Shown here one piece after another: positions 1-64,000 of a DNA stretch of 64,000 bases. The number at the start of each line of letters is the position of its first letter. Within the stretch, counting starts at the first letter, position 1. Where the stretch lies: positions 124,001 through 188,000 of the IMG/VR virus record IMGVR_UViG_3300030019_000003. The stretch is one strand, 5' to 3'. Under the pieces are notes generated by a model. That model did no database searches and was not told where the DNA came from. It saw only the letters and a list, made by a program, of their open reading frames with translations. The translations under genes and the position numbers were made by a program.

Positions 1-36
1 GTTCCGACTGTTATCTTTAGAAAGGATAGTGTTGGA

Positions 37-261
37 ATGACATTTATGCTAAAAGATTTATTCGATAAAAAAGTTATAGAGGATAATACTAACTTTAGTA
101 TCGTTATACCATCAGGCATAAGTGTCATTGGTTCTTTTAGAATTGGTAGTTCAGGTACTGCATTTGATTTTTCAGACGTACCTGATAAAAAGATTGTGAT
201 GTCGGGTGGCGGACGTATATGCAATATAAAAACAAGAAAGTTATTTAACTTAACATTATAA
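37..261 (+). CDS. hypothetical protein (74 aa)
   Basis: ORF with AAAGGA upstream; no recognisable motif. Confidence 0.5.
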   Translation: MTFMLKDLFDKKVIEDNTNFSIVIPSGISVIGSFRIGSSGTAFDFSDVPDKKIVMSGGGRICNIKTRKLFNLTL

Positions 262-276
262 AAGAAGGAAAATAGT

Positions 277-753
277 ATGGAGTTTTTTATTCAAATGTTA
301 CCAGTAATACTAATATCGTCTGGTATGGCTTATTTTGTGCAATGGTATTTTAACCATAAGCAGTTAGTGTCTGACTTAGAAGATCTAGATAAAGAACTTC
401 CACTACCGACAGCTATTATGAAAAGTTTGGAACGTAATCTAATACGCACACTTGTAAATGTTAACGAACTTATTAATACAGGAAAAATAGCTGAAGCCAC
501 AAAATTACTTTGTGAAACATGTTCTAGTGGTTGTGGCTCTAAAGCTACTTTTGAGTATGCGTTTTCAGCAGTGACGCTTGCTAGGAATGTGTCATCTTTT
601 AAAGACCGGTGGGATTACGTTATCATGGTTTTCAAGATCTATAAGAATCTAAATGGTGATGGTGATCAAAATACCAATCTAGACATACCTGATGTTAGCC
701 CTAAAGATTTAATAAAACAATGTGGGATTAACTTAAAGCTAGTAACGAGATAA
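277..753 (+). CDS. hypothetical protein with N-terminal membrane anchor
   Basis: AAGGA RBS; hydrophobic N-terminus (MLPVILISSGMAYFVQWYF). Confidence 0.7.
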   Translation: MEFFIQMLPVILISSGMAYFVQWYFNHKQLVSDLEDLDKELPLPTAIMKSLERNLIRTLVNVNELINTGKIAEATKLLCETCSSGCGSKATFEYAFSAVTLARNVSSFKDRWDYVIMVFKIYKNLNGDGDQNTNLDIPDVSPKDLIKQCGINLKLVTR

Positions 754-759
754 AGGAAA

Positions 760-1308
760 ATGATGAGAAATGACGGAAAGACCTATATCAATATAGGTAA
801 AGACGCTAAAACAGATTTAGGTAAAACACTTTGGCTGTATGCCGGTTTAAAGAAACAAATCACGTATGTTGATGAACAGGGCAAGAAGTTTAAGTTCATG
901 TCTTTAGGAGGCCTTTATGAGTATCTACGAGTACTTAATGTTATTAAGACATATAACTTTGAAGGTGTGCCGTTAGCTATTCTAGAAATGCTTGATGGTT
1001 TGAAAGAATCAAAAGGATTTAATAGTTTAGCCGTTGGTACTTCTATTATTCGTAAACTGGTTGAAACCAGACGATATACCCTAATAGATTTTCAAAAAGA
1101 TTCTGCTGCTAGGGCAAGTGTACTTACTGCTATGGTAGACACTTTGAACAACCAACCTAAATTGGTAAAAGCACTTGTTGAAAACACTTTACCATTAGGT
1201 TCTTTTAGGGTTATTGGGTATACATCTATATATCCAAATGTATCTGAAGCATGGGTTAGCGAAAATTGGAATAAAGCACTTGAGATTGTTAATTCCAATA
1301 AAAATTAA
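760..1308 (+). CDS. phage protein of the (H/Y)INI..T.LG family, possibly NADAR-like
   Basis: AAAGGA RBS; YINIGKDAKTDLGKTL and NTLP motifs shared with 54439..55038; NADAR link is inference. Confidence 0.5.
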   Translation: MMRNDGKTYINIGKDAKTDLGKTLWLYAGLKKQITYVDEQGKKFKFMSLGGLYEYLRVLNVIKTYNFEGVPLAILEMLDGLKESKGFNSLAVGTSIIRKLVETRRYTLIDFQKDSAARASVLTAMVDTLNNQPKLVKALVENTLPLGSFRVIGYTSIYPNVSEAWVSENWNKALEIVNSNKN

Positions 1309-1311
1309 CAC

Positions 1312-1320
1312 CATATTATT
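1312..1320 (+). promoter_or_regulatory. putative early phage promoter (YATATTAT motif)
   Basis: CATATTATT, one of ~11 intergenic copies on + strand. Confidence 0.55.
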
Positions 1321-1324
1321 AAAA

Positions 1325-1437
1325 ATGTAGGGGCAATAGGGTGCAGTCTTAACCGACTGATACCTAGAGTAGCATAAACTACATAACCGGCAGGGATCAC
1401 ACCGTAGCTACCGTAAGGTAGTCTAGAAGTTATTTTT
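1325..1437 (+). ncRNA. candidate small structured RNA
   Basis: No ORF; follows promoter motif; hairpins CAGTC/GACTG (1344-1359), GTAG/CTAC, CTACC-GTAA-GGTAG (1408-1421, GNRA loop); ends at a T tract. Confidence 0.4.
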
Positions 1438-1459
1438 TAACAGGTCACTATTATATTGA

Positions 1460-2005
1460 GAATAAAAAATAACCGCTTAACAAAATTAGCGATTACTCTT
1501 CTCAGTTGGTTTATAACGGTCGCCCCCGGCCGTATAACTGACACCAGGTGATACATAATGCCCAGCAGGTTATGTATCGATAACAGTAATAGCTGTTATA
1601 CCTACCACTGCTGCAAACCTACTGCATGACAAAAAATCCGACAAATCGTTAGCAGTATTGGGAACACGCATGCAGAGAGTCGGTAATCGTTATGCGTGTT
1701 AAACTTGGTGCCATAATGGGTTTTCACATGCAACATGTGAAAAAGCTTAGCTTTTCGCCTGACTTTAAGTCATATCGCGATGTGATGCAAGCAGCTTAGA
1801 CTAACGTCTCGGCAAGCCGGTAAACCGGAGGGTGGGATTGGCAAAAAGACTAATATTAAAAGTACGATGTTACTAATAATTACTAATGGAATGCTGTATA
1901 TGTTGCAAACAGTTTGACTTAGTCTAGCGGCCAATGGTCGTTATGTCCACATCGGAGTTACTAGTTAAGCAGCCGCCAAGCGCAACCATAGGTTGGTATG
2001 CTAAA
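1460..2005 (+). ncRNA. candidate large structured ncRNA of unknown family
   Basis: No ORF of 60 aa or more; GC-richer than flanks; many helices (1550-1558/1570-1578, 1580-1586/1593-1599, 1663-1671/1692-1700, 1721-1730/1734-1743) and long-range pairings (1542-1549/1703-1710, 1797-1804/1919-1926); promoter-like CACTATTATATT at 1446-1457. Confidence 0.6.
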
Positions 2006-2010
2006 ACACG

Positions 2011-2019
2011 TATATTATT
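2011..2019 (+). promoter_or_regulatory. putative early phage promoter
   Basis: TATATTATT motif. Confidence 0.5.
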
Positions 2020-2024
2020 AATAA

Positions 2025-2210
2025 ACTAAAAAAAGGATATTAGTAATACATTAGCTATACTAAGCGTCGAAGACTGATAATATTTGCGTAGGCCACGTAG
2101 GTATTGTCAGTTTATTTTATATGGGTCGAGATGACCCACCTCTTTCGCAGTAATCGTTCACACACTCTGTAACTACTTCACGCACTAGTGCGTGAAGTAG
2201 TTATATTTAT
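2025..2210 (+). ncRNA. candidate small structured RNA
   Basis: No ORF; helices 2073-2083/2101-2111 and 2122-2127/2133-2138; closed by 34-bp palindrome. Confidence 0.4.
2170..2203. terminator. perfect 34-bp palindrome, likely terminator
   Basis: TAACTACTTCACGCACTAGTGCGTGAAGTAGTTA followed by T-rich sequence. Confidence 0.7.
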
Positions 2211-2287
2211 ATTTTCATTTTTTTATAAAGATACATTATAAAAGTAATACTATAGCAAAGCTATATAAAGAAAATGAGGAGAATAAA

Positions 2288-2833
2288 ATGGATTACGCAC
2301 TCTATGAAAGAATGTTTAATGTTGTAAATGCTAGACTATTTACAAACCCTGCAGATAAGAGTTTACGCGGAAATGATCTAGCAAATGAGATTAGTTTTCA
2401 TATTTCAAATATGATTAATACTATTACAGGTAACTCGTTATTAACACAAAATAACAGAATGGACTGTATCAAAATAGTAATGGATAGACTTACAACACAA
2501 TACGAGCTTTCTAAAAGAATACTTTCATTGTTCGATGGTGAGACTATTACTATTGCTGATGTTAACAATGAAGTCTATGGCGATATAGTTGTTAACATCA
2601 TTATGGACAGGTTGGAGACAACTAAACAACATGAAAAGATCAGTAGTGCTTATCTACCGTTAAAAGTCTTTTTAAGTACAAATAAGTTAACTGTCGATGC
2701 TGAAGTTTCTCCTAGAGAAACATCATATCAAATATTTCTAGCTAATCCTGAATATGAAGCGTTGATTTGTAAACTTATAGCAGAGATCATCATGTCAAAA
2801 TCAGTTGCTGAGAGCATAAAGTTTACGTGGTAA
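2288..2833 (+). CDS. hypothetical protein (181 aa)
   Basis: GAGGAG RBS; intact ORF. Confidence 0.8.
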   Translation: MDYALYERMFNVVNARLFTNPADKSLRGNDLANEISFHISNMINTITGNSLLTQNNRMDCIKIVMDRLTTQYELSKRILSLFDGETITIADVNNEVYGDIVVNIIMDRLETTKQHEKISSAYLPLKVFLSTNKLTVDAEVSPRETSYQIFLANPEYEALICKLIAEIIMSKSVAESIKFTW

Positions 2834-2861
2834 TAAAATTATAAAAATTAAGGAGTATCCT

Positions 2862-3278
2862 ATGAATGAGTCTAAAAGGTCAAATGAGTTTCAAGTTGGC
2901 TTGATGCTAACAATTAACATAGTTTTTATGTTAGGTTTTTCAACATTAACTCTATTAGCTAAACTAGCTGATAGTTTTGACGTTATGAATTTATTATCAC
3001 TTTTAACGCTAATCGTGTTTCTTTTAAACAGCGGTAGTTTTTACAGTTGTTTCAACTCAGCGCCTTATGGGTTTAAATATATCGTATTTTTGAATTATGG
3101 TATGTTTATCACTATCATAATGTCCGTTTTAGCTATAGCATACACTGTAGTTAATCCTGTTATACTGTTAATGATATTTATAGTGTCATTAGCCTTTACG
3201 CTCTTTATAGTAATTGGTGCTGTATTTCATTATGCTAAAGAGCATTTAAAAAATAAACGCAGTGGGAGAATATTATGA
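2862..3278 (+). CDS. multi-pass membrane protein (about 4 TM)
   Basis: AAGGAG RBS; four hydrophobic segments. Confidence 0.75.
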   Translation: MNESKRSNEFQVGLMLTINIVFMLGFSTLTLLAKLADSFDVMNLLSLLTLIVFLLNSGSFYSCFNSAPYGFKYIVFLNYGMFITIIMSVLAIAYTVVNPVILLMIFIVSLAFTLFIVIGAVFHYAKEHLKNKRSGRIL

Positions 3279-3733
3279 AAGAGATGATTGATATAACACC
3301 TGATATAGGAGTGTTTGTGATTACAACAAATGTTGCTAGGGAGGCTGGGTATGTTAAAATCAAAGGTAAAATCTTCATGCTTTTTAGACTTGTTAAAAAG
3401 CATGAATGTTCTAAAGTTGAAAGTTTCAGTCTTACGCTGTATGATAGTAAAACAAACACAACAAGTCCGTTACATCATGACGTAGTGGAAGGGTTTGATG
3501 GAGATCTAATCATCGTGCGCTGGTGTGTAAATGGTCCAATTGCTGGATACGATAAATTGATTATTAATGTTAATGAGTGTATCCATGTTATGAATTTATT
3601 CTTCCCACCTATAACAGTTATAACTGCATACGAGATGGACGAGTACAACACATTGTCACGAGGATACGTATCTATATATACAGGGGATATGTACAAATCA
3701 CATTCATCTAGTGGCACACCATTACTAGACTAA
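3275..3733 (+). CDS. hypothetical protein (152 aa)
   Basis: ATGA overlap with upstream stop; GGGAG RBS. Confidence 0.75.
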   Translation: MKEMIDITPDIGVFVITTNVAREAGYVKIKGKIFMLFRLVKKHECSKVESFSLTLYDSKTNTTSPLHHDVVEGFDGDLIIVRWCVNGPIAGYDKLIINVNECIHVMNLFFPPITVITAYEMDEYNTLSRGYVSIYTGDMYKSHSSSGTPLLD

Positions 3734-3736
3734 AAG

Positions 3737-3892
3737 ATGCGTACCCTAGTAATACTAGTTATAATCACTATGGTTGCTATAGCTGTGTTTTTAGAAATAC
3801 TTTGTAGTACGGGTAATAGTGGTGATAATGTAACTGATAAGCATGATACAATGTCTGAGGTAGTTGTTATCAAACATGTTATTAAAAATTAA
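3737..3892 (+). CDS. small single-pass membrane protein (51 aa)
   Basis: Read manually: MRTLVILVIITMVAIAVFLEILCSTG...; fills the gap between two genes. Confidence 0.55.
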   Translation: MRTLVILVIITMVAIAVFLEILCSTGNSGDNVTDKHDTMSEVVVIKHVIKN

Positions 3893-3903
3893 AAGGAATT
3901 CCT

Positions 3904-6900
3904 ATGAAAAGCATTATTGAAAAAATGAGAGAGCAATTAGCCAGTGGCGCCAGTATTGGCTCTAAAAAAATAGCCATATCCATAAAACCTATACCTATGG
4001 AATCTTTAGAAGATTTAGGTAAAATGTGGGCTGTTGGTATTAAAGTAGGAAGATCTAAAAGAGTACCCTACAGTATGAAACCGCGAGAGATTAGTGATCT
4101 CATAAATATCGATGTCATAAAAGTGAGCAGTCAGTATACGGGTATAAGTACTTATATTAATTCTGTGCTATACAACGCAACTGAATCTAGCGCACATGAA
4201 CCGGTAGACACGGAATCGCTTAAAGAACGAGATATGCTGGATGATGTTCTCGGGTATTTTATCATACTATCTGCTTTAAAAGAAGATATTGAAGACGCCG
4301 CTGTACGCTCATCAATTGCAGGTGATGACATTAATATGCTATTCTGCAGGATAAACGCTGTGAAAGATTTCTATAGCCTTAAAGAACCTATAAAATTAGA
4401 GGCCTCACATTTAGAATATAGTGCGATTCACAGATTATCTTGGAAGACACCGTGCGGCAAACATTTATTTTTAGGAGATGTAAGTGACGATAGTATTAGC
4501 GGCTTTGAGGAAATGGGCGGTATAGATCTCATTATCTTGCAAAATGAAAATGAGATAGCTAAGAAAGTTGAAGAATCAACCACTACCGATAGTAAATCTA
4601 AGATACAAACTATCATAGATAAGATCGGTACAAATGCTGATAGAGGTAACCCTAACACTATCAGTATACGTTTTTACCTTAAAGGTGAGAATGTAGGCAC
4701 ACTTACAAGTGAGGAACTTGAGATTGCTGTTATTCTAAATGAAAAAATAGTGATAACAAATACCGACACCACGATGCATGATTTTACTTTGCTTATAGAC
4801 TATGTTTCAAAAATTATTAATGCGGAAATTGTTATAAATAATGTCGCATTTGATAAAAGATCATTTGGTATTGAATGCGGTGCTTTACCAGATAGTATTA
4901 AAGCAAATGTAAAAGGTCTTTATTTAATTTACAGATACTACTTCGGCGGCAAATATGGCTTTCAACTTTGTCCTACGAATTCGACGATGAAAATTCTTAA
5001 GGACTATTTTGGAGGGAGATCATATCATCCGGCGGCTGCATCGAAATTGGCTAGCGATGGGTATATGTGCCTGTTGGCAAGTTGTGTGTTTAAGGATACT
5101 GTCTCATTAGCAGTTGATATTGATAAACAAAGATCATACAAGGTACCCTACACAGATTTATACTTAGATATTGCCAATGGATCCTACAGGCTACATTTAG
5201 CAACAATAAGTTTAGAAGATTCAGAAAGTATTCGTGACCTTTATAACGATCTTCTTGTAAAAGGTATAGCGACTCTTAGTGACTTAATCCATATTACTAA
5301 AGAGCCTGTAGCGACGACATTTAAAGAACTTACCGGTATAGCTGAAATTAGCGACTGGAAGAAAACAGGTGATGAAGAAAATGTTGTTACAACACTAAAA
5401 GCTATAACAGAAGCGATATCAGTGCTTCTTGATGATAGTGTTAGTGACGATGGAAGCTTTACAACACACTCTTTAGATACACTTTATACAGCATTTAGTG
5501 GAATAATTGGTGACAGTGTTGTTGCCGAATATAATCGTCTGCCAGTGATGGTTCTAATTGTAGACAAAGTCAATGCGAATAGTTCTATAGTAGATCTTAA
5601 GTCTATTAAGTACATGATTGGTGATCCTAACGTCATACATCAGTGTGAACTTATATACGAGCACCCTTTTACAAAACAGATTAGGATTAATGAGTATTGT
5701 ATCCACTCAAATGTTTTGCCTAAGCACAATATTTATTTGTGTCAGGCTAACCGTATGTGTAATTCGTCAAAAGAAATTGCTAAAACGTTGGCTGAATCTT
5801 TAGCTGAAAGAAAACAACCTAAAAAAGAAGGAGAGAAAAGTATGGAAAATACCGCTAACCCTACTTCAGGAAATGTGCTGAATCATGAGACTGAAAAAGT
5901 TTCTATAATTAGGGATGACGTTAAAAGGCGCGTTGAAAACAATGTTATTCCACTGCTAAAAAACTTGGACGGTGATGCCGAAAGTGTTGCTGATACACTA
6001 AGTGATGTTTTAACACTGATGCGTGAAATTGCTGAAAGCGGAAAAGAAAGCTGTGCATCTTATAAGGTAGCAGTAGCTCAGATTAGGATTCTAAATTTAT
6101 TAAAGGAAGCCAGTCATACTGATATGTTTAGGATTATAGATATGGCTATTGCTATTAATGTTGTTGATGGCGAAAATAAACAGCTATTTCGATATGCCAC
6201 CACCGTACAATGTGTAAACCTACCGCGAATAAGTCGTGCCAGTTCAAAACGTTTACAGCATCTTGTGTTATTTCCTAAAAACTACATCATTGATATGCCA
6301 AATATCGGTGTTGCGAAGTTTGCGTTAAATTTGTTTACTGAAACACAGCAAACTACCTCAGATGGATCTACTGGATTTATGCCGACAGCGGATAAAAACG
6401 GGTTTGTTTCTACTGGCTATCCCGATATGCCACCAGTATATGGTAATCCTGGTTTTAATTTTGGAGGTTTTTATAATATTGGTAAGCAGTATCCTGATTA
6501 TAAAGCTGAAGATAAACAGGTATTCGATCGATTTAAATGTGCTAATACGTCTGGCGGTAAGATGTATGATATTCTAGAAGCAAAGCGTATGGAATTATTC
6601 GTACAGATGGAAAAATCATTAAGGGGCACTTCTGATAACTTTCGAAATTTAGCTGCTAATTACGATACTCTAGTTTCTAAGGTCGATACGCTACAAAAAC
6701 GTATAGATGTTTTAGAAAATGGTACTGCTGTTAAGAAGAGTTCTAAAAAAGAGACTGCTGAATTGTTAAAGTATTATGATAGTATTGCTATGCACGTCGG
6801 AAATATCCTGACGAGATATGGTTTAGACTATATTAGTAAACAAAATTCAGTAAGGCAACAAGGTGATAAAGATTTTGGTACGACCATACCCGATATTTTC

Positions 6901-7248
6901 TGTAATCTTAACCTAGAGAATATTGGTAGAGATGGCACTATGATGAAATTAGAGTTTGGCGATGATTATAGTACTAACACTCGTGAGTTCATGAGTCTAG
7001 TATTTTATAAAGCTGGACATCGTGTTGTAGAGTACTCTTATACAAATGGTAATATCTGCGTAGATGCTGTTTTAAATTTGGTACGATATCTAAAACACTA
7101 TTATGGTGGTCTTATTGCAGAAGCGTACAGCGTTTTTAATACTGTTACCGTGAACAGGCCATTCATAACTACTGAAAAAGTGTTGGATGATGTGAATTTA
7201 AAATTTTATATTCCTGTGACTTTTATAGGAACAGGGGTTAGATTTTAA
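3904..7248 (+). CDS. large hypothetical protein (1114 aa), probable internal start at 5842
   Basis: AAAGGA RBS; long ORF; internal AAGGAG before in-frame ATG 5842. Confidence 0.8.
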   Translation: MKSIIEKMREQLASGASIGSKKIAISIKPIPMESLEDLGKMWAVGIKVGRSKRVPYSMKPREISDLINIDVIKVSSQYTGISTYINSVLYNATESSAHEPVDTESLKERDMLDDVLGYFIILSALKEDIEDAAVRSSIAGDDINMLFCRINAVKDFYSLKEPIKLEASHLEYSAIHRLSWKTPCGKHLFLGDVSDDSISGFEEMGGIDLIILQNENEIAKKVEESTTTDSKSKIQTIIDKIGTNADRGNPNTISIRFYLKGENVGTLTSEELEIAVILNEKIVITNTDTTMHDFTLLIDYVSKIINAEIVINNVAFDKRSFGIECGALPDSIKANVKGLYLIYRYYFGGKYGFQLCPTNSTMKILKDYFGGRSYHPAAASKLASDGYMCLLASCVFKDTVSLAVDIDKQRSYKVPYTDLYLDIANGSYRLHLATISLEDSESIRDLYNDLLVKGIATLSDLIHITKEPVATTFKELTGIAEISDWKKTGDEENVVTTLKAITEAISVLLDDSVSDDGSFTTHSLDTLYTAFSGIIGDSVVAEYNRLPVMVLIVDKVNANSSIVDLKSIKYMIGDPNVIHQCELIYEHPFTKQIRINEYCIHSNVLPKHNIYLCQANRMCNSSKEIAKTLAESLAERKQPKKEGEKSMENTANPTSGNVLNHETEKVSIIRDDVKRRVENNVIPLLKNLDGDAESVADTLSDVLTLMREIAESGKESCASYKVAVAQIRILNLLKEASHTDMFRIIDMAIAINVVDGENKQLFRYATTVQCVNLPRISRASSKRLQHLVLFPKNYIIDMPNIGVAKFALNLFTETQQTTSDGSTGFMPTADKNGFVSTGYPDMPPVYGNPGFNFGGFYNIGKQYPDYKAEDKQVFDRFKCANTSGGKMYDILEAKRMELFVQMEKSLRGTSDNFRNLAANYDTLVSKVDTLQKRIDVLENGTAVKKSSKKETAELLKYYDSIAMHVGNILTRYGLDYISKQNSVRQQGDKDFGTTIPDIFCNLNLENIGRDGTMMKLEFGDDYSTNTREFMSLVFYKAGHRVVEYSYTNGNICVDAVLNLVRYLKHYYGGLIAEAYSVFNTVTVNRPFITTEKVLDDVNLKFYIPVTFIGTGVRF

Positions 7249-7253
7249 AATAG

Positions 7254-7286
7254 TACTAACACAGACCTATTAGGTCTGTGTTAGTA
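7254..7286. terminator. inverted repeat terminator
   Basis: 16-bp arms, 1-nt spacer, just after gene stop. Confidence 0.7.
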
Positions 7287-7302
7287 TCTAGTTTCGTTTA
7301 AG

Positions 7303-7382
7303 AACATATTATTTAATTAATAACGAACAAGTACGTTAGTAATTGTGAGTTAAACTAATAACCTATAACTAGTTTACTAGTT
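7303..7382 (+). repeat. 80-bp promoter/leader repeat, copy 1
   Basis: 78/80 identical to 35350-35429; contains CATATTATT. Confidence 0.9.
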
Positions 7383-7432
7383 AAGTTACATTTATAAAAT
7401 TCAAGGAGATGTCTCATGTATAAGAAGCTAAC

Positions 7433-7897
7433 ATGCAAAAGAAACATATAAGAGGTACCACTATAAATAACATACTAATTGATAACACAATTAATATAAG
7501 CTATAGGCCTTACGATGTTTTGATGGCTAAGAAAGTAGAAAAACTACCAACAGAATATGTCGATAAAATACTAAACACCTATAACCAACTTTATGGTATA
7601 GGCGATCTTGAAAAAGTATTTTATTATAAACTAAGAAAAATGAAAGTTATCCATAAGGTAAGCTCTTCAGCTTTTCTTCCTGCTATGCTATTAGACCTTA
7701 ATTCTCCTAACGACATAATGGTCTATATCATGGTTTTATTAAATTACTACGATACTGAAAAACGACCAGCGTCAGTGTATGGTATTCTTAAGAATCTATT
7801 TCCTAACGGGTACTACTCACAAGTAACTAACCAGACTATCGTTGACACTATACGCCACACAGGCTATGCTAGATATGGTAAGATTTTTTTAATTTAA
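7433..7897 (+). CDS. hypothetical protein (154 aa)
   Basis: Intact ORF; start uncertain because the strong RBS precedes out-of-frame ATG 7416. Confidence 0.65.
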   Translation: MQKKHIRGTTINNILIDNTINISYRPYDVLMAKKVEKLPTEYVDKILNTYNQLYGIGDLEKVFYYKLRKMKVIHKVSSSAFLPAMLLDLNSPNDIMVYIMVLLNYYDTEKRPASVYGILKNLFPNGYYSQVTNQTIVDTIRHTGYARYGKIFLI

Positions 7898-7908
7898 AGG
7901 ATAATCCT

Positions 7909-8715
7909 ATGTTTACAAAATACGGTACTAATGTTACAGATTTCTTAAAGACGGCTAAAACCTTAAATGTCAATACTGACTTCATACACAAAATAGCTAA
8001 TTGTGATATAGAGGGTATTCCTCATTATGATGATGAGTTCTCTGCAGAAATTGTTTCAGAATGTTCTGAGAATCCATGGTACTATTTTAGAGAAGTAAAT
8101 AACTTTAATGTACCAACCTGTGAAGATGTTTTACATCTCGCACTTTTGATTAAGGGCTACGATACTCTTAGGTTAGGCAGAAGAGGTGTATTGAATACAA
8201 GTATACCAGCTTATATTCATTATGTGCTAAAATACACAGACATCATTAACAATATTGCTTTCGTAACTAACAATATGGATTTTGTTAAGAAACCGTTAGA
8301 GGTATTTCAAAATTTACAAGAAGCAGATATTCAAAATCATGTAACGATGTTAGAATGCCCTGGTTATGTTAGTAATGAATATACTGGTAGATGCTGCAGA
8401 ATAGGACAACTTGACTGGTTATTGGTAGGGGCTAAATACAGTATCGGTGTTGCCGATCTAACATTAGCTAATCCATTCACAGTTGCTACTATGCTTGAGA
8501 ATCTTATATCAGCTGTTAAAACTTCTGATGATAAAACACAATTTTCTAAAAGAGTTGTGCTCTATAAGGATATTGATCCGACAGAACACGATCTCTGCCT
8601 TAGTCAAGCATTAGATTCACTAGGTGGGTATTATGACAACATGGTTTTTGAACGTCATGATCTTTATAAGTTGTTAGAAAAAGAACCTACTGAAAAAATG
8701 CTATGCATTATTTAA
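7909..8715 (+). CDS. divergent paralog of the terminase large subunit N-terminal ATPase domain
   Basis: ECSENPWYYFREV versus ECSENPWYFFREV in the terminase; Walker A equivalent degenerate (LGRRGVLNTS versus QPRQTGKS). Confidence 0.7.
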   Translation: MFTKYGTNVTDFLKTAKTLNVNTDFIHKIANCDIEGIPHYDDEFSAEIVSECSENPWYYFREVNNFNVPTCEDVLHLALLIKGYDTLRLGRRGVLNTSIPAYIHYVLKYTDIINNIAFVTNNMDFVKKPLEVFQNLQEADIQNHVTMLECPGYVSNEYTGRCCRIGQLDWLLVGAKYSIGVADLTLANPFTVATMLENLISAVKTSDDKTQFSKRVVLYKDIDPTEHDLCLSQALDSLGGYYDNMVFERHDLYKLLEKEPTEKMLCII

Positions 8716-8750
8716 GTACTTATGAATTAAAATAAACAAAAGGTTAAAAA

Positions 8751-9140
8751 ATGAAGTTAGAATTAAAAGTTATGGGGGAGATTATAACATATGACTTGAA
8801 AACTCCCGAGGAAGCATGGGCGTGTCTTACCGGTATCGGTAAGACTGTAAAAGAACATCTTGGTAGATTCGCTATTGGTGAGTATACTTTAGGTAAAGTG
8901 TTTTTAAGGTTAGATATGAAGACACAGCACTATAACGGTGCTACGGAAAATGACAAGATTGCCGTTTGTAGCATCGAAGCTTTTAATATTACTTATAAAA
9001 CCAGTGAAGAATCAAAACCTTCTACGAAACGTTTTAGGGTAGGCGAAGTACAAACACTTGAATCTGTCATGGGTGCTTTCAAAGTTGCAGATCAATTTGC
9101 GAAAGATATTGATCGTAGTTTTAAACTACTTGTAGAGTAA
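8751..9140 (+). CDS. hypothetical protein (129 aa)
   Basis: AAAGGT RBS; intact ORF. Confidence 0.75.
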   Translation: MKLELKVMGEIITYDLKTPEEAWACLTGIGKTVKEHLGRFAIGEYTLGKVFLRLDMKTQHYNGATENDKIAVCSIEAFNITYKTSEESKPSTKRFRVGEVQTLESVMGAFKVADQFAKDIDRSFKLLVE

Positions 9141-9154
9141 AAAAGGATAATACG

Positions 9155-9562
9155 ATGGCCACTAAAAAAGTTACTGATGGCCTGATGCAGCTAATTAATG
9201 AATTAGAATCCAAAACACATCAGAAAAGTAAAACAGTAGGCGCGCTCATACTACCATCCGATACTAAGGTTTTAACAACAAGTGAGATAAAATCTATCGC
9301 TGAGCTAAAACCTGACAATGGCAATAAACCTAAGGTTCATTCTGAAATGGGGGCTATTGAAAAAATGGCCTTCGAGCAGTTTAGAAAAAACATGGAGGAT
9401 ATAGACGAGAAACAAAAGAGAGATACTTTTGTTCTTGAATATGTCTCAAAACAATATGTCTACCTTGATAGTGCGATTGATCTAGAGATTTACATAAAGA
9501 AACAAGTTGCAAATGGCATTGAAGTCTATAACGCAATTAGAAAAGAATTAGATGCTAATTAG
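9155..9562 (+). CDS. hypothetical protein (135 aa)
   Basis: AAAGGA RBS; intact ORF. Confidence 0.75.
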   Translation: MATKKVTDGLMQLINELESKTHQKSKTVGALILPSDTKVLTTSEIKSIAELKPDNGNKPKVHSEMGAIEKMAFEQFRKNMEDIDEKQKRDTFVLEYVSKQYVYLDSAIDLEIYIKKQVANGIEVYNAIRKELDAN

Positions 9563-9569
9563 AAAGTAA

Positions 9570-9603
9570 TAACAGAAGAGTAGCAACCGCTACTCTTCTG
9601 TTA
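9570..9603. terminator. bidirectional inverted repeat terminator
   Basis: 15-bp arms, 4-nt loop, T tract, between convergent genes. Confidence 0.75.
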
Positions 9604-9619
9604 CCTTATTTTTTTTTAT

Positions 9620-9633
9620 TCTGTTCACCGAAC
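9620..9633 (-). repeat. 14-nt post-stop motif GTTCGGTGAACAGA, copy 1
   Basis: Directly follows terminase TAA; exact copies at 43277-43290 (+) and 43620-43633 (-). Confidence 0.85.
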
Positions 9634-11019
9634 TTAAGCAGCTCTACGTTTATCTAATTCTATTTTTTCTAATAGAGTATCAATATTAAGAGTATCTAAA
9701 GAAGATGGGTCTAATATGTTATAAAGATACTGTATCTTATTTTTAGATTTAGCTACTAAACCAAGATGCTTAATAAGTTTCATTTCACTAGCAAGTCTTT
9801 CTATCTCTGTACGAATACGTATTTGATCTTCACGTTTACGTACTGCATCCATACCGCCAGCTTCTTCTACTTGGGTAGCTTTAACTGTTGTTAAGGTATT
9901 ATTAGGATTTAAACCATAGAATGATTTGTTAGAAGCCTCTGTCAAGAACCAGTATGGTAATAACCAAGCAACAACCATATCATCATGGCTATCAGAAGCA
10001 TGGTCTATTCTACCATTTTTAGATCGTAACCCTATAATCTGATTAATCAATCCGTTATCTCTTACAGTGTTACCTGTGTACTTAGTAGACGCCATAAAGG
10101 CTGCACCATAAAGTTTATCCCTTGCTTGTCTACCTGCCCCAGATGTTGCAAATCCAAACATGCTTCGATATTTGACATAGACGTTACTTTCTCTACGTAG
10201 CATACTAACATTAACAACTTCATTAAGATACTGTTTATTTACCATGCAGTCATTAACAACCCAGTTAAAGATACGTTTAAACGGATCAATAGTGTGCATT
10301 GGTAATATACGTAGTAAGTTATCAATGATCATAACACCACTAGATCTTCTTTCAGGAACTAGTATAGTATTATTGTATTTTATTAACAAGTCACCTATAA
10401 ACTCTGAGAATACGATAAGGTTAGTTTCATTATAGATACCTGTTGCGATAGTCTCACCTGATGATGCGTCTCTTATGATCATAGCAATATCATCTTTATT
10501 AACAGCATCAGAAGTATCTAGACCTACTATAAGTTTACGTGTTGGTAATCCAGCTTTAACTTCTTGTTCAGAAACATACCAGTTAGTGATATAACCACTT
10601 TTAGATAGTTCGGTATACTCAACTTTAGATTGTGATTTTTGAATATCCTCAATAACCTCTTTTGATAAAGGTGAAACATCTGAACCTTTAGCCCATAGGT
10701 TAAGGAAGTCTGCTCCGGCATTCTCACCTTTTGACATAGCCTCACTAATTTTCTCTTTTAACCACGCATCGGTATAACCTAATTGTCTATGGTTATATTC
10801 TAATAGTACTCTTAGTTCACCTGTAGGGCTATTTTTACATATAACAGATTTAAGAGCTTCAAGATCTTCAACATCAAAAAGTAACTCAGACCATCGCATA
10901 CTTTTAAGGTATAATTCTTCATAAGCAAACTTACCAGAATCAGTACTAATATACCCGGGGGTTGTTGTAAAAATATTGCCATAAGGAGCGTTAGCTGCTT
11001 TAGCAGAGTCTCTAGCCGC
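9634..11019 (-). CDS. terL: terminase large subunit, exon 2 (end of ATPase plus nuclease domain)
   Basis: Frame is open upstream of the called ORF: AARDSAKAANAPYGNIFTTTPG; GLDTSDAV and HDDMVVAW nuclease motifs. Confidence 0.9.
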   Translation of the reverse strand, partial: AARDSAKAANAPYGNIFTTTPGYISTDSGKFAYEELYLKSMRWSELLFDVEDLEALKSVICKNSPTGELRVLLEYNHRQLGYTDAWLKEKISEAMSKGENAGADFLNLWAKGSDVSPLSKEVIEDIQKSQSKVEYTELSKSGYITNWYVSEQEVKAGLPTRKLIVGLDTSDAVNKDDIAMIIRDASSGETIATGIYNETNLIVFSEFIGDLLIKYNNTILVPERRSSGVMIIDNLLRILPMHTIDPFKRIFNWVVNDCMVNKQYLNEVVNVSMLRRESNVYVKYRSMFGFATSGAGRQARDKLYGAAFMASTKYTGNTVRDNGLINQIIGLRSKNGRIDHASDSHDDMVVAWLLPYWFLTEASNKSFYGLNPNNTLTTVKATQVEEAGGMDAVRKREDQIRIRTEIERLASEMKLIKHLGLVAKSKNKIQYLYNILDPSSLDTLNIDTLLEKIELDKRRAA

Positions 11020-11458
11020 CTTGAATATTCAATGGGTTCGTTAGACCACATCCGCACCTCTATGTGCAGCTCACACTTTCATGTGACGATCAGGCTATCT
11101 CATCCTGAAAGGGCTTTCGCCGAATAGATCATATCTTTATCTTATATTTACTTAAGATAAACTTCGTTTCGATTTAAGGGATTTCATACCCGCCCACTTG
11201 GGCCCTACACCAATAACTGGTTGATCGTTGAGCACATCCCGTATATCACTTATGATACTTAGGGGCTTCGCTGCGTTGGTCGCCCAATCCTATTAAGTTT
11301 TTACTGTCCCGTTATGAATCATTACTCTAACGGTGTTATAGTATCTTTCGATCTATAAGTAGTATTAATAGGCTCTAAGGGGTTCTCCGCAATTAGAAGT
11401 TTTTGCTATATAGTGTCACCACTATATGGGGCACAGGCGGTTTTTAGGCCGCCATTTT
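11020..11458 (-). mobile_element. group I self-splicing intron (IA-like, 439 nt, no ORF) in terL
   Basis: 5' exon ends in U (GGU), intron ends in G; P element AAUUGCGGAGAACCC (11380-11394), Q-like CAACGCAGC, R GUGCUCAACGAUCA (11221-11235), S AAGAUAUGAUCU (11126-11137); removal restores frame MLPAQG|AARDSAK. Confidence 0.88.
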
Positions 11459-12199
11459 ACCCTGGGCTGGAAGCATAGCTGGGATGGTTATGTCGGCATA
11501 ATTAATATAAGCAATCTCATCTACTTGGTTCGTTGGGAATGTCATACCACGTCCAACATTATAAGCTGATTTAGGATTGTTCTGCGCCACTGATGTTATG
11601 TATTGTGTATTATTAGAATTAACCGTTATCTTCTCAGTGTTATTCGTATCTGTTTTAGATCTCAACTGTAGCATAGCTGGGAGCTCACTCATGATGTCTT
11701 TGATACGTTTAACGTTGTTGACTCGCAGAGTATCATCTTTGGTCAGCAAGTTGATGCTAGAGCGTACAGACCCTACTGAAAGTAACCACACCATAAGAAT
11801 ATCTGTTGATACTGATTTACCAGTTTGTCGAGGTTGTATTAGTAATGTAGTCACATGATTAAAATATAACCAGTATAATGAAATGTTACCACGATTAGCT
11901 CTTAACACAACACCTTTTTCAACACCTTGTGCTGGAACTCTAACTACTTCTCTAAAGAAGTACCAAGGATTCTCAGAACACTCATCTACTATAAGAATAA
12001 TCTCTTCAACTGAAAGATCATCTGAATGGGGGTCAACCCCTTGAAGAGCTGGATTATGTAATGCTAAACAAAAGGCACAGTTCTTTATACCCATCTTGTG
12101 CATTTTGACAGCATACATTTTAAAAGAGTCATTAGTTGTCTTTAAGTCGGCTATGGCTCCAGGATGTTTATTAACCCAGTCGTTTAAATATAATATCAT
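11459..12199 (-). CDS. terL: terminase large subunit, exon 1 (ATPase N-terminus)
   Basis: GGAGGA RBS before ATG 12199; ENPWYFFRE, Walker A PRQTGKS, Walker B QVDEIAY; spliced product 708 aa. Confidence 0.9.
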
Positions 12200-12285
12200 T
12201 ATTAATCCTCCCGACACTATATTTTTTTATATAAGTCATATAATTTTTTAATAGACGTATTTTGCCTGAGTGTAAGGAGAAAGAC

Positions 12286-13416
12286 ATGGCTAAAGAACTG
12301 TTTAATTATATAGCGATTGGCGACATACATTTTGGTCACACTAATACAACAACAGAACATATTATAGAAAGTTTTAACCAATGGTTTAAAACCTATATGA
12401 GCACAATACTAAAAACAAATGCTATCTTTTTAGAAGGAGATGTGTTTGATAAGCTATTAGGCAATAGTAGTACTGATTATATACTTGCTATGGAATGGCT
12501 ATATAACTTAGCCATATTTTGTTCTAAACATAAAATAAAGTTAAGAATATTAAGAGGTACTTTATCTCATGATTGGAATCAACTTAGACTAGTAGAAAAG
12601 ACATTTTTAAAACTTAAAACTGAACTTGATTTTAAATATATTCAAACTTTACATATAGAGCATATGTCTGATTTTAATATTGATGTACTGTATGTTCCTG
12701 ATGAGTATAAACATGACGCATCTGATACTTTTAAAGATGTTCAAGCCTTGCTGGTTGAAAAAGGTTTAACCAGTGTTGATATTGCTATTATGCATGGTAA
12801 CTTTAGTTATCAGTTACCTATTAAGACTGTCACTGCTCATGATGAAAATAGCTATCTTAACATTGTTAAGTATTATATTACTATTAATCATATTCATACT
12901 TCTAGTATTTTCGATAGAATCATAGCACCAGGTAGTTTTGATAGATTAGCTCATGGTGAAGAAGAAGATAAAGGTTGTGTTCACATTACATTATTTAAAG
13001 ACGGTAGTAAACGTTTTAGTTTTTTAAAAAATACCTTAAGTAAAATCTATAAAACAATTAACTGTTTTGATCTTTCACTCGATGATATCTTTAGTAAGAT
13101 AGATAAGGGAGTTAGAAAGTTACCTTTGAATTCTTTTATAAGGCTTAAGATAAATTCAGATACAAGACTTAGTAAGAACGTAGAAGACTTTACTAAAAAG
13201 TATGAGTTTTATACTTTTAAAATTGAATCTGAAAAAGATAAGGGCTTAACGAATGGTAGTAATATTACTGATATAGAAATACCGTTAGAAAGTTTTCATA
13301 TTACCCCTGAGAATATAGAAGAATTACTACTAGAGGAGTTACGTAAACAAACATTATCAGAAATTGAACTTGATACGGCAATAGAGGAGTTAAGGCGAGC
13401 TATTGAAAAACTTTAA
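12286..13416 (+). CDS. sbcD: SbcD/Mre11-like metallophosphoesterase nuclease
   Basis: GDIHFG, GDVFD, GTLSHD, MHG, NHIH, PGS motifs; AAGGAG RBS favours ATG 12286. Confidence 0.88.
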   Translation: MAKELFNYIAIGDIHFGHTNTTTEHIIESFNQWFKTYMSTILKTNAIFLEGDVFDKLLGNSSTDYILAMEWLYNLAIFCSKHKIKLRILRGTLSHDWNQLRLVEKTFLKLKTELDFKYIQTLHIEHMSDFNIDVLYVPDEYKHDASDTFKDVQALLVEKGLTSVDIAIMHGNFSYQLPIKTVTAHDENSYLNIVKYYITINHIHTSSIFDRIIAPGSFDRLAHGEEEDKGCVHITLFKDGSKRFSFLKNTLSKIYKTINCFDLSLDDIFSKIDKGVRKLPLNSFIRLKINSDTRLSKNVEDFTKKYEFYTFKIESEKDKGLTNGSNITDIEIPLESFHITPENIEELLLEELRKQTLSEIELDTAIEELRRAIEKL

Positions 13417-13419
13417 CAA

Positions 13420-13428
13420 TATATTATT
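13420..13428 (+). promoter_or_regulatory. putative early phage promoter
   Basis: TTTAACAATATATTATT. Confidence 0.55.
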
Positions 13429-13453
13429 AATGTAGTAACTAAAGGAGAATCCT

Positions 13454-13678
13454 ATGATAAACAAATACGAGAAATTGGCGGAGGCCATAGTTAAATTTAA
13501 ACCTGAGAAGATTACGACCTTTAAACCTGTTTATTGGTGTATAGTTCTATTTTGGTTTATAGCTATAATTGTTTTTGTTTTTATACCTTATATATGTATT
13601 ATAAGTTATGAAAATATTGAGATGACAACACGTAGTAAAAAAGAAGATTCTGACGAGTATGAGAATCATGTTTGCTAG
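13454..13678 (+). CDS. small membrane protein
   Basis: AAGGAG RBS; one hydrophobic segment. Confidence 0.7.
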   Translation: MINKYEKLAEAIVKFKPEKITTFKPVYWCIVLFWFIAIIVFVFIPYICIISYENIEMTTRSKKEDSDEYENHVC

Positions 13679-13687
13679 TAATAAAAT

Positions 13688-13903
13688 ATGTTTACAAGGG
13701 AACAACCTATTATGAACGATATAGACACTAGTAGCGCAGCTATTGATGCTGTTGGTTTAGATATGCTAACGACAGTGTTGGGATTAACTCTTCTTCTTAT
13801 TTTTGTTGTGTCTGGATATGCTGTGCACCATATACCTATTGGTAAAAAAGATATTGAAAAGCTCAGAGCTATTAAAAAGATATTCGGAAAGCATGATGTA
13901 TAG
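13688..13903 (+). CDS. small membrane protein
   Basis: One TM segment (VLGLTLLLIFVVSGYAV). Confidence 0.6.
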   Translation: MFTREQPIMNDIDTSSAAIDAVGLDMLTTVLGLTLLLIFVVSGYAVHHIPIGKKDIEKLRAIKKIFGKHDV

Positions 13904-14054
13904 TAGCAGTATGTTCATGACCTATATTATTTTAACGTTATGCACTGTAGGTGGCATAGCAGGTTTGATTTTATATATAAAAGCCTATGCCGAGTATCGC
14001 AAGAATTTGGAAGATATAATGAAAGAAGATGATTATTTAGACTTTAGGTGGTAA
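13893..14054 (+). CDS. small membrane protein
   Basis: Likely start 13893 overlapping upstream stop; one TM segment. Confidence 0.55.
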   Translation: MMYSSSMFMTYIILTLCTVGGIAGLILYIKAYAEYRKNLEDIMKEDDYLDFRW

Positions 14055-14057
14055 ACT

Positions 14058-14903
14058 ATGTCCATTAGAATAGTACTTACTGATAGAACAATGAGTTCGT
14101 TTCCAGTATCTATTGGTACTGGATTAATGTTAGAGTCACTCTTTAATCCTACACAAGCGAGGTACGATGATAAGAGAGAGATTCCTAAAAAGATTAAGCT
14201 TGATGACTACGGGTATCATGTTTATAACATATATACATTGGCTAGAAACATACTATCCGCAACTCCGAGTAAAGAAAAAAATGATCTCTTAAAAGATCAC
14301 TATTTTTTAGATATTCTATTTGACGAGATGTTTGTATTAGAATCACTTTACGCAACTACAAAATGTGATATTGTGTTTTTCTTACCCGATTACACCAAAG
14401 TGTGTCAAGCCCTTAACAATGGTAAAGAGTACACGCAAACAAAAGATTATCAGTTATATGGTACCATGTTAGCATTGTTTAAGAAAGTTACATTTTCTAA
14501 AGATCTAACATTGATAAGAGATACCTTTACACTTCCTAAGTTTGATAAGAAAACGTTGATAACAACAAACTATCCAACAGATCTATTAAACAAAGTTGGT
14601 AATTTGGCATTAATGGAGTCACATACCGGTAAGTTAAAAGAACGATCAGAATGGTATACTAAGTATCACAAGTTAGGTTCTAAGCCTATGTATTTACTAC
14701 CATTTATGGAAGAGTTACTGTATATACTAGGAGAAGGTAATCTTATCTATCCAGTGACATTATCTTTAAGATATCTTTTATTAGCTATAGCTGAGAAAGA
14801 GCATTGGACAACCCGAACAACTCATGATAAAATTATTCATGATTTTAAGAAAAATTCATTAGAACTGTATAATTTGATCATAGGGTATAAAAAAGTTTAT
14901 TAG
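14058..14903 (+). CDS. conserved phiKZ-like protein (281 aa), possibly nuclease-like
   Basis: SFPVSIGTGLMLESL and ESHTGKLK motifs recalled from phiKZ-like phages; lies between sbcD and the gp68 block. Confidence 0.6.
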   Translation: MSIRIVLTDRTMSSFPVSIGTGLMLESLFNPTQARYDDKREIPKKIKLDDYGYHVYNIYTLARNILSATPSKEKNDLLKDHYFLDILFDEMFVLESLYATTKCDIVFFLPDYTKVCQALNNGKEYTQTKDYQLYGTMLALFKKVTFSKDLTLIRDTFTLPKFDKKTLITTNYPTDLLNKVGNLALMESHTGKLKERSEWYTKYHKLGSKPMYLLPFMEELLYILGEGNLIYPVTLSLRYLLLAIAEKEHWTTRTTHDKIIHDFKKNSLELYNLIIGYKKVY

Positions 14904-14948
14904 TCTATGAGCTATAATGTTATATAATAAAAAACGAAAGGATTTATA

Positions 14949-15668
14949 ATGGCTGATAATATCACCGTACCCGATAAGAAAACAGTATCGCTCATTAAGT
15001 TTATGAAGTTTGGTTTGACAACCTCTGTAGGAGAAGATGACTTTGGTAGATTGGAGTGGTCTATTAGAGAAGGATTCCCAAGAATCACTGTTTATACAAC
15101 TAACAAAAAAGGAGAAGACGGTAGAATCGGTTATGAAGCGATCATAACAGCTCCTTTTGATTTTGTAACTTTCTTTAGTTTCTTCAAAAAGATCCGTAAA
15201 GTCATTATCAGTGATGGTAAAGCAGAATGTAAGATAGATTGTTTAAACTATCGCTATGATGCTAATAATGAGCGCACCAATGAAAAATATGTTCAAGCAA
15301 CTGTCGGTGTTTTTAAAGATGACCATGGTAAGATCTTTATTTATGTCCACGCTACCGATAAGTCACAATTAACATTTGAGATACGCCCAAGACCTTTTTT
15401 CAATCATTATGACGAAGAGGGTAATCTTGTTAAAGATATACGTGTTATTAACAAAGAGTATGCCCTAAGTTATATCTCAGTTATTGAAAAGCTTATGGCC
15501 GAGCATGTTAAAAATGAGCATGTTAGAGAAATCAAATTAGACCCACCACAAGGTCGACAAAAACAAACACCGGTTATTAAACCAGTTGAACAACCCGCTC
15601 CAAAACCAGCCCCTGTTAAACCTACTATAGAGATTACAGAGGGAATTGATTTAGACAATCTCATATAG
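14949..15668 (+). CDS. conserved phiKZ-like protein (position of phiKZ gp67)
   Basis: AAAGGA RBS; synteny upstream of gp68-like gene; Pro-rich linker and acidic end. Confidence 0.55.
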   Translation: MADNITVPDKKTVSLIKFMKFGLTTSVGEDDFGRLEWSIREGFPRITVYTTNKKGEDGRIGYEAIITAPFDFVTFFSFFKKIRKVIISDGKAECKIDCLNYRYDANNERTNEKYVQATVGVFKDDHGKIFIYVHATDKSQLTFEIRPRPFFNHYDEEGNLVKDIRVINKEYALSYISVIEKLMAEHVKNEHVREIKLDPPQGRQKQTPVIKPVEQPAPKPAPVKPTIEITEGIDLDNLI

Positions 15669-15714
15669 GTGTTAGATAACTCTAACACCTCCTACTTTCA
15701 TTTTTTTTCAACAA

Positions 15715-15723
15715 CATATTATT
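15715..15723 (+). promoter_or_regulatory. putative early phage promoter
   Basis: CATATTATT after hairpin and T tract. Confidence 0.55.
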
Positions 15724-15789
15724 CATTTATACGGGCTATTACGATTGCAAGGTAATAACTGTATCACACCAGAAAAAAGGGGAGCACAC

Positions 15790-17352
15790 GTGTTCGCATT
15801 AGACACTCTCAACGCAAAAGGTGATATAATCGTTAATGTGAGTTATGGTACTAATGAAGTTCTATCATTTGTTATAAGTGGTGTTATTTCTAAGAAGACT
15901 AAAAACTCGATTGATGAGCATACTGTTTATGCGCTAGTAAACGCATATGTCGATTATAAAGGTGATGGTTTTAAGAGCGATCTTTACACCACACTTTCAG
16001 AGTCTTATCATACGGCTAAGAAAAGTATGTTCGTTAACGGATTACATCCGTTACCATTACATATGGCTCATAACGTTCTTGATCTATTTGATCTATTAGA
16101 TGTCTTTAATTTTGTTAAGAGTATTTTTAAACTCTCTCCTCCTAGCAATTTAAAAGATACGTTTGATGTTCAATTGGAACAGGACAAACAGGCTACACGT
16201 ATTCAAACATACTTAAAAGATGACTATCTCGAATTAGCATCACTAGCACTTATTGTTAAAGTGGTATTTTTACCAATAGCCGAATATGGATTGGTAAAGA
16301 ATTCTGATATTCGTAATAACCATCTTGAATATGTCCTATTTGAATTTATAAAAACTCATAGGATTTTTAACACACCCCCTATGGAGAAATTACTTGGTCT
16401 TGTTACAAAGTCTGTTGAGAATCCTTCTAATAAGGAAGAGACAATAGATATTAGTATCATAGAGAATCAGATATCCCGTAAAGAGATACCTGTCTATCTA
16501 CTTTCTATTGTTGTTTTACAACGTTTAACAATAGCATCTATTATTAATGATGATCATACTGATAACTTAATCACCAAGGTGTTTAATTATGTCAATGGAG
16601 AGTTAAACGGTAGAGATGATATGAGTAAGACAATTCGTGATAGAAAGTTTGGTAATGATGGCGCTGATGATGTTGAATCGTTTCTAGAGTTAATACGTGT
16701 TCCAGTTGCCTTGTCTTCAGGAGCTGAAGAAGAACTGTGCTGGGCATTAGAATCTATAGACATCATTATGAAACAACTTCCTACTAAGATTCACGATGTT
16801 CTTGATGATGATGCACTACGAGATGGTGAGCAATTCGTTAAGGCTTTTAATAATGGAAATATTGCAGATATTCAGGTAGAGTTACTGGGTATATTATTTA
16901 AATCTGTTATTGATCCTAGAGGTTTACAATACGTTACACGTAATTGTATTATGAATCTTATGGCTATAGGTTTTGCTTATCTATGGGGTATGGGTTTTAA
17001 ACACCTAGCTTTATTATTAATCTCTATGAGAGATCTTACTATAGGTGGGGATATTCATAGTATTAATAATGTTGTAGGTCGTGAAAGATTAACAAAAGAG
17101 ATCAAAGATGGGTTGGATATAATATCTCCTAACAAGAGACCTATCAATGACACAACAGCACAAAATATACAAGAAGAGTGGATAAACTCTGCGTCGCTTA
17201 AGCTAACACAACATTTATGGTTGCAAGTAGCAAGTGACGAGTATGTGATTAGTGCGTTAGGTAGTAAGAACTATCGTAATCTGTTAACCTCTGGTATCAG
17301 GGTACAATTAGCAGAGATGATAATTAAAAATGAGGAGCTTTCCTATGTTTAA
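15790..17352 (+). CDS. nvRNAP promoter-specificity (sigma-like) subunit, phiKZ gp68-like
   Basis: Size about 520 aa; YLKDDYLELASL motif; synteny two genes upstream of nvRNAP beta; GTG 15790 has AGGGGAG RBS (ORF track start 15745). Confidence 0.7.
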   Translation: MFALDTLNAKGDIIVNVSYGTNEVLSFVISGVISKKTKNSIDEHTVYALVNAYVDYKGDGFKSDLYTTLSESYHTAKKSMFVNGLHPLPLHMAHNVLDLFDLLDVFNFVKSIFKLSPPSNLKDTFDVQLEQDKQATRIQTYLKDDYLELASLALIVKVVFLPIAEYGLVKNSDIRNNHLEYVLFEFIKTHRIFNTPPMEKLLGLVTKSVENPSNKEETIDISIIENQISRKEIPVYLLSIVVLQRLTIASIINDDHTDNLITKVFNYVNGELNGRDDMSKTIRDRKFGNDGADDVESFLELIRVPVALSSGAEEELCWALESIDIIMKQLPTKIHDVLDDDALRDGEQFVKAFNNGNIADIQVELLGILFKSVIDPRGLQYVTRNCIMNLMAIGFAYLWGMGFKHLALLLISMRDLTIGGDIHSINNVVGRERLTKEIKDGLDIISPNKRPINDTTAQNIQEEWINSASLKLTQHLWLQVASDEYVISALGSKNYRNLLTSGIRVQLAEMIIKNEELSYV

Positions 17353-18829
17353 TGGTGGAAATAATGGAGGATATACATATCCGGGACAAAGCATGTCTAG
17401 AGTATCAATACCTAACCTTATCGTTGTTGATACCGAGATGCCGTATAAACCATGTTATCAACGTACCTATGACATTAATGTCAATCACGGTACATTGAAT
17501 CAACTTGAAAATGCTTTATCTGGAGCAGGTGTAAAAACAGGTAGACCTATATCTGAATCATTGCTACTAGCAAATGCTCCAGATATCATGAATATCGCTG
17601 CAGCCCCTGGTAAACAAATATTGATACCAAATGGTTGGGATACTAAACGTTTTCGATGGGTTATGTTGGCTATTGAGACTTTAGACAGTGACACGCTTTA
17701 TCATTATATTCAAGGGTATACTGATCATTCAGAAGTATCTTTTAATCGTAATCTTGATCCGCGTACAACTTTCTATATTAATACTATAACAACCATTAAG
17801 AAAACAGAAGACTTTACAAGACCAGGTGTCTATGATTATCAGTTGATGTCCACGTATAATGTTATCACCGATGTTATGGGATCTTCAGGATTTCAACCTG
17901 CCAACATTACTGATAGGGATAGTCTTATTAGACCACAAGATGTTTATGATACCTTGTCACAACAGGCTATAGCACATGAACATGGTATTCCTGATAGTAT
18001 CGATGGCTCAAGCATCATAGCGCCAGGTATGGCAACTACCAGTCGAAAGAGTAATAACAACCCGATATCCCATTTGACAGCTACGCTTAATGCTGGTGTA
18101 AGAGGTAAGTTATTATCACGATCATCCAGTGACCCTGCTTCATTATATTGTGAGGCATCAGGCTCACTTACAGAATGGTCAATTGCAAGAAATGGTTTTA
18201 TCAGTGCTTTGTACAAAGCTACAGGTATAGTTTCGTCTACATCATTTACACTTGCAGATATTGAACAACTCTCTCCAGGTATTAAGTTAGATGTATTTAC
18301 AAATCAACAAGTAAAAGCAGTTAATGCTCCTGGATTTGGAACGAGTTATGAAACTGAGTCTGATTTACACGGTATGGATATTACAACATCCGTAGCCTTA
18401 ACAGCTATGAATGTTATTAATGGATATGCCGCTGAATCATTCTTAAGAGTAGCTGGTATTTCTTTATCTGTTGTTAATGGTGTTGCGAATGTGCTACCTA
18501 CAGCAGCTCCACAGTTTTTATTACCTATTCCAGATGTTAGATTGCAAGAGATGCTAATCGAGCAGTTTAGAATCAAGGTAGAGACACATGCCAGTGCGAT
18601 GTTGACACAGAATTATAGCTATGATTTAGAGCTCCATTATTTTATGGATATGTATACGGATACATTGATTCGTTTAAGTATTAATCATGGTTATGAACAA
18701 GTATTTAGACTAGCAACTTTTGCAGATAGTTTATTTACCCCGGTGATCACATCAGGTTTTCAAAGAGGTAACCTATTAGATTCTTATAATACATTAGTAG
18801 ATAGAACTTTAGGTGTAATGGTTTATTAA
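17330..18829 (+). CDS. picA: PicA/Imp1-like phage-nucleus protein import factor (phiKZ gp69-like)
   Basis: About 500 aa, directly after gp68-like gene; IPNGWDTKRFRWVML, YIQGYTDH, IRPQDV motifs; assignment by recall and synteny. Confidence 0.6.
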   Translation: MRSFPMFNGGNNGGYTYPGQSMSRVSIPNLIVVDTEMPYKPCYQRTYDINVNHGTLNQLENALSGAGVKTGRPISESLLLANAPDIMNIAAAPGKQILIPNGWDTKRFRWVMLAIETLDSDTLYHYIQGYTDHSEVSFNRNLDPRTTFYINTITTIKKTEDFTRPGVYDYQLMSTYNVITDVMGSSGFQPANITDRDSLIRPQDVYDTLSQQAIAHEHGIPDSIDGSSIIAPGMATTSRKSNNNPISHLTATLNAGVRGKLLSRSSSDPASLYCEASGSLTEWSIARNGFISALYKATGIVSSTSFTLADIEQLSPGIKLDVFTNQQVKAVNAPGFGTSYETESDLHGMDITTSVALTAMNVINGYAAESFLRVAGISLSVVNGVANVLPTAAPQFLLPIPDVRLQEMLIEQFRIKVETHASAMLTQNYSYDLELHYFMDMYTDTLIRLSINHGYEQVFRLATFADSLFTPVITSGFQRGNLLDSYNTLVDRTLGVMVY

Positions 18830-18845
18830 TAAAGAGGAGGAAGAA

Positions 18846-20165
18846 ATGACAGATAAAATAGTTAATTTTTATAAAAGAATTATAACAGGTATCGGCTTTA
18901 GTTATGATGAAGAGAATTACATCAGGATGGGTACAGATCCAAAAGTATCTTCTATCTTTATCATGGATGGTAAATCGCTGGTACTTCCGACACAAGATCA
19001 TATCAGAACATCGACACAAGTAAAAGAGAATGGTGAAATAGATGTCGTTAAGATTCTCTATAACCCTATGTATGAAAACGCTGTTAGGATTGACAGCCCA
19101 AGTCTTATTATTACGAAACGCGCTGCTGAAAGTAAGTTAGGAGTAGCTCTTGCAACAGCAGGATCGTTACTTCTTACGATCGCTGAGAATGATAAACTTC
19201 ATGACAAGCTAAGTCTGGATGTAAGTAAGTTTTTATCCAGTCTTACTGAAGATGATGATGGCGGTAAAAGAAAATTAGTAGACAAGAAGTCTGTTGATAC
19301 ATGGATCAAAATGTGTAATCTCGCTATCTCTGGTGAAACACGTATCATTTCTATGTATGTTGCTAAGGCAGGTAAATATAAAGATATCAAGTACAATCGA
19401 TTATCAAAACTTGATTCACCTTTGTACGCACTATTGAAAACAGCTACGCCAGATACGAGTATCTATACTCTTAAGTTAAGACCAAAAGATATTAAGAGTT
19501 TTAATCTTATCTTTAAGTATCTCTTACCAGATCTTGAAGAAGACGGTACGATCAGTAGTGGTAGTAATGATAAAGAGTGCCCTGCTTTTATATCATTGAT
19601 GCAATTGTATCTTAGCGTATCGGGATGGCTTAATAAGATCATTACGGATATGGCTAATATTAATGAAGAGAAAGTGGACGAGGGTAAAATAACTATTGAT
19701 GTTACAGCGAAAGAACTAGAAAATCTTAGTATCTATCATGGTGAATTAAAACTTATCCCTAATGAAGCAACAGCTTCTAGACCAGTATTAATAACAACAC
19801 CCCCGGCTGCAGAAACATTAACACGTGGTATTCAACCTATGGTTGCAGCAAGAGTTCCTTTGGAACCTAGACCATTGGTAGAACCTACTATTCCGGTAAC
19901 AGGAAATCCTGATAAAGATTTCTTAAATCGTATGTATGGTAATCGTGGTCCAGATGTTAGAGTTGCTGTTCCTCAGGCTAATGCTTATCAAGGTATGCCT
20001 GGTTTTGGTTATGCTAATACGCAGCAACTGCAACAACCACAACAAGGTGGTTTTGGTTACAGTAGTACACAAAAAACAGGAGGATTTGGCAATAGTAACC
20101 CTAATAGCGCTTATGCTAATCCGTTTGGTAACAATGCCCCACAGCAGGGAAGATCAAGATTTTAA
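18846..20165 (+). CDS. conserved phiKZ gp70-like protein with Q/G/F-rich disordered C-terminus
   Basis: GAGGAGG RBS; GKSLVLPT, YNPMYEN, CPAFISLM; synteny. Confidence 0.65.
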   Translation: MTDKIVNFYKRIITGIGFSYDEENYIRMGTDPKVSSIFIMDGKSLVLPTQDHIRTSTQVKENGEIDVVKILYNPMYENAVRIDSPSLIITKRAAESKLGVALATAGSLLLTIAENDKLHDKLSLDVSKFLSSLTEDDDGGKRKLVDKKSVDTWIKMCNLAISGETRIISMYVAKAGKYKDIKYNRLSKLDSPLYALLKTATPDTSIYTLKLRPKDIKSFNLIFKYLLPDLEEDGTISSGSNDKECPAFISLMQLYLSVSGWLNKIITDMANINEEKVDEGKITIDVTAKELENLSIYHGELKLIPNEATASRPVLITTPPAAETLTRGIQPMVAARVPLEPRPLVEPTIPVTGNPDKDFLNRMYGNRGPDVRVAVPQANAYQGMPGFGYANTQQLQQPQQGGFGYSSTQKTGGFGNSNPNSAYANPFGNNAPQQGRSRF

Positions 20166-20170
20166 AACAG

Positions 20171-20204
20171 TAACAACTAGAACCTATATAGGTTCTAGTT
20201 GTTA
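20171..20204. terminator. perfect 34-bp palindrome between convergent genes
   Basis: TAACAACTAGAACCTATATAGGTTCTAGTTGTTA. Confidence 0.75.
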
Positions 20205-20217
20205 TAATGTTTATTTT

Positions 20218-20544
20218 TTAATAAGTCTTTTTGAATAATCGAACATAGTCATTGATAACATCATTGTCAAGAATGATAAAAGTGACTTTATCGCCATTAT
20301 AATCTTGTGAACACTTATAGCCATTAGCAACCATATTAGGATAAATAGAATCCAAAGGTACATTTAGAATTACTTTAAATAACCCGTATAAGTCTCCAAT
20401 ATACATATTGGCAATTGATGGTGTTACCGTTAATGTTGTAGCGGTATGGTTATTTTTAAGAGTTTGTATAATACTGTTATACTTGCTAATGAGTTCAGAG
20501 TCAACAGCGGTGTTGGGTATCATAGTAGAAATGTTATAACTCAC
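20218..20544 (-). CDS. small conserved phiKZ-like protein, probably structural
   Basis: GGAGGT RBS; GDLYGL...NG...DY motif. Confidence 0.6.
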   Translation of the reverse strand: MSYNISTMIPNTAVDSELISKYNSIIQTLKNNHTATTLTVTPSIANMYIGDLYGLFKVILNVPLDSIYPNMVANGYKCSQDYNGDKVTFIILDNDVINDYVRLFKKTY

Positions 20545-20613
20545 CTATTGTACCTCCCATGTGTTATTTTTTAAAAACAGATGCTTAAATAGAATTTCAA
20601 AAAAGGATATCGT

Positions 20614-21078
20614 ATGCTATCACAAGAGTACATAGAATTTATTAATAGCCTTCTAAATAACTCATTTAATCAAATTAAAATAGAAGATGATCCTATTAAT
20701 ATATACGTTAGAAGACTCTATCAATACATGCACGCCTACAGAGTTGCGACTGCTGAGGACGAAGAAGATTTTGAAAATGAATCATTACTATTCAGAGATC
20801 GCAATTTAAAAACCTGTAGAAAGGTATATGTAGCTCCCGTTTGGAGTCTCTTTAATATGAACAGTATTATCAAGTTTAAAGAGTTCATAGTAGAGGAAGT
20901 TAATACTAAAAAACTTATTCTCGATAACTATGCTATCCTATTACCAAATTTAGAAACTAAAGTCTTTTCTCCTAAGGATTCTATTATTTTGGATAATAAT
21001 AAACTTAAAAATATTGATAAGAAAACAGATAAGGTTATAATGGAAATGCTTAAAACTATTAAACCTTTTCTGGTATAG
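20614..21078 (+). CDS. hypothetical protein (154 aa)
   Basis: AAAGGA RBS; intact ORF. Confidence 0.75.
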   Translation: MLSQEYIEFINSLLNNSFNQIKIEDDPINIYVRRLYQYMHAYRVATAEDEEDFENESLLFRDRNLKTCRKVYVAPVWSLFNMNSIIKFKEFIVEEVNTKKLILDNYAILLPNLETKVFSPKDSIILDNNKLKNIDKKTDKVIMEMLKTIKPFLV

Positions 21079-21096
21079 TTCAGTGTTTTCTAACGA

Positions 21097-21105
21097 TATA
21101 TTATT
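21097..21105 (+). promoter_or_regulatory. putative early phage promoter
   Basis: CTAACGATATATTATT. Confidence 0.55.
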
Positions 21106-21314
21106 TATGTATGCAAACAAATAATAAAAGGGGTAACCGTGAATGATACTTTAAAAATAGATGGTAAAAATAATGATCCTGGTAACCTAAGATGGGTTCC
21201 CAGAGATGAGGCTGTTCTTAATGAGATGTTGGTAACTGAAAGACGTAAAGGTAATAAGATTTTCCATAAGATTTGGGATAAGATTACTAACGCACTAAAA
21301 AAGAAAGGAAACAA

Positions 21315-23579
21315 ATGACCGATGGAGTAACATCATCAGGTATACCTTATAATACACTCTTTGAAGATTTTCCAAGAGTTTTAGAAGTGGATCCTGATTT
21401 AGAGGTTAGGGAGGAGTTACTAAGCTTCCATGCTATGAATGGTAGTGTTGCTGAAAACTCATCAAGTCGTATGTTTATGTACTCTGCGCATGTTGCCCAG
21501 ATGCTAGCTATTATACATGGCGAAACGTCTATATGGCAATCCGGATTAGAGTCGCAATTCTCTAAAAATACTTTCTCGTGTAAAGCTAAAAATGATTGTA
21601 CCGTTCTAAGAGTTGTTTCGCGTTATAATGGTAATAGCAGCGATTATGCCAAGGGTCTTACAGAAGTAGTAGTCTTTGTTGTTGATAATGAAACAGGTGA
21701 GATAGATTTCATTAAGGTACCCTATTACCATACGTTACATCAGTATTTTGGTTTTAAATACATGTGGAATAAGGGTATCGTTAATGATCTTACAAAAGGG
21801 CTAAGACTTAAAAAAGGTACGGTGCTAGCTGACTCACCAACAGTCGGACCTAACGATACGTATAACTATGGTGTTAATGCTAACATAGCCCTTATGAGGC
21901 TACCAGAGACCGCAGAGGATGGTGTTATCATATCAGAGTCACTTTCTAATAAGTTAGTTTATAAGATCTTTGAAAGAAGAGTTATCAATTGTGGCGCAGA
22001 AAAGATTCCTCTTAATATCTATGGTGATGAAAATGAGTATAAAGCATTTCCAGAGATAGGTCAAAAGGTTAATACAGATAGTGTACTTATGGCGGTTCGC
22101 ACCTATGATGAAGCATTAGCTCCAGCATTATTTACCAAGAAAGCATTGATGGAATATGATCCACAATTCGATGAACCTTTCTATGTAAAAGGTCCTGGAA
22201 AAGATGAAGTTATTAACGGATTTGAGGTAACCTCAGGAACTGTGGTCGATGTAATTTCCTATTTTAACCCTAAATTCAAGAAGAGTATGTTCACAGGTGT
22301 AGCAGATGATGCTACAAAATATATTAATGGTTATAAGAAATACCATGAAGATATTATTGGTGCCTATGAGGATATTAAGAAAGAATACAGATCAGTCTAC
22401 GGTGATAATAATCTTAAACTTTCTGAAAGATTACACCGACAGATTATTAACAGTTATGCTATTGCAAATCCGGATGGTAACAAGATAGGATACTGTTTTA
22501 GAAAAGACAATCTTGATATTATACGTATTGAAATTGTAGTCGAATATACCGTCAGAGCAAAGGTGGGTTCAAAAATTTCTGATATGGCTGGATCCAAAGG
22601 TGTTATAGTACAAGTTAAACCAGACCATGAGATGCCAGTGGACATCTATGGTGAAAAAGCCCAAATTTTAATGGACCCGAGTGCTGTGGTTTCACGTATG
22701 AATATGGGAAGACTATATGGTGTCTATTTTAATGCCTCATCAAGGCACACCAAGTCATTAATTACTAACTGGTTGTATGCAGAAAAAACAAATTTCCCTA
22801 CTAGTAATTTAGACGCAATTCCTATTACTAAAGATATCGTTCTTAAACCTTTAAATCAGTATTCGGATGCTGTAATAAATACTGCATTTGATATTGCTGT
22901 AGGATTTACTGCTGTGTTTGGTACAGAACAATTTGAAGGTTATAGGGCGATAACAGATAGAGCCTCTAAAGAAAATATTCTTAAAGATATTGTTACTAAA
23001 GAGTTATTTTTCTATTACAGAGCTGGTAGCAAACGTAAACGTTATCAGGTTGCGTATGGTATTGAAAGTGCTATTTATAAACCTATACGCGATAGAGTTA
23101 AGTTTATTATGTATGGTAAAGAGTATATTAGTAAAAAACCTATAAGAATAGCACCACAGTATACTATCTTGTTAGGTAAAACTGCTGATAACTTCTTATC
23201 TACAGCATCTGCTAAGACTAATCACTTTGGTCTAGGTGTTGGTATCCCTAGTCATCAGAGACATCGTAATCCGTTTAAAGATACGGCAGTTAAAAATGAA
23301 TCTGAAACTGAAGGACGCTTGTTCGTATCTTTTGCGCCACCACAGTTTGTTGCTGAAATAAACGATAGAGCTAATAAAGATATCAACCGTTATATCTACG
23401 GTAAACTATTAAGAACTCCTAAGCCTACTAATGTAGGGCAGCTTATTGATAGGTCTGTTATACCTTATGGTAATAATTCAGCATTACAAGTAATAGAGTC
23501 GGTATTTAACTGTGCCGGAGTTGGTATTTCTTATGTAAGAGACAGCGCTGTTATACATGAGAATAAAGAAGGTGTATAA
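21315..23579 (+). CDS. non-virion RNA polymerase beta subunit, C-terminal part (phiKZ gp71-73-like), uninterrupted
   Basis: GVNANIA, EDGVIISES, GSKISDMAGSKGVI, DPSAVVSRMNMGRLY beta motifs. Confidence 0.9.
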   Translation: MTDGVTSSGIPYNTLFEDFPRVLEVDPDLEVREELLSFHAMNGSVAENSSSRMFMYSAHVAQMLAIIHGETSIWQSGLESQFSKNTFSCKAKNDCTVLRVVSRYNGNSSDYAKGLTEVVVFVVDNETGEIDFIKVPYYHTLHQYFGFKYMWNKGIVNDLTKGLRLKKGTVLADSPTVGPNDTYNYGVNANIALMRLPETAEDGVIISESLSNKLVYKIFERRVINCGAEKIPLNIYGDENEYKAFPEIGQKVNTDSVLMAVRTYDEALAPALFTKKALMEYDPQFDEPFYVKGPGKDEVINGFEVTSGTVVDVISYFNPKFKKSMFTGVADDATKYINGYKKYHEDIIGAYEDIKKEYRSVYGDNNLKLSERLHRQIINSYAIANPDGNKIGYCFRKDNLDIIRIEIVVEYTVRAKVGSKISDMAGSKGVIVQVKPDHEMPVDIYGEKAQILMDPSAVVSRMNMGRLYGVYFNASSRHTKSLITNWLYAEKTNFPTSNLDAIPITKDIVLKPLNQYSDAVINTAFDIAVGFTAVFGTEQFEGYRAITDRASKENILKDIVTKELFFYYRAGSKRKRYQVAYGIESAIYKPIRDRVKFIMYGKEYISKKPIRIAPQYTILLGKTADNFLSTASAKTNHFGLGVGIPSHQRHRNPFKDTAVKNESETEGRLFVSFAPPQFVAEINDRANKDINRYIYGKLLRTPKPTNVGQLIDRSVIPYGNNSALQVIESVFNCAGVGISYVRDSAVIHENKEGV

Positions 23580-23597
23580 GGGAATTTCCCTTATACA
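23573..23597. terminator. inverted repeat overlapping the beta stop codon
   Basis: 12-bp arms, 1-nt spacer. Confidence 0.55.
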
Positions 23598-23616
23598 TTA
23601 TTCATGAGGATGGGTA

Positions 23617-24204
23617 ATGAATTTAACACGACGAATATCCTATGGCGAGATACTCGAATGTATCCAGTCTTCAAAATATAAAGAGTCTTGTGATATTACC
23701 ATAGACAAAATCCCAGAGAGTTTTTTAGACTTAACAGGACGTACACATAATAATCATTTGTATCTACGTTATCTTGGTGTTAACAGTAACTATTATCCTC
23801 TATGGCTTATAGAGTGTCAGCGTTGCTTTAAACTCTCTATTATAGTGTATGTTGACGATCGTGTAACAGAGACAGGTAAGTGTAGTAAGTGTCGTTCTAG
23901 TAAGTTCTATAATTCTACAGATAAGTTTTATAAAATCTGGAATCAGCTCTATCGTAAAGTTACTGATCCTAAACATAGGTTTTATGCTAATTCGGGTGGA
24001 AATGGTTATACCATAGATCCTAGTTGGAGTGACTATCTTGTTTTTAAAAAAGATATGTTTAAAAGTTATAGCAAAGGACTAGTACTAACTGTTATAGGTA
24101 GGTCTAAGCATTTTTCTAAGAAGACAGCAAAATGGACAGAACCTGTTTATAACATTAATGCTAAGAATGCTAAAGAAATTAGAGGGAGGGGTACTAAAGT
24201 ATGA
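23617..24204 (+). CDS. degenerate HNH-like homing endonuclease
   Basis: Two CxxC pairs; YANSGGNGYTIDPSWSDYLVFKKDM resembles YGGRGI.VC..W..F..F..DM; the LDRID..Y...NCRW core is replaced by LTVIGRSKHFSKKTAKW. Confidence 0.6.
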   Translation: MNLTRRISYGEILECIQSSKYKESCDITIDKIPESFLDLTGRTHNNHLYLRYLGVNSNYYPLWLIECQRCFKLSIIVYVDDRVTETGKCSKCRSSKFYNSTDKFYKIWNQLYRKVTDPKHRFYANSGGNGYTIDPSWSDYLVFKKDMFKSYSKGLVLTVIGRSKHFSKKTAKWTEPVYNINAKNAKEIRGRGTKV

Positions 24205-25097
24205 ATTATGATCTTAAATATCTGGTAAGTCGCCCTGTTAAACTTCCAGTAGATATTGCGATTACTATTGGTGAATCATGCGGTACAACTGCTTGTAAGA
24301 TAACATACGGTGAACCTATTGTTTCTATAGACACAACAGATACATTTGTTGTTTCTGACATCGTTGATATCATAGCAAGTTTTAACAAGGTCTCGTTAAC
24401 AAATGATGTAACCGAATGTCTTGATAAGGCAATGATGTCATTTTTAAGAACGCACACTACTGGTAATACAATACTTGTAACAGGTAATCCTAAAAAGATC
24501 TCACTGGCTGACAAAACGTACACAACAGAATTGATAGCAAGTTCTACTACTGTGAAAGAACATCTCTATCTTAAAAGTAAAATGCTCTTTGATCTTAAAT
24601 CAAAAGGTATTAAACTATTAAATTCTATTCGTGATCTTGATGATTCTTCTACATTCGGATATTATAAATATCTTGTAAGTGTATATGCGGGCAAAATCAT
24701 AGATCATCCTACAAAATTAGATACCGAACCCGGGAAGATTAGGATAGATGTTTTTAACGAAAAGAATAAAAAAGATATAATAAAAATATCTTTTCAAAAG
24801 GTTAATAAGAAATATATATTCATGACCATCGTTATTAATAATATCAAAAAGGTTACTGAACGATATTTATTTCCTATTCCAGAGGAATATGGTTATGTCA
24901 CAGGATATCACGAAGCTACACAGGTAATTATTAGACATATAAAAGAAAATGTAGCAATACTGATGTCACAAGGGATCATAGATCCTTTAAAATATAATCA
25001 TATCCCAGGTGAAGTGTATCTACGGGATAACGTAGCCTTTATCGAAAATGAGTTAAGACGAAGTAATGTAGATAAATTTATTTTATGTTGTAAATAA
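24201..25097 (+). CDS. hypothetical protein (298 aa)
   Basis: ATGA overlap; GAGG RBS. Confidence 0.75.
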   Translation: MNYDLKYLVSRPVKLPVDIAITIGESCGTTACKITYGEPIVSIDTTDTFVVSDIVDIIASFNKVSLTNDVTECLDKAMMSFLRTHTTGNTILVTGNPKKISLADKTYTTELIASSTTVKEHLYLKSKMLFDLKSKGIKLLNSIRDLDDSSTFGYYKYLVSVYAGKIIDHPTKLDTEPGKIRIDVFNEKNKKDIIKISFQKVNKKYIFMTIVINNIKKVTERYLFPIPEEYGYVTGYHEATQVIIRHIKENVAILMSQGIIDPLKYNHIPGEVYLRDNVAFIENELRRSNVDKFILCCK

Positions 25098-25105
25098 GGA
25101 GCTAT

Positions 25106-25582
25106 ATGCGTGAATTTGTAAATCTGTCACCTTACCTTATCACTATTAATGATAAAGTATATGACCCGGCGCAAACACTAACAGTTGCAGAGGTATTGAC
25201 TATTCTTGATGATAACAATATCAACTATGCTAAAAAGAATGCTGATGAAAAAGTCTTCATAGTTGATAATGAAGTCTATTGCCGTATACAAGCCTTTTCA
25301 TTAGCAACTAGGCATGTTAAGGTTCTACCAGCGTCTATTTTTATTAATGTACCTAATGCTGATAAATACAAAATAACACCCGTAGCAGTTATTAACATTA
25401 CCGATAATGATGTGAAAACTGAAACAGGTGCTCTTTGTAAAGCAAAGATAACTAAAACAGAGGCGCATAATCTTATTCTTAATCATACGGATAAGACCTA
25501 TTGGGGTCATATTAGCGAGGCTGAATATGAGGCTATGCCAGTTAAGCGTAAACGATTCTACATTACTATATCAAACCTTTAG
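25106..25582 (+). CDS. hypothetical protein (158 aa)
   Basis: AAGGAG RBS. Confidence 0.75.
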   Translation: MREFVNLSPYLITINDKVYDPAQTLTVAEVLTILDDNNINYAKKNADEKVFIVDNEVYCRIQAFSLATRHVKVLPASIFINVPNADKYKITPVAVINITDNDVKTETGALCKAKITKTEAHNLILNHTDKTYWGHISEAEYEAMPVKRKRFYITISNL

Positions 25583-25591
25583 GAAAAAACA

Positions 25592-26023
25592 ATGAACCAA
25601 GAAATAATGACACCAGAACATGCGGAAGCTATGAAAGAAACCTATACAAAAATCTTAGATGCTGCAGGTGATACCAGTGTCTTTACAGCAGCACCAGATG
25701 AAGTAGAGGCATTCTTACCGGCTATCGCAGATACGATAGAAGTTGAGCGCAAGCATGAGCAAATGGCGGTATCAAGTGTTGATGCAGGTTCTAACAGACT
25801 TGTTATACAAACACGTAAGAAACGTAAACAACTTGAACATCAAAAGTTCGTAGTTGAAAGGGCTAAAGCTAGAGGTATTAAACCTAAAGAAATCGTTGAG
25901 AGCATCATGCGAAAAGAAGATCCTGTTATTAACAAGATTCGATCTGAACAAGCTGAAAGAGAAAAAGCTGCTCGAAGGGCTAAAGCTAAAGCTGCTAAGA
26001 AGTCTAAGCAACGTAACCGGTAA
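25592..26023 (+). CDS. hypothetical protein, acidic N-half and very basic helical C-terminus
   Basis: AGGA RBS; ends AARRAKAKAAKKSKQRNR. Confidence 0.75.
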   Translation: MNQEIMTPEHAEAMKETYTKILDAAGDTSVFTAAPDEVEAFLPAIADTIEVERKHEQMAVSSVDAGSNRLVIQTRKKRKQLEHQKFVVERAKARGIKPKEIVESIMRKEDPVINKIRSEQAEREKAARRAKAKAAKKSKQRNR

Positions 26024-26029
26024 ACGGCT

Positions 26030-26578
26030 ATGTTTGTTTGTTTAAGAAAACTATTATTAGGATTTGCTATGGTGGTGTTAAATAAAATAAGAGATCGTAG
26101 CTTTAAAAAACTTATTGAGAATATTAATAGTTCAAAATTTGAGTTTAGAGTACTAACTCTGAGTGATATTTTATCCCTAAGGCTAATGCTAGTTGTGTAT
26201 AATGATCTTGATTCAACACGGCTATCAATACTTTTAATGCTAGCTAAGAAAGATGACCACCCTTATAAATTGGTAATCGATCTTCAACGTATGCTAACGT
26301 TATGCATTAATAACGATCATTTTGATGCTGCTAAAAAATGGGTTGCACTTACTGAATGTCTTACGCAAGAAAAACTTCTTACTATCGGTTCGATACACGC
26401 ATTTAATTACGTGCCAGCTACTGATGATGATACCTGTACCGCTGCCGCGCATGACTTTCATTCTGAGGCGTATAAGCAAGAAGCTATTAATAACATTATA
26501 GCAACTTATACCTATAGTGGTATGCTTATGGATGAAGCTATTAGTACTATAAAAAAGGAATACTTGTGGGAAAAATAA
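26030..26578 (+). CDS. hypothetical protein
   Basis: Intact ORF in operon; start may be the downstream ATG after AGGA. Confidence 0.65.
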   Translation: MFVCLRKLLLGFAMVVLNKIRDRSFKKLIENINSSKFEFRVLTLSDILSLRLMLVVYNDLDSTRLSILLMLAKKDDHPYKLVIDLQRMLTLCINNDHFDAAKKWVALTECLTQEKLLTIGSIHAFNYVPATDDDTCTAAAHDFHSEAYKQEAINNIIATYTYSGMLMDEAISTIKKEYLWEK

Positions 26579-27045
26579 AATACAGAACAAAAGAATCATT
26601 GTATATCAATACCAGTAAACCAACGATTGATTTAGGGGCTAAAAGCATTGCTGCGTTGCCTGTTAAATTCTCACTGTTTGAAATGATAGTATCCAGGCTA
26701 AAAGGTGACCGTGATTATTTTATAACAAACAAAACCGGTTTAAGAGCATGGCTTAATAAGTGGTTTAAAAATCTTGTTTTTATAGAGGATATTGTCTCTG
26801 TAGAAAATAACCCGATCATCAATTGTTCTGGTAAAGATATCCATTTTAGAGTAATCGCTAAAAGAGACAAGAACGGGCATATTTATACTTGTGTTAAGAC
26901 GAGTAAGAAAAGCAGGTTTAAATCGATTCTAGAGCTTGCTAGCGCACACTCTGAGGGTAAATTGGTAGTTATGAATGATAGGTATTCCAGAGGATGGGAT
27001 AAACATATTGGGGACAAATACGTCCATATTAAAGATTTCTTTTAA
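26566..27045 (+). CDS. hypothetical protein (159 aa)
   Basis: AAAGGA RBS before GTG; overlaps upstream gene. Confidence 0.7.
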   Translation: MGKIKYRTKESLYINTSKPTIDLGAKSIAALPVKFSLFEMIVSRLKGDRDYFITNKTGLRAWLNKWFKNLVFIEDIVSVENNPIINCSGKDIHFRVIAKRDKNGHIYTCVKTSKKSRFKSILELASAHSEGKLVVMNDRYSRGWDKHIGDKYVHIKDFF

Positions 27046-27048
27046 AAG

Positions 27049-27076
27049 CTATAGAAGGGGTACGTCCCTTCTATAG
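27049..27076. terminator. inverted repeat terminator
   Basis: 11-bp arms CTATAGAAGGG/CCCTTCTATAG with downstream T tract. Confidence 0.65.
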
Positions 27077-27134
27077 TAATACTATAGTGTTATTTTTTTG
27101 ATTTAAAGGAATATAAAAAATAAAAAGGAATACT

Positions 27135-27629
27135 ATGAAGGTATTATGTTACGAAGATTTATCACAAGAACTATTAACCTTTTACGGTCAATACCCTGAT
27201 AGTATAGCAGCGTTAGCAGAATGGGTTACTAAACCCGATATGGAATTATTCCCTATGATCTATACCGCATGCAATTTATTTAAAAGTAAGAGTACTGCAA
27301 ATGAGTTTTATGTCTATAGAGGAATGTTAAAAGTTAAAACTAATCAAGACCATATGACTATCACTCCTTACAGTAAAGTAGGCGACGTACTTTCTTATGA
27401 AAATAAAGCTAACCCACTTAGTTTTACAACAGATATAAGTGTTGCAACTCAGTATGGCGATATGATTGTAGCTAGTCTACTAGATACGGGCACTTATGAT
27501 ATACTAGAGTTAACAGATGAACTTATGTATCTTATAAGTTTAAAAAATAAAGTACTCGAACCTTTTACAGAAAAAGAAATCATTCTTGTGCCTGCTTATA
27601 ATATCATTTATAGAATACTTAAAATATAA
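27135..27629 (+). CDS. ADP-ribosyltransferase-like protein (R-S-E type)
   Basis: VYRG, LSFTTDISVATQYG and EKEII motifs in canonical R-S-E order. Confidence 0.6.
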   Translation: MKVLCYEDLSQELLTFYGQYPDSIAALAEWVTKPDMELFPMIYTACNLFKSKSTANEFYVYRGMLKVKTNQDHMTITPYSKVGDVLSYENKANPLSFTTDISVATQYGDMIVASLLDTGTYDILELTDELMYLISLKNKVLEPFTEKEIILVPAYNIIYRILKI

Positions 27630-27661
27630 CACTACAAGGACATTGTCCTTGTAGTGTTATA
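27625..27661. terminator. bidirectional inverted repeat
   Basis: 18-bp arms, 1-nt spacer, between convergent genes. Confidence 0.75.
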
Positions 27662-27682
27662 CCAACATTATTTTTTTAATAG

Positions 27683-29209
27683 TTAAATATCAAAACCATC
27701 TAGGTCGTCACCATTTTCACCTGATTCAGTATCTGGGTTATTAATTGTTTCCATAATCGGCATATCCCTATCTTTAGGAAAGTTAAGAATAGCATATTTA
27801 TATTTATCATCTACGGAACCTGGTCTACGATGTTTATCCCAGCCTATAGTTAAAACAGGTTTACGATTAATATAAGCTTTGTGAATATAAAAACCAGCAT
27901 CCCAAATCTGATCTAAACGTTTACTAAGTTCAGAATATCCTTTACCAGCTATCTCTTTAACAAAGTTAAGATCGCTCACAACATTTTGTCGTGTAAGCTG
28001 CTTAGCCTCTGTGGAAAGTTGATGTGGGCTTATGAAAAGGATCCCTCGAGCAGAAAAAAAGTTTCTGACACGATTAAATAAATCATGTAAGTCGCTACCG
28101 GTTGATCCAGAATTAACACATCCTATTGTAGGAAGTTTTGCTAAGTAGTCTGTAATACATGTTAAGATCTCATAGCCCATAGATTCTAATTTAAGAACAA
28201 GATTGAACATATGCTTATATGTCCATTCTGATGGATTGATTCTATAGTACTTTACATGCCATCCCTTAGCCCCTAGACGCTCTTTAACATATGTAGCCAT
28301 CTCTTCTTTACTAATAGTACTAATATCAGGTTTAAAGCCGTTCTCGTTGTTAAATAGATAGAGGTAAACAAAGTTAATAATAATCTCCGCATCATCTTCT
28401 AAACTTAAGAATAATAATAGAGGTTTTTTAGTTTTATCTTTTAAGAATGTAAAAGGGTCATTCTTAGTAGGAATTTGTGCTGACAAGGTTTGTGCCAAAC
28501 CAGATTTATAATTATGCTGTAGTGCCTGGTAGATTATAAATTCACCTAGTCTCCATCCACCTCTAAACATACGATTTAATTCTTTAAATCCTGTTACGAT
28601 AAGACCGCCCGCTTCATTAATCTTTTTAACTTTAACCATCATCTTACTAACTTCTTCGACGTCGCCAACGTCCATCTCATCTACGATACCAGGATCTTTA
28701 GATTTTGTAGGTGTTGAGAGAGCTTCTATATTAGTAGCAAGTTGTGTTAGAAAGTCATAGAGTGAAACATCTTCTAACCCTTGTCTTAAAGAGATAGTAG
28801 ATTTTGTTAATAACATAAGAGCTTGTTGCTCTTTAAAAAATAAGTCTAGTTGATTTCTTAAGCTAATGATGTTACGTTTCATACCTGGAACAGAAAGTTC
28901 GGTGTTCAGCGTTTTTTCAATTGCCGCAAAGGTAGTATCTTTTTCTCTTAATGCTAAACGTAATGCGTCTATAAGAGCTGTTTTATCAATTGTCTCAGGG
29001 TTCGTTAATATGCCTAATAATATTTTCTTAACGTCTTCTAATATTTGGTTATCGCCACCAATGATGTTTTTGCTATAACCATCTTTTTGAAGATTTATAA
29101 TTGTTTTAACAAGAGCTTTACTATTGTCAATGTCGCTTTCACCTGACTCTCTTTCACGGTATAAAAGTACAATACATTTCAATAGTGTTTCTAGTTTTGA
29201 GTTACCCAT
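27683..29209 (-). CDS. dnaB: DnaB-like replicative helicase (phiKZ gp118-like)
   Basis: FKELNRMFRGGWRLGE, Walker A-like ALQHNYKSG, LSLEDD, ITDYL, SPHQLS; likely start ATG 29209 (508 aa). Confidence 0.88.
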   Translation of the reverse strand: MGNSKLETLLKCIVLLYRERESGESDIDNSKALVKTIINLQKDGYSKNIIGGDNQILEDVKKILLGILTNPETIDKTALIDALRLALREKDTTFAAIEKTLNTELSVPGMKRNIISLRNQLDLFFKEQQALMLLTKSTISLRQGLEDVSLYDFLTQLATNIEALSTPTKSKDPGIVDEMDVGDVEEVSKMMVKVKKINEAGGLIVTGFKELNRMFRGGWRLGEFIIYQALQHNYKSGLAQTLSAQIPTKNDPFTFLKDKTKKPLLLFLSLEDDAEIIINFVYLYLFNNENGFKPDISTISKEEMATYVKERLGAKGWHVKYYRINPSEWTYKHMFNLVLKLESMGYEILTCITDYLAKLPTIGCVNSGSTGSDLHDLFNRVRNFFSARGILFISPHQLSTEAKQLTRQNVVSDLNFVKEIAGKGYSELSKRLDQIWDAGFYIHKAYINRKPVLTIGWDKHRRPGSVDDKYKYAILNFPKDRDMPIMETINNPDTESGENGDDLDGFDI

Positions 29210-29309
29210 CCATGAACCTTTTAGAAATATTCTATTAAATACCCTCAGTGTAAAGTTTTTTATGAAACAACTCTTAAATAGAATTAAAATTAAAATAAGG
29301 AGAAACGAT

Positions 29310-29969
29310 GTGAAAACCGTATCAGAAAACGGTGTACTATTGGTTAGCATACCAGAGTACATCCATAAAACTTTAGATAGTAAAGGTGTGTCGCTGGCCA
29401 TGCTAGGGGATAAGTTAGGCACACTTACCAGACTTAATGACGATAATAAATCTGCTTTAAGACAGGCTGCTATCACAGAGTTCTATAACTTTTTGAAAGA
29501 TCAACTTTCTCTTTCAGACATTAACGACCTATTAATATGCAATAGTTTAGTTGATGACATTTTCTATGGTACATCTTCCAGTATTGGTAGTAAGCCAACT
29601 ACTTATGCCCCTGTTAAGATTCCTGACGTAACCTCTTATGCCTTTAGTAACCTTATGCGCATATTTGAAAATAATAGTATAAGAGATGGCCAAGCAGATT
29701 TTATTAACTACATGAGTAACAAAGATGTCGATCTTAACGGTATTATAATGAATAATGACCACACTAAGGTGGTTGAGCTTGTTAAGACTCAATACGTCTT
29801 ATTTGTTATTATTAAGTCAGGGTTTACGAATATTATAAGATTTAAGAATACAAACTTCGTTTCTTACTTTAGAAAACTTACTTTGAATTCGATGTTTAAT
29901 GCTTACGGTGACGCACTGACCACAAATCATGCTTTATTTCTAAGCTACCTAAGATTAACGGGTAACTAG
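29310..29969 (+). CDS. virion/head-associated protein (phiKZ gp119 position)
   Basis: AAGGAG RBS before GTG 29310; between helicase and capsid gene as in phiKZ. Confidence 0.6.
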   Translation: MKTVSENGVLLVSIPEYIHKTLDSKGVSLAMLGDKLGTLTRLNDDNKSALRQAAITEFYNFLKDQLSLSDINDLLICNSLVDDIFYGTSSSIGSKPTTYAPVKIPDVTSYAFSNLMRIFENNSIRDGQADFINYMSNKDVDLNGIIMNNDHTKVVELVKTQYVLFVIIKSGFTNIIRFKNTNFVSYFRKLTLNSMFNAYGDALTTNHALFLSYLRLTGN

Positions 29970-30076
29970 TTATAGTTACAAAAAAGATTAATGTTTTATA
30001 TATGATACCGTTCATATATAAAAACTAGATACTGTCTAGTACTTAATAATAACAAAAAAAAAACAAGGAGTTAATT

Positions 30077-32266
30077 ATGGCAATCTTTGCAGATGGCGAT
30101 AAATGCGCAAGACTATATACAAGTTTTTCAAAATCTTTTACACAAAAAGGCTTAGCAGGAAAACAAGCACTAACCTCTACAGGTCAAACACTCTCAAGTG
30201 AGAGTCTTACAGATGCTGAGAAAACAAATGCTATTTCAATTGGCGATGGCATTAGCGAAACTATTAAACAAGTTCTTTCTGCTGAAGGTCTTTATACACC
30301 AGGCGATGTTTCACATGAAAAAGGCTTACAAGCTGCAACAATGATTGCTAAACTTGGTAGCTTTGATGTTTATAAAAATGTTGCTGGTACAAAAGCAGCT
30401 TCAGCTAACGCTGGTGTTGTTACATCTGAACAACTTGGTTACAATTCAGGTACTGTTTTTGGTTCACTAGGTAATGAGGCTTATTCTGAGCAAGAGTATG
30501 ACAACAGTCTTTACTACTCTATCATGTTTAACTATGCTGTCGTACGCCAAGAAGACCTTATTGAAGCATTCTTCCCTACTATCGTCATTGATCCTGCACA
30601 AACTGCTATCGAAGTCGAGATCAGCCTTCTTAGCTATATGAAAGACTTTGTACATCCTCTTGATGGTTCACCTATCGAAGATACGATGGAAAAAGACTAT
30701 GTTATCAAAACGCTTTACTCTGAAAAATGGCTTGCAAGTAACAACCTTAAAATCGTTCCTGTTCTTAAAGCTGAAACAGCTGCAAGATTCATGACAGACC
30801 TTACTGTTGTTGATAGTTCAGGTTATGAGACAGTTGATACAGCTCCGTTACTTGTTAACCAAGATCACAACCTTATCTCATTGAGTGCAACTGATCTTAT
30901 GCTAGATCGTGGTATCATGGATAGATCTGATTACCTTGACAAAACACTTAAAGTTAAAAACATTTATGTTAAAGTTACAAGTGTTGATGGTACAGGTGCA
31001 GATGTTTCTGAAACATTCCGTATCCCGTTAAGTATTTACCTTGCTTCTAACTTCATGCCTGTTCAACAAGGTGAAGTAAGACGTTACCAATTGAATTTTG
31101 AGACAAATGATATCATCCTTGATAGCACTTTGAAAACAGCTAAAAACTCTATCTCAAATATCTTTAAAACGTTACTTGCTGCAAATGCCGTTAAACTACA
31201 TGTATCACTTTCTGGTAAAGTTGATTTACGTACAGGTACTATGAGTGTTGCTCCGATCAAAACTGAATTGTACAAAGTGTACGATACTGTTGGTAATGAA
31301 ATTTCTAAAAAAGATCCTTCATATGCTACGATCCTTGCTGGTTTCAAATCAATCGAAGTTACAGCTTATGATCCTGAAGCATATAGAACCAATGAGAACA
31401 CAAGAACTCCAGGTGTTTATTTAACATCTGATGTTGTTAAACATGCTTACCAAGTTCCATTCTTATCAGACACAAGTATTCTTGGACCTGAAGTAAAAAT
31501 CGGTGGTAACCTTTCTGATCTTAGCACTATTTCTTCTGTTATCGTTTCTACAGGCGCTAGACAATCACTTGCTGGTTTCAAACGTTTGAAAGACACTGCA
31601 ACTGAATTGAGTTATATTGCTAAATATGGTATCAGTGCAAATGCAAGTATTACAGGTATCGGTAGATATTTTGTAAACCCTTACTTTATTGCTGCGCAAA
31701 TCAATGTTAACGAATCTGTTGACAGTATGTCTTCAAGTGATCGTTTTGAAGATGTATCTGCTATGCTTAGAAATAAACTTCGTGATGCAGCTATGGAAAT
31801 GGCTCTTAACTCTAACTATTATGTTGCGTACAGAACACTTCGTCCAGGTAAACCACTTCGTGTTGTTATCGGTACAGGTGCAAGAACAAAAATGTATATC
31901 ATGGGTAAAAACAACGAAGACGTTATCAAACTTTCAGATGAGATTGAAGCATATGTATATGCTACTCCATACTCTGAGCTTGAAGGCGTTGTCTATATGT
32001 CATTTGCTACAGATGAAGGTTCTAAAGATTCTAAAATGGATCCATTTAACTTTGGTAACACAATCTGGTCACCATCATTTGTTGTTGATGTTAAGAAACA
32101 AACAAACGGTGCAAATAACCGTCTTATCTCTAACGTTCCTCGTTATGCGCATATCGTTAACCTTCCAGTTCTTTACTATGCAGAGATTTCTGACTTTGGT
32201 AGTGTTCTTGGTAAAGTTAGCAAAAATGTTAACATTCTTGGTACTGTTGAAATCGAACAAAAATAA
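30077..32266 (+). CDS. major capsid protein (phiKZ gp120-like)
   Basis: 729 aa; strong codon bias; QEDLIEAFFPTIVIDP and VPRYAHIVNLPV motifs; S/A/G-x-E sites in N-terminal propeptide. Confidence 0.9.
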   Translation: MAIFADGDKCARLYTSFSKSFTQKGLAGKQALTSTGQTLSSESLTDAEKTNAISIGDGISETIKQVLSAEGLYTPGDVSHEKGLQAATMIAKLGSFDVYKNVAGTKAASANAGVVTSEQLGYNSGTVFGSLGNEAYSEQEYDNSLYYSIMFNYAVVRQEDLIEAFFPTIVIDPAQTAIEVEISLLSYMKDFVHPLDGSPIEDTMEKDYVIKTLYSEKWLASNNLKIVPVLKAETAARFMTDLTVVDSSGYETVDTAPLLVNQDHNLISLSATDLMLDRGIMDRSDYLDKTLKVKNIYVKVTSVDGTGADVSETFRIPLSIYLASNFMPVQQGEVRRYQLNFETNDIILDSTLKTAKNSISNIFKTLLAANAVKLHVSLSGKVDLRTGTMSVAPIKTELYKVYDTVGNEISKKDPSYATILAGFKSIEVTAYDPEAYRTNENTRTPGVYLTSDVVKHAYQVPFLSDTSILGPEVKIGGNLSDLSTISSVIVSTGARQSLAGFKRLKDTATELSYIAKYGISANASITGIGRYFVNPYFIAAQINVNESVDSMSSSDRFEDVSAMLRNKLRDAAMEMALNSNYYVAYRTLRPGKPLRVVIGTGARTKMYIMGKNNEDVIKLSDEIEAYVYATPYSELEGVVYMSFATDEGSKDSKMDPFNFGNTIWSPSFVVDVKKQTNGANNRLISNVPRYAHIVNLPVLYYAEISDFGSVLGKVSKNVNILGTVEIEQK

Positions 32267-32274
32267 TACGTCCT

Positions 32275-32312
32275 TACTACACCTACCTGGAGCAATCCAG
32301 GTAGGTGTAGTA
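32275..32312. terminator. inverted repeat terminator after capsid gene
   Basis: 17-bp arms, GCAA loop, downstream T tract. Confidence 0.8.
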
Positions 32313-32335
32313 GTACTTTCGTTTTTTCTTAACGA

Positions 32336-32344
32336 TATATTATT
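32336..32344 (+). promoter_or_regulatory. putative early phage promoter
   Basis: CTTAACGATATATTATT. Confidence 0.55.
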
Positions 32345-32377
32345 CATTTAGAAATCTGTGTAATAAAAAGGTTGGTT

Positions 32378-33607
32378 ATGGCTATAAAACTACATGATGT
32401 AGGAGTTACAGATGTCATTGACGATGAAAAACCGTACAGTGACCTTATCTTCTGCGGTGGACCAAATTTATTAAATAACCCTACTGGGTTAAATAGCATA
32501 ATAGACGATCCTGAGTATAGACACCCAGATCGTACTAGATATGTATTTACAAATATGGGAAATGATATCTATATGTTAGATGCTAACAATATAGTATCTC
32601 CTGTACGATACAAACACTCTCTTACAAATATGGGAGTTATTAGTATATTAGAAAAGACCTTTAATATAAAGAGTCTTGAAAAGGGTATTTTCGTAGTTGA
32701 CTACATTCATATGTACAATACGCCTAATACCAAATATGCACCTATTTTAGATTACTATATGTCCTCGGACAATGTTGAGATTAGTAGTAAAGAAAAAGAA
32801 AAACTATTAAAATTACTAACTCAAAAAGTAGGTAGGCAATATGCTTCCAAAATGACCATTAGACTTATAAACTTTATTCCTGCCTCAGCACTAGATGAAT
32901 ATAATTATGTTTATTCTAAAGCAGTAGGTTTATGTTTTACAAATGGGGAATTGACAGAAGCCTTTACACACCCTTCTAGCAAACATTACACAGAATGCTA
33001 TAAGGAAGTAACGGATAAACACAGAAATGTGATCGTTATAGACATTGTTAACAATGAAAAAGATACATCATACTTTATGAAAATAGGTAATCAAATTACA
33101 CGGGTATTATCTAGACAAGATCCAACTGCTAAATCGGGATGTACAGTTGTAATCAAAAAGAATGGTAGTAAAGGTATAACTAAAAAAGTTCCATTATCAG
33201 ATACTCGATCACTAGGTGTTTATAAAACACATGATGAAGCCTATGCTGCTGGTGATATTAGTCTTATGAATGAAAAAGAGAAAATAGAGATAGAAAAACA
33301 AAAGATCAAAAATGAAATGGAGAAATTAAAAACCGATATTGAATTATATCGCTTGAAAGCTAAAGTTGAATTTAACACAAATGAACAAAAATTACAAATG
33401 AGTATATTAGATATGAGAAGTAAGCTTTTATCTATCAAAGCGGAGGAGATAAAAGTAGTTCTTGGTATCAAGCAGGCTAACAGTAAATACTATGCTGAGT
33501 TATCGTATATGTATAAGAAACAAGAGATAGAAATAACAAAAGCAGGTATGGATTTAGCAGTTAAAGTAATAACAGTGTTTCAAAGTATCTATAAGTTATT
33601 TAAGTAA
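32378..33607 (+). CDS. conserved phiKZ-like protein with C-terminal coiled coil
   Basis: Between capsid and gp123-like gene; K/E-rich heptads at C-terminus. Confidence 0.65.
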   Translation: MAIKLHDVGVTDVIDDEKPYSDLIFCGGPNLLNNPTGLNSIIDDPEYRHPDRTRYVFTNMGNDIYMLDANNIVSPVRYKHSLTNMGVISILEKTFNIKSLEKGIFVVDYIHMYNTPNTKYAPILDYYMSSDNVEISSKEKEKLLKLLTQKVGRQYASKMTIRLINFIPASALDEYNYVYSKAVGLCFTNGELTEAFTHPSSKHYTECYKEVTDKHRNVIVIDIVNNEKDTSYFMKIGNQITRVLSRQDPTAKSGCTVVIKKNGSKGITKKVPLSDTRSLGVYKTHDEAYAAGDISLMNEKEKIEIEKQKIKNEMEKLKTDIELYRLKAKVEFNTNEQKLQMSILDMRSKLLSIKAEEIKVVLGIKQANSKYYAELSYMYKKQEIEITKAGMDLAVKVITVFQSIYKLFK

Positions 33608-33623
33608 CCATGGGGAGGAAAAT

Positions 33624-35348
33624 GTGAACGATATACTGGCTAGAATTATATCTACTACGGCGCCTAAGTTTAATACCAACATAACAGATGGTACTGCAGG
33701 TGAGATACTTAAGGGTATACCTGATTTTCTAGATGATCTTTTTAGAAGAACCATCGCAGATATTGGTGTGACGATACCACTTTCGTATAAAGGGTATAGA
33801 AGATTAACTCCTAAAGAAGAGTTTACACGATCTTTATTAAATAACAGTAATAAGACTATCTTGGATCTTGCAGAGTCTGATTTCTATATGATTGAATTTC
33901 TGTTTGAATACGATGGAAGAGTTATCGTTAAACCGCTATATTTACCTTTTGCTGGCGATGGTAATATTATGCGTATTAGCAATACTCCATACATTGTTGT
34001 TCCCGTATTATCCGATACCGTTATTTCTCCTTCCTATAATGAGATATTTGTCAGGTTGCTGATTGACAAGTTTAATATCATAGGACAACTTAGAACCTTT
34101 ATTATTAATGGTGAGAAAGTACCAGGTCAAGTAGTTTACAGTAAGATTATGAAAGGAACACCTGTTGGTGATAAGATAGGAAAACCCGTTACACCTGTTT
34201 CACTTTATCTATTAGGTAAATATGGTTTTGCTAAGGTACTTAGAAAATACTGTAATATTACTGATTTCATAGTTACTAATGAAAATGTCGATCATCTTCG
34301 TGAAACACATAATGTGTATGAGTCAACAGGATTAAAACCTATTAACCTTATCACACCAGGTTATGCACCTCATGATATTAAGATTTGTATACCTATGAAG
34401 TATGAGCCTACAACATTCTTAAATAACTTCATCTTTGGAATCTTGTATGTCTTTGATATACTTCCTAAAACAGCAGATGAATTCCTCTATCTTCTTAACG
34501 GTCGTGAGATTGATGGTAGGGTATACCCCCCTAATGTTAAGGATGAAATATATATCCATTGGAGAACTATCCTGGGTAGATTATCCTATCGCGACATGTT
34601 CTCTATTATGAGAATCACAACAGATGTTAAAGACCACTTCAACTCTTTAGATACCTATCTTGATAACTTTAATAAAATAAAGTTACAGAACAATGGTATC
34701 ATGGTAAATGATTTTTACGATATGCTACATTATATCATGTTGAACTTTGATACATTGTTACTAACAAGTAAAGAATACAGCAGTGATATTCAAAATAGGT
34801 ATATTGATATCACTTACTATATGACGAACGATATCATCATCGCATTTAACAAGTTGATACAAATGATCAAGCGCAGATCATCTCGTAAATCTATCGTATC
34901 TGAAAAAGAGATTCTTAAGATCTTTAAAGATGAATTAAAGAGTAAAATTATTTATGGTCTTATTAGCAGCAAGCAAGGACTTAATATTAGTATATCACCT
35001 GCTGATTATGTGGGCGATATTAAGTACATGAAGTGTACTTCCTTATTGCAAGATCAAAACAGAGGTAATGGAGTAAGAGTTAACAGCAACAACTCCTTCC
35101 CAGAAAATACAAGAACTCTAAGAGGTCCAGATCTCTATCTTGGATCAGTTTATTTCTTACGAAAGTCTTGTCCATCTCCTCGATTTGAATTTAATCTTTA
35201 TTTAGATTATGACATCCATACTGGTAAGATTAACATGCCAGAAGATATTAAAAGAGCTGTGGATAAGCTTGATAAATTATTATCAGGTAAAGTTGTCAAT
35301 GATAACATACCACTTCTTGAATCGGATGAAGTTATCGGAGAAGATTAA
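33624..35348 (+). CDS. non-virion RNA polymerase beta subunit, N-terminal part (phiKZ gp123-like)
   Basis: 574 aa; KPLYLPF, VPVLSDTVIS, TSLLQDQNRGNG, PSPRFEFN motifs; synteny. Confidence 0.8.
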   Translation: MNDILARIISTTAPKFNTNITDGTAGEILKGIPDFLDDLFRRTIADIGVTIPLSYKGYRRLTPKEEFTRSLLNNSNKTILDLAESDFYMIEFLFEYDGRVIVKPLYLPFAGDGNIMRISNTPYIVVPVLSDTVISPSYNEIFVRLLIDKFNIIGQLRTFIINGEKVPGQVVYSKIMKGTPVGDKIGKPVTPVSLYLLGKYGFAKVLRKYCNITDFIVTNENVDHLRETHNVYESTGLKPINLITPGYAPHDIKICIPMKYEPTTFLNNFIFGILYVFDILPKTADEFLYLLNGREIDGRVYPPNVKDEIYIHWRTILGRLSYRDMFSIMRITTDVKDHFNSLDTYLDNFNKIKLQNNGIMVNDFYDMLHYIMLNFDTLLLTSKEYSSDIQNRYIDITYYMTNDIIIAFNKLIQMIKRRSSRKSIVSEKEILKIFKDELKSKIIYGLISSKQGLNISISPADYVGDIKYMKCTSLLQDQNRGNGVRVNSNNSFPENTRTLRGPDLYLGSVYFLRKSCPSPRFEFNLYLDYDIHTGKINMPEDIKRAVDKLDKLLSGKVVNDNIPLLESDEVIGED

Positions 35349-35349
35349 A

Positions 35350-35429
35350 AACATATTATTTAATTAATAACGAACAAGTACGTTAGTAATTGTGAGTTAA
35401 ACTAGCAACCTATAACTAGTTTACTAGTT
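35350..35429 (+). repeat. 80-bp promoter/leader repeat, copy 2
   Basis: 78/80 identical to 7303-7382. Confidence 0.9.
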
Positions 35430-35473
35430 GCTGGTTAACTATAAAAATAAATAAAAACCCAAAGGAAGTAAAC

Positions 35474-36946
35474 ATGTCGAACATAGGTACGGCTCCATTA
35501 GAAAATCGTATAATGGAAATTGAAAGAGCTCTACGTGGCATCTACGTAGATTGTAATCAGGCACGAGCTGATATTAGGAATTATGGTAGAAACATAGTTC
35601 CTTTATTAAACGAGGCCAGAGCAATTGATTCACAGTTAGGGGCATACGGTTATCCTCCTATCGTAAGTCTTCCTGATTTTGAATATATCAAATATCTTTC
35701 GAGTATTTTCCCAGAGAACCAGAATATGTATCCGCAACAACAACAGTACCCAATGCAGTCTGTTGGCGGTGGATACATGCAGCCACAAGTAAGAGCACCA
35801 CAACCACAGGTAACACTTCCTACCCTAGGTGGTGGGTATGCTATGGGTGGTACAAGTTCTCCTGTAGATTCTACAGATAGATTTGATAAATATGCCCAAG
35901 CTCGTCAGAATGTTATTAACCCAACTGCGGCAGCCATACCAGATCCATTTGATGGATTTGGGAACACAACAACTACTCCAGTAGCTGCTCCTAAGGCTGA
36001 GACTAAACCAGTTTATAAACCTTTTGATGGTAGTGAGTATCCATTGATGTTAGCATCAGGTTTAACAGCTGTTCTTGATAAAGATATTGGTAACTATATC
36101 AAATACGATGTGGTTGGTAAGTCTAAAATTGAAGGTAGAATGAGTGATGATATTTATACTATCAAAAACTTTACCATCTCCAGTACTGACAGAACATCCA
36201 GTTTACAATGTATGTGTGCTACAGAGTGTCCTAAGACATTGGTAACGACGGTGCCAAATATTAAGCGTTTTTATGTTGATAAAGGGTATGTTGATATTTC
36301 AGACATTCTTAAGCTCATTGACTACGCTAATGATCAAACAGTGTATGATATCGATACGTTATCTACCATGATGCACATGCTGTACGAAATACGTGCTACC
36401 GCATTTGCTACATTGGGCAGCTGGGTTGAAGACAAATTGGTTATTAAGTTCATTAACCATATGTTATTCTCTGCAGTACTTAAAAACAATATGACTATTA
36501 ATTCTGACTTTGTTAGTGTTACAGATAACCTTGAAGTTTTAAAGACTAGACTTATTGATAACACTAAGATTAAACCAGCGATTACTGCTCACAATGCTGA
36601 AACATTTGGCATCTTAGCTAAATATGTTTTTAACCTGATAGGTAATATGACCGTAGAAGAGGAAGAGGACTATCTCTATTTAGAACTTTCTGAGCCATTA
36701 ACTTTTATTGGTATTACGGATGACTATTTAGCATCTGATATTACATCTATCGAAAAAGGTCAGGCATGGTTAGTACGCGCTGATAGTTATCCAGAGTTAT
36801 TTAAATTGTTGGATATTGTTTATAACCTATCAGATATTTTCAAAGCAACGCGTACGGCAACTATTTACACGCTAGATGAAAAACAAAATGATGTACGTTA
36901 CACCGTTTACAAAGATATTAATGGTAATTTTGTTATTGTAAAATAA
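35474..36946 (+). CDS. hypothetical protein with P/Q-rich linker (490 aa)
   Basis: AAAGGA RBS; intact ORF. Confidence 0.8.
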   Translation: MSNIGTAPLENRIMEIERALRGIYVDCNQARADIRNYGRNIVPLLNEARAIDSQLGAYGYPPIVSLPDFEYIKYLSSIFPENQNMYPQQQQYPMQSVGGGYMQPQVRAPQPQVTLPTLGGGYAMGGTSSPVDSTDRFDKYAQARQNVINPTAAAIPDPFDGFGNTTTTPVAAPKAETKPVYKPFDGSEYPLMLASGLTAVLDKDIGNYIKYDVVGKSKIEGRMSDDIYTIKNFTISSTDRTSSLQCMCATECPKTLVTTVPNIKRFYVDKGYVDISDILKLIDYANDQTVYDIDTLSTMMHMLYEIRATAFATLGSWVEDKLVIKFINHMLFSAVLKNNMTINSDFVSVTDNLEVLKTRLIDNTKIKPAITAHNAETFGILAKYVFNLIGNMTVEEEEDYLYLELSEPLTFIGITDDYLASDITSIEKGQAWLVRADSYPELFKLLDIVYNLSDIFKATRTATIYTLDEKQNDVRYTVYKDINGNFVIVK

Positions 36947-36956
36947 GGAGAGTCCT

Positions 36957-37769
36957 GTGGAATCTTTACACGAAAAAGGCCGGATCGTTGTAGTTGACCC
37001 TATTAATAGGGTCCCGTTTCTTAAAGCTATGTTAGCTGAATTTCCTAAGATGGATGACCTCTGGGCAGATGTTATTCAATGTCATACGATGTATGGCAGG
37101 AAAGTATATTTTGAAGGCTTAACTGCTGCTGATGGAACTTATTTTATCAACAAACTTTTTAACGATGCAACGTCTATGTTAGACTTGCGTGAAAAACTTT
37201 ATCATAGTATCAAAGATCCTATCCTATTAAAAGAGATAGATGGATTTCTGACAGTAGCTTTTAACAATTTATCAACACGTATCAACCCTGATAAAACAGT
37301 AAAAGCTGCAAGTTTGTTAACGGATCTTGATTCTATCCTAGGTACTATAGAACATGTTCCAAGTAATGAATACAGTAATATTTGTTCGTTTGCTTTAGAT
37401 TCTCTTTTCGAGTATCTTAAAGTATCTTCAGATGAAGTCATGACTGAATTATTTGGAGATGATTCTTGCGATGGTTACAATATCATCTCAGATGATCTAG
37501 AAATCATTTGGTTACCTATCTTTACACTTGAGACACTTGTGGTGCTTAATAAGCAAGAAAGTATTGATTCTATCAATACTCATATTCGATACAAGAAACC
37601 AGATTTTAAATGGTTTGATGCTATCAATGATGTTTTCAATAATGAAAACTTTAATCACAACTTTAAGAAAACACGTACATGTCGCATCTTTATTAATGAT
37701 CCGTATGTAGGTGTTAAAGATTATAAGCTGCATATAAGCAAAGTTGGAAAGCCTGTACTTTTTACGTAA
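36957..37769 (+). CDS. hypothetical protein (270 aa)
   Basis: AAGGAG RBS before GTG. Confidence 0.75.
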   Translation: MESLHEKGRIVVVDPINRVPFLKAMLAEFPKMDDLWADVIQCHTMYGRKVYFEGLTAADGTYFINKLFNDATSMLDLREKLYHSIKDPILLKEIDGFLTVAFNNLSTRINPDKTVKAASLLTDLDSILGTIEHVPSNEYSNICSFALDSLFEYLKVSSDEVMTELFGDDSCDGYNIISDDLEIIWLPIFTLETLVVLNKQESIDSINTHIRYKKPDFKWFDAINDVFNNENFNHNFKKTRTCRIFINDPYVGVKDYKLHISKVGKPVLFT

Positions 37770-37778
37770 AAAAATACA

Positions 37779-37812
37779 ACTACACCTATAGCCACATGGC
37801 TATAGGTGTAGT
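37779..37812. terminator. bidirectional inverted repeat
   Basis: 16-bp arms, 2-nt spacer, between convergent genes. Confidence 0.75.
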
Positions 37813-37825
37813 ATGTTCTTATTCT

Positions 37826-40783
37826 TTATTTTTTAGCATCTTCTTTAGCTTTGTCTTCTTCTTCTTTTTTCTTCTTAGCCTCATCATCTGCTTTTTTCTT
37901 TTCTTCTTCTTCCTTAGCTTTTTTATCAGCTTCGGCTTTATCATCTACTTCTTTATCCGTAGTTGCATCTGAGTTTTCATCTGTAGTCTCTTCAGGAGCT
38001 TCTTCTGCCTTTTCAGGTTCAGGCTCATCTTCCGTACCGGTATCAGTTGTGTCTGGTTCTTCAGAAGTACCTTCTTCTACAGGTTCATCGGTAGATTCTT
38101 CACTTCCTTCATCTGGTGTAGCTTCCGGTTCTTCTGCGGTATCATTTTCATCACCACCGAAATTATCACTGAAGTCATCACTGCCACCTATATCTCCACC
38201 ATTAGTATCAGTGTCAGTATCGCTACCTTCTTCACCTCCACCAGATGTCTCACCATAAGTATCTTCAGTATCACTAGCACCATCTGCAGGAGCACTCACT
38301 TTTTCCATCTTGATATCAAGTTTTGTTGTCATCTTTTGTAATTCACCAAGGAACGGAACAATAGAGTCACCAAGATTTTTCATAAAGGATGTGAAGTTAC
38401 CAAATGCATTAAAGACATAACCATTAGTATCATCTTTAATAATAAATTCTGATAACTCTGGCATATAGTCATTATCGGCCATCCATTTACGAATCATAAC
38501 TGCTTTTAATACACCTTTAATAATATCAATCTTACCACCTACAGCACCAATAAGTTCTGAACCCATAACTTCAGCTGGGAACATAATATCAATGTTCTCT
38601 TCTAGTGCTGTTTTAAAGGACTGGAAGGCATCGTGGAGTGTTTGAGCTTCAGTTGTCTCTGGAGATGGTAGTTCAGTCTTTATTTCGCTTATGATAATAT
38701 CTATTAACGCATCTAATAAGTCGTCATCTTTTAAATTCTTAATACTACCAACACTATCTTCATTTAGTATATCACGATCGTCATTATTTTTACCAACAGA
38801 ACGAACATGTTTTTTAATCTCAGCAAGCTGTGCTTTTAAAAGTATTTTTAATTTATCTTTAAAAGCGTAATCATTCTTACAAAGTTTTCTGACATGTTTT
38901 GTTACCATAATCATTAGTCTGGTTTGTAACTGTTTTGTTTGTTTAGCAAACAATAAGTTCTTAGCAACAACAGAGGTTGCAAAATCTGAACTATACCCTG
39001 ATTCTACGATTTCAGGTGTTAAGCCGTATGCTAAGTAGATCATTGTTCTAACAGATTCATCTGTACTATCATCAGGTATAACTTTGCTACCACCTTCATT
39101 AGAGATATCTAATGACATGTTAGGTAACCCAGCAGCTTCACCTTTAGGATCAATAATGATACCTGCAGATTGTCCCCACGCTACAAGATCATTAATATTT
39201 GATAAACCAAAAGGTGCAGTACTCGCACGTGTCTTAATATACTCTGATCTAACCATATCAATAGTACCCTGAGGATCAGTATCATTCTCATCAAGATCAA
39301 TAGATATTTTGGTAGTCGTTGTACTGTTCTTAATAGATGCTAGTACTTTTGTAAATAATAAGATAGAACGTATAGAGTGTAACATAGCTGTTTTCTCTAT
39401 AAGAGATTTACCTGTTCCATTCTCTCTATAATCAAAAGCATAGAACGCCATATTTTCAGCTGGGATGTAAACTAATTTTGTACGTTTAGATCTCAAAGCT
39501 CTAAAGAACATTACTCTATAGATATCCGTATTATCTCTGATTGTAGCAAGTGAATCATACCCACCTTTTTCAATTGCTTTACGAATAGCATCATCAACAA
39601 CACGATTATAGATTTCTTCAATGTTCTTAATAGTTGGTTCTTTAGAAGTAATACCTACCAAAGCTGACTTAGCTCTGTTAATAACACTGTTCTCTGTAGC
39701 TTGTAACATATTCGTTCGCATCATATTAGACATCTGATCTTCATTATATTCAGTTGTTGTTCTAATAGGAGAACCTTTCTCATCAAGCATTGCAAAGAAT
39801 CCTATTTGTTTTGTAGGATCGTTAATAACGTATAATGGTATCAGTGACTCAACAGGTATTTTAAATACCATGGCTTTACCAATAGATTTTCTATCTGTTA
39901 GATCATCTGGGGTAATAGATACAAACTCTTTAAACTCATCACCATCATTAATCCTGAATAAACTATAAAGTTCATCATAAACAGGTTGTACGTTAAAATC
40001 AATAGACTCTTTACTTAACTCTTGTTCACGTTTTTCATACGCTCTAGCCGGTTTAAACATGATTGTTTTATCATCAGTGATGTCAAACATAAGATCATCA
40101 GTAGTAAATTTTACATTAGCACCTTTGTCCTCTAATGAGACACCGTCTTTTTTATAAGCAAGACGTGTTACTGAAGATGCCAGTTCACTTTCTGTATATT
40201 CAAAAGAAAGATTTTCCGTAGAAACATGTTTAATTTCTGGATCAGGATCTATTAACTTTCTATCCTCTCCTGATAATTTCTTGTAGTTATCCATATTGAC
40301 TTTACCATCAGTCTTAATGGCATCGGTACCATTAATAAGCATATCGACTGCGGCCTCTGATACAATTACTTGTGCCCATGAACCTTTTGTAAAATAAGCT
40401 TCTCTTAAGATATCGGTTAGCATTTCTTCAAAGTTAAATTCTTTATTTAAATATTTCTCAGTAAGAGAAGCGATCGAAGATTTTAAATCATCGGGTAAGT
40501 TAACTGTTGATAAAGAATATGATATAGTTGTTGATAACAAGTTATTAGGAGATAAGATACTAGCGGTGATGATTTGTATACATTTTTCAATATCTGGAAA
40601 TAATTCTGTAATGTTATCATTGTTTTTTATCTTGTCAATATTATGACGTATCACACCTTGATAATCCACTGTTCTCGCCGGAACGGTCATTTCTCTGGCG
40701 CTAACGTTCAATTTAGTGATTATGGCGGCAGTTCCTAGATCGCCCTTTTCTAACTTAGGTATCAAACCTTTATTTGTATTCAT
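37826..40783 (-). CDS. portal protein (phiKZ gp129-like) with long acidic C-terminal tail
   Basis: LFPDIEKCIQIITASILSPN, LREAYFTKGS, GFFAMLDEKG motifs; start 40783 or 40789; divergent from gp130-like gene. Confidence 0.78.
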   Translation of the reverse strand: MNTNKGLIPKLEKGDLGTAAIITKLNVSAREMTVPARTVDYQGVIRHNIDKIKNNDNITELFPDIEKCIQIITASILSPNNLLSTTISYSLSTVNLPDDLKSSIASLTEKYLNKEFNFEEMLTDILREAYFTKGSWAQVIVSEAAVDMLINGTDAIKTDGKVNMDNYKKLSGEDRKLIDPDPEIKHVSTENLSFEYTESELASSVTRLAYKKDGVSLEDKGANVKFTTDDLMFDITDDKTIMFKPARAYEKREQELSKESIDFNVQPVYDELYSLFRINDGDEFKEFVSITPDDLTDRKSIGKAMVFKIPVESLIPLYVINDPTKQIGFFAMLDEKGSPIRTTTEYNEDQMSNMMRTNMLQATENSVINRAKSALVGITSKEPTIKNIEEIYNRVVDDAIRKAIEKGGYDSLATIRDNTDIYRVMFFRALRSKRTKLVYIPAENMAFYAFDYRENGTGKSLIEKTAMLHSIRSILLFTKVLASIKNSTTTTKISIDLDENDTDPQGTIDMVRSEYIKTRASTAPFGLSNINDLVAWGQSAGIIIDPKGEAAGLPNMSLDISNEGGSKVIPDDSTDESVRTMIYLAYGLTPEIVESGYSSDFATSVVAKNLLFAKQTKQLQTRLMIMVTKHVRKLCKNDYAFKDKLKILLKAQLAEIKKHVRSVGKNNDDRDILNEDSVGSIKNLKDDDLLDALIDIIISEIKTELPSPETTEAQTLHDAFQSFKTALEENIDIMFPAEVMGSELIGAVGGKIDIIKGVLKAVMIRKWMADNDYMPELSEFIIKDDTNGYVFNAFGNFTSFMKNLGDSIVPFLGELQKMTTKLDIKMEKVSAPADGASDTEDTYGETSGGGEEGSDTDTDTNGGDIGGSDDFSDNFGGDENDTAEEPEATPDEGSEESTDEPVEEGTSEEPDTTDTGTEDEPEPEKAEEAPEETTDENSDATTDKEVDDKAEADKKAKEEEEKKKADDEAKKKKEEEDKAKEDAKK

Positions 40784-40805
40784 ATTCATTACCTTAAGGA
40801 TTAAG

Positions 40806-43277
40806 ATGTTCAGTACTCTTGACGAATACAATGAGAAACTCTTGTATCTCACTAATTCCCTAAATATAAAATTAATAGATGTAGCTGCAGCTATGAATAA
40901 TGGGGTTGTTGCTGCTGGATATTCCATCCCTGATAATAAAGAGGAATGGAAATACTTTTTAAATATTTCTGGTCAAAGACATATTACCAATAGCGATGTT
41001 AAAATAACCATTATAGAAACATCTGAAGTAGTTTCTCTTACTAAAGAAATATTAGTAAAATACCCTTATACAAAATCAGAATTGTTAAAACAAGATAAGT
41101 ATTATATCAATCTTACAGAAGCATATCCTAATGATACTTTATTTATTAAAGGGTGTATGTACCCTTGTGATATATCTGCAGCAGTAGCTGCTGATGAGGG
41201 AACTATACTTTCTTATGATACTAATCTGGTAGAAGTTTCTGAATATACCCTAATTTCTGATTTAGAGGGTTATGTTCAACGTTTTCTAAAACGTTGGAAT
41301 GTCAAAGCATATACTATTGTTGATGGGCTTTATCTATCAGGTTTAATAGCAGTACTCTATGCTAATATACCGCCACAAATTACAGCAATACGTGTAAGTA
41401 AGATAAACACTGCTGAAGTACATAGTTTCTTTTTAGAACATTTCTTTCGTTCTAATCTTAATCTGTGGGATGATGTACAGGTACTTAAGCCACAAACGAT
41501 CTATTGGTTATACCGAAATCTAAAATACTTAAGAAAAAACTTAGGTAAACAAAAGACATTAGACCTCATACTAACAAAAGTATTTGATACTAACAGTTAT
41601 GGTGTTGGAACGTATAATATAAAGATACCAGATCAGTTAGTTAATACTAACTTTATAAATGATCCAACAGTCCCGTATTTTAAACGACAAGATCCTATCG
41701 TTGTTAGTGAAGGTCTTAATAAATCATTTACAACAGATAACTCTGAAACATTAACACTACCTGAGTTTATAACATTAGAAGAAACTAGAAGTGTTAATAT
41801 GGATATAGTTCCAACAACAGATATTATAACCTTTGATACAAGTATCTTACAAAATAACTTAAAGTATCAAAGACACAACACTGTTAAAACAAAAGCTATT
41901 ACCGTTAGTACTATTAAACTTTTTGATAGTAAGAATGTTGACATCTTAGAGCTTATCCTTTATTACTGGGCACATGCTGTTAAGAATGATAGTTATAACA
42001 CAGTTGTTGACTATACAGAACCTAATACAGTTTCTATAAGTGCTGATACGTTAATAGATTATACGGATCCTAATAGTAATCAGTTCTTCACATTGACACC
42101 TAGACAAGGTTTATTGTTTTTAATTAAGCAACTATTGTTTATAACTGGTAATACAAGTTTACCATTATCAACTTTAAATTATGCTGTATTATCAACAGAT
42201 ACAGATCGTTTTGATACTGTTGTCAAGAACTCTTATCACGATGGGTATACTGAAACATTCGTACCTTTTATTAAGGATGCCCTACCAAAAGACATGGGTG
42301 ATATGAATAGTGTTTTAGAATTCAACACCTATCTTACTAAAGTGATGGACTACCATGGTTTAGTATGGACACTTGATAGTAATAGTGAAAATGCTCTTGT
42401 AAGTATGAATATTAAAAATATCATGGGTAAGATGTTATTATCCGATACTTTTGATTTAACAACAGCCGGTAAATCATTAACAATTGATGAGCTTATTCTT
42501 AAAGAGAATAAAACCTATACGATGACAAATAACTTTAATGTTTATAACTCTATGACTGTTTTAATAAAAGCATTTACGGGTATAGATATTGATCCTTATT
42601 TAAATATTAGAGATAGGCTAACATGTCTTACGAATATTCTTAATAAGTTAACATCGTATACAGTACAGTGTATTAAGCCTGATGCTGTTAAAGATGAAAT
42701 TCCTGTATACTACAATAACATACAGAACGTTCGTGCAATTAACGGCCTTGTAGCGTGTTTAGATGCCGATCTAACTCCTCTAGAATTAAACTATGTCCAT
42801 ATTAAGGCAATAGCCAATGATTTTAGAGACAGACTTACATTTTTTAGTTATATCACTAATCCGTTAGCAGGGATGTGTTCTAAACCTATTTCAGGATATG
42901 CCGTTATTGATGATACCGTTAATGAGTTTGAGATAGAGACGAGCACACCAGCTACAAGAATAAGTGTTATGGATAAAGTTATCTGTGATGCTAAGTATGT
43001 TAATTACAAAGACCAATTCTTAATAGGAATAACCAGTGAAGTCTATCCTAATGAGAAATTTATAGGTAATGTTGTTGCTAGCTCTGAGGTCCCTATAGAC
43101 GCAGTAGCAAGTTTTAGTACAACTAGCCCTGATACAAGAGTTATTGTCTCTAAGGACCAGCTAGAGGGTCTAGCTGTTGTTATAGAGGATGATGATTTTG
43201 AAATCTATCAACCGTCTCCTATTAGAGATATAGTTGTCTCTGATATTGAAACAATTTATACTGTAGAAAAGCCATAG
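40806..43277 (+). CDS. virion structural protein (phiKZ gp130-like, probable baseplate)
   Basis: WKYFLNISGQRH, LFIKGCMYP, WLYRNLKYL motifs; AAGGA RBS before ATG 40806. Confidence 0.7.
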   Translation: MFSTLDEYNEKLLYLTNSLNIKLIDVAAAMNNGVVAAGYSIPDNKEEWKYFLNISGQRHITNSDVKITIIETSEVVSLTKEILVKYPYTKSELLKQDKYYINLTEAYPNDTLFIKGCMYPCDISAAVAADEGTILSYDTNLVEVSEYTLISDLEGYVQRFLKRWNVKAYTIVDGLYLSGLIAVLYANIPPQITAIRVSKINTAEVHSFFLEHFFRSNLNLWDDVQVLKPQTIYWLYRNLKYLRKNLGKQKTLDLILTKVFDTNSYGVGTYNIKIPDQLVNTNFINDPTVPYFKRQDPIVVSEGLNKSFTTDNSETLTLPEFITLEETRSVNMDIVPTTDIITFDTSILQNNLKYQRHNTVKTKAITVSTIKLFDSKNVDILELILYYWAHAVKNDSYNTVVDYTEPNTVSISADTLIDYTDPNSNQFFTLTPRQGLLFLIKQLLFITGNTSLPLSTLNYAVLSTDTDRFDTVVKNSYHDGYTETFVPFIKDALPKDMGDMNSVLEFNTYLTKVMDYHGLVWTLDSNSENALVSMNIKNIMGKMLLSDTFDLTTAGKSLTIDELILKENKTYTMTNNFNVYNSMTVLIKAFTGIDIDPYLNIRDRLTCLTNILNKLTSYTVQCIKPDAVKDEIPVYYNNIQNVRAINGLVACLDADLTPLELNYVHIKAIANDFRDRLTFFSYITNPLAGMCSKPISGYAVIDDTVNEFEIETSTPATRISVMDKVICDAKYVNYKDQFLIGITSEVYPNEKFIGNVVASSEVPIDAVASFSTTSPDTRVIVSKDQLEGLAVVIEDDDFEIYQPSPIRDIVVSDIETIYTVEKP

Positions 43278-43290
43278 TTCGGTGAACAGA
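43277..43290 (+). repeat. 14-nt post-stop motif GTTCGGTGAACAGA, copy 2
   Basis: Starts at the last base of the TAG stop. Confidence 0.85.
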
Positions 43291-43322
43291 TAACACTAAC
43301 CAGAAAGGTTAGTGTTATCTGT
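43286..43322. terminator. inverted repeat terminator
   Basis: 16-bp arms, 5-nt loop. Confidence 0.7.
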
Positions 43323-43343
43323 ATTTCCAATGTTTTTTAAGAA

Positions 43344-43351
43344 TATATTAT
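43344..43351 (+). promoter_or_regulatory. putative early phage promoter
   Basis: TTTTTTAAGAATATATTAT. Confidence 0.55.
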
Positions 43352-43404
43352 AATATTGTAAATGAGTCGAAATTATTTACAAAAAACATCTTAAGGAGTA
43401 ATCC

Positions 43405-43560
43405 ATGTTGCCAAGTATCAAAGGTTCTAGTGTCTTAGAAAATGCTATTGCAAAATCGCTTAATGCCAAGATTGATCAGATTGAAAAATCTGAAAGAGTC
43501 TCACGTGTCGCAGGGTTAGTAGTTATTGCTACTATCCTTATATTCTTATTCGTATTATGA
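43405..43560 (+). CDS. small protein with C-terminal TM helix (51 aa)
   Basis: Read manually; AAGGAG RBS, own promoter motif and terminator. Confidence 0.65.
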   Translation: MLPSIKGSSVLENAIAKSLNAKIDQIEKSERVSRVAGLVVIATILIFLFVL

Positions 43561-43563
43561 TAT

Positions 43564-43598
43564 AAGATACAGGATGGGTATTACCCATCCTGTATCTT
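43564..43598. terminator. bidirectional inverted repeat
   Basis: 17-bp arms, 1-nt spacer, T tract. Confidence 0.75.
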
Positions 43599-43619
43599 TA
43601 TTATTATTTTTTTTTTATT

Positions 43620-43633
43620 TCTGTTCACCGAAC
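43620..43633 (-). repeat. 14-nt post-stop motif GTTCGGTGAACAGA, copy 3
   Basis: One base after TAA of the gp149-like gene. Confidence 0.85.
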
Positions 43634-43634
43634 A

Positions 43635-44315
43635 TTATCGTTCTAGTACATTTGCTTTAATATGCATCGCTTGAAAATAAGTTTCTAATGTTTTACCACT
43701 GGTAACACCTGAAGAATAATTTCTTAGATCAGCTTGTGAAGCCTCACCAGTATTGAATAACATACTAACTAAGGCATTACCTTCACCTTCATCACCACCA
43801 CGAGTTTTCATAAGCTCAACGATACTTTCATCGAACCCTTGACCTATTAGGATATATAGCTCTGGTCCTGTTAGTTTTGAAGATTTAGAATCTCCCGTTA
43901 CTTGTCCTGTTAAAGAATCTATTTTTTTATAATCTGTTGGTATTGATATCTTCTTCGTTAACAGCTGCGCTACTCTACGAATAGGTAGTAACAATACTAG
44001 TGACTCATGAGGTATAGTGTAACCTGGCAAGTCTTCAGTTTCACTTACTGATAATTTTTGAAAGAAACTATAGCCAAGTTCTTTAGCTATCTTAGTATTA
44101 TTCTCAACACTAATCTTACCTTCAGTATCAGTAGGGACTATAACTGATAAGGTAATCTTATCATTTTCTAGATCTTTCATAAAGACATCAAATTGCTCAT
44201 CTGACATTTTAGAAAATACCTGTTTCTCATAAAGCTCAGATGTAAACGTACTTCCAGTTATTTTTGTAATATACATTAACGCCATATCTTGTACTTTTTT
44301 ACGTGCTGCATTCAT
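43635..44315 (-). CDS. virion RNA polymerase beta C-terminal subunit (phiKZ gp149-like)
   Basis: PIRRVAQLLTKKISIP, IDSLTGQVTGDSKSSKLTGPE, TRGGD motifs; 226 aa. Confidence 0.82.
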   Translation of the reverse strand: MNAARKKVQDMALMYITKITGSTFTSELYEKQVFSKMSDEQFDVFMKDLENDKITLSVIVPTDTEGKISVENNTKIAKELGYSFFQKLSVSETEDLPGYTIPHESLVLLLPIRRVAQLLTKKISIPTDYKKIDSLTGQVTGDSKSSKLTGPELYILIGQGFDESIVELMKTRGGDEGEGNALVSMLFNTGEASQADLRNYSSGVTSGKTLETYFQAMHIKANVLER

Positions 44316-44331
44316 ATCATAACCTTTTAGT

Positions 44332-44359
44332 TATGTAGTAGGGAATTCCCTACTACATA
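44332..44359. terminator. perfect 28-bp palindrome
   Basis: TATGTAGTAGGGAATTCCCTACTACATA overlapping a stop codon. Confidence 0.65.
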
Positions 44360-45201
44360 CCATATTCAATATAAAGATTTCTATCACCTGGTTTGATTAA
44401 ACCGATGTTAAATGTTTTGTGTTGCACTGGAGAATATCCATAAACTTGATAAGGCGCTACATAAACATCTGATGTATCTGTAATAAAATCAGATACTTTT
44501 CCAAGTTTAATAAGTACACGTGGGCGAGTTTCACCACGCATTATGAATGTCTGATTGGAACCTGTTTGTTCAAAAAGATTGGTATCCCTATAGGCACTAT
44601 CAGGATCAGTACCTTGTAGTGTTACAAGTAACGTGGTTGTGATTGAATTCTCAATACCATCTGGTAATTCCATATGAGTCTGTGCTGTAACAAGGTTACC
44701 CTCATTAATGAACTTATCATTGTCATCGATATTGGTAATATTAAGAATAGTGCCAACCATATCAATAAGGTTATCTTTAACAATCATACTATCACTGTTT
44801 CTAAAGAATGAAATCTCAGATATAAATAGAAAATCTGAGAACTTTCTATCGTAAACAACCATACCGCCTGAACTCATAATAGGATTGATAACATCACCCA
44901 CACGAATAAATCTTTTCTTATTGGCATTGCGTTTCTCGTACACTTCGTCACAGATGAAAGTTTCGTAATCTACATTACCAAGTTTAACAGGCACAGGGGT
45001 GTTAACTGTTTTATAAACAAATCGTGATAGTTCAGCATCATCAATTGTCATAAATGGTCTACCTGCTTTTAAAGAAAATCTTAAAACTATTTTTGATACC
45101 TTACGCTCATACGTACCATCAGCATTTTTAACAGTGTTGTATACGGTAGCATACCTGTCTTCTAATTTGTCAGCATAATCATTTACTATTTTTACAGCCA
45201 T
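44353..45201 (-). CDS. hypothetical, probably virion protein (282 aa)
   Basis: AGGA RBS; synteny between gp149-like and UvsX genes. Confidence 0.7.
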   Translation of the reverse strand: MAVKIVNDYADKLEDRYATVYNTVKNADGTYERKVSKIVLRFSLKAGRPFMTIDDAELSRFVYKTVNTPVPVKLGNVDYETFICDEVYEKRNANKKRFIRVGDVINPIMSSGGMVVYDRKFSDFLFISEISFFRNSDSMIVKDNLIDMVGTILNITNIDDNDKFINEGNLVTAQTHMELPDGIENSITTTLLVTLQGTDPDSAYRDTNLFEQTGSNQTFIMRGETRPRVLIKLGKVSDFITDTSDVYVAPYQVYGYSPVQHKTFNIGLIKPGDRNLYIEYGM

Positions 45202-45210
45202 TGTTATATC

Positions 45211-45657
45211 CTAAGCTAAAGTTTCATAAACTCTGTTATGTTTAAAGAATCCGCATACTCGTGAGTAAATACGTTCAAGCCAAGACATAACATCGCCATC
45301 ATTAAAAAACTCTAAAAAGATGGGTAATACAGAATTTCCAGATCTGCTTACGTATCTTAGAGAGATTAATCTAAAGTGTCTATTAATAATACAGCGCTGC
45401 ACATCACTTGATTTATCCTTAATTGCTATAATAGAAGGATCGGATGTAAAGGCCTTGATAGCCTCTGGCATAGCAGCAACTTTAAAGCATCTTACAATTA
45501 AATCATATACGTCAACATCATTAACATCTTTTGGAGCAAAATAACGCTCCACGCCTTCAGCAATAGGTTTTCGTCCGGAACCATTTACTAATTTTAATCC
45601 GGCTTTCTTAGCTTCTTCCCTAACATCAACCGGGACTGAGGGTTTATTACTTCTCAT
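45211..45657 (-). CDS. hypothetical protein (148 aa)
   Basis: AAGGAAG RBS; operon context. Confidence 0.7.
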   Translation of the reverse strand: MRSNKPSVPVDVREEAKKAGLKLVNGSGRKPIAEGVERYFAPKDVNDVDVYDLIVRCFKVAAMPEAIKAFTSDPSIIAIKDKSSDVQRCIINRHFRLISLRYVSRSGNSVLPIFLEFFNDGDVMSWLERIYSRVCGFFKHNRVYETLA

Positions 45658-45851
45658 AACACTTCCTTTTCTTCTTTTATTTTTTCTTCAATACAGGATA
45701 TTATTGTTACATTATTTTTGGGATAGTCATTTTTAAATTCCATTACAGCATAATCTTTAGCTTCCTCTTCTGAAGAAGCTATCTTTACTATATGTTTATC
45801 CCCTAATGATTTTACATCACTTCTTAGCAACAGGTTGTACAAACTTAGCAT
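45654..45851 (-). CDS. small hypothetical protein (65 aa)
   Basis: AAGGAG RBS; ATGA overlap downstream. Confidence 0.6.
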   Translation of the reverse strand: MLSLYNLLLRSDVKSLGDKHIVKIASSEEEAKDYAVMEFKNDYPKNNVTIISCIEEKIKEEKEVL

Positions 45852-47280
45852 ATTGCTCCTTCACCGTCTTGTCTTCATTAAGAAAATAAGGAAAGTATAA
45901 ACCTTTACGCATTTTCAGTAAATCAACGCTACTTAGGTATGGTACCGGATTATCATATTGATTAATAGTCCAATATTCACGTGTTTGCAATAGCATATTC
46001 CAATCATAACCTTGCGCTTTAAGATCGTCATAAAGTTCTTTAGGCGTACAGAGTAAACCGATACGTTCTATTTCAGATTTATAAATACTGATCTGAAACA
46101 ATTCAGATGTAATATTAAGAGCTCTTCGTAATAGCGCATTGTTATCAATCTTTTCACGTACCGTTGTTCTGCTTAACGTTACATCTGGTAAAAGATCTAA
46201 GCTGTAATACTTATCATTACCGCCAATACCATACCTACCATTTTCTTTAATGTTGTGAAACTCGGACAATGCTGGCATCACACCATCTGTTTGCGATACG
46301 ACTAAAGTAATAGTACAACCACTTACACCTGTTTTACTTCTTAGAACACTAAGTCTAACCGTATTAAGATCAGTATCATTATGGTCGGTAGGGCCATTAG
46401 GATACTCAGGACCTTTAGTACCTTGATTCTTAAGTACAGAAGCGGTATGAGCAAACCAACCGTTTGTTAATAAAAATGTAAACTTACTACTAACACCTTT
46501 TAAAGCATCCCCTGTCTTAAGAAACTGAAGTTGTCTTGTCGGTTGATTATAAGCAGCAGGACCTGTAGCCATGTCTACTTTAGTACCAATATGTGCCGTC
46601 ATTAGCAGACATGTGTTTGACGAGTCTGTTAGTCGTGGTAATGTTGACATCCATTTTGTTTTAAACTTGCTTTGCTGTAAAGCATAAGTATTTGTATCCG
46701 ATTTATCAATATCCTTTTCTAACATAATAGCGGTACTGGATGCTTCAAATTCAGTAATACTGTCAACTGCTGTAAAGCTTGGTATATAGGTTACCAACTC
46801 TTTTTTAGTATAAGGATCTGTAAAAGCTTGATACACCATTTTGCTATTTTTATCTTTAAGCTTTTCTTTAATATACTCTCCAAAAATATTAGCAAACTCA
46901 TCTGCGAACATATGACCTTTATCGGTTACTGTCCATGCTGCTTCGGCTCCTGTGATAATCTCAGGAGGTAGATTAGGAAATCTAGCAGCTAATGTTTCTA
47001 AACGACTTAAGGATGTATTGTTTTCAGTGTCATAGGTTAGCATAACTGTTTTCATTGCTTCAAAAATTCTATTTGCTGCCTGTAACATCATGTATTGTAT
47101 AATAGTGCTTTTAAAGCTATTACCAGGACCAACAACAGCTGTTACTTGTCCTAAGCCGCCATTGATAATTGTCTCGCCTCTCTTACCTATAATAAACGAC
47201 GCTGTAGGTATATCTAGCAAAGCGCCAATGTTAATTAAAATCTTTGGGGTTGTCTTTTCTTGTACGTTAAAACCTACCAT
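45817..47280 (-). CDS. uvsX: UvsX/RecA-like recombinase (phiKZ gp152-like)
   Basis: Walker A GPGNSFKST, YDTEN, VDSITEF, MTAHIG, LRSKTGVSG. Confidence 0.88.
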   Translation of the reverse strand: MVGFNVQEKTTPKILINIGALLDIPTASFIIGKRGETIINGGLGQVTAVVGPGNSFKSTIIQYMMLQAANRIFEAMKTVMLTYDTENNTSLSRLETLAARFPNLPPEIITGAEAAWTVTDKGHMFADEFANIFGEYIKEKLKDKNSKMVYQAFTDPYTKKELVTYIPSFTAVDSITEFEASSTAIMLEKDIDKSDTNTYALQQSKFKTKWMSTLPRLTDSSNTCLLMTAHIGTKVDMATGPAAYNQPTRQLQFLKTGDALKGVSSKFTFLLTNGWFAHTASVLKNQGTKGPEYPNGPTDHNDTDLNTVRLSVLRSKTGVSGCTITLVVSQTDGVMPALSEFHNIKENGRYGIGGNDKYYSLDLLPDVTLSRTTVREKIDNNALLRRALNITSELFQISIYKSEIERIGLLCTPKELYDDLKAQGYDWNMLLQTREYWTINQYDNPVPYLSSVDLLKMRKGLYFPYFLNEDKTVKEQYAKFVQPVAKK

Positions 47281-47318
47281 TTTTCATCCTTACTATATAT
47301 TCTATCTAAAAACGTGTT

Positions 47319-47342
47319 TATAAAATATTGCCAGTTAATTGA
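47319..47342 (+). promoter_or_regulatory. 24-bp intergenic motif, copy 1
   Basis: TATAAAATATTGCCAGTTAATTGA, 23/24 identical to 50894-50917. Confidence 0.6.
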
Positions 47343-47370
47343 CTAAATACCCTAATTAAGGAAGATACCC

Positions 47371-48300
47371 ATGAATAAAGAACTAGCTGTTGAACATGCT
47401 GAAATCATCGAAAGTCTTAATGACATTAAAAAACACGGTGAATTCATGTCAACAATCGCACATGAAGATTTAGCTTCTGTTTTGGTTAGTATTAAACAGT
47501 ACTTTACTAAATTCATTCCAAATGTTGCTAAAGCATTTGCGGAAAATGCTGATAGATTAACAAAGTTTGATAAAGATCATTACAATAGTTTTATCAGACA
47601 GATCTATGAAATTGAAACAGATATTAAGAAAATTGCAGAGGTTCCTTATAGCTCTGTAATGGATGTTAAAGTACCTGTCATGCTAGGTATGAAACAAAAC
47701 CTACTCACCACAGCTAGCGAGCTTAAGAAAGCATCAACAGTTATCAATGATAATCTAAGAGTACTCCTAGAATATACTGACATCTTTATTTCACTTGTAT
47801 TGTCAAATGAAGATTTTAGAACAGCTTCTCGTGTTAACTATGCTATGTTGTATCAACGTTATCGCGAAGATCATAAGGGTAACCCTTTAACAGCTGATAA
47901 GATCTATGGTATTACCTATGAGCTAGAGGCTATTGTAGATAAACTTATTGACCCTAAGAATCATAGCGATCAAAGATTTATTAAGGAACTTGTTCCTAAT
48001 ATTAATAGTCTTTACTTCGTACAAGCAGATATACTAGAAGCTGCTAAAGGTACAACATTTGCAGATACTGAAAATATTCAAACTGAAGTAACAAAATTAT
48101 CAGAACGCGCTGATGTACTTTATGATGTTATCACAACGGATACAGAGTTTAAAATTAATAAAGCCTTGATCAATGAGTTAGCAGGTGTACTAGAAGATAG
48201 CGGTAGAGCTATTACTTCTGCAGTGACCCTATGGCACATTATGAATCAAACGGCAACCACATTAAAATTTACTGTTGACACTATCAAACGTTTTAAATAG
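47371..48300 (+). CDS. head/inner-body protein (phiKZ gp153 position)
   Basis: AAGGAAG RBS; helical 309 aa; synteny between UvsX and RNase H. Confidence 0.6.
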   Translation: MNKELAVEHAEIIESLNDIKKHGEFMSTIAHEDLASVLVSIKQYFTKFIPNVAKAFAENADRLTKFDKDHYNSFIRQIYEIETDIKKIAEVPYSSVMDVKVPVMLGMKQNLLTTASELKKASTVINDNLRVLLEYTDIFISLVLSNEDFRTASRVNYAMLYQRYREDHKGNPLTADKIYGITYELEAIVDKLIDPKNHSDQRFIKELVPNINSLYFVQADILEAAKGTTFADTENIQTEVTKLSERADVLYDVITTDTEFKINKALINELAGVLEDSGRAITSAVTLWHIMNQTATTLKFTVDTIKRFK

Positions 48301-48331
48301 TATAACACAGGGATATCCCTGTGTTATACTA
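48298..48331. terminator. perfect 34-bp palindrome between convergent genes
   Basis: TAGTATAACACAGGGATATCCCTGTGTTATACTA overlapping both stop codons. Confidence 0.75.
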
Positions 48332-49819
48332 AGATTTTTTACCTTTAGGTTTAGCACCTTGTAATAGAACGTTGTTATTATAGAAATTACACCATATAGA
48401 AATATCACCTGTTGTTCTACAGTCTATAAGGATATAATAGTTCAATAGGTTATCACCTACTTTTTTAATTACCAACATAACCTTTGGTTCAAGATCTTCT
48501 ATTTGTTTAAAATGGTCTCGAGTGATACAATCTTTACCTAAGAACACAGGGAACTTAATAATATTACCATCAAGATCAACATCCATAAGCATGAATGATT
48601 CTTTGTTAGTAATGTTTATAACGTTCTTACCTTTTTCATTTACGGTAAAGATTTTATCCGTTATATCAATATACTCTCTAAGAGGTTTTTCTTTATTTAG
48701 TTTAGAGTATTCGTCAACAATGTCATAGAGCAACACTGTTCTCTCTACAGCACTGTTAGCTAAACCTGGAGGGCGTATTGCTTTAACAACTGTTTCTTCA
48801 TCTCTGAACTTTAAAGCTGTAAAGTAATTATCAAAGTTATACATCTTCTCTTTAAAGAGTTCATGTAAGGTTCTGACATTTCTACTGTATAAAACATCAA
48901 GATCAATCGTTGAAATTAAAGCAGTTGGTCTTAACTTTTGAGTATACCATGAAATAACATCCTCTATTAAAGGTTGTTTGGTTTTTAAAGAAACCAATCC
49001 AAAGATAGCCTCATGTGATGCCCTACCTGGTTCAATATCCTTCTTATACTCCATAACACTATAGATAGCTCTTTCATCTTTTAAAGTAGTTATACCCATA
49101 AAGTATAAGTTACTAAATCTTAAGAAAGGATGCCTGTCTTCTGTACCTGGTGCGTAATACTTTTTAGCAGGACTAATTTTAAAATCAACCTCAGTTATAT
49201 TTTTATAACTGTACATTCTAGCCATAACGGCCATCCTGTCCGCATTGTTATTACCTAAAGATATAGAATGACCTTTAACCTTAACAAGATCTAGTTCTAT
49301 ATCTCTTACTTTGACTTCTCTCACAACTGTCCGCATCAATTCAACATAATCTAAATTCTTTTTAATACGATCTCTCCACGCAACTGCATCATAATTCTTA
49401 ACTGCATTATAAACAGCTATAGCGTACTCGCTGTCTAACTTTATGGTTATTTTTTTAATATCAAGATCTGTTATTTTTAATAACTCCATAAGTGTCAATG
49501 TTACAGCTTGGAGCTCTCCAGTATTATTAGTACCTGTCCCTTCAAAAGAATAACAGGCGTTAATATAGTGTGTTGGTGTAACATCTTGATATGGTTCTCG
49601 TTCTAGTTCATCTTTAAAAACATATCCTATATTTGTAACAGCATAATTAGTAGGTCTATTAGCTGTTTTCTTACCTAAAGATGACAATGGATAAACATAT
49701 CCATGAACACCAGAGCCCCAAAAACCAGGATTGGACGGACCACAACTTCCATCAGTGTAAGCCACGACGGCATATTCCTCAGCACTACTTATGGTTTCAG
49801 TATTTTTAATTTTACTCAT
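48329..49819 (-). CDS. rnhA: ribonuclease HI with C-terminal extension (phiKZ gp155-like)
   Basis: YTDGSC, TNNTGELQA, LDSEY, VKGHS, GNNNADRMA; GAGGA RBS before ATG 49819. Confidence 0.9.
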   Translation of the reverse strand: MSKIKNTETISSAEEYAVVAYTDGSCGPSNPGFWGSGVHGYVYPLSSLGKKTANRPTNYAVTNIGYVFKDELEREPYQDVTPTHYINACYSFEGTGTNNTGELQAVTLTLMELLKITDLDIKKITIKLDSEYAIAVYNAVKNYDAVAWRDRIKKNLDYVELMRTVVREVKVRDIELDLVKVKGHSISLGNNNADRMAVMARMYSYKNITEVDFKISPAKKYYAPGTEDRHPFLRFSNLYFMGITTLKDERAIYSVMEYKKDIEPGRASHEAIFGLVSLKTKQPLIEDVISWYTQKLRPTALISTIDLDVLYSRNVRTLHELFKEKMYNFDNYFTALKFRDEETVVKAIRPPGLANSAVERTVLLYDIVDEYSKLNKEKPLREYIDITDKIFTVNEKGKNVINITNKESFMLMDVDLDGNIIKFPVFLGKDCITRDHFKQIEDLEPKVMLVIKKVGDNLLNYYILIDCRTTGDISIWCNFYNNNVLLQGAKPKGKKS

Positions 49820-49899
49820 CAACATATCCTCTATTTGATTAAATTCTTTATACGAAATTCTTAACAGCTTGTAGCCATTATCTAAAGCTATTTTATTTT

Positions 49900-50691
49900 T
49901 TATAGCATCTCTTTTTTGTATGTTTTTTTAAGTTCTTCAATACCACCCCAACTGTTGTGCTTAAAATGTTGCCGTCCGTCATATTCAATAAGCAAGTTAT
50001 AATCTGGTAAATAAAAATCGTAACTATACCTGAATGGAACTATCTTGTATTGTCTAACAAATCTTATATTTTTAAAAGATAGCAATATATCTAGCTTATC
50101 CTCTCCTTTAGAATTTGTTTTACACCACGGGCAGCCAGCGCCCTGTAAATGCGAACTTGCATTTTGCTCAAAATCACCATGTTCTAAACATGTTATAATG
50201 ATCTTATTGCAATCTCCGGTATAGATTATGTTATCGTAATAATATCTTTCACCGTGTACATTTTTAGCGTCTGCTATAAATTGATCTTTAGTTTTTAATT
50301 TTAACTTACTTACATATTCCTCGCCACATTTTCTACACCCGTGACCGCTCATATGTAACTTCGGGCTTTGCATAAAATAACCGTGCTTGAAACATCTTAT
50401 TTTAACAGGGGTTACTCTATTTATAAAGTCTATTTCGGCATATCCGTATCTATCGCCGTGGGTTATTTTAGCTCTTTCTAGAAAAGATTCTTTCGTGACC
50501 TCTGTTTTCCCACCACACGTAAAACAACCTCTTCCTTGTATATGCGCGTACGCCTTTTGCTCAAAAGCGCCGTGCATGGGACATATGATTATAACTTTAT
50601 CATGTGCCCTAGTGTATATTGTTTTACTGTAGTCATATTTATTATTATGTATAAAATTAGCTCTTTTTATAAATAACTTTGTTCTATCCAA
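49900..50691 (-). CDS. free-standing endonuclease (three Zn-binding C..HG.F.Q...H..G.GC..C repeats plus PD-(D/E)xK Vsr-like domain), frameshifted near C-terminus
   Basis: YDFYLPDYNLLIEYDGRQHF; AAAGGA RBS before TTG 50691; expected tail KRDAIKN...LLRISY lies in another frame. Confidence 0.8.
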   Translation of the reverse strand: MDRTKLFIKRANFIHNNKYDYSKTIYTRAHDKVIIICPMHGAFEQKAYAHIQGRGCFTCGGKTEVTKESFLERAKITHGDRYGYAEIDFINRVTPVKIRCFKHGYFMQSPKLHMSGHGCRKCGEEYVSKLKLKTKDQFIADAKNVHGERYYYDNIIYTGDCNKIIITCLEHGDFEQNASSHLQGAGCPWCKTNSKGEDKLDILLSFKNIRFVRQYKIVPFRYSYDFYLPDYNLLIEYDGRQHFKHNSWGGIEELKKTYKKEML

Positions 50692-50725
50692 GTGAATTCC
50701 TTTCGCGTACACAGCTGTGTGTATG

Positions 50726-50854
50726 TTAAGTATTATCAGTGTGCGACATTAAGAAATAATAAGATTTAAATTTGGGATTTGCTGAACCATCACTGTAGCA
50801 GATTACAGCGTATTCTTCTGGAGCAGTTTCTTCCACTATTTTCTTAGAAGCCAT
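50726..50854 (-). pseudogene. stranded 5' fragment of RNase H
   Basis: Read manually: MASKKIVEETAPEEYAVICYSDGSANP plus 15 unrelated codons; matches EEYAVVAYTDGSCGP of the downstream RNase H; AAGGA RBS. Confidence 0.8.
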
Positions 50855-50893
50855 GATTTTATCCTTAAATCTATTTCTATTAAATACCCCTAA

Positions 50894-50917
50894 TATAAAA
50901 TATTGACAGTTAATTGA
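50894..50917 (+). promoter_or_regulatory. 24-bp intergenic motif, copy 2
   Basis: TATAAAATATTGACAGTTAATTGA. Confidence 0.6.
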
Positions 50918-50938
50918 ATATCACAGTAAAGGCTGGCT

Positions 50939-51448
50939 ATGAATGAAGAAATTGATACACTTGCAGTGCAGGAAGAAAACCCAGTTCCCGAGCCTACTGG
51001 CGAAACTGGAAATTTAAATAATAAAGATAGTGGATTTTTAACCACTAAAGACCAACAAATGTTGGATAAATCAATCGACTTAAGATTCAAAATAGTGGAT
51101 AACTTTTTTAAGGATGGTGACCCTACAGATAACCGAGATATCAGAGTTATAAATGAACTATTGACAGGTGTTGATGCGAGTATCCATAAGAGAGCTGAAT
51201 CACGATTAAAGTACACTTCTGTTAATAATACAGGTAAGCTTGTTGACATCGCTATAGCTACATTAAAAGCTAAGCGTAGTGGTAAAGTAGATGATCTTAT
51301 GCTACTTACAGGTACTGGAACTATTCCTAACATAACAGATGACATTATTGATGTTGAAATTGTTCACGGTGAACTAGAGCTTAATCCTGATCCATTAGAT
51401 ATTGAGGACTTTGTTAATAACGCACAATTACCTAAGGATCTACTATGA
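50939..51448 (+). CDS. conserved phiKZ-like protein (gp156 position)
   Basis: Acidic helical 169 aa; synteny. Confidence 0.6.
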   Translation: MNEEIDTLAVQEENPVPEPTGETGNLNNKDSGFLTTKDQQMLDKSIDLRFKIVDNFFKDGDPTDNRDIRVINELLTGVDASIHKRAESRLKYTSVNNTGKLVDIAIATLKAKRSGKVDDLMLLTGTGTIPNITDDIIDVEIVHGELELNPDPLDIEDFVNNAQLPKDLL

Positions 51449-52257
51449 CCATTAATGGACAGCGTACTATGTACGGTATACATGTTGAGTTAAGCAGGCT
51501 TTTAGGGAAAGAATACACGCCATTAGCAAATACAACTCTAAATGAAAAATTTGATATTATTCCTAATATTGAGTTAGCAGACTCGTTATATCCAACATTA
51601 GGTTATTATGCCATAGGTGTCGGCGGTGATCCTATTATTGTAGGCAACCCTGGGTATACTTATTCTAAACATTCTCCCGTAGATGCAGCTTTGTTTAAGC
51701 ATGTCCCATTTTTAATGCGAACACTTACCAATGATCTTAGTAATGATGAGCGCAGTGCCTACAGATTAAGAGTTATAGAAACTATTAACAATGTAGATTA
51801 TGCTTGTTATTATTTAAAAGCTATACCCTTAATAGAACTAAGGGATTATTTCTATAAAATAGTAACCGTTAATGATGAGACAGTACTTCGTGTTTTTACA
51901 ACAGATACAGATAAATTATTAAACCCTGTCCCTCAAACACGATCAGTAGATACAACAGACATTACAACTTCTAACTATGTTACTAACATAGCTAAACTAA
52001 AATTTGCTTTAACATTAACAGAGATGGAAGATTTAAAAACAGTTTTTAGTTTAAGAGGTATAAGTGAATTAAAAATCACTGAGATAGGATTAGTTATGGG
52101 TATAGATCAAACACAAGCAGACGGACTACCTGAGCTAGCAGTAGCGCAAATATCTCACCATGTAGAAGTATCATTAGATCTTGCAGTACAACTGGCTAAT
52201 GCTGAGAGTATTGTACGTGCTATTGAAATAGGTGGCAGTGAGCCGCTCTTACTATGA
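51445..52257 (+). CDS. virion structural protein (phiKZ gp157-like)
   Basis: NTTLNEKF, YYAIGVGG, DAALFKHVPF, YRLR, YYLK motifs. Confidence 0.75.
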   Translation: MTINGQRTMYGIHVELSRLLGKEYTPLANTTLNEKFDIIPNIELADSLYPTLGYYAIGVGGDPIIVGNPGYTYSKHSPVDAALFKHVPFLMRTLTNDLSNDERSAYRLRVIETINNVDYACYYLKAIPLIELRDYFYKIVTVNDETVLRVFTTDTDKLLNPVPQTRSVDTTDITTSNYVTNIAKLKFALTLTEMEDLKTVFSLRGISELKITEIGLVMGIDQTQADGLPELAVAQISHHVEVSLDLAVQLANAESIVRAIEIGGSEPLLL

Positions 52258-52853
52258 ACACATTTAAGTTACTTGCTATTGATCCTGGTAAGAATATTGG
52301 TGTTACCGTCCTAACGGTACGTGTTGACGAATTTATACCTTTTAATAAAATGAAAGCTCATGATGGCGTGCCTGTAAGTGTTTCTTTTACAATAGTAAAT
52401 ATTGAGACACATTACATAGGATTAGATAATCTCATACCTCGTGATGCAGTAGATAAGCAACTAGCGAGAATAGGTATACTCCAACAGGTTATGGGTAACA
52501 TAATGAGTTATTTTCAACCTGATGTTTTAGCTATTGAAGAAGCTTTCTTAAATGTAAATTATGCTACTGCTGTAATGCAGCTATCACAATACTTATCAGT
52601 TATCTTAAACGCAGCTATCAATGCCAACCCTTATATCAAACTCTTTAGATATTCTCCTAAGAGTATTAAAAGTGGTTTTGGTGCTGGTGGTGGAGCTAAT
52701 AAGGATGACATGTTAACCAGAATTTCAACGATTACAGAATACACTTCTATGGTTGATATTACTAAGTTAACAGAACATGAGATAGACTCTATGGCTATTG
52801 CTCATGTTGCGCTTTCTGAAATACGTAACTATCCATTTTTGTTATACACATGA
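52254..52853 (+). CDS. ruvC: RuvC-like Holliday junction resolvase
   Basis: LAIDPG, AIEEAF, GGANKDDM, HEIDSMAIA catalytic motifs. Confidence 0.85.
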   Translation: MNTFKLLAIDPGKNIGVTVLTVRVDEFIPFNKMKAHDGVPVSVSFTIVNIETHYIGLDNLIPRDAVDKQLARIGILQQVMGNIMSYFQPDVLAIEEAFLNVNYATAVMQLSQYLSVILNAAINANPYIKLFRYSPKSIKSGFGAGGGANKDDMLTRISTITEYTSMVDITKLTEHEIDSMAIAHVALSEIRNYPFLLYT

Positions 52854-52876
52854 CTCTTGTGAGTCATGTGTATAAC
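52841..52876. terminator. inverted repeat terminator
   Basis: 16-bp arms, 4-nt loop, followed by TTTT. Confidence 0.7.
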
Positions 52877-52913
52877 TTTTGGTATTTTGTCTTATTAATG
52901 AAAAGGAGTACAT

Positions 52914-53405
52914 ATGGGTATATATTCCAGTATTAAGAAAGTATTTAAAACCATTGGCTACGCCACTAATATTAAGAAACCTAATTCCTTAATAGAGAAA
53001 CTAGAACGTTTAAAAACTATTGATTTTTACCCCTATTCCGGCATCTACAGAGGGGTTATGATTAACAGTATCTTTGACAACATTATTACCTATACCTATA
53101 AACTAGATATTCTTTCTAGAGCTGATTATACAAAACATCATTATCGAGGGAATATTAATAATGAGATTATGAAAACAATAAATGTTACAGAATGGTTTTG
53201 TAATAGAAATAGCCTATTAAAAGATCCTGTTAGGGATCTACATAAATGGATAGATCTTGCTGCATCTTTTATAGAGCTGCACAGTAAGATGAGGTTGGAA
53301 TCTGATAACGATCTTGAAAGAAAGAATTTTATTATTTTTCAAACATATATCATTAACATAGAGCATATCACAGAGGTTCTATTAAGTATACATGATTCAC
53401 ACTAA
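52914..53405 (+). CDS. conserved phiKZ-like hypothetical protein (163 aa)
   Basis: AAAGGAG RBS; intact ORF. Confidence 0.7.
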   Translation: MGIYSSIKKVFKTIGYATNIKKPNSLIEKLERLKTIDFYPYSGIYRGVMINSIFDNIITYTYKLDILSRADYTKHHYRGNINNEIMKTINVTEWFCNRNSLLKDPVRDLHKWIDLAASFIELHSKMRLESDNDLERKNFIIFQTYIINIEHITEVLLSIHDSH

Positions 53406-53437
53406 GTGCTGAAAGTATTAACCGAGAAGGAGGACGT

Positions 53438-53908
53438 ATGGCGTCTGAATTTATTATAGATAAGGTTCCTGTTAGCAACACTGCTAACGGTGCTTTAAGT
53501 TTGTTGTTCCGTAAGTTCTTAAAGACGGGCAATTTAGTACGAGGTGTACCTTATCTCGTGGAGCGTTATCTTGCAAAGAAACGTAAAGAGAAGTCCTTAT
53601 CAACAGCTGAGAATGTTAAGACAGTGTCAAGTGCAACACTGTATAAAAACATTTTAGCTCCTGAGATGACTTGGAAGACTTTTTTAGATCTTATTATCAA
53701 TTTCTATGGTGCTGATAGAATTGAAGTATCTATAAAAGTATATAACCCATCCTATACGGTTAAACCTATCATAACAACAATACTGATAGATGGTAATGGT
53801 ATTGAGGATGACGAGTTACTAAATGATGGTGAGTTTGAATTGAAGAAGTCAGCTTTACTAGACGCACTAAAAGAAAATAGAGTTAAAGAGGAGAAGACGG
53901 ATGGATGA
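53438..53908 (+). CDS. conserved phiKZ-like hypothetical protein (156 aa)
   Basis: AGGAGG RBS; LSLLFRKFL and MTWKTF motifs. Confidence 0.7.
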   Translation: MASEFIIDKVPVSNTANGALSLLFRKFLKTGNLVRGVPYLVERYLAKKRKEKSLSTAENVKTVSSATLYKNILAPEMTWKTFLDLIINFYGADRIEVSIKVYNPSYTVKPIITTILIDGNGIEDDELLNDGEFELKKSALLDALKENRVKEEKTDG

Positions 53909-54458
53909 GATAACTGTATATGATCGATGTAAAGCAGCCTTTAGAGAACTAGTCTCATTGCATGTTAATGGTGCTGATTTTAGAATTAAGATAAAACTGG
54001 ATGGTGTTGATACCACACAGGGTCATCGTAAGCTATCTGAGTTATCAGAGATATTTGATATTATTAATGAAAAATATACATCAAGTATCCTATCAGTAAC
54101 AAGTCTAGGCAGTATCTCTGGAATAGCAGATATTGATATAAGAACTCTTCTCGATGATCTTATGTGCAGATATGCGTTATTGCTACGTATGCACCATGTT
54201 CGTTTTGAGGATTATCGTGTTCTTGTTAAAGATATAGGTTTTCTCTCTAAGAACACTGTTCTTGAGAAAGCCACATCCTCTAACTATGTTATAGCCAATG
54301 AGGCTAATGTTGTAAATGCTTTAGATGCCACGCAAGCAGCAAACTTACAGTACTATTGTTTAATTCTATTATTCAGCCTCTTTATAAATTACGGTAAAAA
54401 TGTCATTAATGAAATCACTAACACCGAAGGGATCACGAATGAAAAACAACAAAAATGA
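53901..54458 (+). CDS. hypothetical protein (185 aa)
   Basis: GAGGAG RBS; overlaps neighbours. Confidence 0.7.
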   Translation: MDEITVYDRCKAAFRELVSLHVNGADFRIKIKLDGVDTTQGHRKLSELSEIFDIINEKYTSSILSVTSLGSISGIADIDIRTLLDDLMCRYALLLRMHHVRFEDYRVLVKDIGFLSKNTVLEKATSSNYVIANEANVVNALDATQAANLQYYCLILLFSLFINYGKNVINEITNTEGITNEKQQK

Positions 54459-55038
54459 TATGCTACAACCTGTTATGGTTAAAACAGAAGCGCATATTAA
54501 TATCAATAGCCGATCAACTACTGACTTAGGTAAACGTTTATGTTACAGCTATCCTTTTGCTATAAAAACGATTTGTGGTCCTGCTGGCAGTATTCGTAAC
54601 TTTATAGACTTTCTTTGTAAAGAAGGTTATCCGGCTGAACTTTTACCTAAAACCAGAATGACTAAAGATGATATTCTTCGTGTTCCTAAACTTCCTAAAC
54701 GTGTTAATAATTATCTCGCTATCTTAGCTTATATACTTACACAACGTATACTACAGGATAAACGATTGCAAGTAAGTATGAAATCCAATACACTACCTTA
54801 TACGAGTTATCGTGAAACTCGTAAAGAGACTTTGTTCAACTCTGTTATTGAACTTAGTATTCCAGATGTGAAGATGTGGAAGTATGTGTTTGTTGTTAAT
54901 AAGATCGATGAACTTGTTAAAGCAGATAACTTTAACAAAGCTACTGCTAACGCTCTTGTAGAGAGCTGCATGAAAGACCCTACGTCTAAACTCTTTAAAG
55001 GTACCAATATAGAGAACCTCGTTAACGATGAGAAATAA
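54439..55038 (+). CDS. phage protein of the HINI..T.LG family, possibly NADAR-like
   Basis: HININSRSTTDLGKRL and NTLPY; likely start ATG 54439; paralog of 760..1308. Confidence 0.55.
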   Translation: MKNNKNDMLQPVMVKTEAHININSRSTTDLGKRLCYSYPFAIKTICGPAGSIRNFIDFLCKEGYPAELLPKTRMTKDDILRVPKLPKRVNNYLAILAYILTQRILQDKRLQVSMKSNTLPYTSYRETRKETLFNSVIELSIPDVKMWKYVFVVNKIDELVKADNFNKATANALVESCMKDPTSKLFKGTNIENLVNDEK

Positions 55039-55039
55039 G

Positions 55040-55071
55040 CTACAGAGACTGGGATATCCCAGTCTCTGTAG
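55040..55071. terminator. perfect 32-bp palindrome between convergent genes
   Basis: CTACAGAGACTGGGATATCCCAGTCTCTGTAG. Confidence 0.75.
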
Positions 55072-55072
55072 T

Positions 55073-58000
55073 CTACCACGTTGTTTTTCTTTTTAAATTC
55101 ACAGCAGGTGTTCCCATATCTGTAGACATCGGTTGCTTGCTAGTATTATTAACCGGAGTATTTCCAGTCTCAGAAGTATTACCATTGTCGCTATTCATAG
55201 ACAATGTTTTATTTAATAAAGAAGCATTACTTGCAACTAACTGTTCTAGTAAATTAACCATCTTAGTTTGTGTATCTAACGATCTTGTTAATGTTCCACT
55301 AATCGTTTTAAGATTACTGTTACTATCTCCTGCTATTTCTAATTTAGCCACATCTGATTTAGCATTAAATGTCGTATCAGGTGTTTGCGTTTTATTAACA
55401 GCATCTGCTATTCCTGCTGTAGGTGAACTTGGATTAACCGTAGGAACATCTGTTATAGGAGCACTTGTATTGCCAGCAGGTTTACCAGCACCTGCGTCAC
55501 TAGGAACAGGCGGTGTACTAGAAGTAGGAGCAGTATCAGTATTATTCGTACTACTTCCTGCGTCGCTTGGTGTAGGAGTGGTTGGTCCAACTGGAGTATT
55601 GCCATTAACATCACTCGTTGTACTATTAGTATCACTTGTATTGTTAGCAGGTTGTGCACCTGGACTAAATCCATATTCAGAAGCACGCGATACTAATCTA
55701 CTCTCTAGTTCAGTATAGATCTCACTAATCGATCTGGCTCGGCCTTTACCTTTATTAGTGTAAAATATGCTATCATTGGCTTTTGCTTCTTTAGGCATCA
55801 TATCTGCGCCAATAGCATCAGGAGGGGCTTTTAAGAATTTAGTTGCTCCACCCGCTCCTAAAAAGTGTGCCAAGTATAAATCGGTAACATTAGGATTAGG
55901 CTTAACCTTCTCTATGACCTTAGCATTTTCTTTAAGGAACTCTGCTCCCATTGTAGCATTTGCTTCTGCATTAAAAGGTGAGGTTGATTTATCAATTCCA
56001 TACTTGCTACCGTATTTCTGTAACATAGTAGCCCAGGTACTATTTAAAAATTGAAATAGTCCTGATGCCGAAGAGGTTCCAGCTTTATCATTAGGATTTA
56101 ATCCCGACTCTATAGCAGCAAAAGTTTTTAATATGTTGGCATTAACACCTGTTTTTAAAGCTACCCCGTCTAACATTTCTAGAATCTTAGACTTGTCACC
56201 TTTAACAGCATTATTATTGAAACTACCTGTACTAAAAAAGTTACCAACCCCAGATTTAACAGAATCATAAGCCGAGCTAGCTTTATCAGCTATATTACTA
56301 GCGGTTTCTTTAACACTTGTTTTGGCAGAATCGTAAGCAGCCCCGGCTTTACTTTTAAAGCTAGTCATATAGTCCTTAACTTTATCATAATAGGATTGCT
56401 TATCTTTTTCTTTCTTATCCTTCTCACTTTGAGGGCTGCTAACATTATCTTTACCATTACCACCGTTAGCACCTGATGGATCTTTATACTTAACGTCTAG
56501 ATCTTCATCTGGTTTTATAGGATTGCCATTTTCGTCTAAGATAGGATCACTAGGGTCATCTATATTAAAACCAAAATAATGTTCTGTAATAGCACCTGAT
56601 AATGTTAAGTTGTCTGAAGCCATTAGTTTTGTTATAGAAAAGATGTCATAGGCTATCATAGCTTGACCTAAGAATGGTACCATTCTAGCTGTAATCTTAG
56701 CAGTCATAACGGCTGCTAGTCTACCGCCAGCAATGGTTCCTAACTTCTTAATGATTTTACCTTTTATAGATTCCATCATTGTTAATAACTTTGTAGGTTT
56801 CAGTTTTGCTAATAACCCGCCAGCCTCAGCTCCTGCTTCTCCTACTTTCAATGCAGCACCACCGGCTTCGGCTACTTTAACACCGGTGCTACCCGCTTTA
56901 CTCATAACCTCACCTGCGCCAGTTACACCTTTATAAGCACCATAAGCCCCCATGACACCACCAGCAACAGCAGTACCTGCTTTACCAGCAAAACCTAATA
57001 CACTTCCAGCACCTTTAAGTAGCCCTGGTAAGAATTTACCAAATAGTGCAGGGAGTAACTTAATAACACCCCATATACTCGCACCTATCGTAAATATTTT
57101 ACCCATAGCTCCTGTTAATAAAGGAAGAGCCATTTTTAATAAGTCAAATATACCCGAGCTATCTTTAGTAAGACCTGCTGTCTTAATAGCCGTATCTGAA
57201 GCTTTAGGTTTCTTACCAAATATTCCTAGCCTATCTCTCCAGTCTCCATCGCGCTTACCACTACCGTCTCTATCAAAGGGATTTTTGGTATCTTTATTCT
57301 TATCTTTAGTCGGCTTTTTAACTTTAGGTTCCTCTTCAGTATCATCAGGGGCATTACCTCCAAAACCTAACATAAGACTAAGAATACTTCCAATACCACC
57401 AACAGTACCTTTGGCTGCCTTGTATCCAAATTTACCTAACTTGCCAATACCTCTTAAAACAGCAGGTACCTTTCCAACAGCTTTAGGGACATTTCCTATT
57501 ATCTTTTTATCAAGCCCTCTAAGTTGTTTCATTTTATCGGACATAAGAATATTGCCAATACCCTTAGCACCTTTCCAACCATACTTAGCAGCAAAGTAAG
57601 GAATCTTAAAGGCTGTCTTAATACCTGTTTTAGCTAACCCGGCAGCACCATGGAATAATTTACTATCCAGACCACGAGCACTACTAAACGCATTCTTAAT
57701 ATTGGTTTTAGCTTGTCTTTTTCTAAAGGCCATAAAGTCTTTCTTAATATCAAAGCCTGTGTTTTCTGCCCAGGTTTTAAAATCTTTAATATACCCCGCT
57801 TGATACTCAGGACTTTTAAAGAACTCTTCTTTAAGCTGATCAACTTCTTCAGGTTTAGTAACCTTAACCTTTTTAAATTTATCTTTAGCTGCTTTAAGTA
57901 TCGGTTCTTCTTTCTTAACTTCTTCAGACTGTTCTTTTATAACGGTCTTAGTAAATTCATTCATATCGATATCTTGACTAATACCTTGAGCTTCCATCCA

Positions 58001-60463
58001 TGTTTTAAAGTCAGTAATGGTTTTATTTTTAAACTCATTACTTCCAAAAAACTCAGCACGAAAGTTTCTTAATTTGCTAAAGTCAAATTTAGGTCTATCA
58101 ATATACCTTTCTTTAATCTGTGAGAATAATCCAGTTTTTGGAGTAGTCTCTGGTTTTTTAACTTCTGGTTCAACAAGTTTCTCAATCTCATCTTGTTTAT
58201 ACCCTAATCCAGATAACCACTCTCCTAATGTTTTAGCATTGCCAAATTTATAAGCATCACTTGAGAAGAACGCCTCACGTAGGGATGTTCTGTTATTAGT
58301 ATCTGTAGCGTGTTTAGTACGTCTAGATTTTATTCTATCCAATAACCTATCACCTACAGTTGCTTGTTCTGCAACTTCTGGGCCAGTATTTAAAAATCCA
58401 CGTGCTGATTTAAGACCTTTTGTTATCTTACCATTCACAGTATTCTTTTTGGCATCTTCTTTAGCTTTAAGCTCAGCACGGTATTTTAATTCATTCTCGG
58501 TATCATAATTACTGATGTCGCCTATAGAATTTTTAAGTAACTCTTTTGTACTGTCCTGATTATACTTATAACCATCTGTACGAACATCAAACCCCATCGC
58601 ACCTAATCGTGTACCTACATCATTATATCCTAAATCATGTAGTTTACTTAAGGTAGCGTTAATATTAGGTATACCACTTTTGATACCTTTTAAATCATAA
58701 TGTATATAATCTAAATAGGAAGGATCTTCTTTGCCTTGATCAAGCATCTTAGTAATAGCAGAGGTTAGTTTATTTTTTAGTCTTCCTGTAAAGTTAACTA
58801 AAAATCTCTCTGAGACTAATGAGGATGGGGCTATAGACCCACCTGCTGTAAAATAAGACATCAAGCCTTTTTTAATACTTGTTTTCTCATTAGCACTAAG
58901 TTTAAGACCACCATCTGTTTCTAGTTTATTAATAAAACTTTCCATAGCCGGCGTAACATTTCTATTAACCGTTAATGCGATGTCTCTTTTTATATTATCA
59001 ACCATACCATCTGAGGTTGTAAACTTATTACGAGTATGATCATAATACAATTCGTGTTTATCAGGAGTTGAATCTTTTAGACGTAATGATTTAATCTCAC
59101 CGTAGATCTTACTTAATAATCCAGGTATAACCTTAACAACTGAATTCTTGGTTTTAACATCAAATTGTGCCGCATCATTAAGATTTTCAGTATTAAAATT
59201 AAGAGTATGCGTCCTATTTGGATTACTAAGATCGGCGAGTGTTCCAAAGATTCCTCTTTTAGCACCGGCAAGTAGACCATCACCTTTTGCAGAATAGGCT
59301 TGATTCTTGAAAAATTCATTAACATCCATACCCGCATTCTTAGCACCATAAACGGCTCTCTTGCCTAGATTAGTTTTACCTAGTTTATTGCCTGCTATAT
59401 TAGCCAGTTTATCTCTAGCAAACTGCCCGGCCATTTGACCAGCCATAAAACCTTTACCACCCATCATAGAGGAAGCATCATTAAGACCTTCACCCATCTC
59501 AGCCATATCACCGACACCACTTATGCCGTCTTTAAAGTTTTCAGCTGTTTCAGTAATAGTAGACATTAGGTTACGTTTTAAAGCCATCAACGGATTAATA
59601 TCAGAATAGAATAGATCTGTCACACCTTGACGTGATCTGTTCATCACAGATTCTTTTAATAACTCTGAGTTACGAGCTTTAATAACATCTGGTAATCCAG
59701 TGTTATGAATCATACTTTCAAATTGTGATTTAAAACCTATAAGACTAGATTTTAAAAGACTGAATTGTTCTTTGGCTATAAAAAGTGATTTGTACTTTAA
59801 TTCTAAATCTCTACGTTGGTATGCTGCCGTTATCTCAATATCGTATTTAAAACTTCTACCAGTATAAGATGAGATACTTGCAAGTATCTCATTAGTAGAC
59901 TTATAACGTTTTTCGTCGATACCTTCTTTAATAAGATCATCAATACGTTCTTTTTTATACTGCTCTCCGAATACTTCATTCATAGCAGTTGTAATCATTA
60001 CCGTTTCAGGATCAGGTTCATTTCTACCTCTACCTGTATCTTCAGTACCTAATTTACTTTTTATCTTTTCTATAATATTGCGTGTTAATCCAGATTTAGG
60101 GGCAATCCTATCCATTGCAGCTAAAGTGACTCTTGAAGTTTTCTTAACATCTGCAATAGAAGATTTAACTTTATCAGAAAGTTCATTATGAACAGATAGA
60201 ATATCGCTTATCTCAGAAGATAAAGATTTCGGCATCGCTTTGTTTGCTAAGTCAATTGCACCCTTAATACTAAGAGCTTCCTTACCAGCTTCTTTAAAAC
60301 CTTTTCCAACACTTTTGACAGATTTAGTAACAGCTTCTCTAGAGCCTGGTTCTGGCTCTTCAGCATCCATATCAAAAATATCGTCAAAGCCTTCTAAATC
60401 TTTCGACAGGCCTGCGTCATCGTCAATATCGAAATCTTCGATAGAGTCTTTTTTCTTCGCCAT
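55073..60463 (-). CDS. tail-associated lytic transglycosylase / tape-measure-like protein (phiKZ gp181-like)
   Basis: 1796 aa; SLT motifs AIESG, ASGLFQF, NAEANATMGAEFL, YLAHFLGAGG near C-terminus; divergent from beta-prime gene. Confidence 0.88.
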   Translation of the reverse strand: MAKKKDSIEDFDIDDDAGLSKDLEGFDDIFDMDAEEPEPGSREAVTKSVKSVGKGFKEAGKEALSIKGAIDLANKAMPKSLSSEISDILSVHNELSDKVKSSIADVKKTSRVTLAAMDRIAPKSGLTRNIIEKIKSKLGTEDTGRGRNEPDPETVMITTAMNEVFGEQYKKERIDDLIKEGIDEKRYKSTNEILASISSYTGRSFKYDIEITAAYQRRDLELKYKSLFIAKEQFSLLKSSLIGFKSQFESMIHNTGLPDVIKARNSELLKESVMNRSRQGVTDLFYSDINPLMALKRNLMSTITETAENFKDGISGVGDMAEMGEGLNDASSMMGGKGFMAGQMAGQFARDKLANIAGNKLGKTNLGKRAVYGAKNAGMDVNEFFKNQAYSAKGDGLLAGAKRGIFGTLADLSNPNRTHTLNFNTENLNDAAQFDVKTKNSVVKVIPGLLSKIYGEIKSLRLKDSTPDKHELYYDHTRNKFTTSDGMVDNIKRDIALTVNRNVTPAMESFINKLETDGGLKLSANEKTSIKKGLMSYFTAGGSIAPSSLVSERFLVNFTGRLKNKLTSAITKMLDQGKEDPSYLDYIHYDLKGIKSGIPNINATLSKLHDLGYNDVGTRLGAMGFDVRTDGYKYNQDSTKELLKNSIGDISNYDTENELKYRAELKAKEDAKKNTVNGKITKGLKSARGFLNTGPEVAEQATVGDRLLDRIKSRRTKHATDTNNRTSLREAFFSSDAYKFGNAKTLGEWLSGLGYKQDEIEKLVEPEVKKPETTPKTGLFSQIKERYIDRPKFDFSKLRNFRAEFFGSNEFKNKTITDFKTWMEAQGISQDIDMNEFTKTVIKEQSEEVKKEEPILKAAKDKFKKVKVTKPEEVDQLKEEFFKSPEYQAGYIKDFKTWAENTGFDIKKDFMAFRKRQAKTNIKNAFSSARGLDSKLFHGAAGLAKTGIKTAFKIPYFAAKYGWKGAKGIGNILMSDKMKQLRGLDKKIIGNVPKAVGKVPAVLRGIGKLGKFGYKAAKGTVGGIGSILSLMLGFGGNAPDDTEEEPKVKKPTKDKNKDTKNPFDRDGSGKRDGDWRDRLGIFGKKPKASDTAIKTAGLTKDSSGIFDLLKMALPLLTGAMGKIFTIGASIWGVIKLLPALFGKFLPGLLKGAGSVLGFAGKAGTAVAGGVMGAYGAYKGVTGAGEVMSKAGSTGVKVAEAGGAALKVGEAGAEAGGLLAKLKPTKLLTMMESIKGKIIKKLGTIAGGRLAAVMTAKITARMVPFLGQAMIAYDIFSITKLMASDNLTLSGAITEHYFGFNIDDPSDPILDENGNPIKPDEDLDVKYKDPSGANGGNGKDNVSSPQSEKDKKEKDKQSYYDKVKDYMTSFKSKAGAAYDSAKTSVKETASNIADKASSAYDSVKSGVGNFFSTGSFNNNAVKGDKSKILEMLDGVALKTGVNANILKTFAAIESGLNPNDKAGTSSASGLFQFLNSTWATMLQKYGSKYGIDKSTSPFNAEANATMGAEFLKENAKVIEKVKPNPNVTDLYLAHFLGAGGATKFLKAPPDAIGADMMPKEAKANDSIFYTNKGKGRARSISEIYTELESRLVSRASEYGFSPGAQPANNTSDTNSTTSDVNGNTPVGPTTPTPSDAGSSTNNTDTAPTSSTPPVPSDAGAGKPAGNTSAPITDVPTVNPSSPTAGIADAVNKTQTPDTTFNAKSDVAKLEIAGDSNSNLKTISGTLTRSLDTQTKMVNLLEQLVASNASLLNKTLSMNSDNGNTSETGNTPVNNTSKQPMSTDMGTPAVNLKRKTTW

Positions 60464-60523
60464 ATGACCTCCTTAATTTCTGTGTACATGATTCCATGAA
60501 TATTAACTTAATATCAAGGAAAC

Positions 60524-62656
60524 GTGATGATATTACAGAGATTTATAAAGAATCCCAGCACATTTAACATAGAACTACTATTAGTTTTGACTCCTGAAAA
60601 CTCTAGGATGTTGAAAGAAGTAAAGAAACCTACTATATTTGAACCTAATACGCAAGTGTTTGATAAAGAAGGATTATTTTCTACAGAAATATTTGGTCCA
60701 GTTGGATCTACTATGCGTAAAGTTTTACCGGGCTATATTGATTTAGGGGTATCTGTTATTCACCCTGAGATATATGATTCTATATCACAACTTGGATCAA
60801 TTTACGCTAGCATCATGTCAGGTGAACAAAGAGTAAGATACAATAAGATTACACGTAACTTTGATCCTGTCACAGATGAGGAAGAAGGACAAACAGGTTA
60901 TAAGTATTTTCTAGATCATTACTTCGCAGGTAAGATTTCTTTTATGGAGAATGATAGTAGTAAGCGACAGTATAACTTAAAAATAGTTGAAAACGGAATG
61001 GATGTTACCAAAACGATTACTAAAATGATCGTGTTGCCAGCAGGACTTAGAGATTATACCATTAACAAGTCTGGAAGGGGTGAAGAAGACGAAGTTAATA
61101 CTCTCTATAGAAAAGTACTCGCCATTACGAGTATGGTTAAAAACACCACTCTAGATGATGATAACTTAGCACTACTTGATCCGATGCGTTTTAGATTACA
61201 GATGGCGTTTAACGAGATCTATAATCACTTTGCCGATCTTATGGATGGTAAGAATAAATTCTTACAAAGTAAATTTTCAAAACGTGCTATCATGTTTGGT
61301 ACACGTAATGTTATTACATCAACACCTAACTATATTACAGATTTAAAATCTCCGACCAAAACAGGTGTGAACCATACGATTGTTGGTATTTATCAATTTA
61401 TAAAAAGTATAACACCTATTGCTGCTAATAAGGTTATTAACATTTTTATTAGTCGATTTATGAACCCAACAACTAACACGGCAATATTAGTTAACCCCAA
61501 AACAATGAAAACTGAAATTGTTGATATTCCTGTTAAAAAGAGAGATGACTGGATATCGTTAGACGGATTAAATAATCTGTTTAATAAATTTGCACAAGAT
61601 AGTTTTAAAAGTTTACCTGTTAAGATTAATGGTTATTATCTTATGCTAATTTACGATGACGGTAAAAATGTTAAGTACTATTTTAACACCGATGATATTG
61701 ATGAAAAAACAGATAGAAAGTATATCAGGCCTATTACCTATATTGAGCTTGTTTACATGGCGATATACGATGTTAAAGATAAATACCCAGCATTCTTAAC
61801 ACGTTATCCTGTCGCTGCTCTGGGCGGTATCTATCCAAGTTATCAATACGTTAAAACAACTATAAACGGTAGAACTGTTAACTTTAGTATGGACAACATT
61901 TCTAAAACAGTTTATGAGTATCCTAAACTAGGTGATGAGTACGTTAACTCTATGTCAATTTCACAATACCATCTAAAGCGAGCTGGCGCAGATTATGATG
62001 GCGATATGATGAGCAGTAATGGGCTATTAACAGCAGAGTCTATAGCTGAAGTAAAAAGGATTCTTAATACAAAAGAATACTATATTACTCCAGACGGTGA
62101 AGCTACCTATACTATAGCTACAGATACTTTAGAATATGTTATGGCTCATTTATCAGATACTAGTCTATTATCTAAGGTATATCAATTTCAAGAGCTAACA
62201 GATTTCATACCTGTTGATAAACTTTGCACCGCTTTAACAAAAATTTATAATACTTCTTTTGGTCATAATGAAACTGTAGAAACATTTAAAAAATGGTTAG
62301 AGACACGAATATACCGAGAAGGTGATGAAGTTGATGTTGTTGCTAATGGTAAAGGTGATATATACGGATATGGTAGATACCGAGAATTTAATAAAGGTAC
62401 AGAGATTTACTCACCTCTTTCTAAAACTAAGAGATATGGTTTTATTTCAGATCTAGCCAGTGTTGTTAAAGGAACTGGTACTAAGATACTAAACCATATA
62501 TTAACCGAAGTAGATACTAAGAAAATAGATGTGATGCTTTTAGCTAGAACTGAAAGTCTTATACCTTACTATGAGAAATTTGGATTTAAAGTTGTTGATG
62601 CTAAAGGTGTCAATGTAAAGATAACTAAACCTTTGATGGTGAGGTACGCACAGTAA
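60524..62656 (+). CDS. virion RNA polymerase beta-prime catalytic subunit (phiKZ gp180-like) fused to a C-terminal GNAT-like domain
   Basis: GLFSTEIFG, LPAGLRD, GTRNVIT, RYP and catalytic ADYDGD (61988-62005); extra ~165 aa with KGTGTKIL and YYEKFGF. Confidence 0.9.
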   Translation: MMILQRFIKNPSTFNIELLLVLTPENSRMLKEVKKPTIFEPNTQVFDKEGLFSTEIFGPVGSTMRKVLPGYIDLGVSVIHPEIYDSISQLGSIYASIMSGEQRVRYNKITRNFDPVTDEEEGQTGYKYFLDHYFAGKISFMENDSSKRQYNLKIVENGMDVTKTITKMIVLPAGLRDYTINKSGRGEEDEVNTLYRKVLAITSMVKNTTLDDDNLALLDPMRFRLQMAFNEIYNHFADLMDGKNKFLQSKFSKRAIMFGTRNVITSTPNYITDLKSPTKTGVNHTIVGIYQFIKSITPIAANKVINIFISRFMNPTTNTAILVNPKTMKTEIVDIPVKKRDDWISLDGLNNLFNKFAQDSFKSLPVKINGYYLMLIYDDGKNVKYYFNTDDIDEKTDRKYIRPITYIELVYMAIYDVKDKYPAFLTRYPVAALGGIYPSYQYVKTTINGRTVNFSMDNISKTVYEYPKLGDEYVNSMSISQYHLKRAGADYDGDMMSSNGLLTAESIAEVKRILNTKEYYITPDGEATYTIATDTLEYVMAHLSDTSLLSKVYQFQELTDFIPVDKLCTALTKIYNTSFGHNETVETFKKWLETRIYREGDEVDVVANGKGDIYGYGRYREFNKGTEIYSPLSKTKRYGFISDLASVVKGTGTKILNHILTEVDTKKIDVMLLARTESLIPYYEKFGFKVVDAKGVNVKITKPLMVRYAQ

Positions 62657-63078
62657 TGGCAACGTTAGTAGAAATTGACAAACTTGATGTTAAATTTCTA
62701 AACAACCTTGATAGTGAACGTTTTGATAGGAGATATGCCTGTAACGATAGCGGACAAGTCTATTTGATTAAACAAGATGGTGGGAAGACATGGGTTGCGC
62801 AACCCATGTCACCCTTTGTCACTCGCGATGGTTATGTAGAATATGTTTTAACGTCTATAACTAAAAGAAAGATACATATACAGGCGCAACGTATCGTTGC
62901 TGGGTTATATTGTAAAAAGAAACCTGGTTGTAATTATGTTAATCATAAGAATGGTATTCGTTACGATAACCACTATAAGAATTTAGAGTGGGTTACCCAA
63001 TCTGATAATATTAAACATTCTTATAGAGTTTTAAGAACACGCTGGAATAGTAAAGCCAGTAAGTTTGAATTGTATTAA
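62656..63078 (+). CDS. HNH homing endonuclease (HNH_3/NUMOD4-type)
   Basis: QAQRIVA, VNHKNGIRYDNHYKNLEWVTQSDNIKH; TAATG coupling to RNAP stop. Confidence 0.85.
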   Translation: MATLVEIDKLDVKFLNNLDSERFDRRYACNDSGQVYLIKQDGGKTWVAQPMSPFVTRDGYVEYVLTSITKRKIHIQAQRIVAGLYCKKKPGCNYVNHKNGIRYDNHYKNLEWVTQSDNIKHSYRVLRTRWNSKASKFELY

Positions 63079-63088
63079 TTTTTGAACA

Positions 63089-63097
63089 TATATTATT
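63089..63097 (+). promoter_or_regulatory. putative early phage promoter
   Basis: TTTTTGAACATATATTATT. Confidence 0.55.
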
Positions 63098-63124
63098 AAC
63101 ATAGAACAGCTCAAAGGAACAGTA

Positions 63125-63442
63125 ATGTCTGTGAAGTTTGTTTGTGTCGATTGTAGTGAGATTTTTGAAGCAGCCTCTATAGAGGATATTGCTTTAAGAG
63201 AAAAAAGGTGCGGCTATTGCTATAGCTGTTATATACAAAGTAAACGTTCTGGCTTAAGAGATTTACAACTACGGAAGGAAAAGGTTATACATGTTGATGA
63301 TAAGCACAAATTAAAGCATATTTTCATATGTTCAAATTGTGGTACATCGACTAAGCCACTTTCAGTTCCACCTCATAAGTGTCCAGAGTGTTTTAAAAAA
63401 GCATTTAAAAAACAAAAGGAGTGCGTCCATGTTATTATTTAG
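63125..63442 (+). CDS. zinc-ribbon protein (four CxxC)
   Basis: CVDC, CYSC, CSNC, CPEC; AAAGGA RBS. Confidence 0.75.
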   Translation: MSVKFVCVDCSEIFEAASIEDIALREKRCGYCYSCYIQSKRSGLRDLQLRKEKVIHVDDKHKLKHIFICSNCGTSTKPLSVPPHKCPECFKKAFKKQKECVHVII

Positions 63443-63737
63443 CCAATTACCGCAAGAAGAAAGAACTGAGATTACAGACACGCTGAGCGAAAGATTTACA
63501 GAGTTATTAGAACACAATGTAAAAGACTTTAAAGTTGTTTCAACAATACCAATGGGCGAAGAGACAGCCTATGATTATGAATCTGCTAGCGAATTCTTAG
63601 ATATTGAAAATCTAAGCGAATTATCAAAAGACTGCTCTATTGAAGCATTAGTAAATCTTTTGTACTATCTCAGCGAGTCTAAAAACCTTACAGTTGCTTT
63701 GAACTTTGTTCCAGGTAACTTCATCGTTCTGGAATAA
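63429..63737 (+). CDS. acidic hypothetical protein
   Basis: AAAGGAG RBS before the ATG of MLLFSQ; frame of ORF-track call 63339..63737. Confidence 0.6.
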   Translation: MLLFSQLPQEERTEITDTLSERFTELLEHNVKDFKVVSTIPMGEETAYDYESASEFLDIENLSELSKDCSIEALVNLLYYLSESKNLTVALNFVPGNFIVLE

Positions 63738-63742
63738 CTGCC

Positions 63743-64000
63743 ATGGTGTATGGTGATATACCTAGACCATTATCGGATACGTTTAAAAAACACATTACTG
63801 AAGCAGTTAATCGTATGGTAATGGATCAGCCAAATCTTATCATTGAGAGTGCTGAAGAAGAGGCGTTATTTAATCGTAAAGTCGCAGCTAGGTATTTAAA
63901 ACTAGCTCCGATAATGCCTTCTGGAAATGAACCTATTTATAATATTGTTTCTTCCCAACATCTTGCTGGGTTACAATATTATATCAGTACGTGTGGTGAC
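63743..64000 (+). CDS. hypothetical protein, truncated by window end
   Basis: Read manually: open frame of 86 codons MVYGDIPRPLSDTF... Confidence 0.55.
   Translation, partial: MVYGDIPRPLSDTFKKHITEAVNRMVMDQPNLIIESAEEEALFNRKVAARYLKLAPIMPSGNEPIYNIVSSQHLAGLQYYISTCGD

What the first reader, a model, noticed from the sequence alone, without database searches (positions are those of the whole stretch)
48329..50854. Endonuclease invasion of RNase H with replacement of the gene's 5' end
Seen on minus strand: RBS plus 27 codons of an RNase H start (EEYAVICYSDGSANP) that break off just after the catalytic DGS; then a promoter-like TTTAAATCTTATTATTT (50754-50770), an RBS and an endonuclease; then a complete RNase H whose start is a diverged version of the same segment (EEYAVVAYTDGSCGPSNPG). 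No intron core or intein motif is visible. Known: homing endonucleases target conserved active-site codons; fungal mitochondrial ones can carry a duplicate gene fragment that repairs the disrupted gene. Inference: an intron-free homing cassette that splits its own target site and restores the host gene with a foreign, cleavage-resistant 5' end. I do not recall this strategy described for phage RNase H.
Basis: partly seen in the sequence, partly recalled or inferred. Interest (0 to 1): 0.85.

Follow-up and report, generated by a model that had tools for sequence, protein, structure and literature searches.

The report
Endonuclease invasion scar in phage Rhc
A selfish endonuclease gene, now itself broken, sits at the start of an essential replication gene of a jumbo phage; the gene's old first 27 codons survive as a dead stub, and a diverged start from a related genome now opens the working gene.

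Summary
On the minus strand there is an RBS, an ATG and 27 RNase H-like codons (50854-50774). The similarity ends five codons after the catalytic Asp. Next comes a free-standing endonuclease gene (50691-49900), then a complete 496-aa RNase H (49819-48329).

- **Stub:** it is significant (profile E=9e-5 against the whole window). It differs from the working start mostly at synonymous sites (7 of 10 changed codons). The two starts therefore diverged as working genes in separate genomes.
- **Relatives:** about 25 syntenic relatives have neither stub nor endonuclease. The stub sits exactly where their gene starts.
- **Introns:** no intron is detectable.
- **Target gene:** it is the chimallivirus Rhc (RNase H-clamp), an essential polymerase subunit.
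- **Endonuclease:** it has Zn-finger repeats and a Vsr-like PD-(D/E)XK domain. A frameshift in an A7 run breaks it, and its tail runs in phase into Rhc with no stop.

My reading is a one-off, one-sided homing event: homologous repair inside Rhc and an illegitimate join upstream. I do not think it is an evolved cassette, because flanking duplicates occur in at most 1 of 86 related endonuclease loci. No donor or uninvaded close relative was found, so the cleavage site, the polarity and the tract length remain inferred.

The parts
50855..50938 (.). Divergent intergenic spacer in its ancestral position, shared by the stub and the 169-aa gene on the + strand. It carries a 24-nt motif (50894-50917) that recurs at 47319 in another divergent spacer.
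   Evidence: 2 matches, 0 expected. Relatives L005 and L006 start their RNase H at the equivalent place.
50774..50866 (-). Stub of the original RNase H (Rhc) start: RBS AAGGA (50866-50862), ATG 50854 and 27 homologous codons that include the first catalytic Asp (the DGS motif).
   Evidence: (E=9e-5).
50726..50773 (-). Read-out of the stub ORF into unrelated sequence (15 codons and a stop). The left junction lies at about 50774/50773.
50692..50725 (-). Short spacer with the endonuclease RBS AAAGGA (50703-50698). It contains a 12-nt palindrome and no terminator-like hairpin.
49900..50691 (-). Endonuclease gene, piece 1 (263 aa from TTG 50691): three DUF723/CapR-like Zn-finger repeats and the first half of a Vsr/PvuRts1I-like PD-(D/E)XK nuclease domain. 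It ends at a premature TAA (49902-49900).
   Evidence: (phrog_559 positions 125-376).
49923..49929 (-). A7 run where the endonuclease frame breaks. The simplest lesion is loss of one A from an A8 run. It is identical in all assemblies.
   Evidence: One search shows no stimulatory RNA structure (z=-0.41).
49820..49927 (-). Endonuclease gene, piece 2. The conserved C-terminal helix and strand of the nuclease domain are read in the RNase H frame. There is no stop codon before the RNase H ATG. The RNase H RBS GAGGA (49831-49827) lies inside it.
   Evidence: phrog_559 positions 373-404, E=6e-6; homologues end a median of 17 aa after the last strand.
48329..49819 (-). Complete RNase H-clamp (Rhc) gene of 496 aa. 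The catalytic D23, E102, D129, H184 and D194 are conserved. Its first ~31 codons are the diverged duplicate of the stub.
   Evidence: (phrog_3265 positions 6-492 of 496), and PMC13648698.
48298..48331 (.). 34-nt perfect palindrome (terminator-like hairpin) between the convergent Rhc and 309-aa genes.
   Evidence: I5.

Best explanation
The window comes from a chimallivirus-like jumbo phage. Its essential RNase H-clamp gene (Rhc) carries the scar of a homing-endonuclease invasion.

**Shown**
- The old promoter-proximal start of Rhc (RBS, ATG, 27 codons) lies in its ancestral place.
- It is followed by a free-standing endonuclease gene with Zn-finger repeats and a Vsr-like PD-(D/E)XK domain.
- That gene is followed by a complete Rhc with its own RBS, whose start is a diverged allele of the same segment.

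**Inferred**
- In a mixed infection, a related phage that carried the endonuclease directly upstream of its own Rhc cut the endonuclease-free allele. The cut fell at or just downstream of the codons after the catalytic Asp.
- The downstream end was repaired by homologous recombination inside Rhc. This copied the donor's endonuclease gene and Rhc start.
- The upstream end was joined illegitimately, as in 'one-sided' homing in T4. The recipient's first 27 codons were therefore stranded instead of replaced.
- Because Rhc is essential, only products with a whole gene survived.
- Rhc is probably now transcribed from the old upstream promoter through the stub and the endonuclease gene, and translated from its own RBS.
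- With no targets left, the endonuclease has begun to decay through a single-base frameshift.
For: - **Architecture:**
- **Stub significance:**
- **Divergence pattern:** in 14 aligned codons, 4 are identical, 7 differ only synonymously and 3 change the residue. Nine of the 15 base differences are at third positions. Random neutral decay gave the observed 11 of 14 identical residues in 0 of 100,000 trials. The copies therefore diverged under selection in separate genomes and were joined recently.
- **Stub is undecayed:** it keeps its RBS, ATG and open frame.
- **Synteny:** the order RuvC, DUF7208, p169, then Rhc, p309 and UvsX is conserved. About 25 relatives lack both stub and endonuclease.
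- **Stub position:** it abuts a native spacer that carries a motif repeated elsewhere in the phage.
- **Endonuclease family:** it is multi-copy and sporadic in phages, with 2692 places in 1081 records, and is annotated as homing endonuclease. DUF723-type Zn-finger repeats are known DNA-binding modules of phage homing endonucleases (PMC10448857).
- **Target:** Rhc is essential (PMC13648698).
- **Mechanistic precedent:** one-sided illegitimate DSB repair during homing is documented for T4 (PMC2988022, citing Parker et al. 1999).
- **One-off event:** flanking duplicates are rare in this family, at most 1 of 86 loci.
Against: - No donor and no uninvaded close relative was found. The nearest Rhc is 46-47% identical and the nearest endonuclease about 45%.
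- The cut site, the polarity and the length of the converted tract are therefore all inferred.
- The working 5' end belongs to the same allele class as the nearest relatives (DGSCGPxN), while the stub resembles more distant ones (DGSANP). That is not what one would naively expect if the stub were the native allele.
- The endonuclease is frameshifted in all six samples, so its activity was never shown.
- Its tail is fused in phase to Rhc without a stop. A simple 'free-standing gene upstream of Rhc' donor does not predict this.
- GC content shows no foreign block.
Confidence: 0.55

Rival explanations
1. One reading: a dedicated intron-free homing cassette, a mirror image of the fungal mitochondrial mORF elements. 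Its regular cargo is the endonuclease gene plus a cleavage-resistant replacement 5' end of Rhc. It therefore always splits the target and restores the gene.
For: - The architecture mirrors mORF hybrids, which run core gene, foreign end, endonuclease ORF, displaced native end. In those hybrids the ORF is often in phase with the host gene and lacks a stop (PMC3630166).
- Here the endonuclease tail is in phase with Rhc and lacks a stop.
- The two copies are diverged alleles.
- One further locus of the same endonuclease family (L045) has a 52-codon diverged 5' duplicate of the neighbouring gene on either side of the endonuclease.
Against: - None of ~25 other Rhc loci is invaded.
- Among 86 loci of this family, only L045 shows a comparable flanking duplicate. 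There the endonuclease is on the opposite strand and the copies may simply be paralogues.
- No second copy of this unit exists in any collection searched.
Confidence: 0.17
2. Reverse polarity: the working Rhc, including its start, is native. The stub and endonuclease came in together from a donor and were joined illegitimately to the native 5' UTR.
For: - The working 5' end matches the allele class of the closest relatives, and its first 50 residues are 54% identical to L005 against 46% overall.
- The endonuclease-Rhc junction is an abrupt in-phase fusion that lacks the endonuclease's own stop.
Against: - It needs a donor whose essential Rhc was already interrupted after codon 27 with no working copy, or a donor that already had today's structure, which only moves the problem back.
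- The stub is contiguous with a spacer that carries a motif native to this phage.
Confidence: 0.12
3. Local tandem duplication of the Rhc start in this genome, with the endonuclease landing between the copies and the copies then drifting apart.
For: Both copies lie in one genome, on the same strand and in the same frame.
Against: - The differences are concentrated at synonymous sites. An unselected stub with 36% base divergence would not keep 11 of 14 residues (0 of 100,000 simulations).
- The stub shows no stop or frameshift within the 27 codons.
Confidence: 0.03
4. The stub is a true first exon. An undetected self-splicing intron, or a recoding event, joins it to the Rhc body, and the internal copy of the start is intron sequence.
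For: Stub and Rhc are in the same frame. Joining the stub's last Asn-Pro to the Gly that follows the resident Asn-Pro would give a plausible RNase H of the DGSANPG type, close to relative P0003.
Against: - There is no group I or II intron signal at E<=1 and none at gathering score in the window.
- Only about 80 nt of non-coding sequence lies upstream of the endonuclease ORF.
- The internal copy has its own RBS, ATG and catalytic Asp, and resembles relatives at protein level.
Confidence: 0.03

Closest known systems
Fungal mitochondrial mobile ORF elements with duplicated gene ends (Allomyces macrogynus atp6; Glomus atp6, atp9, cox2, nad3; PMC3630166)
   Same: - An endonuclease ORF inserted in a conserved gene.
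- A diverged, probably foreign copy of the gene end completes the working gene.
- The native end is displaced as a stub.
- Differences between the copies are largely synonymous.
- The ORF can be in phase with the host gene and lack a stop.
   Different: - The polarity is mirrored: here the 5' end is duplicated and the endonuclease lies upstream of the working gene.
- The host is a phage rather than an organelle.
- The nuclease is Zn-finger plus Vsr-like PD-(D/E)XK, not LAGLIDADG or GIY-YIG.
- Only one lineage is known and there is no uninvaded sister to prove which copy is native.
- The elements are recurrent in fungi but not here.
Intronless homing by free-standing phage endonucleases (T4 SegF, SegG, MobE), and one-sided illegitimate DSB repair in T4 homing (PMC2988022)
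   Same: - A free-standing endonuclease gene next to a conserved essential gene.
- Spread by DSB repair, with co-conversion of flanking donor sequence.
- Illegitimate junctions arise when homology is available on one side only.
   Different: - Ordinary intronless homing replaces the flank cleanly and leaves no duplicate.
- Here a 27-codon stub of the recipient remains.
- The nuclease family is different.
- Activity is untested and the gene is frameshifted.
Genes split by endonuclease insertion (Aeh1 nrdA/mobE, T4 gene 39/60 mobA; PMC2988022)
   Same: The endonuclease is inserted into the coding region of an essential replication or nucleotide-metabolism gene, close to functionally critical residues.
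   Different: In those cases both halves are used and reassemble as subunits. Here the first fragment is redundant, because a whole gene follows.
Intron-encoded homing endonuclease of PhiPA3 that targets the PhiKZ RNA polymerase gene (PMC11620839; reviewed in PMC12908238)
   Same: A homing endonuclease in a nucleus-forming jumbo phage lineage that targets an essential information-processing gene.
   Different: That one is carried by a self-splicing group I intron. Here no intron is detectable, and the gene is kept whole by a duplicated 5' end.

Membership tests
Free-standing homing endonuclease gene | Encodes a nuclease of a recognised endonuclease fold joined to a sequence-reading DNA-binding module. 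| tested here: met
   - Three DUF723/CapR-like Zn-finger repeats (PMC10448857).
- The nuclease domain of homologues hits DUF2726, PvuRts1I-like_N and DUF559. It weakly hits AbaSI (E=0.07) and T7 endonuclease I in the PDB.
- The conserved D, E and H of the FDFYLPD...IEYDGxQH motif are present.
- The fold assignment rests on weak profile hits.
Free-standing homing endonuclease gene | Sporadic presence or absence at one site among otherwise syntenic relatives. | tested here: met
   It is present only in this phage and absent from about 25 syntenic Rhc loci.
Free-standing homing endonuclease gene | Intact reading frame. | tested here: not met
   A frameshift at the A7 run 49929-49923 splits the nuclease domain. 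It is identical in six samples.
Free-standing homing endonuclease gene | Cuts the endonuclease-free allele near the insertion site while its own allele is resistant. | not testable with these tools
   This needs a cleavage assay. The break five codons after the catalytic Asp, and the three extra codons plus many silent changes in the resident allele, fit the idea but are not a test.
Mitochondrial-type mORF element with duplicated gene end | Endonuclease ORF flanked by a working, diverged gene end and a displaced stub of the same segment. | tested here: met
Mitochondrial-type mORF element with duplicated gene end | The displaced copy matches the uninvaded sister taxon and the working copy is the foreign one. 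| tested here: inconclusive
   There is no close sister; the nearest relative is 46% identical. At that distance the working copy looks more like the nearest relatives than the stub does.
Mitochondrial-type mORF element with duplicated gene end | The same unit, endonuclease plus gene-end cargo, recurs in several genomes or genes. | tested here: not met
   No second instance at Rhc was found. At most 1 of 86 loci of the family (L045) shows a comparable duplicate.
Group I or II intron carrying an endonuclease | Ribozyme core flanking the ORF. | tested here: not met
   Rfam gives no intron family at E<=1 in 47500-51500 and none at gathering score in the window. Very divergent cores could escape detection.
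Intein | In-frame insertion with Hint splicing blocks and no stops. | tested here: not met
   There are several stops between the stub and the endonuclease and no Hint or intein domain in Pfam.
Chimallivirus Rhc (RNase H-clamp) | N-terminal RNase HI domain with the catalytic carboxylates, about 300 aa of C-terminal extension, and full-length homology to the chimallivirus protein. | tested here: met
   - Pfam RNase_H hit at 7e-14.
- phrog_3265 matched over positions 6-492 of 496.
- 60 jumbo-phage records, including Goslar, matched over at least 88% of the length.
- D23, E102, D129, H184 and D194 are invariant.
- The UvsX synteny is shared.
- The clamp fold itself was not modelled here.

The most novel reading that the evidence does not exclude
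The in-phase, stop-less junction between the endonuclease and Rhc is functional. A -1 slip at the A7 run, or the ancestral A8 allele, yields an endonuclease-Rhc fusion protein. The fusion rides Rhc's import route into the phage nucleus. This would give a homing endonuclease access to the enclosed genomes of co-infecting nucleus-forming phages, which otherwise exclude foreign nucleases. The duplicated, diverged 5' end would then be the price of placing the endonuclease in phase in front of an essential imported protein.
Probability: 0.05. Interest if true: 0.85.

Novelty: new variant of a known kind. Interest (0 to 1): 0.5.

Why it matters
Homing endonucleases usually need an intron or intein to sit inside an essential gene. 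Otherwise they sit beside the gene and leave no trace.

Here an invasion has left a footprint: the old gene start is stranded next to its replacement. If the model is right, the footprint marks the probable cut site, five codons after the catalytic Asp of Rhc. It also shows that one-sided, illegitimate repair happens in nature. And it gives a phage counterpart, with mirrored polarity, to the gene-end duplications of fungal mitochondria.

The target is topical. Rhc has just been shown to be an essential polymerase subunit of nucleus-forming phages, and endonuclease-mediated competition is an active question in that group.

The case rests on one lineage and a decayed endonuclease, so it is a lead rather than a demonstrated mechanism.

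Tried and rejected
**Searches for an uninvaded close relative or a donor (none found)**
- Megablast of the 3.2-kb block against 50,697 phage records gave no match.
- Protein searches gave a nearest Rhc at 47% identity and a nearest endonuclease at about 45%.
- Scans of viral and metagenome collections with the protein, an alignment and a degenerate pattern for the stub peptide returned only the same phage.
- A first alignment was too diverse for the locus finder.

**Ideas tested and dropped**
- Intron: Rfam found nothing.
- Programmed frameshift: there is no structure downstream of the A7 run, z=-0.41, and the run is not a canonical X_XXY_YYZ heptamer in the zero frame.
- Foreign composition: GC is flat at 0.31-0.37.
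- Recombination boundary inside Rhc: the identity profile against L005 shows no usable discontinuity at this divergence.
- Other copies of the endonuclease in the window: none.

**Survey hits that turned out not to be analogues**
- L102 is a pair of ribbon-helix-helix paralogues.
- L129 is a repeated promoter in front of tandem endonuclease genes.

**Other**
- PDB sequence search with the endonuclease alone gave nothing useful.
Full report
**What is in the sequence**

Read on the minus strand, 50938 to 48298 holds the following:
- An 84-nt spacer shared with a divergently transcribed 169-aa gene.
- An RBS (AAGGA, 50866-50862) and an ATG at 50854.
- 27 codons that look like the start of an RNase H, including the DGS motif with the first catalytic Asp.
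- At 50774/50773 the similarity stops. The frame runs 15 more codons to a stop at 50726.
- After a short spacer with a second RBS (50703-50698), an endonuclease gene starts at TTG 50691 (or GTG 50712) and stops at 49900.
- A third RBS (GAGGA, 49831-49827) and an ATG at 49819 open a 496-aa RNase H that ends at 48329.
- A 34-nt perfect hairpin follows.

**Is the stub more than chance?**

- I built a profile from the N-termini of 31 relatives, leaving out the window's own gene. I searched all 2131 stop-to-stop pieces of the window in six frames. The stub is the second-best hit after the real gene, at E=9e-5.
- A direct tblastn gives E=2e-4.
- A DNA alignment of the two regions scores 4.4 sd above shuffles.
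- The stub has its own RBS and ATG at the right distance.
- It lies exactly where the syntenic relatives L005 and L006 start their RNase H, opposite the homologue of the 169-aa gene.
- The spacer next to it carries a 24-nt motif that recurs, with one mismatch, in another divergent spacer of the same phage at 47319. Zero matches are expected by chance. The stub is therefore contiguous with native sequence.

**It is not an assembly artefact**

Contigs from six different samples carry the identical layout. These contigs show only two single-base differences from the window, both outside the finding. All carry the same A7 run.

**The target gene**

- The 496-aa protein has a Pfam RNase_H domain.
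- It matches PHROG 3265 end to end.
- It matches 60 jumbo-phage records over most of its length, including Goslar and the Ea35-70, RSL2 and Psa21 groups.
- It shares the RNase H, small gene, UvsX synteny of those phages.
- The five RNase HI catalytic positions are invariant in an alignment of 23 homologues.
- This family was recently described as Rhc (RNase H-clamp). It is an essential subunit of the chimallivirus DNA polymerase and is also needed for late transcription (PMC13648698). I did not check the gene numbering between that paper and the Goslar record.
- An essential, conserved replication gene is a typical homing target.

**The endonuclease**

- The first 263 residues hold three DUF723-type Zn-finger repeats and the start of a nuclease domain.
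- Such repeats are the DNA-binding modules of many phage homing endonucleases (PMC10448857).
- The family is very large and is multi-copy in phage genomes. There are 2692 places in 1081 records, up to 18 in one genome. It is variously annotated as homing endonuclease or very-short-patch-repair endonuclease.
- The nuclease domains of 20 homologues hit DUF2726, PvuRts1I-like_N and DUF559. As a profile they hit AbaSI and T7 endonuclease I weakly. The domain is therefore a Vsr-like PD-(D/E)XK domain, but the assignment is weak.
- The gene is broken. At the A7 run 49929-49923 the frame shifts. The conserved C-terminal helix and strand of the domain continue in the -1 frame.
- PHROG 559 matches piece 1 at profile positions 125-376 and piece 2 at 373-404.
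- The simplest lesion is the loss of one A from an A8 run.
- The second piece is in the RNase H frame, and there is no stop before the RNase H ATG.
- Homologues end a median of 17 residues after their last strand. The endonuclease's own end and stop are therefore missing, and the junction with Rhc is an in-phase fusion.
- Nothing supports programmed frameshifting.

**The two starts are diverged alleles, not a local duplicate**

- In the 14 codons that align without doubt, 4 are identical, 7 differ only synonymously (including a TCA/AGT serine switch) and 3 change the residue.
- Nine of the 15 base differences are at third positions.
- When 15 random substitutions are placed on these 42 bases, 11 of 14 residues stay identical in none of 100,000 trials.
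- Both copies therefore evolved under selection for the protein, in different genomes, and were brought together recently enough that the stub has not decayed.
- The block was chosen because it aligns, which inflates the contrast somewhat.

**Relatives**

- The nearest Rhc genes are 47% and 39% identical.
- Across about 25 loci from viral and metagenome collections, and five cultured chimalliviruses, none has a stub or an endonuclease near Rhc. The invaded state is therefore derived and, so far, unique.
- No intron family is detected.
- Stops between the stub and the endonuclease exclude an intein.

**Which copy is native?**

- Position argues for the stub, which sits in the ancestral place next to a native spacer.
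- Sequence does not help much. The working start has the DGSCGPxN form of the nearest relatives, while the stub has the shorter DGSANP form seen in P0003 and L006.
- All six genes of the neighbourhood, Rhc included, are closer to L005 than to L006. The donor was therefore a member of the same clade.
- Whether only the 5' end or the whole gene was replaced cannot be resolved.
- GC content is flat.

**Mechanism**

The best fit is intronless homing that went wrong on one side.
- A donor carried the endonuclease directly upstream of its Rhc.
- The recipient allele was cut near the codons after the catalytic Asp.
- The downstream end invaded the donor's Rhc and copied leftwards through the donor's start and the endonuclease.
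- The upstream end was joined without homology.
- One-sided events with illegitimate junctions are documented for T4 intron homing (PMC2988022).
- The reverse polarity, with stub and endonuclease imported, needs a donor with a dead essential gene and is less economical.

**Is it an evolved cassette?**

To test it, I looked for flanking duplicates around 6 + 80 other loci of this endonuclease family.
- Four of 80 showed any upstream/downstream similarity at E<=1e-3, against 1 of 80 in mismatched controls. On inspection none of the four was analogous.
- One of the six (L045) has a 52-codon, 40%-identical copy of the neighbouring gene's start on the far side of the endonuclease. That may be a second case or just a pair of paralogues.

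The duplication is therefore not a regular part of this element. I rate the cassette model at about 0.17.

**Other points**

Rhc is probably transcribed from the old spacer through the stub and the endonuclease, since no terminator-like hairpin lies between them.
- A speculative reading is that the stop-less fusion once let the endonuclease enter the phage nucleus with Rhc (PMC12908238, PMC13648698). I give this about 5%.

**Verdict**

This is a real and tidy invasion scar in an essential jumbo-phage gene. It is a new variant of known homing biology. It rests on one lineage and a decayed endonuclease, and the key mechanistic claims are still inferred.

Noticed in passing
window 49820-49929 (minus strand): The endonuclease's C-terminal piece is in the same frame as Rhc with no stop between them. 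A -1 slip at the A7 run, or an A8 allele, would make an ~800-aa endonuclease-Rhc fusion. The stub is also in this frame.
   Followed up: partly
window 50894-50917 and 47319-47342 (+ strand): A 24-nt motif (TATAAAATATTGACAGTTAATTGA, one mismatch in the second copy) lies a few tens of bases upstream of the ATG of a + strand gene in each of two divergent spacers. Zero matches are expected by chance. It is a candidate phage promoter.
   Followed up: partly
window 48298-48331; also about 55040-55071 and 44332-44359: Perfect palindromes of 28-34 nt lie between genes. The one at 48298 sits between the convergent Rhc and 309-aa genes and is followed by a T run on the + strand, so it is terminator-like.
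   Followed up: no
L045:2350-4506: A homologue of the endonuclease (P0061, + strand) lies between a 77-aa ORF (4273-4506, minus strand) and a 121-aa ORF (2350-2715, minus strand). Their first 52 residues are 40% identical (E=5e-10) and they then diverge. This is either a second stranded-5'-end case or a pair of paralogues. PHROGs gave no family for either.
   Followed up: partly
L045:2847-3014; L102 about 2680-2889: Small ribbon-helix-helix-like ORFs sit directly upstream of, or overlap the start of, endonuclease homologues. They are possibly a regulator that travels with the endonuclease gene.
   Followed up: no
window 52088 (locus L009): One sample (3300029990) has a single-base deletion that splits the 270-aa DUF7208 gene into 53- and 215-aa ORFs. 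It is the only indel found among the assemblies of this phage.
   Followed up: no
L129:2841-2906 and 4249-4323: A 63-nt repeat at 90% identity, with a TTGACA...TATAAT-like core, precedes each of two tandem endonuclease genes of this family in another viral contig.
   Followed up: no

What the first reader, a model, noticed from the sequence alone, without database searches (positions are those of the whole stretch)
49820..49930. Frameshift separates the endonuclease from an in-frame fusion to RNase H
Seen: the endonuclease ORF ends ELKKTYKKEML stop, but the -1 frame after the A7 run (49923-49929) or A6 run (49912-49917) reads IQKRDAIKNKIALDNGYKLLRISYKEFNQIEDML, the typical Vsr-like tail, and continues without a stop into RNase H. 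A -1 shift would give a ~787-aa endonuclease-RNase H fusion. The site is not a canonical X XXY YYZ heptamer. Inference: programmed slippage, a mutation that silenced the nuclease, or a homopolymer sequencing error.
Basis: partly seen in the sequence, partly recalled or inferred. Interest (0 to 1): 0.65.

Follow-up and report, generated by a model that had tools for sequence, protein, structure and literature searches.

The report
Frameshifted homing endonuclease beside phage RNase H
A selfish DNA-cutting gene that invaded the start of a giant phage's RNase H gene is broken by a real one-base frameshift in a run of A's; this looks like ordinary early decay of a mobile nuclease gene, though the break sits on a slip-prone sequence and may leak.

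Summary
All genes lie on the minus strand. A 270-codon endonuclease ORF (49900-50712) stops at TAA. The -1 frame from 49927 encodes the missing conserved C-terminal part of the nuclease domain. That frame runs without a stop into the RNase H ORF (48329-49825).

Sequencing error is excluded. A second IMG/VR contig, a JGI metagenome contig and Logan contigs from four further peat samples all match the window exactly.

The nuclease is a free-standing Vsr-like (EDxHD, I-Bth0305I/Hef-type) homing endonuclease with three zinc-ribbon repeats. The zero-frame product lacks the last near-invariant Asp, a core strand and a helix.

More than 30 homologues carry the domain in one frame. There is no conserved slip site and no downstream RNA structure. 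Syntenic relatives have no endonuclease at this position.

RNase H has its own Shine-Dalgarno sequence and ATG. A 42-codon relic of an older RNase H 5' end lies upstream, which I read as the scar of a one-sided homing event.

Most likely a one-A deletion in a lysine A-tract broke a nuclease gene already fixed in this phage population. The second A-run is identical to a site known to shift in E. coli, so leaky or exploited frameshifting stays possible.

The parts
50729..50854 (-). Relic 5' end of an RNase H gene. It is a 42-codon ORF (stop at 50726-50728). The first 27 codons (MASKKIVEETAPEEYAVICYSDGSANP) are homologous to RNase H N-termini up to just before the NPGF motif; the rest is unrelated. 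It keeps an AAGGA SD (50866-50862) 7 nt before its ATG.
   Evidence: BLASTP against the resident RNase H gives E 7e-6. It scores 14.6 bits against an HMM of 24 other RNase H N-termini, above all 2000 shuffles (maximum 10.1). The DNA is only about 61% identical to the current 5' end. It is absent from syntenic relatives.
49900..50712 (-). Zero-frame ORF of the homing endonuclease: 270 aa from GTG 50712. The likelier start is TTG 50691-50689, preceded by AAGGA at 50702-50698. It holds three Zn-ribbon repeats (C-x2-H...H...C-x2-C) and the first two thirds of a Vsr-like nuclease domain, and it ends at TAA 49902-49900.
   Evidence: phrog_559 E 1.9e-50. Weak Pfam matches to DUF723, DUF559 and DUF4379. 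2355 homologues. 1081 phage records.
49903..49927 (-). Shift window: the only stretch where a -1 shift gives an open product. It contains A7 (49923-49929, phase CTT AAA AAA ACA) and A6 (49912-49917, phase TAC AAA AAA GAG).
   Evidence: TAC AAA AAA G in this phase equals the pDEST17 attB1 -1 frameshift site (PMC1851650).
49826..49927 (-). The -1 frame tail, 34 codons. It encodes the rest of the nuclease domain: the last near-invariant Asp (in KRD), the core strand LLRISY and the C-terminal helix.
   Evidence: phrog_559 positions 373-418. Alignment with more than 30 homologues. D83 is nearly invariant. AF2 model elements H72-92, E96-101 and H102-116.
49943..49949 (-). SD-like GGGGUGG, 13 nt upstream of the A7 run. 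It encodes the family-conserved (W)GG.
   Evidence: Read from the sequence. The conserved GG column is seen, so the motif may be there for coding reasons alone.
49827..49832 (-). AGAGGA Shine-Dalgarno for RNase H, 7 nt before ATG 49819-49817. It lies inside the last codons of the endonuclease tail.
   Evidence: Sequence. Public gene callers start the protein at this ATG, giving 496 aa (P0121).
48329..49825 (-). Intact RNase H gene of the 480-500 aa jumbo-phage type, with D, E, D, D motifs visible at YTDGS, NNTGEL, LDSEYA and NNNADR.
   Evidence: PF00075 E 8.7e-14. phrog_3265 E 9.6e-63. 24 relatives of 473-537 aa. 60 jumbo-phage records.
48298..48331 (.). 34-nt perfect palindrome (15-bp stem) acting as a two-way terminator between RNase H and the convergent gene 47371-48300. 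No terminator was found between the relic, the endonuclease and RNase H.
   Evidence: Logan contigs break at this palindrome.

Best explanation
A free-standing Vsr-like (EDxHD-type) homing endonuclease gene sits directly upstream of the RNase H gene of an uncultivated peat jumbo phage. The phage is a 252-kb record with terminal repeats, distantly phiKZ-like. I infer that the endonuclease arrived by a one-sided homing event. In that model the resident RNase H gene was cut just before its NPGF codons, and the break was repaired from a donor carrying the endonuclease next to its own RNase H 5' end. The resident first 27 codons were left behind as a relic. The endonuclease later lost one A from a lysine-coding A-tract (A8 to A7, or A7 to A6). 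Normal translation now stops 34 codons early. The product keeps the three zinc-ribbon DNA-binding repeats and lacks the last active-site Asp, one core strand and the final helix, so it should not cut DNA. RNase H is translated separately from its own SD and ATG inside the old tail. The tail frame has no stop before that ATG, so any ribosome or polymerase that slips -1 at the A-runs makes a 787-794 aa endonuclease-RNase H chimera. I regard this as unselected leakage, not an evolved device. Shown: the frameshift is real DNA, the tail is homologous to the family, the family norm is one ORF, relatives have empty sites, and the relic is an RNase H fragment. Inferred: the deletion event, the homing history, loss of activity, and the independent start of RNase H.
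For: - The DNA is real. The sequence is identical in IMGVR_UViG_3300031521_000014 over 9494 nt. It is identical in JGI contig Ga0302208_10003014 over 3489 nt. Logan contigs of four other peat samples span the site with 0 differences and 0 gaps.
- The tail continues the same family profile.
- More than 30 homologues carry the region in one frame, with variable residues at the site.
- The nearly invariant D83 lies in the tail. It aligns with the KDKRK Asp of I-Bth0305I, which I identify with active-site Asp222 / Vsr Asp97 of PMC3239194.
- The fold model has pLDDT 91, and its best matches include Vsr 1cw0 and I-Bth0305I 3r3p.
- There is no downstream structure: z = -0.37.
- The two nearest syntenic relatives (39% and 47% identical RNase H) have no endonuclease at this position.
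- No endonuclease-RNase H fusion appears among RNase H relatives of up to 931 aa.
- No endonuclease-free joints were seen in four samples. That fits a fixed element with nothing left to home into.
- The family is multi-copy and patchy in phages: 2692 places in 1081 records.
- One-sided homing with illegitimate repair is documented in T4 (PMC2988022).
Against: - The frameshift is the only lesion. All Zn ligands, the E/D/H motifs and the whole tail are intact, and bits per residue are similar for the body and the tail. The break is therefore either very young or tolerated.
- TAC AAA AAA G in the same phase gives 25-60% -1 ribosomal frameshifting in E. coli over-expression (PMC1851650).
- An SD-like GGGGUGG lies 13 nt upstream of A7.
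- The intact ancestor would itself have been a fusion unless a stop codon was also lost. That is odd for a plain free-standing gene.
- All natural copies are identical, so there is no comparative test of selection on the site.
Confidence: 0.6

Rival explanations
1. Exploited (programmed or compensatory) -1 frameshifting. A minority of ribosomes, or the phage RNA polymerase, slip at U AAA AAA or C AAA AAA. This yields small amounts of active nuclease as an N-terminal fusion to RNase H. It would throttle a potentially toxic nuclease, as IS1 and IS3 do with their transposases.
For: - There are two slip-prone AAA AAA sites inside an 8-codon window, bounded by a -1 frame stop just upstream and a zero-frame stop just downstream.
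- The second site is identical in sequence and phase to the pDEST17 attB1 site, which gives 25-60% -1 frameshifting.
- An SD-like GGGGUGG lies 13 nt upstream.
- The tail and the body are equally well preserved.
- The state is fixed in every sample.
- IS elements commonly use A-rich heptamers and the A_AAA tetramer (PMC4066793).
Against: - The split is not conserved in the family: more than 30 homologues are single ORFs with no conserved Lys-Lys at this spot.
- The phasing is not canonical X_XXZ_ZZN.
- The A_AA.A tetramer alone is at background level without a stimulator (PMC4066793).
- There is no downstream structure.
- The SD-like motif is explained by conserved Gly-Gly codons.
- No relative with the same arrangement is known.
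- No RNA or protein data exist.
Confidence: 0.25
2. The truncated 270-aa protein is the functional product. It would be a nuclease-dead zinc-ribbon DNA-binding protein kept by the phage, for example to bind or protect the RNase H target site or to regulate the operon.
For: All three Zn-ribbon repeats are intact. The ORF has a plausible SD and TTG start. The state is fixed in the population.
Against: The intact -1 tail would be unexplained if only the truncated form mattered. Two thirds of a nuclease domain without its last strand is likely to misfold. No homologues end at this position among the best hits.
Confidence: 0.08
3. The relic, the endonuclease and the duplicated RNase H 5' end form a group I intron. 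Splicing would join ...DGSANP to NPGFWG...
For: Joining the relic to the body at that point would give a plausible RNase H sequence. Many phage homing endonucleases are intron-borne (PMC3239194).
Against: There is no Rfam match at gathering level or at E up to 10. Only about 80 nt lie upstream of the endonuclease. The roughly 90 nt downstream encode a conserved, SD-preceded RNase H N-terminus, which leaves no room for a ribozyme core.
Confidence: 0.02
4. Homopolymer sequencing or assembly error: the true genome has one more A.
For: The break lies in A-runs.
Against: Seven independent assemblies from different samples have the same run lengths.
Confidence: 0.01

Closest known systems
EDxHD / Vsr-like homing endonucleases (I-Bth0305I of Bacillus phage 0305phi8-36; Hef of T4-like phage U5)
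   Same: The C-terminal Vsr-like nuclease domain has E, D, H and D residues in the family order. The best PDB sequence hit is 3r3p (E 0.054). The best fold hits include 1cw0 and 3r3p. It is phage-borne, mobile and patchy in distribution. It targets a conserved active-site region of an essential nucleic-acid enzyme, which is my inference from the relic breakpoint.
   Different: The DNA-binding part is three DUF723/DUF4379-type zinc-ribbon repeats, not the NUMOD/HTH modules of I-Bth0305I (PMC3239194). It is free-standing, not intron-encoded. The domain is split over two reading frames.
Degenerating homing endonuclease genes (the homing cycle; defunct I-TevIII of T4)
   Same: A selfish nuclease gene that is fixed in its population and carries a disabling lesion, while the host gene stays intact (PMC2790892 by its title and abstract; the cycle is summarised in PMC2988022).
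   Different: Here there is one lesion only, on a slip-prone run, so function may be partly retained. The frame runs on into the host gene.
-1 frameshift sites on A-runs: IS1 insA-insB', IS3 family, dnaX, and the pDEST17 attB1 site C-AAA-AAA
   Same: A Lys-Lys A-run. The trans-frame product fuses a DNA-binding part to a catalytic part, as in IS transposases. The 10-nt TAC AAA AAA G is identical to the attB1 site in sequence and phase.
   Different: No conserved motif across homologues, no pseudoknot or hairpin, and no evidence of any product. IS sites are conserved within their families (PMC4066793).
One-sided (illegitimate) homing and endonuclease insertions that remodel host genes (T4 td intron with limited exon homology; mobA/gene 60; Aeh1 mobE in nrdA)
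   Same: An endonuclease next to or inside an essential phage gene, and a junction not explained by clean two-sided homologous repair (PMC2988022; PMC5009743).
   Different: The host gene is not split. It is kept whole by a second, diverged copy of its 5' end, and the old 5' end is left as a 27-codon relic. From my own knowledge, the closest parallels are mitochondrial endonuclease elements that bring a replacement gene end, such as Allomyces atp6. I did not check this here.

Membership tests
EDxHD / Vsr-like homing endonuclease family | Vsr-like nuclease fold of the C-terminal domain | tested here: met
   An AF2 model built on alignment A1 (first row homologue P0008:348-472, 38% and 52% identical to the two window pieces) has pLDDT 91. 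Foldseek gives 1cw0 Vsr TMq 0.66 and 3r3p TMt 0.66, both with probability 1.0, though E-values are only 0.006-0.07. The profile search against PDB has 3r3p as best hit at E 0.054.
EDxHD / Vsr-like homing endonuclease family | Conserved E, D, H, D active-site residues encoded at the locus | tested here: met
   E in SKGED, D in YDFYLP, E and H in IEYDGRQH, and D in QKRD. All align with the conserved columns of the homologue alignment and with the residues listed in PMC3239194. The last D is encoded only in the -1 frame.
Functional (active) homing endonuclease | The whole nuclease domain in one translated polypeptide | tested here: not met
   The zero frame stops at 49902-49900, before the last Asp, strand E96-101 and helix H102-116 of the model. 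Seven assemblies agree.
Functional (active) homing endonuclease | Site-specific cleavage of the endonuclease-free allele | not testable with these tools
   This needs protein and a target. The relic breakpoint (after ...GCA AAT CCC, 50774) only suggests where the cut was.
Mobile free-standing homing endonuclease gene | Presence/absence polymorphism at a syntenic site, and multi-copy patchy spread | tested here: met
   Syntenic relatives L003 and L005/L006 lack it. The family has 2692 places in 1081 phage records, up to 18 per genome. There is a single copy in this genome.
Programmed -1 ribosomal frameshift | Slippery motif in the correct phase | tested here: inconclusive
   U_AAA_AAA and C_AAA_AAA are not canonical X_XXZ_ZZN. 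However, C-AAA-AAA in this phase shifts 25-60% in E. coli (PMC1851650). The A_AA.A tetramer alone is near background (PMC4066793).
Programmed -1 ribosomal frameshift | Stimulatory element (downstream hairpin or pseudoknot, or upstream SD-like sequence) | tested here: inconclusive
   No downstream structure beyond shuffles: z = -0.37. An SD-like GGGGUGG lies 13 nt upstream, but it encodes conserved Gly-Gly.
Programmed -1 ribosomal frameshift | Conservation of the two-frame arrangement and slip site among homologues | tested here: not met
   More than 30 closest homologues are single ORFs through this region, with variable residues. No diverged relative with the split was found.
Programmed -1 ribosomal frameshift | Detectable trans-frame product | not testable with these tools
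   No RNA runs hold the sequence, and no proteomics is available.
Group I intron-encoded endonuclease | Ribozyme core flanking the ORF | tested here: not met
   There is no group I intron match: the whole-window gathering search returned no hit at all, and the E<=10 search of 49600-51000 returned only five weak hits to unrelated small-RNA families. The flanks are too short, and one of them is coding.
RNase H (PF00075; jumbo-phage phrog_3265) | Domain match and an intact ORF with its own start | tested here: met
   PF00075 at 52.3 bits against a cutoff of 25.8. phrog_3265 E 9.6e-63 over profile positions 6-492 of 496. AGAGGA lies 7 nt before the ATG.

The most novel reading that the evidence does not exclude
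The phage keeps its homing endonuclease in a permanently out-of-frame state. Active enzyme would be made only by -1 slippage at a C-AAA-AAA / A7 pair, as a chimera with the RNase H it sits beside. This would be a frameshift throttle for a homing endonuclease, analogous to IS transposase control, with a nuclease-host enzyme fusion as the active species.
Probability: 0.2. Interest if true: 0.6.

Novelty: new member of a known kind. Interest (0 to 1): 0.3.

Why it matters
As it stands, this is a well-preserved natural example of two textbook steps in the life of a homing endonuclease. The first is invasion by one-sided repair, which leaves a datable scar that may mark the cut site inside the RNase H active-site codons. 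The second is the first disabling hit after fixation.

It matters for annotation. The 270-aa ORF should be marked as a frameshifted nuclease gene. RNase H should start at 49819. The 42-codon ORF should be marked as a gene remnant.

If the frameshift proved to be exploited, I know of no earlier homing endonuclease controlled by recoding, and the active form would be a nuclease-RNase H chimera.

Tried and rejected
- Megablast of the locus against 50,697 phage records gave no match.
- Rfam at gathering level on the whole window returned no hit at all. At E<=10 on 49600-51000 it returned only five weak hits to unrelated small-RNA families and nothing intron-like.
I could therefore not survey how often family members are split at this point. 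I relied on the 38 best protein homologues instead.
- Scans of viral and JGI metagenome contigs with the RNase H and the endonuclease returned only identical copies and one 39% relative. No intact (A8) allele, no diverged split allele and no close donor was found.
- No RNA run holds the sequence, so transcript slippage could not be examined. Only contigs, not raw reads, could be laid, so minority alleles cannot be excluded.
- A sliding identity profile of RNase H against relatives, meant to delimit a co-converted donor tract, showed no clear boundary.
- The apparent similarity between the relic's 5' UTR and the last 25 nt of the endonuclease tail is weak and AT-rich. I treat it as chance plus a shared SD.
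- A possible second resemblance, between the relic's end (YFLMSHTDNT) and the RNase H CYSFEGTGTNNT motif, has E = 1.0 and was dropped.
- Other A/T runs of 7 or more that lie at ORF junctions (7884, 37768) turned out to be ordinary neighbouring genes.
- The Sandegren 2005 Hef paper (PMC1275590) is not held.

Full report
**Setting**

The window is bases 124001-188000 of a 252,159-bp IMG/VR virus record with direct terminal repeats. GC content is 34%.

The RNase H in question finds only distant relatives (23-27% identity) among annotated phages. All are jumbo phages of Ralstonia, Burkholderia, Xanthomonas, Erwinia, Pseudomonas and E. coli (Goslar). I therefore infer an uncultivated phiKZ-like jumbo phage. 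Public runs that hold the sequence are nearly all peat metagenomes (23 of 24 rows, one wastewater; 24 studies). Everything discussed lies on the minus strand.

**The observation**

It holds exactly.
- The endonuclease ORF 49900-50712 ends ...ELKKTYKKEML, then TAA.
- The -1 frame has a TAA at 49930-49928. From 49927 it reads KNIQKRDAIKNKIALDNGYKLLRISYKEFNQIEDML and continues without a stop through the RNase H ORF (48329-49825). The stretch 48332-49927 translates as 532 aa.
- A productive shift is possible only within 49903-49927. That stretch holds the A7 run (CTT AAA AAA ACA) and the A6 run (TAC AAA AAA GAG).
- The fusion would be 794 aa from the GTG start, or 787 aa from TTG 50691. The TTG has the better SD (AAGGA, 6 nt spacing).

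**The tail is a true continuation**

- phrog_559 matches the zero-frame ORF at profile positions 125-376 (E 1.9e-50) and the tail at 373-418 (E 4.9e-7). The same two-frame split is seen when the genome is searched with the family or with my own domain alignment.
- The word search found 2355 homologues. In an alignment of the C-termini of the 38 best, the -1 tail reproduces the family pattern QxRDxIKN...NGxxLLRIxYxEFxxIExxL.
- Homologues end 3-20 residues after IExIL. In the window, IEDML is followed at once by MSKIKN..., the RNase H N-terminus.

**What the protein is**

- Pfam gives only weak DUF723, DUF559 and DUF4379 matches.
- A profile of 30 homologous nuclease domains plus the two window pieces (A1) finds the I-Bth0305I catalytic domain (3r3p) as best PDB sequence hit (E 0.054, full-domain alignment). 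AbaSI is next.
- An AlphaFold model on A1 has pLDDT 91. Its best fold matches include Vsr (1cw0, TMq 0.66), I-Bth0305I (3r3p, TMt 0.66), and PvuRts1I/AbaSI, all with modest E-values.
- Taylor et al. 2011 (PMC3239194) define this lineage as the EDxHD homing endonucleases. Its active-site residues are E170, D196, H213 and D222, equivalent to Vsr E25, D51, H69 and D97. They include the phage Hef proteins in the lineage.
- In A1 the nearly invariant columns are D46, E57, H63 and D83. D83 is the Asp of QKRD, and in the window it is encoded only in the -1 frame.
- The zero-frame product therefore lacks this Asp, most of helix 72-92, core strand 96-101 and helix 102-116 of the model. It keeps three intact C-x2-H...H...C-x2-C zinc-ribbon repeats. 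I infer it cannot cleave DNA.

**Not a sequencing error**

- A second IMG/VR contig from another metagenome is identical over 9494 nt.
- A JGI metagenome contig is identical over 3489 nt.
- Logan contigs from four further peat samples span the site (49484-50968, 48835-50241, 48797-50080, 49539-50531) with no differences or gaps.
- These are contigs at 4-7x depth, so a rare A8 allele cannot be excluded.

**Not a conserved recoding site**

- The family norm is one ORF. Residues at the break vary among homologues, so no slip site is conserved.
- No diverged relative with the same split exists in the collections searched.
- Among 24 RNase H relatives of 473-537 aa, from a search that admitted lengths up to 931 aa, there is no endonuclease-RNase H fusion.
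- The RNA downstream of the runs folds no better than shuffles: z = -0.37.
- The SD-like GGGGUGG 13 nt upstream of A7 encodes the family's conserved Gly-Gly.
- A/T runs of 7 or more are few in the window (17) and mostly intergenic. This fits their known avoidance in genes (PMC4066793) and their role as indel hot spots.
- The simplest history is therefore loss of one A. Either GAA CTT AAA AAA AAC ATA CAA... (ELKKNIQKRD) went from A8 to A7, or TAC AAA AAA AGA (TYKKRD) went from A7 to A6. The family's frequent Q before (K/R)D slightly favours the first.

**What keeps the recoding idea alive**

- The frameshift is the only defect in the gene.
- The second site, TAC AAA AAA G, is identical in sequence and phase to the Gateway attB1 site. 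There Belfield et al. showed 25-60% -1 ribosomal frameshifting in E. coli without any defined stimulator (PMC1851650).
- Against that, Sharma et al. found the A_AA.A tetramer alone at background level, about 0.15%.
- Real leakage could thus lie anywhere from about 0.1% to tens of percent. It cannot be settled here, because no RNA runs exist.

**The surroundings change the picture**

- RNase H does not need the fusion. AGAGGA (49832-49827) lies 7 nt before ATG 49819, and public gene calls start there, giving 496 aa (P0121).
- Its N-terminus MSKIKNTE... resembles other RNase H N-termini such as MAKIKK..., MAKVKEI... and MSENKE....
- No terminator was found between the relic, the endonuclease and RNase H. 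A strong 15-bp-stem palindrome follows RNase H at 48298-48331.
- The two nearest syntenic relatives have the same neighbours (RecA-like protein, a roughly 300-aa protein, RNase H, then a divergent block ending in DUF7208 and RuvC). They have no endonuclease (L003, 39% identical RNase H; L005/L006, 47%). The endonuclease is therefore an insertion in this lineage.
- Its family is present at 2692 places in 1081 phage records, with up to 18 copies per genome. It occurs once in this genome. This is typical of a mobile homing endonuclease.

**The relic**

- Upstream of the endonuclease lies a 42-codon ORF (50729-50854) with its own AAGGA SD. It sits where the RNase H start lies in the relatives.
- Its first 27 residues, MASKKIVEETAPEEYAVICYSDGSANP, match RNase H N-termini. 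BLASTP against the resident gene gives E 7e-6. It scores 14.6 bits against an HMM of 24 other N-termini, above all 2000 shuffles.
- Homology ends just before the NPGF motif next to the first catalytic Asp.
- At the DNA level the relic and the current 5' end are only about 61% identical, and their amino-acid differences are conservative. They are diverged alleles, not a recent tandem duplication.
- I infer a one-sided homing event. The resident gene was cut near ...AAT CCC. The downstream end was repaired by homology from a donor carrying the endonuclease next to its RNase H 5' end. The upstream end was joined illegitimately, which stranded the old 5' end.
- Such one-sided, microhomology-joined events are documented for T4 introns (Parker et al. 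1999, as summarised in PMC2988022).
- Which copy is resident and which is donor cannot be decided. The current 5' end shares a GSCGP insertion with the closest relative, and an identity profile showed no tract boundary.
- A group I intron reading is rejected. Rfam gave no intron-like match and there is no room for a ribozyme core.

**Why there is no stop before RNase H**

This remains unexplained.
- With a single restoring base, the ancestral nuclease would itself have been an N-terminal fusion to RNase H.
- Alternatively, a stop was lost. For example, the TTG between the two ATGs could have been one, or a second indel could lie near the TGATGA that overlaps the RNase H start in the other frames.
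- The stretch concerned is short and the evidence is nil, so I leave it open.
- One consequence is worth noting as inference. With the nuclease in frame, ribosomes would read through the RNase H SD and ATG. The frameshift makes them stop 81 nt upstream, which could even favour RNase H expression.

**Verdict**

This is a real, fixed one-base frameshift in a free-standing EDxHD-type homing endonuclease gene that invaded the 5' end of a jumbo phage RNase H gene.
- Ordinary early decay of a fixed selfish gene, with unselected leakage at slip-prone lysine codons, is the most likely explanation (about 0.6).
- Exploited frameshifting that makes a nuclease-RNase H chimera is possible (about 0.25).
- Sequencing error is excluded at consensus level.

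Noticed in passing
window 50729-50854 (-): A 42-codon ORF whose first 27 codons are a diverged copy of the RNase H N-terminus, with its own SD. It is likely the stranded original 5' end of the gene and may mark the endonuclease cut site just before the NPGF codons.
   Followed up: yes
window 48298-48331: A perfect 34-nt palindrome (15-bp stem, 6 GC pairs) between the convergent RNase H and 47371-48300 genes, likely a two-way terminator. Logan contigs from all four samples break here and give separate 34-nt pieces.
   Followed up: partly
window 45817-53405; L003 1-8149; L005 866-9001: A conserved gene block is shared with two other uncultivated large phages: a RecA/UvsX-like 480-aa protein, a roughly 300-aa protein, RNase H, then a divergent block with DUF7208 and RuvC. 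L003 has an extra 125-aa ORF (3499-3876) between RNase H and the divergent block.
   Followed up: partly
window 50855-50938 (-): An 84-nt divergent intergenic region between the relic ORF and gene 50939-51448. It contains TTTTATATTAG, which from memory resembles phiKZ-type early promoter motifs. I did not test this.
   Followed up: no
window 30054-30063, 43607-43616, 9609-9617: The longest homopolymers (A10, T10, T9) lie at or between gene ends, not inside reading frames. Only about half of the 17 runs of 7 or more lie inside long frames.
   Followed up: partly
window 37826-40927 (-): A 1033-aa protein with a very long acidic, low-complexity C-terminal tail (runs of D, E and K). Its function was not examined.
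   Followed up: no

Follow-up and report, generated by a model that had tools for sequence, protein, structure and literature searches.

Phages of the phiKZ type bring a virion RNA polymerase (vRNAP) into the host cell together with their DNA. In phiKZ the catalytic loop is carried by the subunit gp180, about 10 vRNAP are present per virion, and an mCherry-gp180 fusion was assembled into vRNAP, packaged and injected (PMC10612078). Once injected, phiKZ vRNAP is retained with the DNA in an early compartment and kept out of the nucleus; newly made gp180 is found in the cytoplasm and amounts to about 3000 copies per cell (PMC10612078). Known members of this subunit family, namely phiKZ gp180, PhiPA3 gp212 and 201phi2-1 gp275, are about 540-550 aa long.

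Enzymatic effectors that travel on a packaged or injected protein have also been described. T4 Alt, an ADP-ribosyltransferase, is a virion-delivered effector, and the giant vRNAP of N4 follows the same logic. So do the polyvalent proteins, in which 2-15 conflict domains are strung together in a large array and which are typically encoded beside portal or head genes; GNAT domains have been found in injected polyvalent phage proteins (PMC5512222). Phages encode stand-alone GNATs as well, and for those of jumbo phages a role in modifying host proteins, RNAP among them, has been predicted (PMC7824862). Rac (LUZ19 gp28) resembles the case described here in being a phage GNAT tied to transcription takeover, with its gene just downstream of the phage RNAP gene. 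However, it is a separate early/middle protein, and its phage RNAP is single-subunit and not virion-borne. Here we describe a gp180-type gene whose product continues beyond the usual end of the subunit into a predicted GNAT domain.

RESULTS

A gp180-type vRNAP module between conserved neighbors

The window is a stretch of 64,000 nucleotides from an uncultivated phiKZ-like jumbo phage from peat. Positions 60524..62656 of its plus strand form a single unbroken ORF of 710 aa. This gene, its RNAP portion and its neighbors are as follows.

60524..62656, + strand: whole fusion gene; GTG start at 60524 (710 aa), stop codon TAA at 62654-62656
60524..62158, + strand: vRNAP beta-prime N-terminal-like module, assigned as an orthologue of phiKZ gp180 and PhiPA3 gp212 (residues 1-545)
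61991..62005, + strand: predicted catalytic Mg2+-binding loop DYDGD, the Tyr variant of DFDGD (residues 490-494)
55073..60463, - strand: gp181-type tail/transglycosylase gene, 1796 aa, divergent upstream neighbor (phrog_3201, E 4e-113; phrog_4067; Pfam SLT)
62656..63078, + strand: HNH-like gene, 140 aa, downstream neighbor (Pfam HNH_3, 25.2 bits; phrog_59, phrog_959)

Residues are numbered throughout from the GTG at 60524. An alternative ATG at 60527, from which the gene is called in public data (P0001), yields 709 aa and has better Shine-Dalgarno spacing than the GTG (AAGG at 60517-60520).

The phrog_2986 profile (539 positions) matched residues 13-543 with an E-value of 1.2e-150, whereas the match to phrog_2987, which we take to be the gp55-type non-virion paralogue family, was far weaker (E 0.0016). 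The module is 34-36% identical to its counterparts in RP31, RP12 and PhiPA3; the last of these, gp212, is annotated as 'similar to gp180 phiKZ'. A tblastn search of phage genomes returned one matching place per genome (313 places in 311 records); wherever a record was inspected, the matched gene was gp180-type and not the non-virion paralogue. With phiKZ gp180, PhiPA3 gp212 and 201phi2-1 gp275 the protein shares homology over residues 13-545, the DxDGD loop and a divergently oriented gp181-type gene. As this divergently adjacent gene, which also matches the transglycosylase profile phrog_4067, is a synteny marker for gp180, the RNAP gene can be assigned as the gp180 orthologue; the same gp181-type/gp180 arrangement occurs in PhiPA3, RP31 and three further relatives (L022, L027 and L025). 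On profile, alignment and gene order, the protein is thus identified as the phiKZ gp180-type, catalytic-loop-bearing subunit of the vRNAP, as an initial annotation of this DNA had claimed.

All three Asp residues of the D-x-D-G-D loop are invariant in the orthologue alignment. The initial annotation had remarked on DYDGD in place of DFDGD. That reading of the letters was correct, but the substitution is not special: among 73 orthologue loci the loop is DFDGD in 62, DYDGD in 9 and DHDGD in 2, so that DYDGD is a recurrent clade variant.

In the orthologue alignment the canonical C-terminus, ...L(S/T)GD, lines up with residue 545. The frame had been described as running on for about 165 aa after the beta-prime end YVMAHLSD, and this motif does end at residue 545, with the fusion continuing for 165 residues past the length of the known members; the span assigned to the extension at that time (62160..62656) is the tail plus the stop codon.

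The ATG of the HNH-like gene shares one base with the fusion stop codon. Orthologues of this gene, 49-50% identical, directly follow gp180 in L027, L022 and L025, whose RNAP is 44-48% identical to the one studied here and which have the gp181-like, gp180-like and HNH-like genes in the same order without a GNAT. Because these nearest relatives keep the same flanking genes, the GNAT module lies exactly between two conserved neighbors. We considered whether the HNH gene was a mobile element that imported the GNAT, and rejected this since it is a conserved neighbor in relatives without a GNAT. In L014, the closest relative (50% identical), an HNH/NUMOD1 ORF splits the gene at the catalytic loop, and the contig data end short of the 3' part.

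The C-terminal tail is predicted to adopt a complete GNAT fold

The features of the tail are as follows.

62159..62173, + strand: linker TSLLS between the RNAP C-terminus and GNAT strand beta1 (residues 546-550)
62174..62653, + strand: predicted complete GNAT-fold acyl-CoA N-acyltransferase domain, from predicted structure, Foldseek and family HMM (residues 551-710)
62441..62491, + strand: GNAT motif A, FISDLASVVKGTGTKIL, made up of strand beta4 and the pyrophosphate-binding loop (residues 640-656)
62558..62596, + strand: GNAT motif B, helix alpha4, LIPYYEKFGFKVV (residues 679-691)

Structure prediction and a Foldseek search had been proposed beforehand as the check on the GNAT assignment, and the two are decisive for a GNAT fold. 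An AlphaFold2 (AF2) model run with a 26-sequence alignment had a pLDDT of 93.7 and a pTM of 0.88; a single-sequence AlphaFold run was uninformative (pLDDT 37). The predicted topology, b1-a1-a2-b2-b3-b4-a3-b5-a4-b6-b7, is the canonical GNAT order, with elements, in tail numbering, at E9-12, H22-37, H43-56, E60-65, E71-81, E95-104, H109-124, E127-131 and H135-142, a two-residue strand at about 147-148, and E162-165. Foldseek returned 312 PDB matches at E<=1e-3. Among the matches listed, the top ones were nearly all GNATs, led by NatD, GCN5 and Naa60 with TM scores of about 0.6. Viral acetyltransferases matched the tail in a structure search of BFVD, and generic GNAT clusters did so in the ESM Atlas at 0.90-0.92, which is supportive and unspecific. 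Thus, residues 551-710 are predicted to form a complete GNAT fold.

Profile scores were lower. Five Pfam GNAT models matched the tail with E-values of 1e-4 to 3e-2, all slightly below their gathering cut-offs (22.3 versus 23.6 bits for Acetyltransf_10; 18.3 versus 20.7 for Acetyltransf_1), and an NCBIfam search gave no meaningful match. Despite the sub-threshold Pfam scores, we conclude that the tail is a divergent member of the GNAT family rather than a non-member.

The motif A and motif B patterns reported earlier are both present, and Naa50 aligns over the two of them. The motif A loop, V647-V-K-G650-T-G652, aligns with RRLGIG of Naa50; in the family alignment G652 is invariant and G650 nearly so. 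Its first position is Val, where the usual Q/R-x-x-G-x-G/A motif has Gln or Arg. In motif B, LIPY682Y683EKFGF aligns with DFYRKFGF of Naa50, whose Tyr, matched by Y682 or Y683, we take to be the general acid. Both tyrosines are invariant in the family, and L679, G687 and F688 are nearly invariant. Aligning the tail to GCN5 or Naa50 allowed no general base to be assigned; the residue aligned to what is presumably the catalytic Glu of GCN5 is an Arg. The best full-length sequence-profile match in the PDB was B. subtilis PaiA (1tiq, E 1.7e-5), presumably a spermidine/spermine acetyltransferase. That G652, Y682 and Y683 are invariant and G650, L679, G687 and F688 nearly so fits retained CoA binding. 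The tail is probably catalytically competent.

The tail belongs to a family of small stand-alone phage proteins

An exhaustive HMMER search identified 26 relatives of the tail. Most are stand-alone proteins, 145-210 aa long, whose own N-terminus aligns to about tail residue 10. Six of the 26 are longer, multi-domain or repeat proteins, and none is an RNAP. Matches between the tail and this family (P0002-P0029) reached E-values down to 2e-13 at 24-43% identity, in a family that is overall only about 28% identical, and the motifs SDLASxxKGxG and LIPYYEKFGF are common to the tail and the family. Positions 5-162 of the family HMM align to residues 545-709, and a profile search added just 2 sequences. 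Pfam GNAT models matched 9 of the 20 aligned members (19 relatives and the tail), with a best E-value of 3e-8, and precomputed PF00583 or PF13673 assignments were found on P0027, P0028, P0029 and P0019. The tail is therefore a full-length member of a small-protein family, related to the stand-alone phage GNATs that include those of jumbo phages. Most of the relatives are separate proteins, whereas the GNAT studied here is covalently attached to an RNAP subunit and has no start of its own.

A related jumbo phage (L022/L009) encodes the family member P0018 as a separate gene about 10 kb away, beside another vRNAP subunit gene. In L008, a stand-alone GNAT with a 561-aa gene lying two genes upstream was considered as a further case of synteny; this was ruled out, as the 561-aa gene is not an RNAP. 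A specific kinship of the tail with Rac was also rejected (family profile against LUZ19 gp28 in hhalign: probability 0.2%, E 0.25).

The two domains are joined in a genuine reading frame

As the source is a metagenome assembly, the fusion could in principle be a product of sequencing or assembly, in which a chimeric contig or an error merged adjacent gp180 and GNAT genes; nothing in favor of this was found. The identical protein (709 aa as called) was found on 7 contigs from 6 JGI/ENA metagenome samples that were assembled independently. In addition, Logan contigs of two further runs span the junction, X3 covering 61841-62538 and X4 covering 62115-62740, with 0 differences and 0 gaps. A stop codon or frameshift between the domains, the outcome that would have separated them, is therefore absent from all of these assemblies. 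The linker TSLLS contains no in-frame start codon from which a separate GNAT could be made, and base composition and GC content are uniform through the junction. A merger artefact is almost inconceivable in view of these results and is effectively refuted. The uniform GC content also leaves a recent foreign insertion unsupported.

The GNAT can accordingly be made solely as part of the RNAP subunit, and it is therefore expected in the vRNAP, packaged and injected. In SPN3US, besides self-cleavage of the protease, every identified cleavage takes off an N-terminal propeptide (PMC10052503). Given this pattern, and as the linker contains no [S/A/G]-x-E prohead-protease motif, removal of the tail by cleavage is less likely.

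The fusion appears unique among the collections searched

The initial annotation could recall no RNAP-GNAT fusion, and our survey of gp180 orthologues found the architecture nowhere else. A GNAT tail was present on the orthologue in 0 of 311 phage genomes and at 0 of 77 other uncultivated orthologue loci, where no GNAT was encoded within 3 kb either. In a word-indexed search of a database of 5.8 billion protein clusters, the sole fusion-length protein with the tail was P0001 itself, and word-indexed protein searches with the tail alone gave no match. Against 50,697 phage records, neither a megablast search with the gene nor a tblastn search with the tail produced a match. Single-sequence scans of viral and metagenome contigs recovered this phage and weak GNAT matches, with no diverged copy of the fusion. 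From these searches the fusion appears to be unique among the collections covered. All copies found are 100% identical; thus, conservation of the fusion over divergence, and hence selection for it, is not demonstrable.

Unrelated additions are found at the C-terminus of other gp180 orthologues; they are ParB/Srx-like in RP12/RP31, L073 and L033, and of unknown type in L061. The RP12/RP31 orthologue (ORF039, 664 aa) has an independent, enzymatic-looking domain at exactly the same C-terminal position as the GNAT. This ParB/Srx-like extension is of a different fold family and contains a DGNHR motif, with a Pfam ParBc_2 score of 20.6 bits that is below the cut-off; no similarity between it and the GNAT tail was found. 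Because the GNAT and the independent ParB/Srx-like additions of the RP12/RP31 group share this terminus, the comparison suggests that the gp180 C-terminus is a permissive, surface-exposed cargo site.

A terminus that tolerates add-ons would also accommodate a GNAT that is dead or exapted, whether it serves a structural or binding role (for example as a docking site, a signal for packaging, or a sensor of CoA or nucleotides) or is a recent, nearly neutral accident. The restriction of the fusion to one phage lineage with identical copies, in which selection is unproven, is consistent with such an origin, as are the atypical opening of motif A and the failure of alignment to identify a general base. 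However, the GxG and Tyr-Tyr residues that are invariant over a family only distantly conserved are all kept, and the fold is predicted at very high confidence without degenerate elements. We therefore regard a dead or exapted domain as very unlikely.

DISCUSSION

From the evidence above together with the behavior of phiKZ, we infer that the tail is catalytically active, that it is packaged and injected, and what class of substrate it has, and lean towards the following reading: the protein is a vRNAP subunit with a fused, formerly stand-alone phage GNAT, which serves as a packaged and injected effector that most likely acetylates proteins. A stand-alone GNAT gene would have become fused in frame to the 3' end of the RNAP gene, the former losing its start codon and the latter its stop codon, leaving five linker residues. 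The fused subunit would become part of the vRNAP, enter the virion and be injected along with the DNA, such that the GNAT would be a pre-made effector acting before any phage gene is expressed. By analogy with phiKZ, phage DNA and enzyme probably reach the host cell together; the tag used in phiKZ was on the N-terminus of gp180, whereas the GNAT cargo is C-terminal. The most likely targets would be protein amino groups at the site of entry and early transcription, on host or co-injected phage proteins. Late in infection, newly made cytoplasmic subunit may provide a second and much larger pool of enzyme. Confinement with the DNA, as seen for injected phiKZ vRNAP, narrows the range of substrates and makes it uncertain whether the GNAT could reach acetyl-CoA and the proteins of the host cytoplasm.

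The same confinement, together with the cytoplasmic location and high copy number of new gp180 in phiKZ (PMC10612078), is compatible with a GNAT that acts in cis or on phage machinery, acetylating the vRNAP or co-packaged head or ejection proteins. This could occur either before packaging, while still in the producer cell, or within the early infection compartment, and would regulate vRNAP activity, packaging or the early-to-late switch. The five-residue tether is very short and favors nearby substrates, and the stand-alone family member of L009 lies between vRNAP subunit genes. Nevertheless, if self-modification were general, a GNAT would be expected widely beside gp180, and all 77 other loci lack one within 3 kb. 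We consider action on the phage's own machinery possible, though unlikely.

A second alternative is a non-protein substrate, such as polyamines packaged with the DNA, aminoacyl-tRNA, a nucleotide-derived defense signal, or nascent early RNA or the nucleotide that initiates it. The full-length profile match to PaiA, the presence among the Foldseek matches of a GNAT-fold entry titled 'bacterial toxin' (7byy), and the tether to an RNA polymerase, which puts the active site near nascent RNA and NTPs, are all in line with such chemistry. Most of the top structural and profile neighbors (NatD, GCN5, Naa50 and Naa60) are, however, protein N-acetyltransferases, although at 9-19% identity neighbors tell GNAT specificity neither way. 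Aminoacyl-tRNA is a substrate of GNAT toxins, but a block of translation by this route would harm the phage too. On balance a non-protein substrate seems distinctly unlikely. A specific version, which we think highly improbable, is that the five-residue tether sets the GNAT at an opening of the polymerase, where it would acylate nascent early transcripts, the initiating nucleotide or a nucleotide-type defense signal co-transcriptionally. If this were true, an acyltransferase that modifies RNA or nucleotides would be built into the polymerase, and early phage RNA would be chemically marked, or host sensing blunted, from the first seconds of infection.

Returning to the reading of an injected protein acetyltransferase, a functional comparison can be drawn with the polyvalent proteins. 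The fusion would work like one of these, having two modules of which one, the GNAT, is a recurrent polyvalent domain; we draw this as an analogy and claim no membership. Unlike the polyvalent arrays, it is a single GNAT on an essential subunit of a multisubunit RNAP, with delivery deduced from phiKZ, and this architecture is not listed in the survey of those proteins (PMC5512222).

Virion-delivered effector domains were already known, and what is new here is a GNAT on a subunit of a multisubunit vRNAP. If delivered, it would be a natural example of the vRNAP as an effector delivery vehicle, parallel to T4 Alt and the polyvalent proteins. A permissive gp180 C-terminus may help in engineering payloads for virion delivery in laboratory phage systems, and in placing this terminus within the vRNAP, for which we know of no solved structure. 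The fusion also offers a tractable entry to the substrate of a widespread, uncharacterized family of small phage GNATs. More broadly, it bears on what else enters the cell with phiKZ-type vRNAP and on how infection is secured in its first minutes.

Continuity of the fusion gene

The open reading frame at 60524..62656 encodes a virion RNA polymerase (vRNAP) subunit that runs directly into a GNAT tail. All of the strings quoted in the initial annotation were found in this frame, including YVMAHLSD, whose C-terminal residue is residue 545 when numbering is from the GTG at 60524. An alternative start, ATG 60527, is better spaced than GTG 60524 from the AAGG at 60517–60520, gives a product of 709 aa and is the start of the identical database protein, P0001.

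Features of the fusion gene
60524..62656, + strand: fusion ORF, 710 codons from GTG 60524, uninterrupted
61991..62005, + strand: catalytic loop DYDGD, residues 490–494
Residues 546–550, + strand: linker TSLLS, only 5 residues, from the canonical RNAP end to GNAT strand b1
62441..62491, + strand: GNAT motif A string FISDLASVVKGTGTKIL, residues 640–656
62558..62596, + strand: GNAT motif B string LIPYYEKFGFKVV, residues 679–691

A stop codon between the domains had been raised as a possible objection, and none is present. The exact 709-aa product was recovered on 7 contigs from 6 samples (JGI and ENA), and two additional peat runs yielded Logan contigs that span the junction without mismatch, gap or joint (X3, 61841–62538; X4, 62115–62740). 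All fusion copies found were identical, and GC content is uniform (0.29–0.38) from one flank through the RNAP part and the tail to the other. We conclude that the fusion junction is real and tight. As residues 541–639 contain no in-frame ATG, GTG or TTG, the GNAT domain is not translatable on its own, and it is obligatorily co-translated with the RNAP subunit. The prohead protease of the related giant phage SPN3US cuts after A-X-E, and its identified cleavages all remove N-terminal propeptides, except for self-cleavage of the protease (PMC10052503). No [S/A/G]-x-E motif was found in residues 480–599 of the fusion.

The RNAP module is of the phiKZ gp180 type

The profile phrog_2986 ('RNA polymerase beta subunit') matched residues 13–543 of the fusion over 531 of its 539 positions (E 1.2e-150). 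In a tblastn search of 50,697 phage records, the RNAP module matched 311 genomes at ≤36% identity, among them phages of Pseudomonas, Erwinia, Ralstonia, Salmonella and Vibrio and other jumbo phages. The matches were essentially single-place (313 places in 311 records), and in the records inspected the place was a gene annotated as a phiKZ gp180/PhiPA3 gp212 homologue.

Other genes of the window bearing on phage identity
55073..60463, divergent, upstream of the fusion: gp181-type tail/transglycosylase gene, 1796 aa (phrog_3201, E 4e-113; transglycosylase phrog_4067)
21315..23579, + strand: RNAP beta-like subunit, 754 aa (phrog_3295, E 1e-157), about 37 kb upstream of the fusion

The divergent gp181-type/gp180-type pair is arranged as in PhiPA3 and RP31. 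Besides the second RNAP subunit, genes for virion structural proteins, a phiKZ-type major head protein and a DnaB-like helicase lie in the window; contigs of this phage, from peat metagenomes, are 252 kb and 150 kb long. On the strength of the profile match, the gp180-annotated tblastn places, the gp181-type synteny and the phiKZ-type gene content, we assign the N-terminal module by sequence as the gp180-type, catalytic-loop-bearing vRNAP subunit of an uncultivated phiKZ-like jumbo phage. The gp178-type subunit gene that directly follows gp180 in PhiPA3 and RP31 does not do so in this phage or its closest relatives.

In phiKZ, gp180 carries the Mg2+-binding loop DFDGD (PMC10612078). The initial annotation drew attention to DYDGD at this site; the reading is correct, but the substitution is a minority but recurrent variant rather than a remarkable one (DFDGD 62, DYDGD 9 and DHDGD 2 among 73 gp180 orthologue loci). 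Several orthologues are broken exactly at or just after the loop (L014:3971-6935, identical to L023; L024, L026, L079, L025 and L032). In L014 the first part ends with GADYDGDEC and a stop, and a 480-aa homing-endonuclease ORF (HNH_3 plus NUMOD1) comes next, as if the most conserved site held an intron or the gene were split there. In L025 a 421-aa ORF interrupting or following the orthologue (L025:4462-5727) resembles, in two segments, an ORF of the window, and this endonuclease-like family is probably present elsewhere in the window phage.

49900..50712, − strand: ORF, 270 aa, 34–39% identical to the L025 ORF

The tail is predicted to be a complete GNAT domain

The proposed GNAT character of the extension held up, as Pfam near-matches, a family profile and an AlphaFold2 model compared by Foldseek all point to a complete GNAT domain. 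The tail matched five Pfam GNAT models (E 1e-4 to 3e-2), each match slightly under the model's gathering score (Acetyltransf_10, 22.3 bits against 23.6), and a phmmer search of PDB sequences aligned motifs A and B of Naa50 with GTGTKILNHIL...LIPYYEKFGFKVV of the tail. An exhaustive HMMER search of 1.84 billion representatives returned 26 relatives (E 2e-13 to 5e-4), none of them an RNAP. Most are stand-alone proteins of 145–210 aa that align from their own N-terminus (about tail residue 10) through the C-terminus and share the motifs SDLASxxKGxG and LIPYYEKFGFK with the tail; 6 are longer multi-domain or repeat proteins. Pfam GNAT models matched 9 of 20 aligned sequences (19 relatives plus the tail), and PaiA, GCN5 and Naa50 were PDB matches of the family profile. 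Two family members, P0011 (663 aa) and P0026 (1038 aa), contain 12 and 6 stretches, respectively, matching the motif A/alpha3 region; a GNAT fragment may have been repeated to build these proteins, or the matches may reflect low complexity.

AlphaFold2 modeling of the tail from a 26-sequence alignment (mean pLDDT 93.7, pTM 0.88) predicted the topology b1-a1-a2-b2-b3-b4-a3-b5-a4-b6-b7. Foldseek matched this model to 312 PDB chains at E≤1e-3; the top matches listed were nearly all GNATs (NatD, GCN5, Naa60, YhbS, Ard1 and others) with TM about 0.6. The top BFVD matches were acetyltransferases of viruses, Erwinia phages PhiEaH1 and RAY among them. Within the family, which is about 28% identical, G652, Y682 and Y683 are invariant and G650, L679, G687 and F688 nearly so. 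With these pyrophosphate-loop glycines and motif-B tyrosines conserved, cofactor binding looks retained. The first position of motif A is Val instead of the usual Gln/Arg, and no residue of the tail could be assigned as general base.

The GNAT tail appears unique among gp180 orthologues

Alignment with 4 orthologues placed their end at ...L(S/T)GD, equivalent to residue 545. ORF run-on past this point was measured in 79 IMG/VR orthologue loci, or 77 without the two copies of this phage. The ORF ended within about 20 residues of the canonical point, or was interrupted earlier, in 73 of the 77; the other 4 had unrelated extensions of about 125–135 aa, and the GNAT tail was found in none. No record in the phage collection searched by tblastn covered the fusion past residue 559, and the tail alone gave no match there. 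In a collection of 5.8 billion protein clusters, the only fusion-length protein with the tail was the fusion itself. A second RNAP–GNAT fusion was not found in any sequence collection searched, nor did the literature searched describe any multisubunit RNAP subunit with a fused GNAT.

The gp180 orthologues of Ralstonia phages RP12/RP31 (L011:10594-10971, RP31 ORF039; L052) likewise carry a domain added at the C-terminus, of about 125–135 aa, but it is ParB/Srx-like instead of GNAT. The same extension occurs in two uncultivated relatives (L073:4594-5001 and L033:4594-4983); it contains a DGNHR or DGLHR motif and matches Pfam ParBc_2 below the cut-off (20.6 bits). Another orthologue (L061:4588-4965) has a 126-aa extension of unknown type containing PLAIIITGNPKYLKK, unrelated to either the GNAT tail or the ParB-like extensions. 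The ParB/Srx-like addition is an independent event at the same terminus, and with the L061 extension it makes the gp180 C-terminus look permissive to added domains.

Gene neighbourhood and origin of the fusion

62656..63078, + strand: HNH-like gene, 140 aa, its ATG overlapping the fusion stop by one base

The closest complete relatives (L022, L027 and L025; RNAP 44–48% identical) have the gene order gp181-like (−), gp180-like (+), HNH-like. Their HNH-like genes (about 137 aa in L022 and L027, 132 aa in L025) are 49–50% identical to that of the window; the start lies 4 bases past the gp180 stop in L027, and further downstream, beyond the interrupting ORF, in L025. These orthologues after gp180 rule out a recent mobile insertion and identify the HNH-like gene as an old, conserved neighbour; one possibility is a domesticated HNH protein with a link to the vRNAP gene. 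In this comparison the GNAT module is confined to the fusion lineage, where a conserved neighbour flanks it immediately on either side. The simplest history is that the gp180 orthologue captured a stand-alone phage GNAT gene at its 3′ end, losing its own stop codon and the start codon of the GNAT.

L022 and L009 are one 205-kb contig, which also encodes an S80 prohead protease, a divergent DNA polymerase and a protein with a faint tubulin-like Pfam match. Here the GNAT family member P0018 is a separate gene about 10 kb from the gp180 orthologue and one gene (phrog_3179/DUF7484) from a 1568-aa vRNAP beta-like gene (phrog_3148), a loose GNAT–vRNAP neighbourhood link in the region L009:4420-10468. 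Another member, P0003, adjoins DprA-like and topoisomerase II genes in an unrelated phage.

Proposed action of the fusion protein

In phiKZ, mCherry-gp180 enters the vRNAP and is packaged and injected, and the virion holds about 10 vRNAP molecules (PMC10612078). By analogy, and following the pattern of effector domains delivered by virions (PMC5512222; T4 Alt), the fusion subunit would be built into the vRNAP with its tail, packaged in about ten copies and injected, placing an acyl-CoA-dependent N-acyltransferase in the host ahead of any phage gene expression. A later cytoplasmic pool of the subunit, which for gp180 of phiKZ numbers about 3000 per cell (PMC10612078), could provide a second window of GNAT action. 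A protein amine is our tentative best guess for the substrate, because the structural and profile neighbours of the tail are mostly protein N-acetyltransferases (NatD, GCN5, Naa50 and Naa60; 9–19% identity). Such a target could be in the host cytoplasm. Injected phiKZ vRNAP is retained alongside the DNA in the early compartment (PMC10612078), which keeps several other candidates alive: the polymerase itself, phage proteins injected with it, polyamines and nascent RNA.

Phage GNATs can act on host transcription, as with Rac (PMC7552054), and stand-alone GNATs, common in jumbo phages, are predicted to act similarly (PMC7824862; review PMC13282480). The gene for Rac (gp28 of Pseudomonas phage LUZ19), whose target is host RNAP alpha, lies two genes downstream from that of the phage's single-subunit RNAP, gp26 (region L099:6664-10008). 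Both systems link a GNAT gene to a phage RNAP gene, but with an hhalign probability of 0.2% the tail is no homologue of Rac, and the two are unrelated beyond the GNAT superfamily. Injected polyvalent proteins include GNAT domains (PMC5512222). By analogy, the fusion would represent a known kind of virion-delivered effector domain on an unprecedented carrier.
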